From contig OX597823.1 in the NCBI GenBank assembly GCA_951406725.2, positions 48,360,001 through 48,424,000 of the forward strand: DNA of 64,000 nucleotides, given 5' to 3'. A program made the translations under genes and the position numbers. Source of the stretch: Octopus vulgaris. Its lineage: Eukaryota. Positions 1 through 64,000 of this stretch are shown one piece after another; within the stretch, counting starts at the first letter, position 1, and the number at the start of each line of letters is the position of its first letter. The notes under the pieces were generated by a model that saw only the letters and a list, made by a program, of their open reading frames with translations, had not been told where the DNA came from and searched no databases.

Positions 1-406
1 TTTGTGGTAAAATTTGGAGTTATGAAAAAAGTGGTGGTTGCATGTGCTTAGGGCCTCATTATATTTGGTTAGTAGTGTTGCGGAGTTGTGTTTTAATACG
101 TGGAATACCTCTTTAAGGTATAACTTACAGGCTAAGTGTTGACCTTGGTATGGAAGCCCTGAATCTATTATGAACCATGATAAAGTGTAGGGAATATTTC
201 TATTTTTGATACGATGTATGTGGCTGGCAAGTGTTGTGGATTTACTGTGTTTCTCGTATCTAAAAGAATTTAGATGAGTGGCATATTGCTGTTTAAAAGT
301 TATGGTCGATCCTATATATATATATAGCTGTAGAATTGTGTAATGTGTTGAGGACAGTGCATTTATAAATTGCATTAGATCTTCTACAATGGGTTTGTAG
401 AGGGAA

Positions 407-410
<4 letters not shown>
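1..410 (-). pseudogene. Penelope-like retroelement GIY-YIG endonuclease remnant
   Basis: Hand translation with a frameshift at a (TA) run: FPLQTHCRRSNAIYKCTV..AIYI/GSTITFKQQYATHLNSFRYEKHSKSTTLASHIHRIKNRNIPYTLSWFIIDSGLPYQGQHLACKLYLKEVFHVLKH..LLTKYNEALSTCNH. This matches the C-terminal GIY-YIG of Penelope-like elements (IYK..YIG, H..SFR, CxLC..E, LLNKRxE..CRH). Confidence 0.85.
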
Positions 411-452
<42 letters not shown>

Positions 453-1164
453 TCATATTCCACCCATTTTGTTTTCACAATTATACCTTCATGTAACTTT
501 CTTCTTTAATATTTAATCAAATTTTCTATAGCTCCCAGCTAAGTTAATTTTTTTTACTTCAAACACTGTCCCATTTATTTATATGCTTAACTTGTAAGTT
601 TTTAAGCTACAATAATTGCATTTTTATTCAGATTTATATCATTACCCTTACATCTAATTCTCATCTGTATGATGGCACTTATTTCAGTTCCTTGCTATTA
701 ACCTATATCCTATATATAGCATAAGTTTCATCTTTGTTCTTTTAATTAATCTACTATTATAATCTATATTTTTCTGGAAACACAATTTTTTTTACCAATT
801 TACCCCAAATTAAGAGGATTCTTTAGTAATTTAGTAATTTAATAGTTCTAAATTATTGTGCAAACAGAATTATTCAAAACTTATAGTTCTCTTTTAGCAT
901 ATTATATATTTTAGTCAGTTCTGATCTAAGAGTAATTATAAACGTGATTCTTATGGAGAATATTATTTAAAAAATAGTATTATAGTAGCTGTTTAATCAT
1001 ACACACATATATGTACATATACATAGAAAGCCTAAATTTTTTTTTACATAAATTACAATTGCAACATTAACACTTATTGAAATAAAACATTGCCACCATC
1101 AATCTATATCACTAACTAACCAAATTACACTCAAGTATTTCTTGCTCTCTTGACTAAATATTGA

Positions 1165-1272
1165 TTTCAAATTTTGGCATAAGTTCAAGGAGAGGATAAA
1201 TCGATTACATTGACACCAGTGTTCAACTGGTACTTATTTTATCGACCCTGAAAAGTTGAAAGGTAAAAATCA
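1165..1272 (-). mobile_element. SINE family 2, partial copy
   Basis: Reverse complement of the cctttc..gggtcgataaaataagtaccag core and the tgccaaaatttgaaa tail shared with many copies in the window. Confidence 0.75.
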
Positions 1273-1512
1273 ACCCTTATTCAGGGACCTTTTGAGCGGG
1301 ATGGGTTACTCGACCAGAATAAAATTCTAACTTGGCTCCACCTGCAAGGTCATATGCTGTTTATCTTGATATGAGATCACCATGTCGTGTATATATATGG
1401 TTGTGATACATGTGCCTAGTGTACCCTTATCAGATAGGTAGTCATGATGGGTATACTGGGCTTCATGTATTTTATACCAATGTCACTTTGATGGCATGCA
1501 CTGCTCTCTCAC

Positions 1513-1546
<34 letters not shown>

Positions 1547-1550
1547 TAAT
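1273..1550 (+). mobile_element. 3' part of a (TAA)n-associated retroelement family
   Basis: High identity to 63868-64000 (ttattca.ggaccttttgagcgggatgggttactcgaccagaa...gatatgagatcaccatgt). Ends in an (AAT)n tract. Confidence 0.75.
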
Positions 1551-1765
1551 CCTTTCTACTGGAAGCACAAGGCATCAAATTTTGGGGAAGGGATTCAGTC
1601 GATTACATCAATCCCAGTGCGTAACTGGTACTAATTTTAATGACCCCCAAAAGGATGTAAAGCAAAATCGACCTCAGTGGAATTTGAACTCAGAATGTAG
1701 GGGCAGATGAAATGCCACAAAGCATTTCACCCGACGTGCTAAGAATTCTGCCAGCTTGCTGCCTT
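1551..1765 (-). mobile_element. SINE family 2
   Basis: Near full-length reverse copy (aaggcagcaagctggcagaa...ttctgagttcaaattcc...gtaccag...ccttgtgc). Confidence 0.85.
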
Positions 1766-1829
1766 AATAAGTAGTAGTAGTAACAACTAGCAGTACCCAT
1801 AGAAATTACACAGTATGTACAAAGTTTTA

Positions 1830-2420
1830 GATTGTTAGAACTTTATATAGAACCATAAAAATTAATGTTCTGTTTGAAATTGTATATTCTGCCTTGTTTT
1901 ATTTTTAAAAAACGCCTTTCAGTTCTTTTGGATAGGCTATAATTGAAGGAGCATGACTTCTCCATTCTCTCAGCACATCAGAGTTTCATTTAGAAATCTA
2001 AGAGTTTCACAATGATTACAGAGAATATCCAAGTCATAACGTAGGCTCTGGGGGAAAAGTGGGTGCAAGCACTAGAATTATCAAGGGACAATGAAAATAC
2101 TTTGAACATCGTAGGTTGGACCTGAGTTTGCACTCCCTCGGCAAATTTCATTCCTGCAATTATGTGTTACCAATGTTGTAACATTCAACCATATATTTAT
2201 ATCTGTTTTGGTGTTCTCTCTCATTTTTACTTTTCATTCTATCTTGAACACATTCTCTTATCTGTTGTAAATACTGTGTTCTCTTTGAGTCAGATTTTCC
2301 CTTCTATGCTGCTGCTCTCATGCTTGTTCTTGTGATCCAACCCTCTGCTTCTCTTTGCTGTGTTGCCTCCACTGCCTCATTCTTTCTTGTTAGTGTACAT
2401 CATCTGTCATCTAATTTTGT
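1830..2420 (-). mobile_element. Decayed Helitron Rep/helicase N-terminal fragment
   Basis: Minus-strand translation near 1910-2030 gives ILCNHCETLRFLNETLMC*ENGEVMLLQL/YPKELKGVF, resembling the Helitron CxxC-A(L)xFxxE-xxCCxxGxVxLP..YPxxL motif. It is preceded by an R/E/Q-rich stretch (2200-2400). Confidence 0.6.
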
Positions 2421-2795
2421 AAACAAATATAAATTTTCAAGCAAGCAGGTGATAAACAATTGCACTTAAGCATTAAGTGATAGGTGATATAAAAAATTTA
2501 GTTCAGTAAAAAAAAAGTACAATTTTTCACTATCCACTCACCACTACCACCACTCCCACCACCACCACCACTATTATCACTATAATTTTCAATAACAAAG
2601 CTTTGTTTAAGTTGTTTGCCAACCAAGATTATTTTAATTTCATTTCAGTTCAGTTCAGTTGCTTGTTTCATATCTAAATTTCATACTGCTGACACTACAA
2701 AGTTTGAATAACAAAATAAATAAATAAATAAATAAAAACTATCCATGGCTATTTTGCCAAGCTATTTCACTTTCATTGATGTCATTGTTTATTTT

Positions 2796-3475
2796 TAACC
2801 CTTTCATTACCAACCCAGCTGAAACCACCTCTGGCTCTGCAGCACAAATGTCTTGTTTACATTAGTTTGGAATTAAAATCTTCCACAAAACCTTAGTCCC
2901 AACTTATGTTCCTAAACACTAGCTTAATGATAACAAAGTTATTTTACTAAATTCTTTGTTATATTTAAAATTAATTGAAAGGAACACAGAACATCTCAAA
3001 ATAAATACAGAAACGTAGGTGTAGGAGTGGTTGTGTGGAAAGTTGCTTGCTTACCAACCACACGGTTCCAGGTTCAGTTCCACTGCCTGGAACCTTGGGC
3101 AAGTGTCTTCTACTATAGCCTCAGGTCGACCAAAGCCTTGTGAGTGGATTTGGTAGACAGAAACTGAAAGAAGCCTGTCGTATATATGTGTGTATATATA
3201 TATATGCATGTGTGTGTGTGTATATATATATATGTATGTGTGTGTATATGTTTCGGTGTCTGTGTTTGCACCCCCAACATCGCTTGACAACCGATGGTGG
3301 TGTGTTTATGTCCCCGTAACTTAGTGGTTCGGCAAAAGAGACTGATAGAATAAGTACTAGGCTTCCAAAGAATAAGTCCTGGGGTTTACTTGCTCGACTG
3401 AAGGCGGTGCTCCAGCTTGGCCACAGTCAAATGACTGAAACAAGTAAAAGAGTAAAGAGTAAACGATAGAGTTAA
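2796..3475 (+). mobile_element. TTAA-flanked MITE B (piggyBac-like) carrying a SINE insertion
   Basis: Begins TTAACCCTTTC and ends GATAGAGTTAA. A related reverse copy lies at 32632-33273 (ends ccaaagggttaa). Confidence 0.75.
3017..3460 (+). mobile_element. SINE family 1 (tRNA-derived, CORE-like, internal microsatellite), full length
   Basis: A/B-box-like head (gtggttgtgtgg...ggttcagttcc), CORE-like ccttgggcaagtgtctt, internal (TA/TG)n, tail atgactgaaacaagtaaaagagtaaagagt. Confidence 0.9.
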
Positions 3476-4099
3476 AATGATTGTATGTTAGGTGCAAGCA
3501 GCCAGATCCGGCAGGTTTTAACATAAAACAGGTGGAATGTTTGGGCTAAATATGACCAGTTTAAAAGCTAAAGAGTTAAAGGTTATCTTATCTATGGTCA
3601 TTTGACATTCAATTTATATATTTCTAATTCAATTTTTTAATACATTGAGAAGGTAGGTAGAATATCATAGAAAACCAATATTAGATACATTCCTCATCTT
3701 GAAATATAACATGTTGGAGTCTACTGGGACTGCGATGTCATCTACATATTACATACATTTTATATTGAAAAGGAGAGCTGGCATGTTATGATGTGAAAAT
3801 AATTACAGCAAAGAGGGTTATATGAAAAGAAGCCTTGGAGTGATAGGAAATTCATAAATATATTAAAATTAGTTATATACTATATTGAATCAAATGATGA
3901 GAAACTAACAAAATAATGAGCCAAATAATAGGATAATAAGTCTAATATTTTGTGGATGACTATGATGTTAGAAGAATTTAATTAAACTTTTGTTATAATG
4001 TGAGAAAGACAGAAATATTCCATTGGAAATGGAGGAATTAAGAGTTCTAACAGATTGAGAATTAAAGATATCATATATTATTACTGCAAGACATTTCAT

Positions 4100-4320
4100 A
4101 ATTTTGGAATTCATGTAGTATTTTAGAAAACTTATGACTATGTATAAGTAAATCTGGAATTTACATTGACAATAAACAGTAGTGGAGAGAAGTTTGATTG
4201 AAGACATCATATTTAGTTAGTAGATGCAAAACATAACTCTTAACCATACAGTTATGCCTGCACAGTACAGTAGTTAGATATAGCCCCAGAATGTATAAAA
4301 TTTGTTAATATGGGAAATCT
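4100..4320 (+). pseudogene. Possible hAT transposase dimerisation-domain remnant
   Basis: Frameshifted peptides TVVERSL, MQNITLNHTVM and LDIAPECIKFVN loosely resemble ERSFS..LKTYLRSTM..RLNHLM..LD....EFV. Confidence 0.3.
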
Positions 4321-4418
4321 AGAATCATTACCAGATATAGACAACAAATACAACAAAAAATTACAAACGTTATAAATAAATTATCTAAATCAAATTAAGC
4401 TAGTTAGAACACAGCATG

Positions 4419-4558
4419 CTGTGTTATTTATCATGAGAGAACCTCTCATATAGACTTGTGGTACACTCTGTTTATATCACTTAGCAGTGATATAAACATG
4501 AGTGACTACATGCACCATAAGTCCATATGAGAGGTTTTCTTATGGTACATAATGCAGT
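4419..4558. repeat. About 140-bp fold-back palindrome (MITE-like)
   Basis: ctgtgttatttatcatgagagaacctctcatatagacttgtggtaca pairs with tgcaccataagtccatatgagaggttttcttatggtacataatgcag. The inner tgtttatatcact-tagc-agtgatataaaca is perfect. Confidence 0.9.
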
Positions 4559-4602
4559 GTTTAGTCCCAGCATTTAGCAGTCACCATATTTCATTCCATA
4601 AT

Positions 4603-4692
4603 GGCTACCTCTGATGAACGCAGGGTTACATAATCAGGCTGCTACCTAACACACTATTGAATCCCTAGCACAAAACCAATCGGTAATATCAG
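4603..4692 (+). ncRNA. Degenerate type I hammerhead ribozyme motif (family B)
   Basis: CTGATGA, then stem II GCAGGG/CCCTAGC, then CAAAAC (CGAAAC decayed), near-palindromic ACCAATCGGT and GTA. Homologous to 51675-51760. Confidence 0.6.
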
Positions 4693-5551
4693 CTGTAATG
4701 GATATATAATGCTGTACACTTTGACTAACATATATATATATATATATACATATATACACACATGTATTTATATGCTTGTATATCTATATATATATCGTTG
4801 CTATTATGTTAAACTGTCATATGTCCAAATTTGGCCAAATGCATTTTTTTTTCAATATATAATTTTGCTTGCAACACCCAATTCTATTCCTCAAACTATC
4901 ATATCTCAAGCAGCTTCAGATGCCAAGATATGAAAATTGTCAATGTGTTGTAGAACAATTTAGCATTTTTCAAAAGTGTAGTAAGTCAACAGTTTTACAA
5001 AAATATTTCTGACTGAAAATATCATACATGCAGGGAGTTACAATTTTATGTAACCAACAAAGTATTATTGTTAAGCTGAAACTGTTGCTAAGGTAAAAAG
5101 AAACGGAATGGTGAAATTGCTTTTTCATTTTCTGAAAAAGCAATGTTTTGGACTTAGGACACTTTTGCATAATAGCAATGATGTATAGTATCTGCTAGGA
5201 TTTTTTAATCCCATTTTTTCTTATATACTGTATTGTTGTATACTGAAACTGTACTCCCCTCCTGGTAAAAAGTAGCAACCAGCTATGATATATACACCAG
5301 TAGCTGGTCAATAGAGGGAAGGTCAGGAGGTCGAGAGTATATGTAGACTATGTTGATAATCGTGTCTATGCTGAGATAGCACTTGTACTGTGATATTGAG
5401 AGGACATTATAACAATCCAACCTTTTGAGGATAAGAACACTGTACAACTGGGGGTCATACAGTACCAGATAGAAACATTCAATCAACAACTTCAGAATAT
5501 AATAGTATCGTCAAAAGACAGAACCAACAGTGGCAAAAGACCACTTTACAA

Positions 5552-6663
5552 CATGTGTATACTCGAGTAATAGTCGATCTCATGTAAAAGTCGACCCCCT
5601 ATTTTTGGCCAAAAGGTTGGCTATTTTCCATAGACCCCATATAAAATTTGACCCTAGTATTTCATTAACAAGTAGGTGGTGAGCTGGCAGAAATGTTAGC
5701 ATGCGGGACGAAATGCTTAGCGGTATTTTGTCTGCTGCTACATTCTGAGTTCAAAATCTGCCGAGGTTAACTTTGCCTTTCATCCTTTCGGGGTCGATTA
5801 AATAAGAACCAGTTACACACTGGGGTCGATATAATTGACTTAATCCATTTGTCTGTCCTTGTTTGTCCCCTCTGTGTTTAGCCCCTTGTTGGTAGTAAAG
5901 AAATAAGTATTTCATGAACAACAGGACAACGTTTGTGGGTCAAGGTACTGTTTTGTCCAGTATGTAGAAATAATACTGTTACAAAATTGTGTGGCTACCT
6001 TACAGCCATGAAGAAGAAAACGTTTTTGGTGGAGACTGTTGGTGGTGGAAAGTGGTGTTGCACTTCTACTTCTTTTATCAATTTTGGTATTTAAAACATT
6101 AAGTTGCATTTAATTAGAAATAAAAATGCTCTACTAATATACTGTGCCATAATACATTTGGGATCAGTGTGACTTGAACCATCAATAGGAAAATAGTATG
6201 ATGTTATTGAAGAGTTATGATGTGAAACATGTTGAGTAGGTATCAGCTGTATGCACCACATTACAGTAGATAGTGGTATGTCGGTACCGGGTAGGTATGT
6301 TGCCGGTGGTAATATAACATAATTATTAGACATAATTGATTTCACTCAACTAGTCTGTTAAGTTTGATGGGTACACCTAAAAGAGAAAGTGTTTATAAGA
6401 GCTACCCGGTCTGATTTATGGTCTGTTTTTTTTATCTACTAGGAAGTGTGCTTTGATGCACAGAATTGGTAATATCCCTGTAATTCATAGTGTTTTTGTT
6501 TTTATTCGTTTAGAGATCAGTTGGGCTTCTGCTGCTGATACAGTACTTGGGATTTTAGCTTGAATTTCAGCCCTCAGAAGTAGTATTCATGTAATAGTCA
6601 ACCCCATAAATTTGGTCTTAAAAATCAGTCTAAAAAATTTGGCTTTTACTTAAGTATATACAG
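5552..6663. mobile_element. Non-autonomous pogo/Tc2-like DNA transposon
   Basis: Imperfect TIRs: tgtgtatactcgagtaatagtcga versus ttggcttttacttaagtatatacag+TA. Internal repeats of taatagtcgaccccc-like motifs. Contains a SINE. Confidence 0.65.
5673..5905 (+). mobile_element. SINE family 2, full length
   Basis: ggtggtgagctggcagaaatgttagc...ttctgagttcaaa...ctttgcctttcatcctttcggggtcgat. Confidence 0.9.
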
Positions 6664-6671
6664 TATATACA

Positions 6672-6720
<49 letters not shown>

Positions 6721-6724
6721 TATA

Positions 6725-6925
6725 TAGTTGGAATTTACAAAAAAACAAAAGACGAAGACAGGTGTGTAAACAACAAACAGGTGTATTAGTTTGAAGCTCG
6801 TGAAGGTGAGAAAGTCTTTTACATTTCAAGACTACACTCTTCAACAGAAAGGACCACGAGAAAATAAACAGAGAGAGAGAATAAAAAATAAAGGAAAGCT
6901 TTATTAGCTAGCTGTCAATCATGGC
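6725..6925 (-). mobile_element. (TA)n-embedded small element with hammerhead-like motif (family A1; motif 6811-6852)
   Basis: Homologous to 8348-8485. Minus strand reads CTTT-CTGTTGA-AGAGTGTAGTCTT-GAAATGTA-AAAG. Confidence 0.6.
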
Positions 6926-7057
6926 AATATATATAATACACATAAGTATACATTTGGAGGTCTTCTTTCATTTTCCATCTGCCAAATCTACTTAGAAAGC
7001 TTTGGTCAGCCTTACAATATAATAGAAGACTATATATATATATATATGCATATACTT

Positions 7058-7243
7058 GTAAAAGCACCCAGCACACTCTGTAAAGTGGTTGGCATTAAGA
7101 AGGGCATCCAGCCATAGAAGCCATGCCAAATCAGACTGGAGTCAGGTGCAGCTCTCCAGCTTGTCAGCTCTGGTTGTCACCATCCAACCTATATATACCA
7201 GCATGGACAATGGACATTAAATGACAATGATGAGGATGATGAT
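7058..7243 (+). mobile_element. SINE family 3 (RTE-like (GAT)n tail)
   Basis: ctctgtaaagtggttggcattaagaagggcatccagc...ccagcatgga...ggacattaaatga(tga)n. Confidence 0.85.
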
Positions 7244-8122
7244 ACACTCACGCACACATGCATATACATACACACACTCACACACACACACAAACACACA
7301 TATATATATACATACATATATATACGTTTAGACTACTTTTAGTGGGAGATGAATATTACTTTTTTGGTGTTAATACTGCCTCTGCTGTAATTAGTTATTT
7401 TAAAATCTAGTTAACTTTCAAGTTCAAAAATTTGTTTATATTAATAAACACTTTATGTATTATTGGTATCTGAAAGAAAAATTTGATTATAGTAGAATTT
7501 GAAACTAGAAATAGGTGCTTTATGCCAAGATTCAGCTATGCAACCGACACTCATACAAACACTATTTCCAGTCTGCTAGAGCAAATAATGATATTTACAG
7601 TTTTAAATGTGATGTTATAAAGTTATTAATATTGAATTCACACCTTTCACAGCCTAAACAATGATACTTCACATATCTCATAAATAATAATGATAGATTA
7701 TAACTATAAGAATTCACCTTTAATATTCTGATAAGACCAGTTATAAGTCTTTCTAGAACAATATTGCAAGTGACAAAAGACGTTAGCAACTTCTAGTGTA
7801 ACAAAGATCAAATATCCCAAAGAAAATTTAATTAAAACAAATTAGAAAATACGGATATGATATTTATGTGGTTGGTATGTTTTTACATAGAGGGCAATAA
7901 ATAAAATTTGACCAATAATTGCTGAAATATAATCTTATTCCAGACTAAGTAGTTGTTTTAATATTTTGGTCAAAGGTGTAAGTATGGCGATGATGTTCAG
8001 AAGTTTCGTCTTTGCAAGCATGTGTTTCTGGATTCCTAGGTTTCTGGGTTTGATTCCACTGGGGAATAACCAATATGTTATGACTGTGTAGAAGCTTGTT
8101 GTGCATCTGTCTGTCTATGTAT

Positions 8123-8167
<45 letters not shown>

Positions 8168-8347
8168 GACACATAGCCACAGCCTCAAGGCTGAAACATA
8201 TGAAAGAATTAAAGAATATATATATATGGCGTTAGGAAGGACATCCAGCTGTAGAAATGTCAAATCAGACTAAAACCTGGTGCAGCCTTCCAGCTTACCT
8301 ATGCCAGTCTGGAAAGTGGACATTAAATGAATGAATGGCATATATAT

Positions 8348-8485
8348 AGTTCAGATTTACAGAAAACAAAAGACAAAGACAGGTGAGGTAATAACAAACA
8401 GGTGCATTAATTTGACACTCAGGGAAAATGTAAAAGTCTTTGATGCTTTGAGCTGAAGCTCTTCAACAGAAAGGATCGAGAACAA
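8348..8485 (-). mobile_element. Family A1 small element with hammerhead-like motif (8436-8474)
   Basis: Minus strand reads CTTT-CTGTTGA-A-GAGC-TTCA-GCTC-AAAGCATC-AAAG. Flanked by (TA)n/(TG)n. Confidence 0.6.
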
Positions 8486-8527
8486 GAGTGTGTGTGTGTG
8501 TGTATGTGTGTTTTTATATATATATAC

Positions 8528-8560
<33 letters not shown>

Positions 8561-8760
8561 AGGTTAATCCAAACGGGAAAACAGAAAAAACAACAACACG
8601 TGGAACAATTACAGTATTATTATTATTAGGCGCTCAGGAAAATGGAAGAAGGAGGGTATGACGTTTCGAGCAGAGCTCTTCGTCGGAAACATAAGAGAAG
8701 GAAGAAAGAAGAAAGATCCCGAAGTGGGCGAAAGAGGGAAAAAAAAACGCGACTGGTGTT
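8561..8760 (-). mobile_element. Family A2 small element with minimal hammerhead (8655-8695)
   Basis: Minus strand reads GTTT-CCGACGA-A-GAGC-TCT-GCTC-GAAACGTC-ATAC. (TA)n on both sides. Homologous to 14971-15170 and 19560-19750. Confidence 0.75.
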
Positions 8761-8780
8761 TATATATATATATATAAACA

Positions 8781-8814
<34 letters not shown>

Positions 8815-8918
8815 ATATGTAAAAGATGAGCATCTAACCTAAAAATGCTGCCTCAAATAAATTACCTTTCAACCCATACTAGTATGGGAAAATGCTGAGG
8901 AATATATCACAAACAGAT

Positions 8919-8949
<31 letters not shown>

Positions 8950-9639
8950 TGCATACATACATACATACATACATACATACATACATACATACATACATAC
9001 ATACATACATACATAAGGCACAAACATACACACAACATAACATTTATTTCTGTTGATGTGTTTACATCTGCATGTCATTGCATTGACACTGTTTTAGCAG
9101 TTGTTGAGATGTTTGTTTTCCCAAAGCAAAATATCTGACAATGGTTCACTGTGCGAAGATCTGGAACAAAATATCTTACTTGAAAAGCAAGGGTTATAGT
9201 CAAGAACAGCATTTAACTGTAGAGTGTTGTCTCACCGATGCTGCAATGGATTAAAAAAAAAATGACTGTACAACTGAAAACGAAATGATTGCCTTATTAC
9301 AGAGTTTTGCAGTGGAGTTAATCATAGGAGAGATAATCTACTCAAAGCAGAAGGTATTGAATCAACTTAACTTGCAATTGTCTTGTTTTCTAAGGATCAC
9401 AGAACACTAGATGCTTACATACACAAGCAAGCATATTCACATATATGCATATTATAGTGTGAATTCCAAATTTAGAATAGATACATTGTATTCCTGTATA
9501 TTGAAAGAGGCATTCAACCATAAAAATATCCCCAGAAAACCTATTCAACCCGTTTTTGCATGGTAAATTGGATATAAAATGATGATGATGATGATATATT
9601 TCCATTTTGGGTTGGTTTCATGAGTGAAGATTTATGAAA

Positions 9640-10300
9640 GGAAATGTCCACATCTGTGGCATGGCTGTAGAGATTACACAAGAAGGGAGATTGATCAGAG
9701 ATGGTTGTGATGTCTTCCTTTTTCTTCCCTCCTTTTTTTTTCTTATCTTCAATGGAGGCTGTCGCCCAGAGGACAATAAGATGCCAGACTTCCTGATCAG
9801 AACAGACCACTAGTGAAGATCAACATGGTAGATGCTGAGAGATTTCTTTAGAGACTCCTTGCACCTCTTCTTTGGTGCTCTTCTACAATGGTGGCCATAC
9901 AGTGTGATCTTGGGAAGTTAATGATCCTCCATTCTGGTGACATGCCCTGCCCAGTGTAGCTGTGTTTTCAGCAGAGTTGTTTTGATACTGATGACCCTTG
10001 CCTGCTCTAGGACTTCAATGTTAGTCAAGCTGAGGATTATGTGAAGGTAGCACTGATAGAATTGCTCAAGGAGTCATAGGAGGTACCAGTGGATGACTCA
10101 CATCTCTGAGCTGTGCAAGAGAATGAATGATCTGAACGATAGCGTTGTGCTCACTGATTTTGGATGTTTCTTCAGATGGTTATTTTTCCAAACTCTGTCA
10201 ATTTAGAAGGTGCTATGCACTGGGCCTATAGGGTTCGTTAGTTCCTCCAAGAAGGTGAAGTGCATGCAGTTGACATTTCTTCTTGAATAGCTGCAAGTCA
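9640..10300 (-). mobile_element. RTE (BovB-like) LINE, 3' fragment, decayed
   Basis: Translation LLEQFYQCYLHIIL..TNIEVLEQARVISIKTTLLKTQLHWAGHVTRMEDH*LPKITLYG..APKKRCKESLKKSL matches the RTE ORF C-terminus (QLRWAGHV.RM.D.RLPK). Confidence 0.9.
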
Positions 10301-10514
10301 AAAGTTGCATGTGAAACATGAAAGCGGATTTTATGGGAAAGAAGAATTCAGGATAGAGGCTGGTGAGAGGATAAGGTCTGGGTTTTATGACAGAAATGTC
10401 CATCATCATCATCATCATCACCACCACCATCGCCGCCACTTCCACACTCATGCATGCATACATACATACATACATATACACACACATACATACATACATA
10501 CATACATACATACA

Positions 10515-10545
<31 letters not shown>

Positions 10546-10915
10546 TCAGATTCTGTATACTGAATCCTCTCATAAGGCTTTGGCCAGTGGGATGTTATAT
10601 AAGTAGATACTTGCTTATGGTGTCATGTATTGGGACTGAACCTGAAACTCACAAAGTTTGGAAGTGAACTTTTTAAGTATACAACAATGCCCGCACTTTT
10701 TGGTGGGGCAGGGGGTTGACAAAAGTGTGGCAAAAAGAGGAGAGTGAACATGAGTGAAGATGGCACAAAAAGAGCTGGATTTATGGAGTCTATTGTAGTG
10801 GTGGTAGAAAAGGTAAAGAGAAAACACAGTATATTTGTGGGCCATGGGATGGCGTGTGCTTGTAAGTAACTCTCTTCTAATCAATCAGCTAGCTTTTCTT
10901 GGATGCAGTGAAGTA

Positions 10916-11449
10916 TTGGGTTGTCCGGAAAGTTTGTGCCGATTTTTAAAGGAAAGAAAAAGGTCAATAAATACTTGCCATTACATTTTCAATCAACCAA
11001 ATATGAACCATTTTGTTGCACAATGCATCTCCATCTTTCCTTTAACTTGAAAATACCCTCTTCCCAGAATTGAGGTGGTTTCATGGCATTTTTTTACGTC
11101 ATCCAAGGAATTGAAATTTTTACCATTAAGACTATTCTGTAGAGACCTGAATAAGTGGAAATCTGAAGGAGCAATATCTGGTGAATATGGAGGCTGAGGT
11201 AACACATCCCAGCTGAGCTGCAGCAACTTTTGTCTGGCTCCCAAAGCATCAAGTGCCGAAAATGAACTTTCTTATCTCCTATTTTAAAGAGTTACAGAAT
11301 TAACACAGGTTATAGGAATATAAACCTTCTTCCACGAAAAGATAGCTTCAACCGTGCTATCAAATCCTATTTTATGGACACAACCATGTTCTAAAATAAG
11401 TTGAAATGTAAGCTGCTATAAATCGGCACGAACTTTCCGGACAACCCTA
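10916..11449 (-). mobile_element. Internally deleted mariner element
   Basis: About 30-bp TIRs (TTGGGTTGTCCGGAAAGTTTGTGCCGATTT / AAATCGGCACGAACTTTCCGGACAACCCTA) with TA flanks. ORF 10993-11244 contains WDVLPQPPYSPDIAPSDFHLFRSLQNSLNGKNF. Confidence 0.95.
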
Positions 11450-11925
11450 TATATCTGTGTACAGCAGCAACACCAACCATTAGGAGTGAATCTCAAATGT
11501 TCTCTACCAGAAACTATAAATTCCATTAGTAACTAAAACATATTTGATTATAATTAAAAGAAATATAATAACTTGAATTAAATACAGTCTTCCCATTAAT
11601 CTAAGATGATAATATGAAAATAAAGTTGAAAGACTCAAGTAAAGCTGACAGATATTTGGTATTACTTGGTAATATTTTTGAGTAAATGACACAAATATTT
11701 GAGCAGTGTCCTTAGATTTAAATCAGTAAAATATTATAATATCAATTTAATCTTCTCCAATAATTTCATACAAAGCAGTAAGTATAAGAAAAATTGAAGC
11801 CTTTAATCAAACTAAATAATTTACATCATTGAAACATTACATTAAAAAAATATTTAATAAGCATATAATGCAGCAGTGTAATTTAATTTAATGCAATTTA
11901 ATGCCATTTGACTTAGATACTGTCT

Positions 11926-11975
11926 ATGTATGTATGCATACATACATACATACGTACATACAAGCATACATACAT

Positions 11976-12030
<55 letters not shown>

Positions 12031-12072
12031 TGCAGACAGACAGACAGACAGACAGACAGGCAGGCAGGCAGA
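11926..12072. repeat. (CATA)n-(GACA)n compound microsatellite
   Basis: Directly visible. Confidence 0.95.
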
Positions 12073-14940
12073 CATGTACATATGTAGAAGTGTACATGTA
12101 TGAATGTGAGTGAAACAAGAAAACTTGGGTGATAGTTTTAAAACGTGGTCTGTTCAAGAAAGGATCTTGAAGAAAAAAAAAAATTAAATGAATTATGAAA
12201 TTCAGGCTAATTTAGTAGAGCAGAACAATACTTGATTAGTTGGCTGATTGGAGAAAACTTCAGAATCATGAGAGAATAAACAAAAATGTTCAGTGGAAAG
12301 GATCATAACGATTTAGTTGGAATGAATTTTTATAAAGTCATTGCTTCTAAAGAAAAGAAGAAATAGAAGAAAAAAAACAATATTATGCATGTGACTTGAA
12401 ATGAATCAACTTACTCTGGCTTCTACCTGACACTCAGCCTTAATCTTACTGTACACTAAATCAATTTTTATTACAAATAAATAAATTATCATTTTTATAA
12501 TCATTTAAAGTATAAAGAATTAGAAAATTATTAAAATAGACCAATTAATTAATTGAACTTCAAGATAAATAGAAAGAATATCCAATGAAAATTGACTTTA
12601 ATGGATAAAAGCAATTTAAGACAATTCTGAGATTTGAACTAAAAATGAAATATGCAGAAGTATTTTATTAAATATAGGTCATTGTCTTCATAATTATAAA
12701 GGGCCTCATAATAATTGATCAAGTGGAGTAAATTATGAAAATAGATTTCTAATATGATTTCTTCATGTGGAAAAGGTATGAATAAGAATGGTACAAAAAA
12801 AGAAAAAAAAAAGAGAAGACAGAGAAAAAGAGATGAAAACAACAATAATCTTTCCCTTTACATATATATATAATGAGATGAGTACAATGAAATCTGACTT
12901 GAAATCTATAAGCTTTGACAGAATATAATAAGCAAAGATTTCAGATGCAAAATTAAAGTGAAACAGAAAACTACCAGCATTAGCAATTAGCCAGCTCATA
13001 AAATTAACAATGCTGAAATTTAATTAAATTATATATTAAAGGATTATAATCTAAGATAAACAAAGATATACTAAAAAAATATATATATATATGTATATCG
13101 TTTACATTAAGAAATGTTCAATATATTAATTCAAAGAAATGAGAAAATAAATAAAGCAACCATAACTATTGATTTTTATGATAACTATTTGCTTTTGAAA
13201 TATAAATATACAAATACTAATATAGCAGGAAATTTGCCTTTATATTTCAGCATATTGAGAACTTTCTGAAATGTATCCAAGTAGATGAAATGATCTAAGA
13301 TTGGGGAAAAAATCTTTATGTAAATATAAGAGCAGTCAATGTGTAGTATTAATGGACTTCTCTGTTATGAACCATTCAGTCAATAAATATGTATTTGATT
13401 AATTTTACCAGCAACCACAACATGCTTTTAGCAAGCAAACTGATTTCAACGGAGACACAAGCCCTTCCATATCACAGCTGAGGAGATATCACATCAAACG
13501 AAATTCATGCCAGTTTGAGAAATTAAAACCAAAATTTCCTTAAGAGTTAAGCGATAGGTGCAGGTGTAGTTATGTGGTAAGAAGTTTGCTTCTCAATCAC
13601 ATGGCTTCAGGTTCAGTCCCACTGCATGGCACATTCGGCAAGCTTCAGGTCAACAAAAGTCTTGTGAGTGGATTTTGTAGATGGGAACTGAAAGAGACCC
13701 GTCATATATATATATATATATAAATTGGCTTAAGTCTTTCTTTGTTTGATTTGCATAATAGTGGTTTTGTCTCTAATTTAATATAATATAATATAATATT
13801 TTACTATAAAATTGGATTCAATCTTAAATCTGATTTTTCCTTGTAAATTTGGATTTATTCCCTAATATTTATTATTATATAAATATATATATATGTTAGA
13901 AGTATTGGGGGTGATGTACAGATTTAATATATATGAAAGAAAAAATATGTTCAGAATGCTGGATGGTTGTAAAAATATATATTTATTTATATATCACATA
14001 TTATTACTTCATATTAGCACTTTCAACTACTCCTGTAGTTTCAAGTACTTCGCTGGACTTTACAGTGTCAGGCCATAATTAGGACAGTGTAGGATAATGG
14101 AGCTATTGGTGAATTGCATATTTTCCTTACTTTCCCATCAAGTTATATTTATTTTATTTTATTTTACTTTGTAAATTTTTTAAAAAGTTATCGTTCGTAT
14201 CACTTGAAATTTTGCAGTGCGTATTAGAACTATAGCTCTTTTATTTGAAATTATCTCTTCGTAATTGCCTCCATGCTTATTAACTTTTATTCGTGTATAT
14301 TCTCCTTGCTATCTTTATTTTTATTTTTTATTTTTATTTTTATTATATTTTTACTCGTATTTTATTTTTACTCGTATTTACTTTTATTCGCATTCCTTTC
14401 GTTTTTATACACATTTTTTATACATTATTAAAATAGTATTTGTAAATTTAATTTTATTAGGAACACTATATATAACTAACATAGTTTTTGTAAATTTTCG
14501 TATATTTTTTGTGATTTTTATTCCTTACTTTATTTGCGTAACTTTTATTTCTGTAACTTATCTTTATTTGAATTTTTATCTGAATTATAGCTTGTACTGT
14601 GGAGTCCAGCGAAACTAAACATACTTATTTTGCAAATATTTATGGGATTTAAAAATTAAAATATAGTTTATTGTGTTGAACGTTGATAGGGTTGTGAGGG
14701 CCTGATGATTGGGATGGCATCTTGAGAGGAGATCCAGGGAAACACGGAGCAGTTTAGGAACCCAAGGATGTATCTCATGAAACATGTGTAACCAAAGAAT
14801 AAAACAGTAGGTATTTAAAATAAAAATAAAATTCTTTTTATTTGGTGAGAAGTAGTGGTATACTATCTCTAAATTAAAATATATTTCTTCATTGAGAATA
14901 ATTTGAACTTCTGTTATGCCGGAATTGTTATTCCCTAAAA

Positions 14941-14970
<30 letters not shown>

Positions 14971-14975
<5 letters not shown>

Positions 14976-15170
14976 ATCCAAACATGAAAACACAACAACA
15001 CGAGGACGTGGGACAAATATAGTATTATTGGACGCTCAGGAAAGAGGGAAAGAAGGAGGGTTTAACGTTTCGAGCGGAGCTCTTTATCAGAAACATAAGA
15101 AAAGGAAAGATCTAAAGAAGGGAAGACGGAGGAAAAGAAAAATCACCAACGGTACACACACGGTCACATT
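14971..15170 (-). mobile_element. Family A2 small element with minimal hammerhead (15060-15094)
   Basis: Minus strand reads GTTT-CTGATAA-A-GAGC-TCC-GCTC-GAAACGTT-AAAC. Confidence 0.75.
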
Positions 15171-15271
15171 TTGAATATATATTATATATATAATAATAAT
15201 AATATTAGGGAGTATGGCTCCAAACTTACAGGGAAAAATTAGATTTAAGATTAAATCAAATTTCACAGTAT

Positions 15272-15600
15272 AAATATGTAAAATATGAATTAGTGATAAA
15301 ACCACTATTAGGCAACTCAAACAGTGATAGACATAAACCAATACATAAATAACAAATAATGTAAATGTGATTAATATAGTATATAATATATATATATAAA
15401 ATTTACTTATTATATTTATCATTCTTTTTATACTCTTGATTATAAAAAAACTTTTTTTAAATATTTTAACTTTAAATTTTATATATATATATTATATATT
15501 AATTACATTTATATTATTTGTTATTTATGTATTGGTTTATGTGTATCACTGTTTGAGTTGCCTAATAGTGGTTTTATCTCTAATTCATATTTTATATTTT
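15272..15600. repeat. Large inverted repeat (about 130-bp arms, about 67-nt spacer)
   Basis: 15272-15405 is the reverse complement of 15473-15600. Opposite-strand ORFs share LFVIYVLVYVYHCLSCLIVVLSLIHIL. A third related segment lies at 13735-13885. Confidence 0.92.
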
Positions 15601-15660
15601 ATGTATATATATATAGATATACATACATGTGTTTGTGTGCATGTGTATGTATGTATGTAC

Positions 15661-15692
<32 letters not shown>

Positions 15693-16128
15693 CTTTGTGT
15701 CTGTCTCTTCATGTGTCCTTCACTACAGCTTGATGACTGGTGTGGGTGTATTTGCATCCATGTAACTTAGCAGTTTGGCAAAACAGACCAATAGAATAAG
15801 TGCCATGCTTTAAAAAATAAAGTACTGGGGTCTAATCTGTTTGATTAAAATTCTTCAAGGTGTTGCTCCTTCATCGTTGCAGTCTAAAGACTGAAACAAT
15901 GGAAAGAATAAAAGAATAAGTGTCAAGATATCTTCGTGATTGGGTTAATAGGTAAAAACACATTAAATTACACACACACACACTTTCCTATGTGCACATG
16001 AATATAGATACAGGACTAGCAGAATGATTAACAAGTTTGCCTTGCAACCAAATGGTTTCAAGTTTAATCTGGATGGACTTCGTTAACAGAAGCAGAAAAC
16101 AGCTCAGTGATAGATGTATGCATGTGCG

Positions 16129-16194
<66 letters not shown>

Positions 16195-16770
16195 CTTGTT
16201 TACATTTGCATCCATGAAAATTACTTGCTTCACACCTTTGAAGGTGTATGATCCCTAAGTTCAGGATCAAGCAAAGCTTAGTGACAGGAAATGTATCCAG
16301 CTAGCTCAAAATGATCAATAATAGACAAGTCTAATCAATGCTATCACAGTAAAACAGCTGTAAAGTGACTGAACAACTAAACAAATACATACACACTCAT
16401 ATATATTTATATACATGTACGTAATACATAATGTGTATATATATATATATATATATGATTGCATGATGATTGCTTCATCTTGAGAGATGATAGGCATCCC
16501 ATCAACACATGAACCACACCCCATCACACAGTACTCAATTGATGAGCCCTTAGATGACTATTAAAACCAGCTGCTGACTCACAGAGTTTAAAAACACAAG
16601 TGACAGATATTAAGTTTCTTCTATGTTTTTGCCATTTGGAATCTGATTCGGAATGTATGTTTTTGTGAGCTAGCATATATATATGTGTGTGTGTATTAGT
16701 ATGTATATATGTGTATATACTTATAGATGTATGTATTTATATTTATAACTTCATTTTATGTACTTTCTAA

Positions 16771-16895
16771 ACTCTCTGACGAAGCCTAAAAAAACACCCA
16801 ACTACCTCAATTTCATCTACTTATTACTTCAGTCTACTGGAGGGATAAAGGTAGAATGAGGTATTTTTGCCTCTTGACTGAAACAGCTGTAAGAT
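16771..16895 (+). ncRNA. Type I hammerhead motif with long stem II (family C)
   Basis: TCT-CTGACGA-AGCC...TACCTCA..TCTAC/GTAGA.TGAGGTA...GACT-GAAACAGCTGTA-AGA, with palindromic helix III ACAGCTGT. Confidence 0.7.
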
Positions 16896-17096
16896 ATTAT
16901 CCCAATTTCTATTGCTCTATGTTATATATTTTAATAATTACTGATATTTTTATATTTTATATATTATATATGTAAAGCATAATATGTTATACATGTGTGT
17001 ATATTGTTATAATTGTCCTTTTAGTAAATATATAAATTGACATAATGTCTAAAAGTTGATGAATACCACCTATTGATCCCATCCATCTTCTTATTG

Positions 17097-17132
<36 letters not shown>

Positions 17133-17279
17133 GAAACTATTGGTAGCACTTAAATACATGTATTGTGCTCTTTAAATAAATAATATTTATCTCTCACCAA
17201 ATGGAGTATTTTATTTTGTTGAATTTTATATCATGGGACAGTACATTGCATACACATACACTTATATTACCACCATCGT

Positions 17280-17500
17280 CATTATCATTTAAGTCTTATT
17301 TACCATGCTGGTATGTGTTAGATGGTTTGACAGGAGCTGGCAAAGTGGTGAGCCACACAAGATTCCATTGTCTATTTTGGCATGTCTTCTACAACTCAAT
17401 CCCCTTTCTATTGCAGACCACTTTACAGAGTGTACAGGGTGCTTTTTCCGTGGCACCAGCACTGACAGGGTCACTCAGTACCTTGCAAGCAAAAAAAAAA
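17280..17500 (-). mobile_element. SINE family 3
   Basis: Reverse copy: catttaa.tc...ccatgctgg...accactttacagagtgtac...gtggcaccagcac. Confidence 0.8.
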
Positions 17501-19559
17501 CCTCAACTGGGAGTGAGGAGTAGTATGACTTTGTGCCAGTTGAGAGATTTAAGGTATACAGGTGTCTTTTGGGGAAAAGAAGGAGAGTAAGTTAAAGAGT
17601 AATACACGCACATACACACACATCCATTTATGTATCATTTTAATGTACACACACTGTCAATAAGCCAGTTACTGCAGTATTTGTCTTGAGATAACGTCTC
17701 TTATGGACTTACTATGTTAAAAACACTATAAATATCATAGGTAGATGAAAATTCATCCCAGCAGCAGCCAGTAAAATCACCAGATGTATTTTAGTGTTTT
17801 TGAGACATTTTAATCATACATAGTTTCAGCAAGACACATGTTCAGAAGTAAAGGTGTCATGCTCTAAAGTGGGAGAAAGTGAATAAATTATTCACTGATA
17901 TTGTACATAGCCACATAGCTGATTAAAAAAATCATCCAGGTGGATGGCTATTTGCAACATCAACAAATGTTTTGAATTCCTATGAATACATTCAGTTTTC
18001 TCAGTGGGCTTTCTAAAGGAATACTATTTGCCACTTCTGTTTTCTTTAGTAAGTCAAATGTGATTAGGTCAGTAGAGATAATAATGTTTAAACCAAACTT
18101 TTTGAAGATTCCTAAGTTCTCTCTAAATATATACATAGTGGTTATTCATATTACCTGAAATTGCCAAGCTGTCATCTCAGTACAAACTTGAGCTAGAGGG
18201 GAGTGTATAATCCCCCATAATCCAATGGGATCTCTGTTCTCAGTTTCATCATAATTTTTCCTGGAAACATCAAAGAAAGGGACACCTCATTTTCCCACTC
18301 AGTAGGACTACCTCATATTCATGAGTATCCTTATGTTGAAGCCTCTAATCTTGGTATATTGCTTCCAAGAATATAGGGCTTTATGAGGGAAGGCTTTTGA
18401 TAAAATGAGTAAAGCCCATGATATTAAACTAAGTTTGTAGTTTGCTTTGTTCTCAATACTGTAGTTTTATTGAACCAGTACAGTGAATGATTGGATATAA
18501 TTGAGTACATCAACACGTGCTTACTAACTATACCCATCTTACATTTTGAAGGGTTTATCAGGACTAAAGAGAATTAGATTTGTTTTTCTTAAGGTTAATA
18601 TTAGTGAAAGTGGATTTCATGAGGTGCATGTAGAATATCACTACCCTCACCCCTCACCTCTTAAGAAAAGAGGAAAGTAACTTGGTTTAATTCTCTGTTC
18701 AATCTAGATGTTTCCACAAACATGGCTTTGAAATTCCTATCTCTAAGCAGACAGCATGTTTAAGCCCACACAAATATCATAATTTTTAATGCTCATAATG
18801 TTGAAATGACCTAATCTTGCCAAGACAATATTGCATGCTGCAAAAGGAAATAGCAAAAAAACACATATCTCCACTACTTTTATCCTAACCACTCATATCC
18901 AATTGCTGAAATCAAAGCACTTGCCTAATGAAAGGATTGTGCCTTTCCAGGACAGTGATTACAGTGACTCTCACTTCACCTGATGGTTTTCCAAAGTATA
19001 ACACCAGACTTGCAGCTGATTTCAAGGGAGGGTTTACTCACCATATGCATTCCTCTAGGATCAGAACCAGGAGAATTCTTCTTCTCTGTTGCAGTTTATC
19101 TGTTGATTCTGTGGATCACACTGTTCAACAGAACCTGAAGGTCAGTTTCTTTAGAGATAAATCTGAATGTTGTGCTCTATGCAGTTGTGTACTGAGCCAA
19201 AAATGACAAGTTTTCTTGATAAACAGAGGTAACGCTTAGTGAAGAATGTGTTTGACCAACTTTAAACTACTAGTTTAACCATTTTGTAAATCTTTACCCC
19301 TGCTTTCCTAAGCATGAGAGCTGAACTCTCTTACTACTGCCAACAATGAAAATAATTCCAAGTTATTATCAATTAATAATTTCTCTCCTCACTTTTTTCC
19401 ACACATCAAAAGCATAGAATGTGTTTAGAATTTTATTTCACACATGATGAGGTCTTATGATATCTAGAATTTATTTCACTTCTTCTGATTTACTATGCTT
19501 TGTGCATAATACATCTATCTGTCTGTCTGTCTATATAATTGTAACTACTATACATGAAC

Positions 19560-19750
19560 TGTTGCTGTTTTTTTTTCCTCCTTCTTTCTTTTCTTTTGGA
19601 CTTTCCTATGTTTCCTGTTTCTGATGAAGAGCTTTGCTCAAAAGGTAAAACAACCACTCTTTCTTTCCTTCTCTGACCTCTTATTAATACTTTGCCTGTA
19701 CCACATCTTTATGTTGTTGTTGTTTTTTGTCTTGTCTTTTTTTATCTTTT
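19560..19750 (+). mobile_element. Family A2 small element with hammerhead motif (19617-19651)
   Basis: GTTT-CTGATGA-A-GAGC-TTT-GCTC-AAAAGGTA-AAAC. Confidence 0.65.
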
Positions 19751-20880
19751 TTTATTAATTATATATATATATATATATGTATGTATATTGTTGCGAATTG
19801 AAGTAAGGAAGACTGTAAAGAGGAGCAGATTTGATTATAAGCCATTAAATTTTGCAGCTGGAAATGCATCAGTCTTTTAAACTCCAGATGTATTTCAAAC
19901 TTACTATTACTGTTCTTTTATCTTCATGTCTGAATATGTTAGTATGCTGATTGTATCTGGATTTGAATAAATTGTTGGTAAGGCCTATATAGAATTTTGT
20001 GTCACTTTTATCATCTGTAGAAATCTTGGTACAGTAAATGAAACTTTTCAGAATGCATCTATCTTATGGAGAGCCTGTACTCTTGTTAAGGATGATGCAC
20101 TAAGGTGAGGAATCATTTGGTTGAGAGGGACCCAATTTCTTCCTATCAATTGAAACTAAAAAAGAGGTGCAGCTGTAACTTACATATCCATGTGGCCATA
20201 ACTTACAACTGCATGTATACATGCAGCTATAACTTATGTTGAAGTTATATCTGTTGAAAATTTTGTGCCACTACTGGTTGCTAGGGAAGTGTTTACTGAC
20301 TAAATTTAGGAAGAAACTGACAATCTCATTTGTTACAAACTGAAATTGGGTTATACCATACAGTCTTCCATTTCCTGGCGCTTCTAGCATTAAGAGCTCC
20401 TTTCAGAGAGATGTATTCCATTCAAGCCTCTTCTGCCCAGGGATTCACTATAAAATATAGCAGCATGATTAAAAACGTCCTCATTAGATGGTATTTTAGA
20501 AGTCCTTTTACTAATTGCTTCTGGGTTGATATTTACAGAATATTATGCTGGAGGTCAGATTTTGATTTTCTATAGGAGGTGCAAATGCATAAAGTTAGAT
20601 ACACAGCAATATCTAAAAAATTTACCAAGTTAGTATTAGTACTCAGTAATCCTGTGGTCAAAGTTCCAGAAAGTATTAATTAAATCTTTTCTAATGTCTA
20701 ATTAAAGTCTGTTTTATCATCTGCAAATATTAAACCATCATCTCTATACAATCCTAATTATATAAAACTGACTCTAGATAGCTGGTTGTCAAAAATAAAT
20801 AACCCTATGAGATTGCAGATTTTGGCTCTCCCATAGTCCTCAGCCACTATGCCTCACCTGGAAACCATCATCAAAATATA

Positions 20881-21113
20881 CAGGGTGTTCAAAAAGTCTC
20901 TCTGCAGTGAATTGTTTTCTCCAAGATGTATTTCAAAACGTGTAGAAGAATCAATTTATGCACTGAAAATGAAGGACAATACTTTCAACACTTCTTATAA
21001 AGTTTTTTAAAGTCTTGTAAAGTCTAATATATTCTTTTGTAGTCTTTTACCATCTTATAAATATTCATTTTCCTATAAAATACTTACTGCAGAGACACTT
21101 TTTGAACACCCTG
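20881..21113 (+). mobile_element. Tc1/mariner-derived MITE
   Basis: TIRs CAGGGTGTTCAAAAAGTCTCTCTGCAGT / ACTGCAGAGACACTTTTTGAACACCCTG with TA on both sides. Retains the transposase-like end RINLCTENEGQYFQHFL*. Confidence 0.93.
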
Positions 21114-21172
21114 TAGAAGGGAGGTTTGGTGTATATAACGAATTTCATCTTTAGGTATGTGGTACTATCATA

Positions 21173-22443
21173 CAAGGCTTGACTGAAAAGTTCATAGGCT
21201 GACTTTGAAGGAGTAATGCTAGAGCTGTGAAATCTTACATGCATTCATTTCAACACCTTCACTAATAACTGAATTGTTTCTTTCCAGGTAAACAGACATT
21301 TGACTGTTCAAAGAAGACTTCAAAAGTAACTAGTAGCGACTTCTCTTGAAAATGGACAAAATTTAGTACCATGAAGTAATCAAGAACCTGCAGAAAAAGG
21401 GTTTATCTACCAAGGGCATTAATGCTCACATGGTTGCTACTTTGGAGGATGGTGCTCCAGATTTATCAACAGTGCAAAAGTGGACAGCTGGATTTAGGAA
21501 AAGAAGAGATAGTCTTGAAGATGATCCAAGGTCTGGACATCCTGCAACTGCCACCATTGAGGAAAACATTGTGTTCAAAACATGGTGTTGAATGACAGGT
21601 CACTGACTATAAATCAAATAGCCAATGCTATTAATATATCCCATGAGAGAGTTCAGAATATTCTATACAATGAAGGTTTCTGCTTGGTGAGTGTCAGGTC
21701 TTCTGAAACCTGGTCTAAAGCACCCCAGGCTGATCACAGCCTGGGAAAATCTGACATTATTTCAGGCAAATCTAGCTGATTTGCTTGAACATTTCCTAAT
21801 CCAGGATGAGTGTTGGTTTCATCACTTTGAGCCAGAAACAAAGAGACAATCCATGCAGTAGAAACACCCCTCATCACCTGCTCCAAAGAAGAAGGTCATT
21901 TCATCTGCAAGGAAGATGATGACCCCAGTTTTTTGGGATGTAAGAGATATTGTGCTCATTGACTATCTTCAAAAGGGCCACACCATCAATGGAAAGTACT
22001 ATGCCAACTTGCAGAGATAGTTAGAAAAGGCTATCATGACCAAGTGCCCAGGAAAACTGACAAAAAGGGTTGTTTCATCAGGACACTGCTCCAGCACACA
22101 AGTCCCTGCTTTCAATGGAAGCTGTGCATGACTGTGGCTTTGAACTGGTTGATCACCCTTCCTATTCTCATGATTTGACCCCATTTGACTATCATCTGTA
22201 CCCCAATATGAAAAAAACACTTGGTTGGGAACCAGTATCACAGAGTTGATGATGTCATATTTGTGGTTGATGACTTGTTTTGAACAAGTGGATGAAAGCT
22301 TCTTCACCAATGGAATCTAAGCATTGCAATACCAATGAAAGAGTGTTGTACTGCAAGGGGGTCTATATTGAGAAATAAACCTAATTTGGTCACATTCTAC
22401 GAACGTATATACTTTAGCCAATAAACTTCTCAATTGACCCTCA
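21173..22443 (+). mobile_element. Full-length (about 1.27 kb) mariner element, irritans/Himar1-like
   Basis: Imperfect TIRs (CAAGGCTTGACTGAAAAGTTCATAGGCT / AGCCAATAAACTTCTCAATTGACCCTCA) with TA flanks. Confidence 0.93.
21352..22378 (+). pseudogene. Mariner DD34D transposase pseudogene
   Basis: MDKI*YHEVIKNLQKKG..APDLSTVQKW..FRKRRDSLEDDPRSGHP; QDECWFHHFEPETKRQSMQ*; VFWD..IDYLQKGHTINGKYYANL; HQDTAPAH; HPSYSHDLTPFDYHLYPNMKK; ends YIEK*. Confidence 0.95.
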
Positions 22444-23718
22444 TATCTGTGGGGAAAATATAAAGCTTTCATTAAAATGCTTTACATTACAGAAGGATAA
22501 AACATAATGATGTCACATTGAGGAAATGTTCAGTCAAATTTGTCTTATAACTTATCAGTCCAATCTATCTTTGGAAATATTCTTCCAAAGGTGGAAGGTA
22601 GTAGATTGCATAATTCTGTCATTAATTTTATCATAGTTAATCTAATTCATTTATAGTTGGGTTAATAAGCCTGCATTTAGAGGCAGCTAAACAATTGGGT
22701 TTATATTCTTTTAAAGTGATACAGGGGTATCTAAAGAGTGGAGCATTCAACTCTGCCATCAATTTTGATTCTGATGCTAATTGCTTTGCATCCTTATTTA
22801 AATTGTAGTACACATTACAGTTAGGTTTCTTTTATATATAAGTTTTTGTAATATTACCAGAGGGGACTGGAAGTATCCAAAATAGTTTTGTGGAACCCAC
22901 TTCATGGTGATGTAAGAAGAGAACATCATCACACTTGCATCAACAACTTAATTGCAGACACTGGCTTGGAATGTATCCAGAACCTCAAGGCAGTGATGAT
23001 GGACTGAGAAGAGTGGCGCGTGGACTTTGTGGTTGCAGCCTAGGTTGGAACCTGGCCATGATAATAAATAATACTAGAGAACAGTTAATTTTGCAGAACT
23101 TCCTTAACCTCATAAATATTTTTGTTCTGTATGAGGTTACATGCAATTTATCAGTTATAGAAATGCATCAGAAAACTTCATAAGAATCTTTCTGAAAGTG
23201 TTAGATAATAATTTAAATCTTATTTTCTTTCTCAGAATTAGTAAATTATGTTTGAAGGCCTTCAATGCCTTAATCTGTGATAAGCAAAACTGATTTTACC
23301 ACCAGAAAAATCTTCATAGTATGCTTTTTGGATGAACTATGCCTTCTAGCAAATCTGTTTGATGAGATGCTTGCATATTTTCAATGAGCTTCTTCAAATA
23401 TACATTTCTTAAGGGTATTAAGATATTCTTCATAGAATATCGGTTAAGATATTGCTCCATACCAGCTCAGAGTGTCTGAATTTGTAAATAAAACTCAACA
23501 ATTAAGGAGAAGTAAAAATGTCTAGACATACAAACAAGATAAATGGAATTTAAAATATCAATATATATATATATATATATATATATAAGATGATGGTGAT
23601 GATTTGTATCATATCTAACTGGAAGAAGTTACTAAATCACTCAAGGGATGATTAAAAATAATAGAAAAATATATACACTCTCATATACACTCATGTTTAT
23701 CCTGCATAGACTACTAAA

Positions 23719-23765
<47 letters not shown>

Positions 23766-23769
23766 AGTT

Positions 23770-23856
23770 AAGACCCTGAAGAAGTTGCACCATTTTATAG
23801 TAGGGTTGTAATTGCAACGATTGCTAATCAGTGCAATTAAAACATGTCTTGGTCTT
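23770..23856 (+). ncRNA. Degenerate type I hammerhead motif (family D)
   Basis: AAGACC-CTGAAGA-AGTTGCAC...GTGCAATT-AAAACATGTCTT-GGTCTT: 6-bp stem I and 8-bp stem II, with the GAAA strand mutated. Directly follows (TA)n. Confidence 0.65.
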
Positions 23857-24163
23857 ACAAGGCAGTATGTAATTATAGAATTAAAGGTAATGCTCTTGCT
23901 ACTTTGGAGTAATCCTTATTTTAAATATATACACACACACACGTTTCTATGGTTGGATGACCTTCCTAATACCGTGTGTGTGTGTGTGTGTATACATCAC
24001 AACTGTCCGACAAACAGGAACATGAAACTCTGTTACTCAGAGTTTCATGAGATAATTTTGCAGCTTTAATAAAATGTAATATTACTCTACCTTCGCTATT
24101 CAAGTACTATTTTTCTCACCTTGTTTAGCACTTATGTGCTCACCCCTGTGTGTGTATATATTT

Positions 24164-24196
<33 letters not shown>

Positions 24197-24649
24197 AACA
24201 TATATACACATACATGTATGCATGTATCTATTCATCATTCATTTCCTGCCCATTTTTTCCATGCTTGCAGAGGTTAGATGAATACCTTATTGAAATACTG
24301 CTTTTAGAGCCAGTTGTTTTCCAAGTAAGATCACTTTTATTTGCAGAAACAAAGCAAGCAGGTGATCTCTTGACAGAACTTACAACAAACACAACAACAA
24401 CAATAACAACATTATACATTACAACTTTTGTACAAGCAATTACAGATATAAAGAAACACACAGAAACATGCGCCACACACATTCTAACATACACACACAT
24501 GTCCACAATGGTCTTCTATAAGTTTCCATCTATGAAATCTACTTACAAAAAAGCTTGGTCAATCAGGGGCTATAGTAAAAGACATTTACTCAAGATACTA
24601 CGCAATGGGATTAAAACCAAAACGACAAAATCATCCAACTGGGACTAAG

Positions 24650-24684
<35 letters not shown>

Positions 24685-24717
24685 TATACGTTATGTATAT
24701 ATATATATACATATATA

Positions 24718-24872
24718 TGCGGAGTGGTTGGCGTTAGGAAGGGCATCCAGCTGTAGAAACACTGCCAGATCAGACTGGAGTTTGGTGCAGCCCCTGGCTT
24801 CCCAGACCCCGGTCGAACCGTCCAACCTGTGCTAGCGCGGAAAACAGACGTTAAACGATGATGATGATGATG
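24718..24872 (+). mobile_element. SINE family 3, young 5'-truncated copy
   Basis: CpG-rich gcggagtggttggcgttaggaagggcatccagctg...gacgttaaac(gat)n. Confidence 0.9.
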
Positions 24873-25644
24873 ATATATATACATATATATATATATATAC
24901 ATATATATGTACATATATATGTACATATATATATATATACATATATATACATATATAAATACATACATACATGCATGCACACATACGTACATGGATACAC
25001 ACACACTCATATATATATATCATCATTTAACATCCATACTGGCATAGGTTGCATGGTTTGACAGGATCTGGTGGATCTTAGAACTGCATCATGCTCCAGT
25101 GTAATCTTTAGTATGATTTCTATTACTGGATGTCCTTCCTAATGCTAACCACTTAACATTATTTAGTGGGTGCTTTTTTGTCTCACCAACACATCCGTCT
25201 AAGAATCATACTGTATATACAACCTTGACAGGTAAGCTACTGTGGTTTTGGTACATAACAAAACCTCTTACAGTTGTGTTGCATTTGAAAAAGCATTAAA
25301 CATTGGAGGAAGACAAAAATCGTCCCAGTAACTTAGAACACCAGATGCATTTCAGCATTTTTTAACCTTGTCAATAAGCTATACGTTCATCCTAAATAAG
25401 GTTTACTGCTTCTCATACAGGAAATGGTGGATAATACCTTTGCTGGCATTACAAAAAGTGGCCAGGTTGAATAAAGAATAGATTGTATGCAACTGAAACA
25501 ATATTAAATTAAAATTGACCTCTATGTATCATACTTAATACACATAGTTTGGCAGGTAAATTACTGAAGTTTTCATATGAGATGAAAAAATTTCTGGACA
25601 CCTGCTGCACTTAAAAACAATATACATTGGAGCATCAAAAAATG

Positions 25645-25697
<53 letters not shown>

Positions 25698-25887
25698 ATA
25701 TATACACCACAGGACAAAATGGAATAAGCAAGACAAAAGAAAACATATGAGACAGAGAGTCACTGATGAGGTCACAGAACGTGTGATGAAAGAACTTTGA
25801 CAATCATATAAACTGTCCTCCAAATAAATAGTGTCCTCCAAAACAATCATCTCTAGGTATAACAATACATATATATATATACATATG

Positions 25888-26135
25888 TGGAGGTGCGTGG
25901 CTTAGTGGTTAGGGTGTCAGCACCATGATCGTAAGATTGTGGTTTTGATTCCTGGACTGGGCGACGCATTGATTTCTTGAGCAAAACACTTCATTTCACA
26001 TTGCTCCAGATCACTCAGCTGGCAAAAATGAGTAACGTTGCGATGGACTGGCGTCCCATCCAGCTGGGGAACACATATGCCATAGAAACCAGGAAACCAG
26101 GCCCATGAGCCTGGCTAGGCTTTAAAAGGGTGCAT
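25888..26135 (+). mobile_element. SINE family 4 (tRNA-derived head, CORE-like)
   Basis: gtggcttagtggttag (A box), ggttttgattcc (B-box-like), cttgagcaaaacactt, and tail gcgatggactggcgtcccatccag. Confidence 0.85.
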
Positions 26136-26166
26136 TTATTTATTATATTCATATATACATATATAC

Positions 26167-26214
<48 letters not shown>

Positions 26215-27689
26215 GCATACATACACACACACACACCTCTCTTTCTCTATCCTTCTCTATATACAGATACACATATACCAACATACACACATACATACAA
26301 ATGTTGGCAATAGGAAAGATATTTGCCCCTAAAATTCTCCCTCAAATATAGCTGTCCAATATACTGGTCATATGGGAAATGTAAAACACTCATGCACATG
26401 TTGATGATGATGATCATGATATATAGATGTGTGCATATGTGTGTATGTATGTGTGTGTGTGCATGTGTATTAGTGAAAGATGCATGCATCACTGAGAAAA
26501 TTGCTAATAAACTGGTGAGTCAAACAAAAATAATTTGAAGTCTAAGCAGATTGAAATCATTTGAATGACAAGTCAGGTAGTACAGATCAATAATAACATT
26601 ATCTCTTTTGATTACATAATAGTATATTTCTAATGTTTATCAGCAAAGCTCATATGATTTGAATCTTATTTATTTGTTACTGCAAACCGTTTAACTGATT
26701 ATACACACATGGGCAGCATGTAGCATTATATAACCATTTCCAAAGAAAAGAACTGAAGACAATTAAAATAAACAACATACAAATAAAAGATAAAAAAAAA
26801 CAAACAACTTAATAAAGCTTACTTTAAATAGGAATTATTCTTGTTGTTGATGAAGATGTTGTGTGTCTTGTTTATACAGTTTAGACTTTTAAGCTTATCA
26901 ATCAAATTATCTTTTCTCAACAGTTTATGTGAGAGGCTTTCATAGATTAAACCTTCAATTATGGATTCACCTAGCTTTTTAAACTATCAATAGTTTGAGC
27001 CGCTTAAATCAATAACTTTTAGCTCATGTTTAACTCAGATTATAGGTAATAGGGATATAATTCAATATATTTGATATAAATTGTTTTCTCAATGATTTTC
27101 GTTTTGCTAACACGGAGGAAGAGAACGTTAAGACCACAATAAAGTCGGCATGATATTCTAAATGTGAATGCACATGCATGTGTGTGCATATAAATGTGTT
27201 TGTGAATGTAAGAAGCAATTATAAAGAGAGAAATACAATGAATATAATCAAAGGAGAGAGAGAGAGAAGGGAGACGGAGAATAAGAGAGCAAGAATGAGA
27301 GAGAGAGAGTGAGAGAAACAGAGAGTGAGAGAAACAGAGAGAGAGTGAGTCAGTGACAGTGTCTGTGCAGGATTATAATGACCAAAAAGAAAACTCAAAT
27401 GTCTGTAATCCTGTGTATTAACTCCAGAATATTCTTGCTTCTCCAAAGATTTAGAGAAATCACCACATAAAACGCAGTAAATATATGAAATATGTAAAAT
27501 GCATTGAAGAATATTCCATTGCAGGAATATAAATAAATATAAATACTTGACAAAGTGTGGTAACCACTGATTTTATTGCAATAATCCATACAACAAAACT
27601 GAAGCAAAAAAAGTATATATATATGTGTGTAAGTGAATATGTGTCTATGTATACATATACATTTATATTTATATATATATAATATTGTG

Positions 27690-28888
<1,199 letters not shown>

Positions 28889-29331
28889 TTCATAAGTATC
28901 CATACATACATATATATATTTGTATGAGTGTGTGCATGCGTGCGTGTGTGTGTATGTATGTATGTATATATAAAGCTTTGAATCCAGATATGGGATGTCT
29001 TTGTTTAAAGCTGACGTATATAAATGGTTGGGTCCACTACAAAGTGCACTAATGGAAGGAGAATCTAAAAGTTACCCAAAACTATGCGTGTGTTCTTGGA
29101 GCATATGATTCTCTTAAGAGAGTGATTTCAATATTTTTGAAGCTTTATATATCTAAAACAACATATGTGTATGCATGGTAGATAGAAAATCTTTGACAAT
29201 GATATCAATGGTTGATGTTCGTGTATGAATAATAATAAGCTAATGGTTGGTACAAGAGGAAAATAAAAGTTAAAGTGTCCTCAGCATAATGAAGCAGTTT
29301 TCTTTTCAATGGATTGTTAATGTAAGCATTT

Positions 29332-29383
29332 TCAAAGCACTCTGATCCATCTTCCAATAGATTTCTTCAAAGCTTCCACCCAC
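29332..29383 (-). other. Candidate exon start (strong 3' splice site)
   Basis: Minus strand ctcaCTAACtcgtatttcttatttatgtttgttacAG|GTGGGTGGAAG gives branch point, U-rich tract and CAG|G. One frame reads WVEALKKSIGRWIRVL*. Confidence 0.35.
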
Positions 29384-30394
29384 CTGTAACAAACATAAAT
29401 AAGAAATACGAGTTAGTGAGATATAAATGTAAAGAAGGAACATGAAACATTGTTTAAAACAAGAGAGAAACTGTTATTAATATCATTATATATAGATATA
29501 TAATGAGATAAGAGAAGTGATAGAATAGATGTTTATTCCATTTGTTGACAGCTGTTTCGTAATATGTATCTGGTTACATCAGCAGTACTACATAATCCAA
29601 CATACATATATGAATACACATATAAGTAATTATTTGGACTTTGGGTATACAGTTAGTAGTATGCTGGAGGATGCAACACAACCAGTTGTACAGTATCCCA
29701 CCCACAAGGGTCCAATGCAACACACATATATATATCGTCAGTAAATCACAAATTGAAAAGAGAAGCACACTCCATTAGGGTCTGACAAGACATATGTAAA
29801 GCTAAATGCTTTATGGATGCAAAACCCTGGGTAACCCTGTGTGTGTATGCGTTTGTGTATGTGTATTTATGTGTCTGGTCTTATGTATGTATGTATGTAT
29901 GTACGTACATACGTATGTATGTATTTGTGCTGTAATGTAATGAACAGACTACACATCAGAACATATCATGGCAAGTCAAACATCAGACTCTGCTATAATA
30001 AGCAAGTTTTCACATTATATATGTTTCACAGGCTTCCACCTTCTACAAATACTATAATGACCATATATGGAACTTACTATAGAAGCAAGAATAAGTCAAT
30101 AAATACAAAAAAATTTCAGGAAAAGTTTAGTAAAATCAAAAAATTAAATAGAGTAAAATGAATTAATCATAAAGATTTATGTACCAAAGACTTGGCCAAA
30201 TATACCCATAGGGTTGGAACAAATAACACATACAATGAACAACAAAAACAAAAATAAAATAATTGAGAAAAATATGGAGAAAATTAATAAGAGATTAATG
30301 AGCTTACATTGGGATCTGATTGATTATTTGAATCTTGTGTAATGTCACAGGATCCAAGAAACTGGCCTTATGAGTTTATGGCTTGGGAAAGATC

Positions 30395-30750
30395 TTTATT
30401 CTTTTACGTGTTTCAGTCATTTGACTGTGGCTATGCTGGAGCACCACCTTAAAATGTTTTAGTCAAAGAAATCCACCCTAGGACTTATTCTTTGTAAGCC
30501 GAGTACATATTCTATCAGTCTCTTTTGCCAAATCACTAAGTTATGGGGACATAAAGACACCAACATCAGTTGTCAAAGTGTGACACACACTCAGAAATAT
30601 TTACACACACACACATATACATATATGACAGGCTTTAGCCAGCCCAAGGTAATAGTAGACGACACTTTCCCAAGGTACCTTGCAGTGGGATTGAACCCAG
30701 AACCATGTGGTTGGGAAGGAAGCTTCTTACCACACAGCCACACCTGTGCC
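30395..30750 (-). mobile_element. SINE family 1
   Basis: Reverse copy with tail (gtttcagtcatttgactgtggc) and head (cttaccacacagccacacctgtgcct). Confidence 0.88.
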
Positions 30751-32631
30751 TTTGATTTTTTTTTGTCTCACCACTAGTATCTCAGTCAGTCAGTCAAGAA
30801 AATAAAATTCTTAACCAAATGTAAACAGTCCAACTTTTTATTGGTTCATCTGGTGAGGTCTATGACAGGTTTCACAATTTTGTTGTATGCTAAACACAGA
30901 TAAGATTAGGTGTAAGTGCCTAGCTCATAAAAGCAGTTCAGGTTATATCTGCAAGATCAAATTGAGGATATTCAGCAGTGTAGTCTTACATGTTCCTAGG
31001 AAAGTTTATATATTGCTGACTAACTTCACACTTTAGAATCTTTTTGAGAGATAAATAAAATATTTAAAACATGGAAGAGTGGCCTATGATTGAAAGGCAT
31101 GAAAGTTAACAGAGAAAAGAGTGAAGGACTGGTTAGTGATAGACAACAGAAAACTCAATTCCTAATAGATAAAAGAGTGACTAGGAATTGAACACTGACA
31201 AATCAGAAAGTAAAAATACAAGGAAAATATTGGCAATAGGTAAGCTAGTGTTGATTTATCTAAAGCATGGATTATTAAAAAGTTGACAAAAGATAATTAT
31301 GCAGTGAGGAAAAAACTTTAGACAGTGATAAAAATACTATTGAATTTTTCAGCAAGAAAACTTTTTGCTGCAAGAAAACTTACTCATCAGTAAGCAATAA
31401 TATTCATTATTTGTGTCAAAGTTATGAAGAAAAATCACAACACGAAAATAAGGGTACAAAATTATATATTGGTTGTTGTAAGAAAACAGAAGTGTTTCAA
31501 GAATACATAATTCAGAAAAGTGATCCACATGAAAAACAATAGTTAATTTTGTGTCGGCATAACTAATGCAAGTGGGGTATTATTCATTCTCAAAACATTA
31601 ATAGTTTGGCAGAGAATGAGAATTTTTGATGTGCCAGATTCTCAGAAGTAGTTCATAGCTCAATTAACTTTAAAATGAAGGCAGCTCGGATGGTTCACTT
31701 GCAGTTGCAATTAAGTCATTCAGATTAGGTTATATAATTAATACTGGCTGGTAGATTTATGAAAAGTCTAATATCAAAGAGAGTAAATAGACTAAGTCAA
31801 GGAAATTATCATCTTTGTTGTCGATAAAGAGTTTTCCTGTCTGAGTAAATGACAAATTATATATGGTATATGCAAGGACTGAATGGTAGTGAAATATAGA
31901 TGATAATAGAGAAGACGAGCATCAATTGAAGGGAAATGAGCTGATAATGGTCTGTTGGATGTACCATATCAATTTACAAAACTGGAAGCACCACAATGTA
32001 GTCACTTGATCTACAAGAAATAGCAGCCAAATCCTTTCCATATTACACTCTAGCACCTTTAGAAAAAAAAAAGGAAGAGCATAATGGATAATGTAGCTTA
32101 GGATAAACTATATCTAAGAAGATTCTCAGTTTTTTATCATGGGTGTATTAAACAACAATAATAATGAAGATTTTTAATTACAAATGAATCATGAAAGTAG
32201 CTTGTGAGCAGAGATATTGGTTGATGAATGAAAGGGGAAATAATTAAATTTGTGTGGAAATGTAAAGCAAATGGGTGATATATTCTGGGGAAAAAGAGTT
32301 CTGAGATGATGGTAAAGGGTACCACATAGAAACAAACCCCTCAAAATCAGCAACAGAATAAATGAAGTGGAATATCTGAGAACATTGGATCTTACAGGAG
32401 AAATGATGCAAGAATCAAATGAATGAACAGCTGTGTTGGATGGCTTTGGGCTTTCTAAACCAAAGAAATAAGAATCACTATAATTTGACAAAAAGGAGGT
32501 GAGAAGAAAAAGCACACTTGTGAGCCAGTGGTTGTAGTATATTCATAAATGAATATTTGCCAACAATCTAAATGACCTTCCTTGGGATGTGATTTTGTGG
32601 TTTACAAGTTTTGTGTACATAGCAACATAAC

Positions 32632-33273
32632 AATCTCTTTTGTTACCATATTTCTGCTGAAATAAGCTGCCTTTGTTTGAAAATAATGAAGAATTTAGTA
32701 AAATATAGTTATCATTAATAAGCTGGTGTTTTTAAGGTGGTAAGCTTGTTGAATTGTTAGCATGAAGGATGAAATGTTTAGCAGAATTTCGTCTGTCTTC
32801 ATGTTCTGAGTTCAGTAAAATTATTCCAGTTGAGTATTAGGGCCACCATATCAACTTGCCCCTCTCCTCTGAAATTGCTGGCTTTGTGCTAAAATTTGAA
32901 ATCAGTATTAAATTAGTGTTTGAAAGGTGGCAAGCTGGCAGAATTATTAACATGCCAGGCAAAATTCTTGGTAGCATTTAATTTTTCTTTCCATGCTCAG
33001 TTCAAATTCTGCTGAGGTTGACTTTGCCTTTCATCCTTTCGGGGTCCATAAATTATGTACCAGTGAAACACTGGGGTCAATGTAATCAACTTGTCTCCTC
33101 CCACAAAATTTCAGGCCTTGAGCCTTTATTAGAAAGGATTATTAAGTTGGTGTTTGAAATATAAGATAACATGAAATTATGATGGAAGGTGTGACTCTTG
33201 AGCTCTTTAAAGCAGTTTGCGTCCAAGACCCAGAGGCAGTCTCAGGCAGGCAGGTTGGTATCCAAAGGGTTAA
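32632..33273 (-). mobile_element. MITE B copy containing two tandem family 2 SINEs (about 32735-32905 and 32925-33140)
   Basis: Homologous to 2796-3016 and ends ccaaagggttaa. An aag.tggtgttt motif recurs around the SINE insertions. Confidence 0.75.
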
Positions 33274-33976
33274 GCAGTACTTCAGTATGGATTACATTTC
33301 ATGTTTGTCAGTAACTGATCAGAACTAAAATATTTATTGACCTGAAAAAGCTCTAATTTTTATAGGATACTGTTCTGACAATGTTTGAGGTCTCCACAAA
33401 GAAGAGTATCAGATATGAAAGGTCTAGCAGCTTCAAAGCACCAATTCCTCTTTTCATGAAACAGCTCAAAGCATTTATCATATTGCCATTTTTCACCTGA
33501 ATTTTAAATCCCCATATTAAAACCAACGATAAAGAGAATCAAAGAACGAGTGTAAAAGTATAAAACTCATTAGTAAGTCTTTTGCATCTTTCCTTTTTAT
33601 TTTTGCAACTGTTTTTTTTTTGTTTTTTTTAGGTGCTACACAATAAACAGTTTCTAGCTAACACTAAATTTGAATTAAAAATTACAAACACGCATGTACA
33701 TAAACTTTACATAAAAAAGCTTTCATAAACTTATATAGAAAAAAATGATGTGATACTTGTAAGTATTAAAAGTTTTATTTGTAAAACTAAATGAATTAAA
33801 ATGATTTGAGATGTAATATGTATCAGCCACAGATATATCTTGCAGCTCTGTCTGATGTTCCAGTTCAACATTGAGAAAAATTACTGCTTATTATTAAAAC
33901 TTCCAATATTCAACAAAATCTAGGAACAGAATATACCTATTAAATATGGGGGAAATAGTTGATGATTGTTACATAT

Positions 33977-34378
33977 AGGTACAGGCATGCCTGTGTGGTA
34001 AGAAGCTTGTTTCCCAACCATACGGTTCCAGGTTGTCTCACTGCATGGTACCTTGGATGAGTGTCTTCTACTAAAGTCTCAAGTTGACCAAAGCGTTGTG
34101 AGTGGGTCTGGTAGAGAGAAACTGGAAGAAGCCCATCATGTGTATGTGTGTGTGTGCATGCATGTTTTTATGTCTGTGTTTGTCTCCCACACAACTTGAC
34201 AACCAGCGCTGGTGATGTCCGTGACTCAACAGTTCAGCAAAAGATACCAATAGAATAAGTACCAGATTTTAAAAAGGAAATAAGTGCTAGGGCCAATTCA
34301 TTCGACTAAAACCCCCTCAAGGTGGTGCCCCAGCATGACCACAGTCTAATGACTGAATCAAGTAAAAGATAAAAAGAT
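33977..34378 (+). mobile_element. SINE family 1, full length
   Basis: Head, CORE-like block, (TG)n, and tail atgactgaatcaagtaaaagataaaa. Confidence 0.88.
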
Positions 34379-35599
34379 ATATATCTGTAAATGAATTTTC
34401 TGAACAAGGTTTAGGCTCATTAATTGATATGATATACTAAATACTGTATGTCTGGTATTGTTAATAAAGACATCTGATGGTTTATGGAAAAACCTACAAT
34501 ATGGAGAGTGCTGACAGATTGTGGATAGAGGGAAAGGACTTTAAATATCCTGTTCAATGTGATAAGGAAATATTTTAAAGCTGAGATACCAAATGCAACA
34601 GAGAATTTTCATTAAATGTAGGAAGCAAAACTGAAGAACTAGCAATCATCGTAGTATTGGAAGAACATGCAGGACATTATAAGAGTGAAACTGGGTTTGT
34701 AGAGGAGTTAATGATTCTGGTTTAAGTGGTTCAAAATAGGATGAAGCTGTGTTCTCTATAATGTGAGCAATTGATTTAAAAGGTAAAAGTGTAAAAAAGT
34801 TTTGTTTATTTTTTCATAGAAGAAAATTCTGTTTTATTAATCAGTGTAGAAAAGTGGTATTAGTCTCAACAAGCTGAATCCTTAAGTAAATTCAATGAAC
34901 TAGTTTTGATTTTCCATTGGAACTATTTCATTCAAGTTTTTAATACGATTGAGAAATGCAAGCACATCTTGTTTGCCTCTGCTTTGAACTCAATAGAGTA
35001 AAGCTACCCAGGAGATACAAGAGAAAAAGTTGAGCATTTAACTCAAACTAAGACACTTGCATGCAATATATATTGACTAATTGATTGATATCAAATACAA
35101 ACTCGGTACTAGATAATGAATCAAGCAAACAGTGGAGCACCTCAATGAATTCTGTAGTCTTAGCCCTCCCCATTCTGAGTCCAAATCCTACAAGAGTTGA
35201 TTTGCCCTTCCATTGACTGGTCATTTGGCATTTAGAATGAACCCAGATGTCTGAGACTAAAGTATTTATTCTAGCATTTCATTGCTTCTACCACTCAAGT
35301 CACTTCACTTGTATTAAGCACAGACTAGACAATCAGGTACAATAAATATTTTTATTTCAACAGACATTTAAATTATTTTCAGCTAAATCTCAAATACCAA
35401 TAATATATATTTTGAAAGTAAACATTAATCATATTATTAACTATATTATCATTATAGTAAGTAATTTCATAATTCTAATAATACAGTAAATATCATTGTT
35501 GTTCTTAGTTGATGATATCTAATGCTCCTACAACTAAGTGAGAAGAAATTTAATTTCCTTCCTTTTGACTTTATCATTCCAGTCACACAGTTTGCTTAC

Positions 35600-36506
35600 A
35601 GGAAGTGTATTATATTCAACATAATCAAAATTAGCTGAAAGGGGTAGAAGACTTTTAATGCTCAATTTGAAATAAGATAAGTCAGTTTATTACATAACAC
35701 TTTGAATACAAGAATTAAAATATTTCAGATTGTATTGGTAGGCAGAAGGTAACTTGTGAAGAAGAAATTGATTAACAAATACTGTGATTTCCTTCTCTGT
35801 GTCATCGACATTTTTCAATATTTTCATCCGTCTGGATTAGATTTTAAAATTGTATGCTAGTATTAGATTGTCCCCTTACATAGTTCCTATTATTTTTGCC
35901 TTTTCATTATAGGTTTAAAAAAATCATTTGACTTTTTGTTCAGCAGATGCTTAAAAAACAAAAAAAATTACAATTCTATTCTATATTCAATAGTTTTCTC
36001 CAATTAAATTTAATTTTCTTGAATCGATTTAAATTTTCCTTTTAATGCTGCAATATACCTTTCAGCAAATATCAAAGGAAGTTTATGTAATTATATTATA
36101 TTGTACTAGACAGTGCCACAATTAGAATGTAATTATAATGATATAATAGTGAACTTGTCTGTTTCTGTAGCAATTGGAAAATCTAGAAAGTATTTGAATA
36201 ATTTACTGAATATAGGCTAAAGTAGAAATATAATTTGTACATACGATGACAAATTTCTGCACAGGAAGAATAGAGGATTTCTTACATTAAAGGAAGTTAC
36301 TTACTGAACACTTCTAACCTAGAGGATGTAAAATTTAATGCCAAGTTTTGAATTGCAATAAAGCAGAAATAATCATCTACATATGCTCCAGGCATATTAA
36401 ATATGAGAGCCAGCAAATTTGCAGCTTTTATACATTTAAATAACTGAGTTAAAATTTACCTTACAAATTTATACTTAAGGACCGACCAGAACCTACCCAG
36501 ATTCCT
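35600..36506 (-). other. Three phase-compatible candidate small exons (36460-36506, 36305-36318, 35600-35634)
   Basis: Each is bounded by AG and GT (atag..AG|gtaaat; cctctag..A|gtaagt; cccctttcag..T|gtaagc). The joined frame reads RNLGRFWSVLKYKFVRLEVFTNFDYVEYNTLP. No homolog recognised. Confidence 0.25.
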
Positions 36507-36619
36507 CTATTTTTTTAAAAGTTGTTTAAATCTTCTGTTCCACACAAAATATTAAACAATATACTCAATAGTACAGTACAACTATTTACACTGAGGTATT
36601 GGTTAAGTGCAATCCCCTA

Positions 36620-37905
36620 CCCCCATACAATGATGTTCTCTCCTCCCCATGAATCTCTCTCCACCTCAAAGCCATCAGCATGATGTTCACCCTTTCTCCA
36701 AACCCTAGCTCTGCCATCTGCCACAGAAATGCAATATAGATTTTTGTCAGAGACAGCTACAGTCCTCCACTGCTGATTTCGTCATTTTACCACAACAAGC
36801 CAGACTACATCTCTATATCTCTCCACTCCCTTGCATTTTCACTTCATGCACTATGCTTACCTCACACTCCCCAATCCTGTCCTCTTGGCCTGTCCCACTG
36901 CTCTCTGCTAGACCCTGACCTGTGTGTTCCACCCACATGTATCAAGGAAACCTTTCACACAACCTACCCCAACAAACCAATCTACATCTCTACGTCTCTT
37001 CTCTTCTTCACATTTCCTCCTTCATACATATTACCTGCCTCTCACTCCCCAATTCTGTTCTTATGGCCCTGTTCCTCTGTATTATTACTATCCAGTAGAC
37101 CCCTGACTCTATATATACCCAAGTTTTCACCACACCCACTTCCACACTCTCTAATCACGCTTCCTCACAATATCCTGCCACTTATATTATGACGCTCAAA
37201 CCTCAAGGGTATACCCTGGCACTTGTCACCACCTGTATCTCTCTCTTCCTTTACTCAACCATTCCATTTATATTCTGATCTCCGTTCCTTTTGAGTTTGC
37301 CCAGCACTCTGCCACCATCTCTATCTTACCATCTCCCACTCTCTCTCTCTCTCCTTCTCATGCACTTCCCTCAGGTAGGGTAACCATGTATCTTCTTTGC
37401 AGCAGCACACCTGTTTCTGTTTTCATTTCTGATCTCTCTCTCTCTCCCTCTCTCTGGCCGGGTAACTTTGTACCCCCTCTACAGCAAGACACCTGTTTCT
37501 GTTTCACTATAACCTTTCCTCATCTGACACAATATCACCTGCTCCAATTCCCCCTCCCCTCTCAAAAGAATTTTTTTTTTTGGTCTTGCAAGGTATTGGT
37601 GACCTTGTCAGTGCAGGTGCCACTTAAAAAGCATCCAGTTCAAATTGTAAAGTGGTTGGTATTTGTAAGGGGATCTAGCTGTAAAAAACCTTGCCAAAAC
37701 TGACCTCGCCTGTGCTTGAGCCTCGTAAAAAGCACTAAATCCAATCTGCTTAGTGGTTGGTGTTAGGAAGGGCATCCAGCTGTAAAAATCCTGCCAATAT
37801 AATCACAGAAGTCTGGTGCAGGCTTCTGCCTGGCCGTCTCCTGTCAAACCATCCCACACAAGCCAGTATGGAAGACAGACATTAAACTATGATGATGATA
37901 ATGAT
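36620..37905 (+). mobile_element. Long pyrimidine-rich repeat ending in a family 3 (RTE-type) tail
   Basis: C/T-skewed body followed by two gtggttgg..taggaagggcatccagctgta-like blocks and a (GAT)n tail. Confidence 0.55.
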
Positions 37906-38177
37906 ATATATATAGCTCTCTCTTTAATTCATGAGTATAACCAAGCAAATATATATTCCATGTACTTTACAAACAGTGCCAGCTTCAAACTAGAATCAAC
38001 CTCCTAAATCTAGCAAACCATTTATTAGTTGTTCTAGTTCTTCATGACTTTCAGAAGTCAAATATTTGAATAAAGTGAAATATATTTGGTTACTAAGTAA
38101 CAGCTTTTATTTCTCTTTAGGTTGCAGATTATAAACACAGGCTAGACTGGCACAGCTATTTTCTTTAAATAAACCCA

Positions 38178-38178
38178 A

Positions 38179-38233
<55 letters not shown>

Positions 38234-38268
38234 TATATATTTATAAATATATATATAAATATATATAA

Positions 38269-38325
<57 letters not shown>

Positions 38326-38458
38326 AATATATATATATATATGTAAATATATATATATATGTAAATATATATATATATATATAAATATATATATATGTAA
38401 ATATATATATATATATATAAATATATATATATGTAAATATATATATATAAATAAATAA

Positions 38459-38492
<34 letters not shown>
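38178..38492. repeat. (TA)n tract with higher-order TAAA/GTAAA interruptions
   Basis: Directly visible. Confidence 0.95.
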
Positions 38493-38498
<6 letters not shown>

Positions 38499-38924
38499 CA
38501 CATACACACATAATAGAATGATAAATAAAGACAGCTTCTTTTTGTTTTTGTTTTTTAGTCAATTAACATGCTCACATAACTTTAAAGTTTATTTGAAATT
38601 ACGTAAAGATGTTTAAGTCTAAAATGTGCAGTGCAAATGGTTATTTCAGCTGCTTAGATTGCAAGTAGGGTTGTGAAATGGAATAAGGACTGACTGTGGT
38701 GTGTTATTATTAATGAACATTTAGTTTTTTAATGTTCATTAGGGGGTGTAAATATGGATTTAATTGATAACAGGTGTGGATATGATGTAAGAGATTTATA
38801 ACCCCTCCACCACCAATGTACTAGGGAACTGACTACAGAAATTCCAGAATAAAAGTGTTGCTACAGAGTTTTGAAGTTTAATATAATATAATATAATATA
38901 ATATAATATAATATAATATATGTA

Positions 38925-39325
38925 TGTCATTATTCAGTTTTATTCAAGATTTCTTGCCAAGAGAAAAAGACGGTTTCTAACCTAGATCCAAAGCTCCTTC
39001 ATTGGAATTTCAACATCAACAGGGTAGTTTTGAATATAAATATATATGTACAGATTTGTATGTTTTGTTTCATGTATGTATTCTCATGCATATAGTTGCA
39101 TGTGTAGACATGCTCAGGTATACTTAAATGATAAACTGGAAAGTTCTACAAATTTTTATCTTATCCAGTGATAAGCTGGATCTGTAGTCTTCAAATCAGC
39201 TTTCTCCTTTCTGGCTTTGAGGAGCCTAATTTCTCAAGATTGGTACTTAGGCAGTACGTTACATATCCCAGTGCCCCAATAATTACAAGTATAAACCTGA
39301 ACTTGTAATCTGGGTAGAGTAAGTG
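38925..39325 (-). mobile_element. 3' end of a restriction-like-endonuclease non-LTR retrotransposon (R4/Dong- or NeSL-like)
   Basis: LLYPDYKFRFILVIIGALGYVTYCLSTNLEKLG..ERRKLI*RLQI carries the IIGALG motif. The 3' UTR has AATAAA and abuts a (TATAA)n tract. Confidence 0.75.
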
Positions 39326-39524
39326 TGTGTGTGTGTGGTGATATATATATGAATATAATCAAAAGGGTAATAATATAGATTGCTACCAGTGACCCAGCAC
39401 AGAGGACGAATTAGTCATTAGACAAAATATTATTCATATAGAAAAATATTATTCATGTAGAAATATAATTAAGGGCTCCTAAATAAGGATGCCAAGTGCT
39501 AGGGATACAAAAAAGGGATAAATT

Positions 39525-39564
39525 TATCGAGAGTGAAAATCAAAAATGCTTTTGATTTTCACTC

Positions 39565-39570
<6 letters not shown>
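39525..39570. repeat. Perfect 21-bp hairpin
   Basis: TATCGAGAGTGAAAATCAAAA-ATGC-TTTTGATTTTCACTCTCGATA, directly followed by (TA)n. Confidence 0.95.
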
Positions 39571-39614
<44 letters not shown>

Positions 39615-40024
39615 TGAAACAACCAGAGCACATGAATTGAAAATTAAGGACACATGTAAAATAATGCTGTTAGAAGCAACTCAGTTGGTAAGTAATTTAG
39701 GCAGTTGCTGTTTCCCTTAAAATCATTTAGTTATATGTCAACAGCATTGCAGTAGAACTTTAACTATGAAGTTAAGTTATTCAATAAGACACTTCGCACA
39801 TCCTCAGAGTAAGATATTTGAATAACTTAACCCTAATCAGAAATTCAACCTGAAATTTAAAAAGAAAATTTTTAAAAAATGAACCATTTGAAGCCATAAC
39901 TATATAGAGATGTTAACTATACAAAGAAGCTGTTCTACTATAGGCAACATATTTGAATTAAATAATGCAACAATATAAGATATGAAGATAGAATGTAAAG
40001 ACTTTTAAATAAATACTACAAGCT

Positions 40025-40455
40025 TGTTGTCGTCGTCTAACGTCCGCTTTTCATGCTAGCATGGGTTGGACAATTTGACTGAGAATTGGCAAACCAGATG
40101 GCTGCACCAGGCTCCAATCTAGATCTGGCAGAGTTTCTACGGCTGGATGCCCTTCCTAACACCAACCACTATGAAAGTGTAGTGGGTGCTTTTATGTGCC
40201 ACCTGCACAGGAGCCAGTCTACCGGCACTGGCAACGACCTCGCTCGAATGTTTTTTCACATGCCACCAGCACAAGTGCCAGTGAGGTGATGCTTGTAACA
40301 ATCACACTCAAATGGTGCCTCTTACATGCCACCAGCATGGAAGCCACTTAGCTGCTCTGGCAATGGTCATGCTCGGATGGTGCTCTTAATGCTCCACTAG
40401 CATGGATGCCAGTCATCGAATTTGATTTTGATTTCACTTACCTCAACAGGTCTTC
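40025..40455 (-). mobile_element. SINE family 3, long form with internal tandem units
   Basis: aacgtccgcttttcatgctagcatgggttggac...ggatgcccttcctaacaccaaccact plus repeated ca.tgccaccagcac units. Confidence 0.9.
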
Positions 40456-40524
40456 AATTCAGCAATTTAATACTTCAACTAATCTATTGAACTGAACAAC
40501 AACAACAATGCCGACAATGATGAT

Positions 40525-40738
40525 AATGGTTTCAAATTTTGGCACAGGCTTAAAAGTTTTTGAGAGGAAGAGAAGTTGATTACATCAATCCCAGTACTCA
40601 GCTGGTATCTATTTTACTGACCCTGAAAGGAGATGAAAGGCAAAGTTGACCTTGGTTGAATTTGAACTCTGAATGTAAAGAAAGATGAAATGCTGCTATG
40701 CATTTTATCCAGCATGCTAACAATTTTGCCAGCTTGTT
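40525..40738 (-). mobile_element. SINE family 2
   Basis: tttcaaattttggcaca...gatgaaaggcaaagttgac...gaatttgaactc..ttgccagc. Confidence 0.85.
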
Positions 40739-40739
40739 G

Positions 40740-41663
40740 CAAGAGCACTCAAAGACTGCGAAACTCTGCCAAGGCAACACCAACATCTTCTCAACAATTA
40801 GCTAGAGATGATTTTTAATATGAGAATATCTGAAATAAACTCGACTATTCTCACAAACAAGAATGCTAAAAATGAACCTGACCACTCACTAAAATTAAGT
40901 TAAAAAAAAACTGGAAAAATAATCTAGAATCCTTGTCTGATACCTGATCAATCCTAATGGTAGACATGGAATGTGAAGGTTTAATAATATTTAGTAATAA
41001 ATAGTTTATCCTTATCTAATACAAGCCAAAGTTAACAAATTCACAATTCAAAGTAGTTTCAATGGCGGAGTTAATAATAAGTTCTATTCAGGAATTTTTA
41101 AATGAATAGCATGAGACCTTTTGGTTTTCTCTTCTCTTAAATTCCAGCCTTCCTTTAGTATTCCAGTTGTTTTAGATCGATGTGTAGATGTATGTATATA
41201 TGTAAGTATACTGTAAAGTGCTAATATGTATGTATACTATATAAATTATATATTATAAAAATGTTAGTGTTATTTAATTTCTGACCGGTTTTGCTGCAGT
41301 TTGTTTATGTAGTTTGATTTCTTTATCCATCAGTTTCTACTAAGATAGAGACATGAGTAAAATTGATAATAGAGAAACAAAAATAAAACTTTGGAAACAG
41401 TCTAAAGGGAGATAGTTGAGAAAGACTTGAAAGTCAACATAAGATCATAATCGTGTAAAATAGAGTAAATATAACAAACAATCCAGAATCCTTGTCTGGT
41501 ACCGGATCGATCCCAAGATTTAAACATTTCGTGCCAGTCATGAGGCCAAACATCCCTGAAAGTTTCATCTGAATCCATCCAGTGGTTCTTGAGATATCTT
41601 GTCCACAGACAAACAAACACGACTGAAAACAATACCTATGCCTTCACTGACGCAGAGGTTATA
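40740..41663 (-). mobile_element. HINE-like (Helentron-associated) non-autonomous element(s)
   Basis: On the minus strand there are two 5' ends, TTATAACCTCTGC (41663) and TTATTAACTCCGCCA (about 41077), a (GTTT/GTCT) stretch, and a duplicated core gat..at.cggta.cagacaaggattct.gatt. The 3' end TTGGCAGAGTTTCGCAGTCTTTGAGTGC gives a subterminal IR plus hairpin. Confidence 0.6.
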
Positions 41664-41664
41664 A

Positions 41665-41837
41665 TGTTTTGAAATTTTGGCAGAGGGGGTAAGTCAATTA
41701 CATCGACCCCAGTGCTCAACAGGTACTTATTTTATTGAACCTTAAAAGATGAAAGGTAAAGTCGACTTCAGTGGAACTTGAAATGTGAATGTAGACAGAC
41801 AAAATGCCACTAAGCATTTTGTTCAGCATGCTAACAA
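41665..41837 (-). mobile_element. SINE family 2
   Basis: Reverse copy of core and head. Confidence 0.85.
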
Positions 41838-41870
41838 TTCTGCTAGCTTGCTGCCTTCATAATAATAATG

Positions 41871-41899
<29 letters not shown>

Positions 41900-41902
<3 letters not shown>

Positions 41903-42185
41903 CATCGTCATTTAACGTCCGCTTTCCATGCTAGCATGGGTTGGATGATTTGACTGAGGACTGGCTGCACCAGGCTCCAATCTGTTCTAGCAGAGTTTCT
42001 ACAGCTGGATGCCCTTCCTAATGCCAACCACTTCAAGAGTGTAGTGGGTGCTTTTATGTGCCGCTGGCTATGGCCACGCTCAAATGGTGTTTTTTTACGT
42101 GCCAACTGCACAGGAATCAGTCCAGTGGCACTGGCAACGACCTCGCTCAAATGTTTTGTTCACGTGCCACCGGCACAAGTGCCAA
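41900..42185 (-). mobile_element. SINE family 3 inserted in an (AAT)n tract
   Basis: Close to 40025-40280, with (AAT)n on both sides. Confidence 0.9.
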
Positions 42186-44474
42186 GTAATAATAATAACA
42201 ATAATAATAATTAATATTAACACATTTCTCCTTCAAATGGGATAAAATACCAACAGAACATCCTTATACTTATTTTCGTATTGTTATCTTTCATACCAGT
42301 AAGTGTGAGTTTTATTAATATAATTCTTTTTCACACCAAACTTGTCACAAAAAAATAAATGAACTAAAATATTCAATATACCAAATATATATTTATGATT
42401 AAAACATAGAGTCATGCAATGAAACTTAAGGTCATTCTTCAAGTTATCTGCAAAACAGTACGAGCAACAGGAAGATCAATTTTTGAATTATTATTACAAC
42501 CAAATTTCCACTTAAACCCCCAATTCTACTGAGACAATAATAGCTTTCAGCTACATAAAAAAGTGCTGCTTAGTCTAGAAGAGGATAGGCTATTTGCATA
42601 TTGGTATTAGTTTGACAATCATTAAAAATTCTCTTGCTAACAAAGCAGGAAAACTAAAAATTCAGTATACTTAAATATATTTATGCCATTTTACCGAGAA
42701 CTTGGAGTGGTAACCCCAAGATTCATTCTGATGCATGATTGTATATGTTTTAAGCATAAATATTTTGCTTAACTGAATTCTTAATATGTTTCTATATAAT
42801 CTCTGTTTTGTAATTTTCTATACATATTTAAATATATAGTTCTTATTTTATGAAATGATGTTCAAGTTTATCTTATAACAATGTTCACATTATTTGAGTA
42901 TTTCTAATTGACATAAAAAGGGTTTCAGATATGATACAGCCTCCTGTCAATGCTCTGAAGCAGTGAAGGAAAGCTGTAACAATAACTTGAACTAGCAGGG
43001 TTCTTGTAATACAAACTAAATACATTGAATTAAGTGAATCAAGAAGACAATGAAGACTTGCAATTAAGAAGCAAGATTTTCAGAAAATTAAAAAGCTGAG
43101 ATATAAACACGATGAAGAAATGACCTTTGCAGCTTAACAATATTTCATAAGTATTAAAGTCTTAACATGACCTTTGAATATCAGTTCAACTAAGGACTAG
43201 AACACATGGGAGAAAGCTTAATTTGATGTTTTTAGAGCAATGAAAGCAATATAAACAGGACAATATTAACAACAAATATAAGGGCCAAATATAAAAGGAT
43301 AACAAATGAACAAAATAAAAATGTTTTAACAATTACGATAATTTTAATTTATTTATGATTTTATGGCAACAAAAAGCTGTAATAAAATCACCATGGAAGA
43401 GCATTTAAAGTATGAATAACTCAAAGTAAATTAAGAAAATATTTGAACAATAAGAAATTTTCTAATTTTCAACTAATAAGATTTTTCAGTATGGAGATGT
43501 CATATTCCTTTTGTTGAACTGTGATTAAAAAACAAGTGATTTAGATTAATTAAAACATACTAAAAATTACAATTAGTTAATTTATCATATAGCCTATGGG
43601 TGTACAAATATGGTTTTATTTCTGGATTAATCTCTTTTCTTTGTTTTGCTCTAATTTGTCCAAACCAAGATGGGTTTTAAATTTTACAAAATGTTTTATA
43701 TACCTTGCTAATTTAGAGTTATTGGTAAGAAGGAATATAGTTGAATGCTTTCATCAGCAATTGCTCAACACATCTTAAGACAACGGCAAATTGTAACTGG
43801 CCAACTTATACTCAAAGCATGAAGCCTGCATACAGTAAATGCCTTTTTATAAAAATATATCTTATTAGAAATCATTTTAACTATAACATTCCAATACTTT
43901 CACAAAATACACATAAGCATAACATGACACGAAAATCTCACATTACTATACTAGTTTAGACTGTATATAAAAAGCTAGAACCAGCAAGCAGTTGCTTCAA
44001 ACAGATTCACTGTTCCTTGACATATAAATATCACATAAGATCACTAATCTCTGCAAATAATTACACTGAGTAAAATCCACATCTATATCATGCATAATGC
44101 TAAAGTTCTTGATATCACCTACAATTCTTTCATTACATTCCCACAGTACAAGGTATGGAGTAGAAAGCAGCTGTTATATTTTTCTATTGTATTATAAAGA
44201 AGTGATTGTATTTAAGAGATGTCAACTGATTCTACAAATGATGGAACAAATATAAATAAGGATTATTGAAGATGACCCTCCACTTAATCTTATAGAAATT
44301 ACGGGGAAACTTAAGGAGGAATCAATAAACTAATTTTCCAATAAAAAGTAGAAATAATGAGGCCCCTGCCTGTCGGAAACTTATAAACAGAACAAGCAAA
44401 TAAGCTTATTGGTATTATCATATATACAAAAAGGTGAGCTAAGACTCTGTTTAAAAAAAAGTTAATTAAAAACA

Positions 44475-44745
44475 TTCTGTTGGCACTATGTAAAACAAGC
44501 ACTTGTCCTGGCACCACATAAAAAGTACCCATGCCGGCACCACATAAAAAGCTCCTGAGCTGGCATCATGTAAAAATACCCATTACACTCTGTAAAGTGG
44601 TTGACATTAAGAAGAGCATCAAACTGTAGAAACCATGCCAAAACAGACAACTAGAGCCTGGTGCAGCTCTCTGGTTTGCCAGCTTTTGTCAAACTGTCCA
44701 ACCCATGCCAGCATGGAAAATAGACATTAGATGATAATGATGATA
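44475..44745 (+). mobile_element. SINE family 3
   Basis: Tandem ggcaccacataaaaag units followed by the conserved tail. Confidence 0.88.
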
Positions 44746-45287
44746 TGTTGAGTGTGATGGAGTGGCAGTAAATCTCTATTAAAATGAGTTTATGACAAAG
44801 TTTCAGCTCCTGGTTAGAAACATTTGGAATAGTAAATGAATTTTCCTGAGTTCATTCCAACAGTCTGCTCATTGATACAATCACCTCTGATAATGAAGAA
44901 GGGAAAAACAAAAAAAAAAAAAGTACAATCCATTGAATGTTTAAATTGGGTCTCTAGATGTGGGGCTTTTCAGAAGAAATAACAAAACAATACAAGTGAC
45001 AACACTGCAGACACTGCCCCCCACCACCAGCCCATACCATTATAGAAAAATGGGTGCTAAAATAATGCTGCTTTTGATGATGATGATGATGATGATGTGT
45101 GATATGAGTAAGTCTTCTTGTTACTAGACACATCTATAGTGCTTTTATTTGTTAGTTTTAATAAACTGTTTCATTGCTGAAGACAGAGAGTAGATAATTA
45201 GAAACATTGGAAGTCTTACAAGTTTTCCTTTATGTTTCTCCTTCTTTCCTATCATATTTAGTTTTAAAGTAAAATTTTAATCTAGAG

Positions 45288-46038
45288 CAGTGGTTTTCAA
45301 CTGGGGTCCACATCAGCAAAACAGTTAATTGGAGCTCCACAGTAGTATTTTAGGGGTTAATGAAAAAAACTTGGCTTTAGATGTATTTATTGTAAGAAAC
45401 AACTAGTTTTCTTTCCCCCTAACTCTTAATCTAGTTCACCATGTTTCCAGTCACGGAAACATGTTTTCTCAGAGAGTGCCATTGCAAACCTAATAAAGTG
45501 GACATGTGAAAAACAAAATAGGAATTTTGAAATCTTGCTTCTCAACCACATGGTTCCAGGTTCAGTCCTACTATGTGCACCTTGGGCAAGTGTCTTTTAA
45601 TATAGCTTCAGGCCAATCAAAGCCTTGTGAGTGGATTTGGTAGATGGAAACTGAAACAAAGCCATTGTGTGTGAGTGTGTGTGTGTATGTATATATATAT
45701 ATATATGTCTGTGTGTGCCTTTGTGTATGTGTTTGTTATCCCATTACTGCTTGAAAACTGGTGTTGGTGTGTTTATGTCCCTGTAACTTAGTGGTTCAGC
45801 ACAAGGGATCGATAGATTAAGTACTAGGCTTAAGAAATAAGTCCTGGGGTTGATTTGTTTGATTAAAACCCTTCAAGGCAGTACTCTAGCATGGCCGCAG
45901 TCAAATGACTGAAACAAGGAAGAGAATTAAAAAAAATAACTAACTCTAAAACTAGTTTTTGAACATGGAATGGCTATAGAGATCCACTAAAATAAAATAA
46001 TAATCAAAAGGTCCATAGATAGAGATTGAGAACTGCTG
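45288..46038. mobile_element. hAT (Charlie-like) MITE carrying a family 1 SINE (about 45535-45925)
   Basis: TIRs CAGTGGTTTTCAA / TTGAGAACTGCTG and an 8-bp TSD ATCTAGAG / ATCTCGAG (7 of 8). Confidence 0.9.
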
Positions 46039-47257
46039 ATCTCGAGTTTAAGAACATGATAATTCTGATTCAGTTTCATAATGTTTTTATAAGGTGGATT
46101 TTAAAAAGTTGACATGTGTAATCCGGCCCAAAGTATTGTTAATTTTGCTTTAAATTGGTTTCATTCATGTGCTTGTTCTGATTTTGAAAGCATGTAATTA
46201 TGAGAAAAAAATTGTTTAATTTAAGCTTTTTCATTTAAGAAAATTTGACTTGTCAATGATTTAAAATTTAGATAACACAGTTTTGATAACGTACTCAAAT
46301 TCTGTTATATAAAGCTGCATTCTTTAAACTAACAGTAAGACATTGTATCAAGATTCAGAATTCCAATCAAAGATAGATATATTATGATTAGGTAATAAAA
46401 CTAAATTCCCATCACAATCATAGAAATGACAATAACAGGAATATTAGGCCAATAGCACATATAAATGAATAGCTTTAATATCTGATAGCATGCTTGTCTG
46501 AATGAAATTGTCAATAAGGACTGTCAAAATATTGCATGAAAATTGAGTCGCTATACAGTTTTATTGGTCTGAATGAGAAAATGCATCAGCAAAAGGCTGT
46601 AACTAGAAATCAATAACTCATAGTCAGCAGACTGATTGAAAGTGGCAGAGCTGGCATACACTTCTATTCAAGCACTGTACTCCTTCGAACATTTCAGCCA
46701 GCTATGCAAAATTTCATTTTCAGACTGCAGCATGAAAACAAAGACGAGGATTATTTAAGAGACGTGATTGCTAAGACACTTTACATTTGCTGGGGATGCT
46801 TTCACACTATTTCTTTCTTTTTTCTTTTCTTTATTTTCTTTTATTTCTTTATTTTTTTTTTTCATTTTATTTTTCGAAAGTTGAAGAAATTTAGCAAGAA
46901 CAGAATAAAAGATTGACTACTAAATGTAAGAGAATACATAATAGTATTAAGCAGAGCAATAAAAGTGTTAAATGTTCCACTTTTAAAATACATTGCCTAA
47001 GTGTGTATTTGTGTAGTAGCTGAGGTAGTGGACTACTTAACTAAATACAATCATGGACCAAACTGTGTCACTTTGATGTTCAGAGACAAGGCACATTTCC
47101 CTAACTAGTAAGAAATAATTGCCTCACTTACTACAAAAGGGACCGTCTTAAATGACTAAATATCTGATAGGGAAAAATTGATGCAAAAGTATAAAGGGGG
47201 ATGAAAAGAAAAAGGGTAGAGATTGAGAAATATTTATATTAATGACATTTCATAATT

Positions 47258-47955
47258 TATCTTTTATCTTTTACTTGTTTCAGCCATTGGACTGTGGCCA
47301 TGCTTGGACACTACCTTCAAGGGTTTAGTCAAACATATCAACCCTAGTTCTTAATTTTCTATAAGAGTGGTTTTCTATGAAATTCTATCGGTTTCTTTTT
47401 TGCCAAACCACAAAGTTAAAAACCAAGGCTGGTTGTCAAGAAGTGATGGGGAGCATGCACACATACATACATGAGGGTGACCCCCTTTGGTCATAAATGA
47501 CCGTGGGATTGCACCTAGAAAGCCACCCTCTGAGGCACATGTCCGGGCAAGGTTATTTCATGGAAGACCAGCAGTCACCCATGCATACCAGCCTCCCGTT
47601 TCCACGCCACCGATGTTATCCAAGGGAAAAGCAAAGGCCAATACAGCTTGGCACCAGTGATGTTGCAATTCATTTCTACAGCTGAGTGAACTGGAGTAAC
47701 ATGAAATAAAGTGTCCTTGCTCAAGCACACAACATGCAGCCAGTCCAAAAATTGAACTCACAACCTAATAATCGTAAGGTCAACACTCTAACCACTGAGC
47801 CATGCATCATCATTCATTCATTCATACATACATATATACATACATATATATATATATAAAGGACTTCTTTCAGTTTCCATCTATAAATCCACTCATAAGC
47901 ATTTGGCCAGCTTTTATAGTAGAAGACACTTGCCCAACCTGCCACACAGTGGGAT
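47258..47955 (-). mobile_element. SINE family 1 with a family 4-type SINE (about 47475-47805) inserted in its internal microsatellite
   Basis: Tail at 47258-47450, head at 47860-47955. The insert has a tggctcagtggttag head and cttgagcaaggacactt. Confidence 0.82.
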
Positions 47956-48089
47956 CAAGAATCAAATGATATAAATAAACATGCAATAATGATTACAGTA
48001 TCACAACTCATATGTCAAGATCATGGCAAGATTTAGCGAGGGCAGGAAATGTTGTATACTTTCTTTGTTTTAATATGTTTGATCTGGAG

Positions 48090-48300
48090 AAAGGCAGCAA
48101 CTAGGCAGAATTATTACCATGCCAAGCAAAATGTTTGGTGGCATGTTGTCCATCTTTATGTTCTGAGTTCAAATTCTGCTGAGGTCAACTTTTCTTTTCA
48201 TCTTTTATTCAATAAAATAAGTACCAGTTGAGCACTGGGGTCAATGTAAATGACTTACTCCCTCCTTCAAAATACTGGCCTTGAGCCAAAATTGGAAATC
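48090..48300 (+). mobile_element. SINE family 2
   Basis: ttctgagttcaaattctgctgaggtcaact...aaataagtaccagttgagcactggggtc. Confidence 0.85.
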
Positions 48301-49613
48301 AATATTTTGGTCAGGAGAAGCAAAGCAGTGACCATAAACTTTACAAATTTGCATAGACTGGTGATATTTTTATGATTAGCATCTAATTTGAGGATCTGCA
48401 GCTTAAGATGTCTGAAAGGAAAATAGGAGTAGGGCAAGTATGTTTGCAATGGAGTCAGTATTGATAAAAGCACCAAAGGACCACATAGCAGTGTTAAAAT
48501 GAGTGATGTAGGTACGCTGTGTTTGTTTCAATGTAATAGCTGAGCATGATAGTATGTAGCAGAGGGAACTTATGATTATAAGGTTGAGAGCTTGCTTTCT
48601 GAATTGACAGTATTTTGTCTCCTTGGCACTTCATTTTACATTACACCAGTCCACTCTGCCAAAAAAGGAGCCACATCTTCAACAGTGTGGCACCTTGTCC
48701 CACTCAGACTACTAAACCCATATTCTTTTTTATTGTTTAGTCAGGAGGTAAGACAGTGCTCTGACCCTTTGTAGGCCTCTCAGACTGATGGGAGAGAAAG
48801 AAGAAGGGACCGTCAAACTGGAGACCTGAAATCAAATGCTTGTAGCAAAGTGAAACCCATTGTTAATCACACTCAAGGGTCAAGTGGTAATGTTATACTA
48901 AATGACAGATTAATTCTATCACCTAAGTAAGTCATGGTAATATTTGAACTCGGAATGTAAAGGGCTGAAACAAATACCATAAGGCATCCTGTCTAATGCT
49001 CTAACATTCCTGCAACTCCACTGCTCCTAACTGATACTTTATTTGGACGAAAGGCAAAGTTGACAATTGCATGATTTGAACTCAGAACAAAATGAGCTGG
49101 AAAAAAATACAAGGTATTTCATCCAATGCTCAAATGACTTTGCCAATTTGCCATCTAATCTTGCAAATGAAAATGTCCACAGCCTTTGGTGGTTACAGCT
49201 ATGGTCTAAGGAATATCAACAGTCAAGCAATACATGCATCAAAGGTTTCATACTTTAACATACTGACACAGAAAAACACTAGAGAAATCAAGTGACAGAC
49301 ATGAATTTGAACAACACACAATTATGAATGATAAACAAGAAACATACCATACGTGTATATAGACACATGCATACCTATATAGGCATATTAAATGTGCATA
49401 TCTGTGTGTGTGTGTGTGTGTGTGCATGCAGCTATACATACGTAAAAAATAATAAATTGACACGATATATATTTGTGTGTGATGATAACAGGAATGATGT
49501 GAACTAGGTCTAACGATAAGAAAGAACAAAATCAAATTAAGACAAGTAATAACTGGGTGAGATAGCTGAACAGATGCTACTTTTGAGAACTGTTCCTATT
49601 AGAAACTGGATGA

Positions 49614-50543
49614 AGATATGTTAATTATTATAATAGAAGATATATTTATTATAAAATATGTTACATAATATCTATTTTACTAATAAAAACATTTCTAAGT
49701 TAGATGGCTGATAGGAGTTTTATTATTGTATGTCTTACAAAATTATTGATATAAAATTATGTTTTGAAACATATTGTTTCAATGTAAGAGGGTCAAATTG
49801 GAAATGAAAACACACTCACTGGTTGTATTTCAATTATTTTTAACGATATAGTAGCTATCTCACTAATTAACTAATTACCTAATCACTTGGTTGATTAATT
49901 GTTTGATGAATCAATTAGTTGGTTTGATCACAGCGATCACAGTGGTTTGATCACAGTTGGCTTCAGCACAGTGGACAACATTATTGATGATAATGGTGCC
50001 CTTCGTCTGTTCTTCTGTCACAAACTGATTTCTGTCTTTTACATCAATATCTATAGGTTTTAGTACTTGGATTGTATGTTATAATTTGAGTGGTTTTCTT
50101 GAGTATGTGTATGTAATTATGCATATATGCATTTGTGCATGAAAACTTGTGTTGTTCGTTCATGTGTATCAGGTTGTGACAGAAATGGAGCAGGTAGGCG
50201 CACATCAATGATAAGGATGCAGACTGCAGCAAAAGGACTCTGATGAACCAACTGCAACAAAAGGACTTTGATGAATTAACTGACTGATTGACCAAACAAT
50301 TGATTGATCAATTAGTTCACTAGTTGACTGGCAACAATGGTTAGTAGTGTTTGATAAATAATACTTAGATACTTGAATTATTATTATGATAGAATCAAAT
50401 TTTTAAACATAGCAAAAAATTATTTTATGACTACAGTATCTAACTACAGCCATCTAGCTAAGAAATGTTTTTATTAGTAAAATAGATATCATGTAACATA
50501 TTTTATAATAAATATATCTTCTATTATAATAATTAACATATCT
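49614..50543. mobile_element. 930-bp long-TIR fold-back element (unclassified MITE)
   Basis: About 95-bp near-perfect TIRs (AGATATGTTAATTATTATAATAGAAGATATATTTATTATAAAATATGTTAC...TAGATGGCTG) with further degenerate inverted similarity inside (ttgattaattgtttg / caaacaattgattga). Confidence 0.88.
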
Positions 50544-50586
50544 AACCAACAATTGCTATACATGGATTGTTTTTTTTTTTCTTTTT

Positions 50587-50814
50587 TAACCCTTTAGCTT
50601 TCAGATTGCTCTGTCAAATGTTATGCTCATTTATTCACGTTGTTTTGAATTAATCATGCATAACTGCATAGCTTCAAGGTTTCAATGATGTGATTGTTTA
50701 TTTTTACAACGACACTGTAGGGCAAGTATGAGAGGCCAGATCTCACCACTTTGGACATAAAGTAGGTAGAATGTTTGGGCATTATTTGGCCAGTTTAAAT
50801 GTTAAAGGGTTTAA
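50587..50814 (+). mobile_element. TTAA-ended MITE A, uninterrupted copy
   Basis: TTAACCCTTTAGC...GTTAAAGGGTTTAA. Confidence 0.85.
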
Positions 50815-51049
50815 TCACTATCATCATTTAATGTCCACTTTTCCATGCTTGCATAGGTCAGACAGAATTTGCTTGAGACAGATTTCCTACATCAGGATGT
50901 CCTTCCTGTCACCAATTTTACCTGTTCCTGAGCAAGGTAATATTTTCCCATAGCTAGACATGTTTTTCATGGAAAATTGGAAATGAACAATCTTACTTTT
51001 ATGACAAAGACACTCATCTACAACCATCATGTGATGCCTAGACATACAG

Positions 51050-51090
<41 letters not shown>

Positions 51091-51094
<4 letters not shown>

Positions 51095-51306
51095 GGGGTA
51101 CTGAAACATTCCTGGCCATAAGAGTATCGAGAAAAAGGCCTGATTGGAGGCCCAGCCTTCTGACTTCTTTTACATGGCTTAGAAAAACTGAAGGACCGCT
51201 GAAATAAATGTGTGAATCTGAGAGAGGAGTATGTTGAATAAAATCAAAAATGAACCTCTTGTATTTTCTTTTGCCCAAAGCCAGGAGCGTTTTCAGCACC
51301 CACTTG
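51091..51306 (+). mobile_element. Mariner-derived MITE in (TA)n
   Basis: TIRs TGAGGGGGTACTGAAACATTCCTGGC / GCCAGGAGCGTTTTCAGCACCCACTTG. Retains KDR*NKCVNLREEYVE*. Confidence 0.85.
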
Positions 51307-51556
51307 TATATATACATATATATATATATATATGAATATATGTATGCATATATATATATGCACATATGTACGTGTGCGTATATATATATATATATATATC
51401 TGTAAATATAATATGTGATAATTATTCAGTAGCCATGATAAAACTATGAGTTTCGGATGTCGGGGTGGAAATAATTGTCACATATTATATTTATAGATAA
51501 ATTCTTCTATTTACATAATATCGAGGTCTCTTTCATTTTTTTGTTGTCTTACCATT

Positions 51557-51590
<34 letters not shown>

Positions 51591-51674
51591 TGTGCACAAG
51601 TCATCTAAGAGACCATAATTCAGGGAAAAGCACCTTGACAACAGAAAGCTGTCATCATATCCCCTTCCATATCA

Positions 51675-51760
51675 GCTAACTCTGATGAGCATAAAGTTAT
51701 ATAATTGGTTCATTACCTAACAATTGTATTCTTTACATGAAACCAATTGGTAAGACCAGT
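51675..51760 (+). ncRNA. Type I hammerhead motif (family B)
   Basis: CTGATGA-GCATAAAG...CTTTACAT-GAAACCAATTGGTA-AG. Both core strands are intact and helix III is the 10-nt palindrome ACCAATTGGT. The base of stem II is mismatched. Confidence 0.7.
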
Positions 51761-51949
51761 CTTGATGGTTATCTAATACTATACACATTAAGTGGGGTCA
51801 CTCCTATTTTGTTTTGCATATCTATTATTTTCACTACAAGTGAACCAATCACACAGTAAATGTAATTACTTTACTGCATTATATCCAGTGAGTGTGAGTT
51901 GTAAGTTTGCTTAACAACCACATAGTATTAAATCTATCAATCTACATAT

Positions 51950-52255
51950 CATCATCATCATCACTGTTTAATGTTTGCCTTCCATGCTGGCCTGGGGTGG
52001 AGAGTTTGATCGGAGCTGGCCAAACAGAAGACTGCACCAGAATTGTGTCTGTTTTGGAACAGTAGTTATGGCTGGATGCCCCTTCCTAACACCAACCACT
52101 GAGCAGAGTGGAATGAGTGCTTTTTACAAGGCACAAGCACAGGCGAGGTCAGTTTTGGCGTGGTTTTTATGGTTGGATGGATGCTCTTCCAAATGCTAAC
52201 CACTTTACAGTGTGGACTTTACAGTATAGATGCTTTTTATGTGGCACTGGCACAT
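51950..52255 (-). mobile_element. SINE family 3 with internal duplication
   Basis: (CAT)n, ttccatgctgg and two ggatgc..ttcc.aa..c.aaccact blocks. Confidence 0.8.
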
Positions 52256-52429
52256 GTATACACACACACACGTGCACACACATATATGCAGGATAATGCT
52301 AATAACATAGCATGAACAGGATAAACTATCCATATTTTGCCGAAAAATCTGTCGGCAGCCAGCCATGATACTCAAACTCACATCCCTGTGATTATATATA
52401 TATATATATATATATATATGCATATAAAT

Positions 52430-52805
52430 GTGCAGATGTAGCTGTGTGGTAAGAAGTTTACTTCCCAACCATATAGTTTTGAGTTCAGTTCCACTGTGTG
52501 GCACTTTGGGCAAGTCTCTTCTACTATAGCATCAGGTTGATCAAAGCCTTGTGAGTGGATTTGGGGGGCAGAAACTGAAGGAAATCTGTTGCGCGTGTGC
52601 GTGCATGCGTGCGTGTGTGTGTGTGTCAGTGTGTATGTGTTTGTCCACTACATGACAACCAGAGTTGACCTGTTTACAATTCTCTAACTTGGCATTTTGG
52701 CTAAAAAGACTGATAGAATAAGTACCAGACTTCGCTAAACCCTTCAAAGGCAGTGCCTCAAAATGGCTGCAGTCCATTGACTCAAACAAATAAATGATAA
52801 AAGAT
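52430..52805 (+). mobile_element. SINE family 1
   Basis: Head, CORE-like block, (TG)n and tail. Confidence 0.85.
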
Positions 52806-54309
52806 ATCTCTTAAATGTTTAATGTAAGTTTACCTCTGTATCTTCTGTGAGTGACTGAGCATCCAAGATTGAAAAATGAGATCTGTCACAAGTTAAAATA
52901 ACAAACAAAAAAAAAATTCATATCATCAGTCACCAATTTTATTTTTTTACGATATGCTTAAACCAGTGAGATGTATAATTACATATTCACTTAACAGGAG
53001 TTGATAAAGCTGTCTAGAGAGGCCTCAGAGTAGTTTCAGTAGATAGAAATAGAACAACTTAACAATTAAAAGATCAACGATTGATTCTAGACTAACACTG
53101 AAATGCTAACAGAACTATCTACTTTCTGACTGAAAGAGTAATCTGCTATAAATACATACATATATACACATATATATTTTCAAAACTCACTGTTATCTAA
53201 ATTCCTCTCTAATCTTAACTGGAATTATTCTGTCATGAAGAAAGTAGTCCTGGTTAAATCTTGAGGTTACAAAGTCCAAAGAATGCAGTTTACCAATGAT
53301 GAAAACTATAAGCAATTAGATTTCCTTATCAACTAAGACGCTCAATTTAATGGTCGTCTGTTTTCTTGACTATTTATCAGACAACTATATTCAGGCTTTC
53401 ATTCTTACCATTTACCCAGCATGAAGAAACTGATATCAACGTGATCAATAATGGAATTACTTTCATCAGGTACAGACATGTTAACTTCACCAAGAAATGG
53501 ATTTATTGATAGCTAATACAGAAACTAAGAAATTTCATATTCACTGCAGAAAGGGATGCTCATATTACCAGCGACATAACTTATCATTACAGCTGTACTA
53601 AACAAGTCAGAAAGTCCTAACAATCACAGATGATTTGTTTTTATTTCATAATTAAACTACCTTGCTGTGAGGCTTGCCATGTTATCATAAAATGTTAAAT
53701 CTTTGTTTACACTTTGCTTTAATGAAAGCTAAGGAAAAGATACACTAAACAGTAACTAAATCTGACCGATAGCAAGTGATTTCTACATCTTGGAAATGAC
53801 TTAGTATGAAGGAAAAGTCTTGATTGCTTTTCTCTGGAAATTAGCAGAGAAATAGGCCTTAGAATATTGTAGAATATTACTATTTGCTCCAGCATGGTTG
53901 AGTGGTTCAAAAGCTTGCATCACAACCAAGTAGTTTCAGGTCCAGTCACACTGCTTAGTACCTTGGGCAAGTATCTACAATTGCAAATACCTACTATTGC
54001 CTATCTACTGTCTACTACTTGACCAATACCTTGTGAGCGAAATTTGGTAGAAAGAAATTGTATTGAAGCCTACTGTGCATGTATTTATATCGTCATCATC
54101 ATCATCATCACCACCATCATTTATCATCTATTTTCCATTCTGGCATGGGTTGGACAGTTTGACAGGAGCTGGCAGAGCTGGGAGATGTAGCAGGCTCCAT
54201 TATCTGTTCTAGTAGAGGTTTTACAACTAGATGCCCTTCCTAATACTAATTACTTTACAGAGTGGACTGAGTGCTCTTTGCATGGTACCAGCATACATGT
54301 ATATCTACA

Positions 54310-54390
<81 letters not shown>

Positions 54391-55329
54391 GTGTGTGTGT
54401 GTGTGTGAGTGTGTGCATGTAATTAACAATTATTTCTGTAACAGAGTTATAAAAGTAGATAAAAATTCCCTTTTATAATGATTGTACATCAGGAAAACAG
54501 CAGCAACCCACACAAACATTGAACAACTTTTCAAGACCCTAAGAGAGAGAGAGGAGGTTCGGGTGGGGAGGTAGGGGAGTTATCATCAGCCTGGAGACTT
54601 ATTCTGAATACTTGCAATAGAATTTACTATTCTATAGGTGTCTTTGGCCAGGTGGTGATGGTGTTAAACAGGCCTGTGGATTAACTTTTAAATATGTCAG
54701 TAAAGTATTATGTATGATTTTCAAATAAATGTATGTTAAGTGAAATCTGCTGAAGTTCCTTTCATATTAGCAAGAACAAATGCTATAAATATTGTATATT
54801 ACATTTCTATAGTTTCCCTGATATAATATTGAAGGAAGCTATCACTTCGCTAATAAACTTTGTCTCTATACTTTAAATTAACAGTTCTCCTTTTATTTAT
54901 CCCCTGGGAACTCATACAAATTAACATGGTAAATCAAGTTCAAATGCTGCAGAAATCTAGCAGTTCAATTACACAATCAGGACCATTTCAAAACAATTCT
55001 TAAAACTGGCAGTAAGACTTGAGAAGAATAGCAGGTAATTTATAATGAACTCAACAAACCATAAACCTTGATATATTGGCGAAGAAGATTTACATAGGAC
55101 AGCTTTTGCTTCACTTCATTATTAGTTTTGTTATGGTTAAGTCACTAGTTAGGGATACATAAATAGAAAGTCATAAATGCTAAAACTATTTTAATAACTC
55201 ACTAAGTATCTTGCCAAGATTTGAAATAACCGGCATTTCATGATTTACAGGATAGAATTAAAGCAGAAGCACATGTTTTTACATACATAATTATTCCAAT
55301 ACTGAATCATCAAAATTTAAATACAGGTA

Positions 55330-55688
55330 TGTGTTGGTGCCACATAAAAAGCATCCCTGCTGGCACCATATAAAAGGTACCCATGCTGGAGCTACATGAA
55401 AAACACCAGTGCTGGCACCACATAAAAGGTGCCCATGCTGGTGCCACATAAAAAGTACCTGTGTTGGTGTCACATAAATAACACCAGTGCTGGTGCCATG
55501 CAAAAAGCACTGTGGACACTGTAAAGTGGTTGTCATTAGGAAGGGTATTTGACCATAACAACAATGCCAGAACAGACAACTGGAGTCTGGTGCAGCTCTC
55601 TGGCTTGCCAACACCTTGCCAAACTGTCCAACCCATGCCAGCATGGAAAACGGATGTTAAATAATGATGATGATGATGATGATGATGA
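55330..55688 (+). mobile_element. SINE family 3 with about seven tandem 23-25 bp units
   Basis: (tgctggcaccacataaaaagcacc)n followed by the conserved tail and (GAT)n. Confidence 0.9.
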
Positions 55689-57091
55689 GGTATCTTAAAA
55701 TATTGTAATGTTCTTCAAATGATAAATAATGAACAGCAGATAACTTAATTAATATATTATAATTAAATGGCACAAAAATAAGTTGTACAAATGTCTGATG
55801 AAAGTTAATGTTTGTATTGTATTATGAATCGGTTTAAAACCAAGTAAATATATCTGACTGATGTAACTTTAGAATGAATACATTCATCGAATATCAGTAG
55901 TAGTCTCTGAGGACAATGATATCTGTACTTCAGTATACAAAAGTACAGCATACCATATAGCTGAAAGGTTCTCTATAAAACAATAGCATTTTGTCTTATT
56001 TTATGAATTTATTAAATTTCAAATATAAACTTCAGTAAACAATTGTAGCTTATTCAATGAACATTCTATTCAGCTTCCCCACACACCTCACCCTCCAGTT
56101 TCAAGATCAAATAAAAGATTACAAAAATAAATGATTAGATGGGTGTCACACTACATCTTTATCAACATCACCATTACATATCTGTCATAACAAACTGATT
56201 CTCTTTTAGCTTGAACTCTTCCACCTTTGCACCCCCTTTACTTCACATACATACAAAACATCTTATATGTATGCATCATGTAGCCTTCTATTTATATGGA
56301 TAACAACTCTTTGTACATATAAAAAGAAGAATTCAAGAATTATAGATAAATAACTATCATTCGTACAAGACTTATCAGCAAAGATCTCTGTGAAGATAGA
56401 TCTAAATTATATTTATAACAATGTACGATTGCAATTAAATGATAGAGAATTAGTTTTAAAGGAGTTCACACTAGAATGGTAGTATTTAACCAGATTGTTA
56501 TAGTGTTTGGATAAGATAACCATTTCTATTGATATGTCTGTGCTCTGTATCTTAATTTTAATATAAATATATTTAGGCATTTGGCAATCATTGAGGGCCT
56601 CAGGTAAAATCAAAGGTAAACAAGTCTGGAATTTACTCAGTAAAAGAAGCTGTGTTTTTTTATCAATGAATATTTTGATACCTTGAGGCTAATTTGTTAA
56701 AAACGACAGCTTTGATGAAAGACAGATTGGAATTCTCTTTGACAGTCTCTAAATATTTGTTTTGCATCTTACTGGAATTGTAATATATTTTTAGTTGTCC
56801 TTTTTTAACCAAAAATAACTAATGGAACAAATCAGAATAGTGCATAGCTGCAACATGTCTGACATGCAATCTGGCTTTCTAACATGCAGCATATTCCAAT
56901 AAACAGTAGTATTTGGTTATGCAGGGTGCAGTGTGACAGTCAGGGAATATTGTATCTAGTTTGTTGTTTAGTCTAGTTGGATGTGTCTAGAGATTCTGAT
57001 GCTAACTGAATCTAAACATTAACTATGATTCTTTCTGAATATTTTGAAAGATATTTGTATTCTGTAAACAATTACTGTTGCATTTATTTTG

Positions 57092-57136
<45 letters not shown>

Positions 57137-57232
57137 AATATATATATATATATATGAATATATATAAATATATATATATATGAATATATATAAATATATA
57201 TATATGAATATATATAAATATATATATATATA

Positions 57233-57277
<45 letters not shown>

Positions 57278-57280
57278 TAT

Positions 57281-57940
<660 letters not shown>

Positions 57941-58129
57941 TTTGCTGTAGATATACTGAGATAACAAAGGATGACTTTCATATGCAGCTGAGTATGTTAT
58001 AGAAACAACCAGAGTCACTAGATTATGAAGTCCCAAGCAAAATGAGAATCGAGAGTTTTACAGGGTTAAAAGTGAATCTACCTAAATAAACAGAAATGAA
58101 AAAGATGAATATGGTAACTTGAAATTTTT

Positions 58130-58875
58130 TTCAACAGAAGATTCACCATGAAGCAAATATATATAAGCAGCTATAAAACAGTACACAGAAAGTTTCAATG
58201 CCTTACATCATTGTTTAGCTTCAGTCTTTGATTAAACAAAAGTCATGGTGTTTGGATAAAAGAAGGTAAATGTTAAGATCAGCTTGGGCAATGAGGGGCT
58301 CTAACAGGTTGAATTGTACAAATATCTTGGAACCTAAATCTCTGATGAAGCCACACGTAAGAAAGAAATTAGGACATAGCTAACCATGGCAAGACTGTCC
58401 ATGGAAAAGCTTAATAATATCTAAAGCAGCAAAAGTATCCCATTTAAGTTGAAAGCAAAGGCTAATGTAAGCGGTCATTTGGTCAATAGGCATTTATGGT
58501 TGCAGAACATGGACTTTGAACAAATCTGAAGAGAGTATAATAATTAAGGCATTTGGAATGTGGGTGTATAGAAGAATGTTACAAGGACCATCAGACAAAT
58601 GAGTGTTGCAACAAGTATGCAAAAGACAGCAACTCCTGAACATAACTCATCTACTTCGGTCATATTTGAAGAAGCAGAAGTCTGGAAAACATTATCGTGG
58701 AAGGAAGAGTAGAGGGCAGCTGATCAAGAGGCAGACAAAAAAGAAAACGAAGGGGATAGGTAATAACATGAGCTTGTTGGACAGAAGTGGCAGGGCAGCT
58801 GGAGAACTCACTCTTAATTGGGAAGACTTCCATTGTAGTGCCACCAATCTGCATACAATATATGACGACAACAAT
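58130..58875 (+). mobile_element. RTE-clade LINE, 3' fragment, decayed
   Basis: TKVMVFG..ISLGNEGL*QVELYKYLGT*ISDEATRKKEIRT*LTMAR..VIWSIGIYGCRTWTLNKSEE..IKAFGMWVYRRML. Confidence 0.9.
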
Positions 58876-60687
58876 TTTAATTTAAATGGAAAATGCTTAA
58901 AAATCTATATGATTTTCACTAAACTTAGGGGTAGAGGTTACACATTCAGTCTTATCATCTGACTATAAGGATCTACTAATATGCTAAATGTATTCATATG
59001 TTCAACTATGACACATCTGTATTCCAATATTGCCACAGCAACATTTATTTACTGAACAATGACAATTGAATTCAGTAAATATACACTACAGTCCTGCTCC
59101 AAGGTTACCATTTACTTTGACGCATATGTTTTTTATTGCAATATTCATCTTTTATTAATTCAGAAACCATATTATGCAACAATATTGCTAACTGACTAAA
59201 AATATCATTACTTAAATGGCAAAGTTGAAGTAAGCGACAGCCGTAAATATATTTTGTGGAATAAAGCAGTAAATACCAAGTTAGAGAAGGAAATACAGCA
59301 GTAAACATAGAGTGCAAGCAGTGGACATACATTGTAAGGTGTGAGATACAACCGAAAACATGCAGGATAAGGTGCAGCAATAAAAATGCAGCAAATGTGC
59401 TTACTGCTCAGTGTTTACAACTGTATATTTGAAAATACTTTTTAATATTAATATACAACTGTGTAGTTTGAAGATACTATTTAATATTTCAGGACTATGT
59501 TGAATATATCAGTATTGTTATTTCCCATGAGGATAAAAGTCTTGACATTATGTAGTAACTAAATACAAGAGCATCAATCAACATAGCAATTAATTGATCA
59601 ATCATGCAACACATTATGAAAAGATTAACAAAACAGAAAAGAAAAGAAAATATCAGAAAATAATTCGCTCTGGAAGAGATTGAAAGTAATTTAAACTATC
59701 ATTATTCAAAATCGAACTATTGTAACTTCTTTCTGTTCTTCAAATCATCTGAAAACCACAAAAGCCCATCTGTTACATCAGTTAGTTACAACAACTAAGA
59801 ATGGAGTGTGTACGATGCATATATATATATATATATATATTTCAAAAACCATATTTTGATGGATAAAAACATGAACAATGGTCTAAAAATATAGAATGCT
59901 TTGACAATAGCGAATCAACAGTAAACTTGAAAAAAATAAAATATTCTTCCTTAATATTTATTGTCTCTTTCTTTGCACAGCTGGACAGCACTTCAATAAC
60001 ATTCTTATATAAGGCAACACAATAGTATTGCACTTTAAAGGTTATAATCAAAAGTGTCATCAAAACTTTTGAGTTTTCAAAAACTGAAGTTAAAATTTGT
60101 TCAAGCAATAAATTTGTGAAAAAAAAAAATTTACTCTGCAATTTTTTTGTTTTTAATATAAAATTGATATAACAATTAAGCATAAGGGATCTAAATCAAG
60201 TTCGTTTATAATAATCCAAATGGATTACTTTGATTTTGTGTCTGCTTGCTGTTTACATAAAACAGAATAAAAAAAAAAAACAACTTTGAAAAGTTCACTT
60301 GTAAAAATTACCTTAAAATACATAAACTTTTCAAGATTGATTTTATATAATTTCTTTAAGATATGATAAGTGGCCAGCAAAATAACATTCTGAGTTGAAG
60401 CTATCCTTTAACAATACTAACTTACTGACTCACAGTTGGATGTGAATCAGAAAAAGGCTGAGAAGTGAAACAGGTTTTATCTTATCACCAGTACAATGAC
60501 CTTTAGATGGAGGTGAAAACATAACTGGAAACAAAATGTACTAAAATTCTTCAAGTTCATTTGAGTTAGTAACTGTGAGTGACAGGATACAAGTCAATAA
60601 AAACCTAAAGAATTGTGGTTTGAATATTTACAAAAGTTTTTGACTGAGCATCTGCAGTAGTTCTGGAAACATTTGATAGTGTAAGTG

Positions 60688-60723
<36 letters not shown>

Positions 60724-60889
60724 CTGTTAGCTGTTAATGTGTGCAGTCTGATGGTGTTGCTCTGATTATATCGCAACTTTTCAAAGCAAGTGTTAGTAAG
60801 ATTGCACATGTGAACGTGCATCCACATATGAATATGTGTGTATCTATCTATCTATTAATCTATCTATCTCTTTCACTGTCTATATATCA

Positions 60890-61182
60890 CTATATATATA
60901 TATATATATATACATACATACACATATATACATATATACATATATACATACATATATATACATATATACATACATATATATATATATACATATATATATA
61001 TATGTATATATATACATATATATATATATGTATATATATACATATATATATATATGTATATATATATACATATACATATATATGTATATATATATATACA
61101 TATACATATATATGTATATATATATATACATATATATATGTATATATATATACATATATATATGTATATATATATACATATA

Positions 61183-61228
<46 letters not shown>

Positions 61229-61246
61229 TATATGTATATATATATA
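60890..61246. repeat. (TA)n tract with periodic TG/CA interruptions (about 20-26 bp higher-order units)
   Basis: Directly visible. Confidence 0.95.
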
Positions 61247-61564
61247 CACATTTATAATAAGGAGAATGAAGAATTTGAACATTCAAACTTTATATTTATT
61301 TACAGTTGGTTTATTCATAATAATTGTCCGACACATGTTTTGATCACACTAATTGAATATTGTTGCATATTTACATGCAGCAATTTATGCATTATTAATA
61401 CAATCTCTTCAAGGTATATAAATATGACATTGTTCGAAGAGGCATTTTACATAGAGAAATTTGGTATCTGTCTGGATATTGTATCCCTCCTCTCAATATA
61501 CATACATACATACATATATATGAATAAATGAAAGAATGGAGTCGAACGAAGATGTTAACAAAAT

Positions 61565-61659
61565 CCCTTTACTCTCGACACATGTTTCGAAGACAGCATT
61601 TTCTCATTCCAAAGGAATAAAAGGTGCATTATGCAATCTTCTCATCAGGAAAGAAAGGG
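61565..61659 (-). ncRNA. Apparently intact type I hammerhead ribozyme
   Basis: Minus strand CCCTTT-CTTTC-CTGATGA-GAAGATTGCAT...ATGCTGTCTTC-GAAAC-ATGT-GTC^GAGAG-T-AAAGGG. Full core, 11-bp stem II with one mismatch, extended stem I, GUC site. Confidence 0.88.
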
Positions 61660-62044
61660 AGCCTCTCTCGACAACAAGAGAAACAAAAATTTCGATGATT
61701 GCCTACATGGTAAATAAAGCGATAATTCATTCACCTACTTAAATACATACATATATATATATATGTATATAAAAGAGTATGGAGACTTGTACATCCACAA
61801 AGTCTATTTTAAAGTTATATACAGCATATTATAATGACACAGCATATTATACAGCATATTATAATGACACATGTTTCTGCCACAGCAGCTACTCACTGTT
61901 GTGAATGCAACCTTGCAATATTGTAATATTGTTGGTGCAGCTTCACCAGGGTCTGTCCATTTGGTCATCCTCAAAGGCTGAACAATAGAATGGACTCATT
62001 CATCCCTCATCACTTGTGTCAGTAGATTCCCATCAGATAGTCAA

Positions 62045-62154
62045 AGAGTTCAGTCCCACTGTGTGGCACTTTGGGCTAGTGTCTTCTACTATAGCCTCAG
62101 GCCAACCAAAGCCTTGTGAGTGGATTTGGTAAACAGAAACTGAAAGAAGCTTGT

Positions 62155-62197
<43 letters not shown>

Positions 62198-62435
62198 ATG
62201 TGTGTGTTTGTGGTGTCACTTTGTCTTTGTGTTGGTCCTTTCTATCACTACTTGACAACCAGTGTGTGTGTGTTTGCATCCCTGTGACTTAGTGGTTTGA
62301 TAAAAGAGACTGACAAAATAAGTACATTTTCAAAAAAATAAATAAATAAATAAGTACATTCGACTAAAAATTCTTCAAAGCAGAGCTCCAGCATGGTCAC
62401 AGTCTAATGACTGAAACAAGTATAAGATAAAAGAA
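62045..62435 (+). mobile_element. SINE family 1 (5'-truncated)
   Basis: gttcagtcccactgtgtggcactttggg...atgactgaaacaagtataagataaaaga. Confidence 0.88.
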
Positions 62436-62614
62436 TACCTAAAGATTTTTACAAAAATGTTATTTTCTATAATTTTAAAATTTCTAAAATGTTTCAATAA
62501 GTAAATTAGGAGTGAAGTATTAATTTCACTTCAATACCCATACAAAACCAAATGAAACTTCAGCTACAGTTTTGTTTGAAATAAAATTTCTTTTTATAGC
62601 ATTATTTTAACATG

Positions 62615-62780
62615 GAAGGCAGCAAGATGGACATCCTGAGTTCAAATTCTACCGAGGTCAACTTTGCCTTTCATCCTTTCAGAGTCGATAAATTAAGTAC
62701 CAGTGAAACACTGGGGTTGATATAATTGACTATCCCTCTCCCCTAAATTGCAGGCCTTGTGCCTACAGTAGACAGGATTT
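62615..62780 (+). mobile_element. SINE family 2, internally deleted
   Basis: ctgagttcaaattctaccgaggtcaactttgcctttcatcctttcagagtcgataaattaagtaccag. Confidence 0.88.
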
Positions 62781-62894
62781 TTCTAAAAATGAGACAAAAC
62801 CATCAGAATAATTAATTTATGATCAAGTAGATAATCCATTTTCTATGTTACTTTTACTATTAAGTTATATGTTTTATCTTTTCCTTCCTTTCTC

Positions 62895-63093
62895 ATTTAC
62901 CTTTTACTTGTTTCAGTTATTAGACTGTGGCCATGCTGGGGCACCACCTTGAAAGGTTTAGTCAAACAAATTGAGCCAGTGCTTACATTAATTTAAAGTT
63001 TGGTACTTATCTTATAAGTTTCCTTTTTTGCCAAAGCATTAAGTTACAGAGATGTAAACAAAACTAACATTGGTTGTCAAACACAAACACAAA

Positions 63094-63134
<41 letters not shown>

Positions 63135-63292
63135 ACACGGACACACATATACATACAATAGGCCTTTTTTTCAGTTTCCACTCACATGGCTTTAGCAGAA
63201 GACATTGGGCTAAGGTGCCAAGCAGTGGGACTAAACTCAGAACTATGTGGTTGGGAAGCAAGCTTCTTACCACATAGCCATGCCTGTGCCTA
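62895..63292 (-). mobile_element. SINE family 1
   Basis: Reverse copy, from tail ttttacttgtttcag to head cttaccacatagccatgcctgtgcct. Confidence 0.88.
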
Positions 63293-63550
63293 TATACTCA
63301 TACAGATTATATATTTATGAAAACAAAAGTCAAAATCCCCACAATGGCTAAGATGTTTTTTTTAACTTTTATTTAGAATCTTTTCAATTATATTTTAATA
63401 TGCATTTTCAACCTCTCATAGTTTCTACACTTCATTGCCATATGTTTATAATAGTACATCATCATCATCTTTGCAATTAATAAATAATGATACTAATGAT
63501 AATAATCATAATCATAATAATAATAATAATGATAATAATAATAATAATTA

Positions 63551-64000
63551 TGCCCTGATGCAGTACAAGGCAGTTGCTCTTGTGGCTTCTGATCTTAACT
63601 GATTGGAAGTGTTATCATGTACATTGTTTTCTTGGTATAAAAGATATGGGCTACAGCAAATATTCTGCTCAATAACACAGATTTATTGGTCAGTTGTTTG
63701 ACCTTAACCAGTTGAGCATGCCCCTTAGAAGCTGATGATATTTGCATCTCTAATTACGAGCAGAAGTAGTGGGGGAGCATCATAGCCATGTGTTGAGAGG
63801 GATTCTTTGGGGTTTGAATAATTAACCTCTGGAAACATGGGTGTTTCGTTCAACATCCTTAAACAACCATTATTCATGGACCTTTTGAGCGGGATGGGTT
63901 ACTCGACCAGAAGAAAATTCCAACTAGGCCCCACCTGCAAGGTCATGTGCTGTTTATCTTGATATGAGATCACCATGTTGTGCACATATGTTTGTTATGC
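63551..64000 (+). mobile_element. (TAA)n-associated retroelement family, copy running off the window
   Basis: Starts directly after an (AAT)n tract. 63868-64000 matches 1273-1410. Confidence 0.75.

Follow-up and report, generated by a model that had tools for sequence, protein, structure and literature searches.

A predicted type I hammerhead and an in-register upstream half-site in an abundant ~190-bp repeat of Octopus vulgaris

Metazoan Penelope hammerheads combine a large helix II and a G10.1-C11.1 pair with a palindromic helix III so weak that a dimer is required. As described by Cervera and de la Pena (2014, PMC4209133), they occur mostly as single dispersed motifs, in thousands and in several families per genome, and they are weak in vitro. 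Penelope-like elements show a bias toward microsatellites and form partial tandems (PMC8557442). Animal retrozymes measure 170-400 nt, and their monomers are circularised by RtcB (PMC7229834). In a preprint (10.64898/2026.07.22.740005), retrozymes are argued to be derivatives of pLTRs, with solo monomers and predicted family lengths of 51-972 bp; solo monomers are reported across Xenopus chromosomes, and 8 of 9 predicted Xenopus retrozyme dimers gave no cleavage in vitro. A hammerhead in an abundant mobile repeat is already a known kind of thing. For Octopus vulgaris, Penelope-like elements were put at 6.83% of the assembly (PMC13282606 supplement), and the words hammerhead, ribozyme and retrozyme occur 0 times in the main text and one supplement of that 2026 repeat annotation. 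We found no cephalopod hammerhead family in print; the supplementary tables of the hammerhead and retrozyme papers may list one.

The locus described here lies in a stretch of 64 kb of O. vulgaris DNA, the whole of which was analysed and is called the window (Table 1). With the metazoan Penelope hammerheads (PMC4209133), its motif shares the type I order, a large helix II, the G10.1-C11.1 pair and a small palindromic helix III. It differs from them in that there is no extra nucleotide after A9, in that helix I is longer (5+7 bp), and in that no RT/GIY-YIG frame is linked to the repeat at the locus. An upstream in-register half-site, which the octopus repeat has, is not among the features described for Penelope hammerheads in the same source. 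The repeat resembles animal non-LTR retrozymes (PMC7229834; preprint 10.64898/2026.07.22.740005) in being non-coding, AT-rich, high-copy and ~200 bp long, with a type I motif and solo monomers as a known form. However, non-LTR retrozymes are tandem units that each hold a complete hammerhead, whereas the octopus locus has one copy and one core. The satellite hammerheads of newt and axolotl likewise have a weak helix III with a palindromic tetraloop, and they are poor as monomers and efficient as dimers; they stand in tandem arrays of 330-350 bp and use loop-loop contacts, whereas the octopus motif has a long interrupted helix II (PMC7229834).

Table 1. Positions of the features in the window
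Feature	Position	Strand	Basis or detail
High-copy non-coding ribozyme-bearing repeat, ~190 bp	61538..61732	-	Contig depth; ends approximate (in masked microsatellite)
TA/TATG microsatellite, 5' boundary of repeat	61737..61774		Sequence pattern
TA/TATG microsatellite, 3' boundary of repeat	61494..61529		Sequence pattern
Repeat head, no recognisable core	61717..61734	-	Local hairpin or pairs with ribozyme 3' strands
Upstream half-site, part 1: helix II-like strand, then second GAAA	61690..61702	-	In-register pairing
Upstream half-site, part 2: GUC and purine tract complementary to helix I 5' strand	61662..61672	-	Pairing, shuffles
Helix I, 5' strand	61649..61660	-	In centroid structure; duplex with 61576-61564
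Catalytic core CUGAUGA	61642..61648	-	Pattern match
Helix II with inserted 9-bp hairpin 61622-61602	61589..61641	-	Strands 61641-61631 with 61599-61589
GAAA, helix III, loop, GUC	61577..61588	-	GAAA 61588-61585, GAAAC 61588-61584, GUC 61579-61577
Helix I, 3' strand	61564..61576	-	Pairs with 61649-61660
Different repeat family, decayed hammerhead	61290..61448	-	Core 61412-61406, GUC 61332-61330
Second different repeat family, decayed hammerhead	61784..61990	-	Core 61948-61942, GAAAC 61877-61873

An earlier note on this DNA had described an intact CUGAUGA/GAAAC core with stems I and II and a GUC on the minus strand, and all of its coordinates held. The letters of CUGAUGA, GAAA and NUH are present in type I order, and helices I, II and III can all form in folding round the unpaired core. 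Helix I consists of 12 bp (5+7) with one bulge, and its duplex was calculated at -13.3 kcal/mol. Helix II is closed by G10.1-C11.1, directly preceded by A9 without an extra nucleotide, and contains 6 bp, a U-U mismatch and 4 bp; helix III is formed by 2 bp that close the loop AUGU. The 106-nt hammerhead stretch folded at -28.7 kcal/mol (z -2.5; 2 of 200 shuffles were equally low), with a centroid that is the hammerhead with an open core. A type I descriptor search of the window returned the main hammerhead as its 1 match, and 2 of 60 shuffled windows were matched as well. As judged from this modelling, the repeat carries a real type I hammerhead, for which cleavage is predicted at the downstream site, between 61577 and 61576. 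The active type I fold at this site had a predicted occupancy of 2e-3 to 9e-3 in context (4e-3 for the monomer) in constrained partition functions. The Rfam hammerhead models, which the earlier note had named as a check, gave no match at the gathering score (0 hits) and none among the 59 matches to E=10. A possible reason is the length of the helix II region, which at 53 nt greatly exceeds that of canonical motifs.

The 8-nt strand of helix III is self-complementary and forms a duplex of -6.0 kcal/mol. Two copies folded together reached -64.8 kcal/mol versus -55.8 for two monomers, i.e. 9 lower, and contained 8 intermolecular pairs at helix III. The main hammerhead shows the Penelope-type traits of a palindromic 15.2-16.2 and loop 3, a large helix II and G10.1-C11.1, but it lacks two others, the extra nucleotide between A9 and G10.1 and a short helix I. 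Core, helices and palindromic helix III are nevertheless consistent with a type I hammerhead of the Penelope and retrozyme kind, as had been proposed.

Sequencing runs touching 61290-62040 numbered 20 and came from five coded organisms, with none of them listed as RNA, which says nothing about expression; the contigs of 4 runs (1,580, 1,412, 1,008 and 64 per run) were compared at 80% likeness. By contig depth, the repeat was extremely abundant in three related organisms. Over 61550-61731, summed contig depth, which is not a true copy number, amounted to 96,000-399,000 for X1, 50,000-522,000 for X2 and 3,700-75,000 for X5. Contigs exactly matching the adjacent flank had a depth of 39 (X1) and 44 (X2), so that the ratio of repeat to flank points to thousands of copies. 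The block of high depth stops at the microsatellites on both sides, but the window holds 74 such runs by our own pattern. Exact-pattern scans for the motif found 0 loci in metagenome contigs, viral contigs and prokaryote genomes. No reverse-transcriptase or endonuclease frame (RT, GIY-YIG) adjoins the repeat at the locus, and the link to Penelope thus rests on resemblance.

Differences among copies left the ribozyme letters intact: among the 40 of 82 difference rows listed, none touched CUGAUGA, GAAA or the downstream GUC. Several variants preserved pairing. A variant at 61574, in the 3' strand of helix I, turns G-U into A-U; in the region of helix II, pairing is kept by U-G to U-A at 61603 and by G-C to G-U at 61596. 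All listed helix variants are one-sided and the contigs are unphased, so these are not counts of two-sided covariation. The insert and the loop of helix II vary among copies. A variant at 61581 makes the palindrome of helix III perfect and accounted for 49% (X1), 64% (X2), 64% (X5) and 78% (X8) of depth. With its many natural variants, the family offers a good test set for the dimer model.

The form of the repeat also bears on the idea that it is a solo copy of a non-LTR retrozyme with arrays elsewhere, in which one cut per unit would yield a full-unit circle of ~190 nt or more and the upstream match would be incidental. We consider this quite improbable. The window contains one copy of the repeat, and no tandem unit with a complete hammerhead was found at the locus or elsewhere in the window. 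Among the 15 of 19 joints listed, none was a head-to-tail joint, although masked microsatellites could hide one. The ribozyme also lacks the canonical loop 1/loop 2 anatomy of retrozyme hammerheads (PMC7229834). Against these points stand a size within the 170-400 nt of animal retrozymes (PMC7229834), the solo monomers across Xenopus chromosomes (preprint 10.64898/2026.07.22.740005) and the sharp ends of the depth block, which shows no 5'-truncation gradient.

The second GUC-GAGAG, which the earlier note had placed 93 nt upstream, was confirmed at 61672-61670, with 9 letters identical around both sites. Shuffling produced the upstream-site arrangement in 12 of 20,000 cases (117 of 20,000 at a looser 5+3 rule) and the exact shared 8-mer in 21 of 20,000, for patterns that, like all upstream patterns tested in this way, were picked after the sequence was seen. 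Between the upstream GAGAG(AGG) and the helix I strand, 8 pairs form in catalytic register, 3 of which are G-U. The alternative type III-like fold that had been proposed proved exact in its geometry: the 8-bp helix I is in register with a 5-nt closing loop, and helix III comprises the stated 3 bp.

A further feature had been missed in the earlier note. The strand 61702-61694, which precedes the second GAAA, pairs at 8 of 9 positions with the helix II strand of the main core, including G10.1-C11.1. This pairing arose in register in 174 of 50,000 shuffles; 8/9 pairing anywhere is common (9,124 of 20,000). Because the second GAAA and its strand are in register, the upstream segment appears to be a duplicate of the ribozyme's 3' half. 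One enzyme strand is thus accompanied by two 3' halves, and for the upstream one both a type II and a type III drawing are possible. The upstream cut site is real rather than a chance match, but probably a decayed half-copy of the ribozyme. The two halves aligned no better than shuffles (847 of 5,000; 4,542 of 5,000 when the shared site was left out), and the duplication is therefore argued from the in-register pairing only. As for a decayed first ribozyme, which the earlier note had suggested, its stem was recovered with 8 of 10 pairs, but GTGAATGA did not fit CUGANGA and an A-C pair lies beside GAAA. A complete degenerate first ribozyme starting from 61734 was rejected, as no CUGANGA fit was found and the halves align like shuffles.

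In three DNA runs, 75-83% of contig depth retained the upstream GUC. GUU replaced it in 17% (X1), 23% (X2), 25% (X5) and 99% (X8) of depth; this is a CpG-type change that still leaves an NUH site, and a few loose ends show GCU. The earlier note had set absence of the upstream GUC from other copies against its idea of a second cut. Since the remainder is mostly GUU and still NUH, the copies leave that idea unrefuted. In a sister subfamily, seen as 27, 29, 18 and 5 loose ends at 61679, the pairing strand is kept and the second GAAA is changed. Two diverged subfamilies have retained an upstream GUC or GUU together with the helix II-like strand, a persistence not expected from pure decay. From one X8 contig, 61710-61655 is seemingly absent (loose end at 61654). 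The X8 run, guessed to be RNA, consists mostly of sister-subfamily contigs, with GUU at 61670 in 310 of 314 depth versus 17% in the DNA of the same organism; this dominance may reflect subfamily-specific transcription.

We regard it as probable that the element is a non-autonomous Penelope-type repeat, cut once at 61577 with the aid of a second copy, and that its upstream half is a relic of a duplication. According to this proposal, the ~190-bp element would be a dispersed non-autonomous Penelope-like repeat, either a pLTR or a solo retrozyme, inserted in a TA microsatellite. Its minus-strand transcript would fold helices I and II, and the 2-bp helix III would be too weak for efficient cleavage by a lone molecule. 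Two copies would join through their palindromic helix III strands to form a double hammerhead, in which each cuts once after the GUC at 61577, and this cut would trim the transposition RNA. The segment 61702-61662 would be a decayed duplicate of the ribozyme 3' half, comprising helix II strand, GAAA, spacer, GUC and helix I strand. It may have arisen by a 5'-truncated partial-tandem insertion in the ancestor of the family and have been copied since; having no usable helix III, it would stay uncut. We favour this proposal because of the palindromic helix III, the two-copy fold, the Penelope-like traits and, as described below, the 5 related motifs and the GIY-YIG-like remnant in the window. It is weakened by the absence of an RT frame beside the repeat, by the non-typical A9 and helix I, by the insignificant alignment of the two halves and by the persistence of the upstream features.

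The earlier note had gone further and had one core cutting at both sites and freeing a 93-nt unit. One enzyme strand would then serve two in-register substrate halves through a switch of topology and excise a ligatable 93-nt RNA, which appears very improbable. The enzyme strand would refold as type III after the downstream cut, or as type II before it, and cut after 61670; to such a sequence of events we assign only a slight chance. Equally hard to credit is the product, a 93-nt RNA with 5'-OH and cyclic phosphate that could be closed by RtcB into a circle holding the whole hammerhead. If true, the double cut would be a route to very small circular RNAs with one catalytic core instead of two. 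We found no natural single-core double cutter in the literature searched, which was chiefly open-access.

Geometry speaks for such a double cut. The 8-bp helix I hairpin, the 3-bp helix III and the in-register helix II strand with GAAA are exact and each rare in shuffles; GUC or GUU stands upstream in nearly all listed depth, and GUU is listed among the cleavable NUH sites (PMC3138052). The 93-mer can be drawn as a closed hammerhead, and RtcB is the enzyme that circularises retrozyme monomers (PMC7229834). The predicted energies, however, argue against it. The active type III fold reached 3e-9 in the whole element and in the downstream-cut product and 7e-8 in nascent RNA. Its best value over 5 starts, 4 ends and 6 allele sets was 1.8e-4, obtained for a GUU-bearing RNA of which 6 nt remained ahead of the site; with natural letters at 61680, 61581, 61670 and 61574, it was at most 8e-6 in the full-length element. 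The type II fold stayed at or below 4e-10 in the element of the window and, in trimmed RNA bearing the 61680 letter, did not exceed 4e-8. Type III thus ranges from 3e-9 to ~1e-4, whereas the downstream site has 2e-3 to 9e-3. The upstream site lies 4 to 7 orders of magnitude lower in context, and even in trimmed RNA it is at least 50-fold lower, in a calculation with nearest-neighbour energies that omit Mg2+ and tertiary contacts, so that slow cleavage upstream stays compatible with it.

The upstream helix III is predicted to be too weak for the site, with 3 bp in type III or A-U plus U-G in type II and an occupancy of at most 1e-7 in the element of the window. The upstream purine tract pairs preferentially 2 nt out of register, or else folds into a local hairpin in which the GUC is buried; the 61680 letter of nearly all other copies weakens this hairpin, but insufficiently. 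Pairing of the palindrome by the upstream strand amounted to -0.1 versus -6.0 kcal/mol for the main strand, without any gain from dimerisation. The downstream partner of helix I is also the better one (-13.3 versus -8.9 kcal/mol), and different sequences follow the two GUCs, contrary to what is expected of a unit-length tandem. From these two observations, we deduced that the family is not built from a 93-nt circle. Of the 15 joints listed (of 19) in the contigs of four runs, none fell within 61530-61745 and none was a 93-nt back-joint, and an X8 contig with a depth of 3.7 bridges the upstream site. Nothing found shows an upstream cut or a 93-nt RNA circle. Reading the upstream half as a relic is favoured because the folds that would cut there stay at or below 1e-7 in the element of the window and because the second GAAA of the sister subfamily is changed.

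The depth of X8 itself changes along the element, dropping from 524 to 232 downstream of 61577 and being 3.7 upstream of 61680, positions at which the DNA runs continue. We treat this pattern as a lead and did not count it: it comes from one run, contigs hide RNA ends, and the letters are mostly those of the sister subfamily.

Persistence of the upstream segment could also mean that it is kept as an off-switch, which during transcription would hold the helix I strand, the core or helix II by pairing, and so keep single transcripts uncut, until the 3' strand or a partner molecule arrives. This seems unlikely to us, though it accounts for several observations. At its lowest energy (-49.6 kcal/mol), the element folds into an inactive rod; 4 of 200 shuffles (-40.3 +/- 3.9 kcal/mol) were as low, and ribozyme helices I and II together have P=0.43. 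In nascent RNA, an alternative helix II has P=0.07-0.12, and in the sister subfamily the pairing strand persists where the second GAAA is changed. Blocking of the ribozyme by complementary sequence is known in plant retrozymes and viroids, but most animal retrozymes are not blocked in that way (PMC7229834). Upstream complementarity to the core and its flanks (1,534 of 3,000 shuffles) and to the 3' half (331 of 3,000) was within chance, and to helix II alone it was marginal (113 of 3,000). The X8 contig with its loose end at 61654, which seemingly lacks the whole upstream segment, points in the same direction.

Two further families with decayed hammerheads flank the repeat. Both have its orientation, are separated from it by TA microsatellite and are less abundant, and their depth drops 5'-ward as for truncated retroelements. 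The family at 61290-61448 had an X1 depth of 4,700-9,800, falling toward the 5' end; in its other copies the core letters at 61412 and 61341 are intact and the loop at 61335 is palindromic. For the family at 61784-61990, X1 depth was 300-8,800. CUGAUGA (61946) is present in its other copies, as is a GUA site whose helix I has 4 bp; at that place, the copy in the window is 4 nt short. An 11-mer shared at both flanking copies arises from local changes. The three AAACATGTGTC motifs, of which one lies 289 nt upstream and one 247 nt downstream of that in the repeat, were rejected as a single tandem retrozyme: they lie in separate depth blocks and have different family letters.

GAAAC-palindrome-GUH motifs occurred 5 times in the window versus 0.72 expected (0 of 100 shuffles). 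Four of the 5 have an exact or one-mismatch CUGANGA at most 110 nt upstream, and the case at 29558 has a shifted one. Together with the flanking families, this excess indicates that hammerheads of the main type are common in the window, as in other animals. The genome is likely to join those animal genomes in which Penelope-type hammerheads abound, several families occurring within 64 kb. Hammerhead-like relics with palindromic helix III loops were seen at 14702-14790 (+), 16776-16891 (+), 29547-29585 (-) and 16351-16362 (+), the first two of which have CUGAUGA or CUGACGA cores upstream.

A GIY-YIG-like remnant lies at 1-474 of the window (-), with a feature score of 0.94-0.95 and one cluster with 15% PF01541; a Pfam search of 1-474 found nothing. 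At 19803-19991 (-) lies a second GIY-YIG-like remnant, which weakly resembles the one at 1-474 in tblastn (E=0.053). AT content is high across the window (GC 0.25-0.39 per 2 kb), which contains 79 microsatellite rows and many short dispersed repeats. One abundant short dispersed repeat at 62048-62434 has many copies in the window, among them those at 3072, 45560, 52481 and 57336; these are presumably SINEs. Within another dispersed repeat, a 26-bp minisatellite of ~7 units was observed at 55331-55510.
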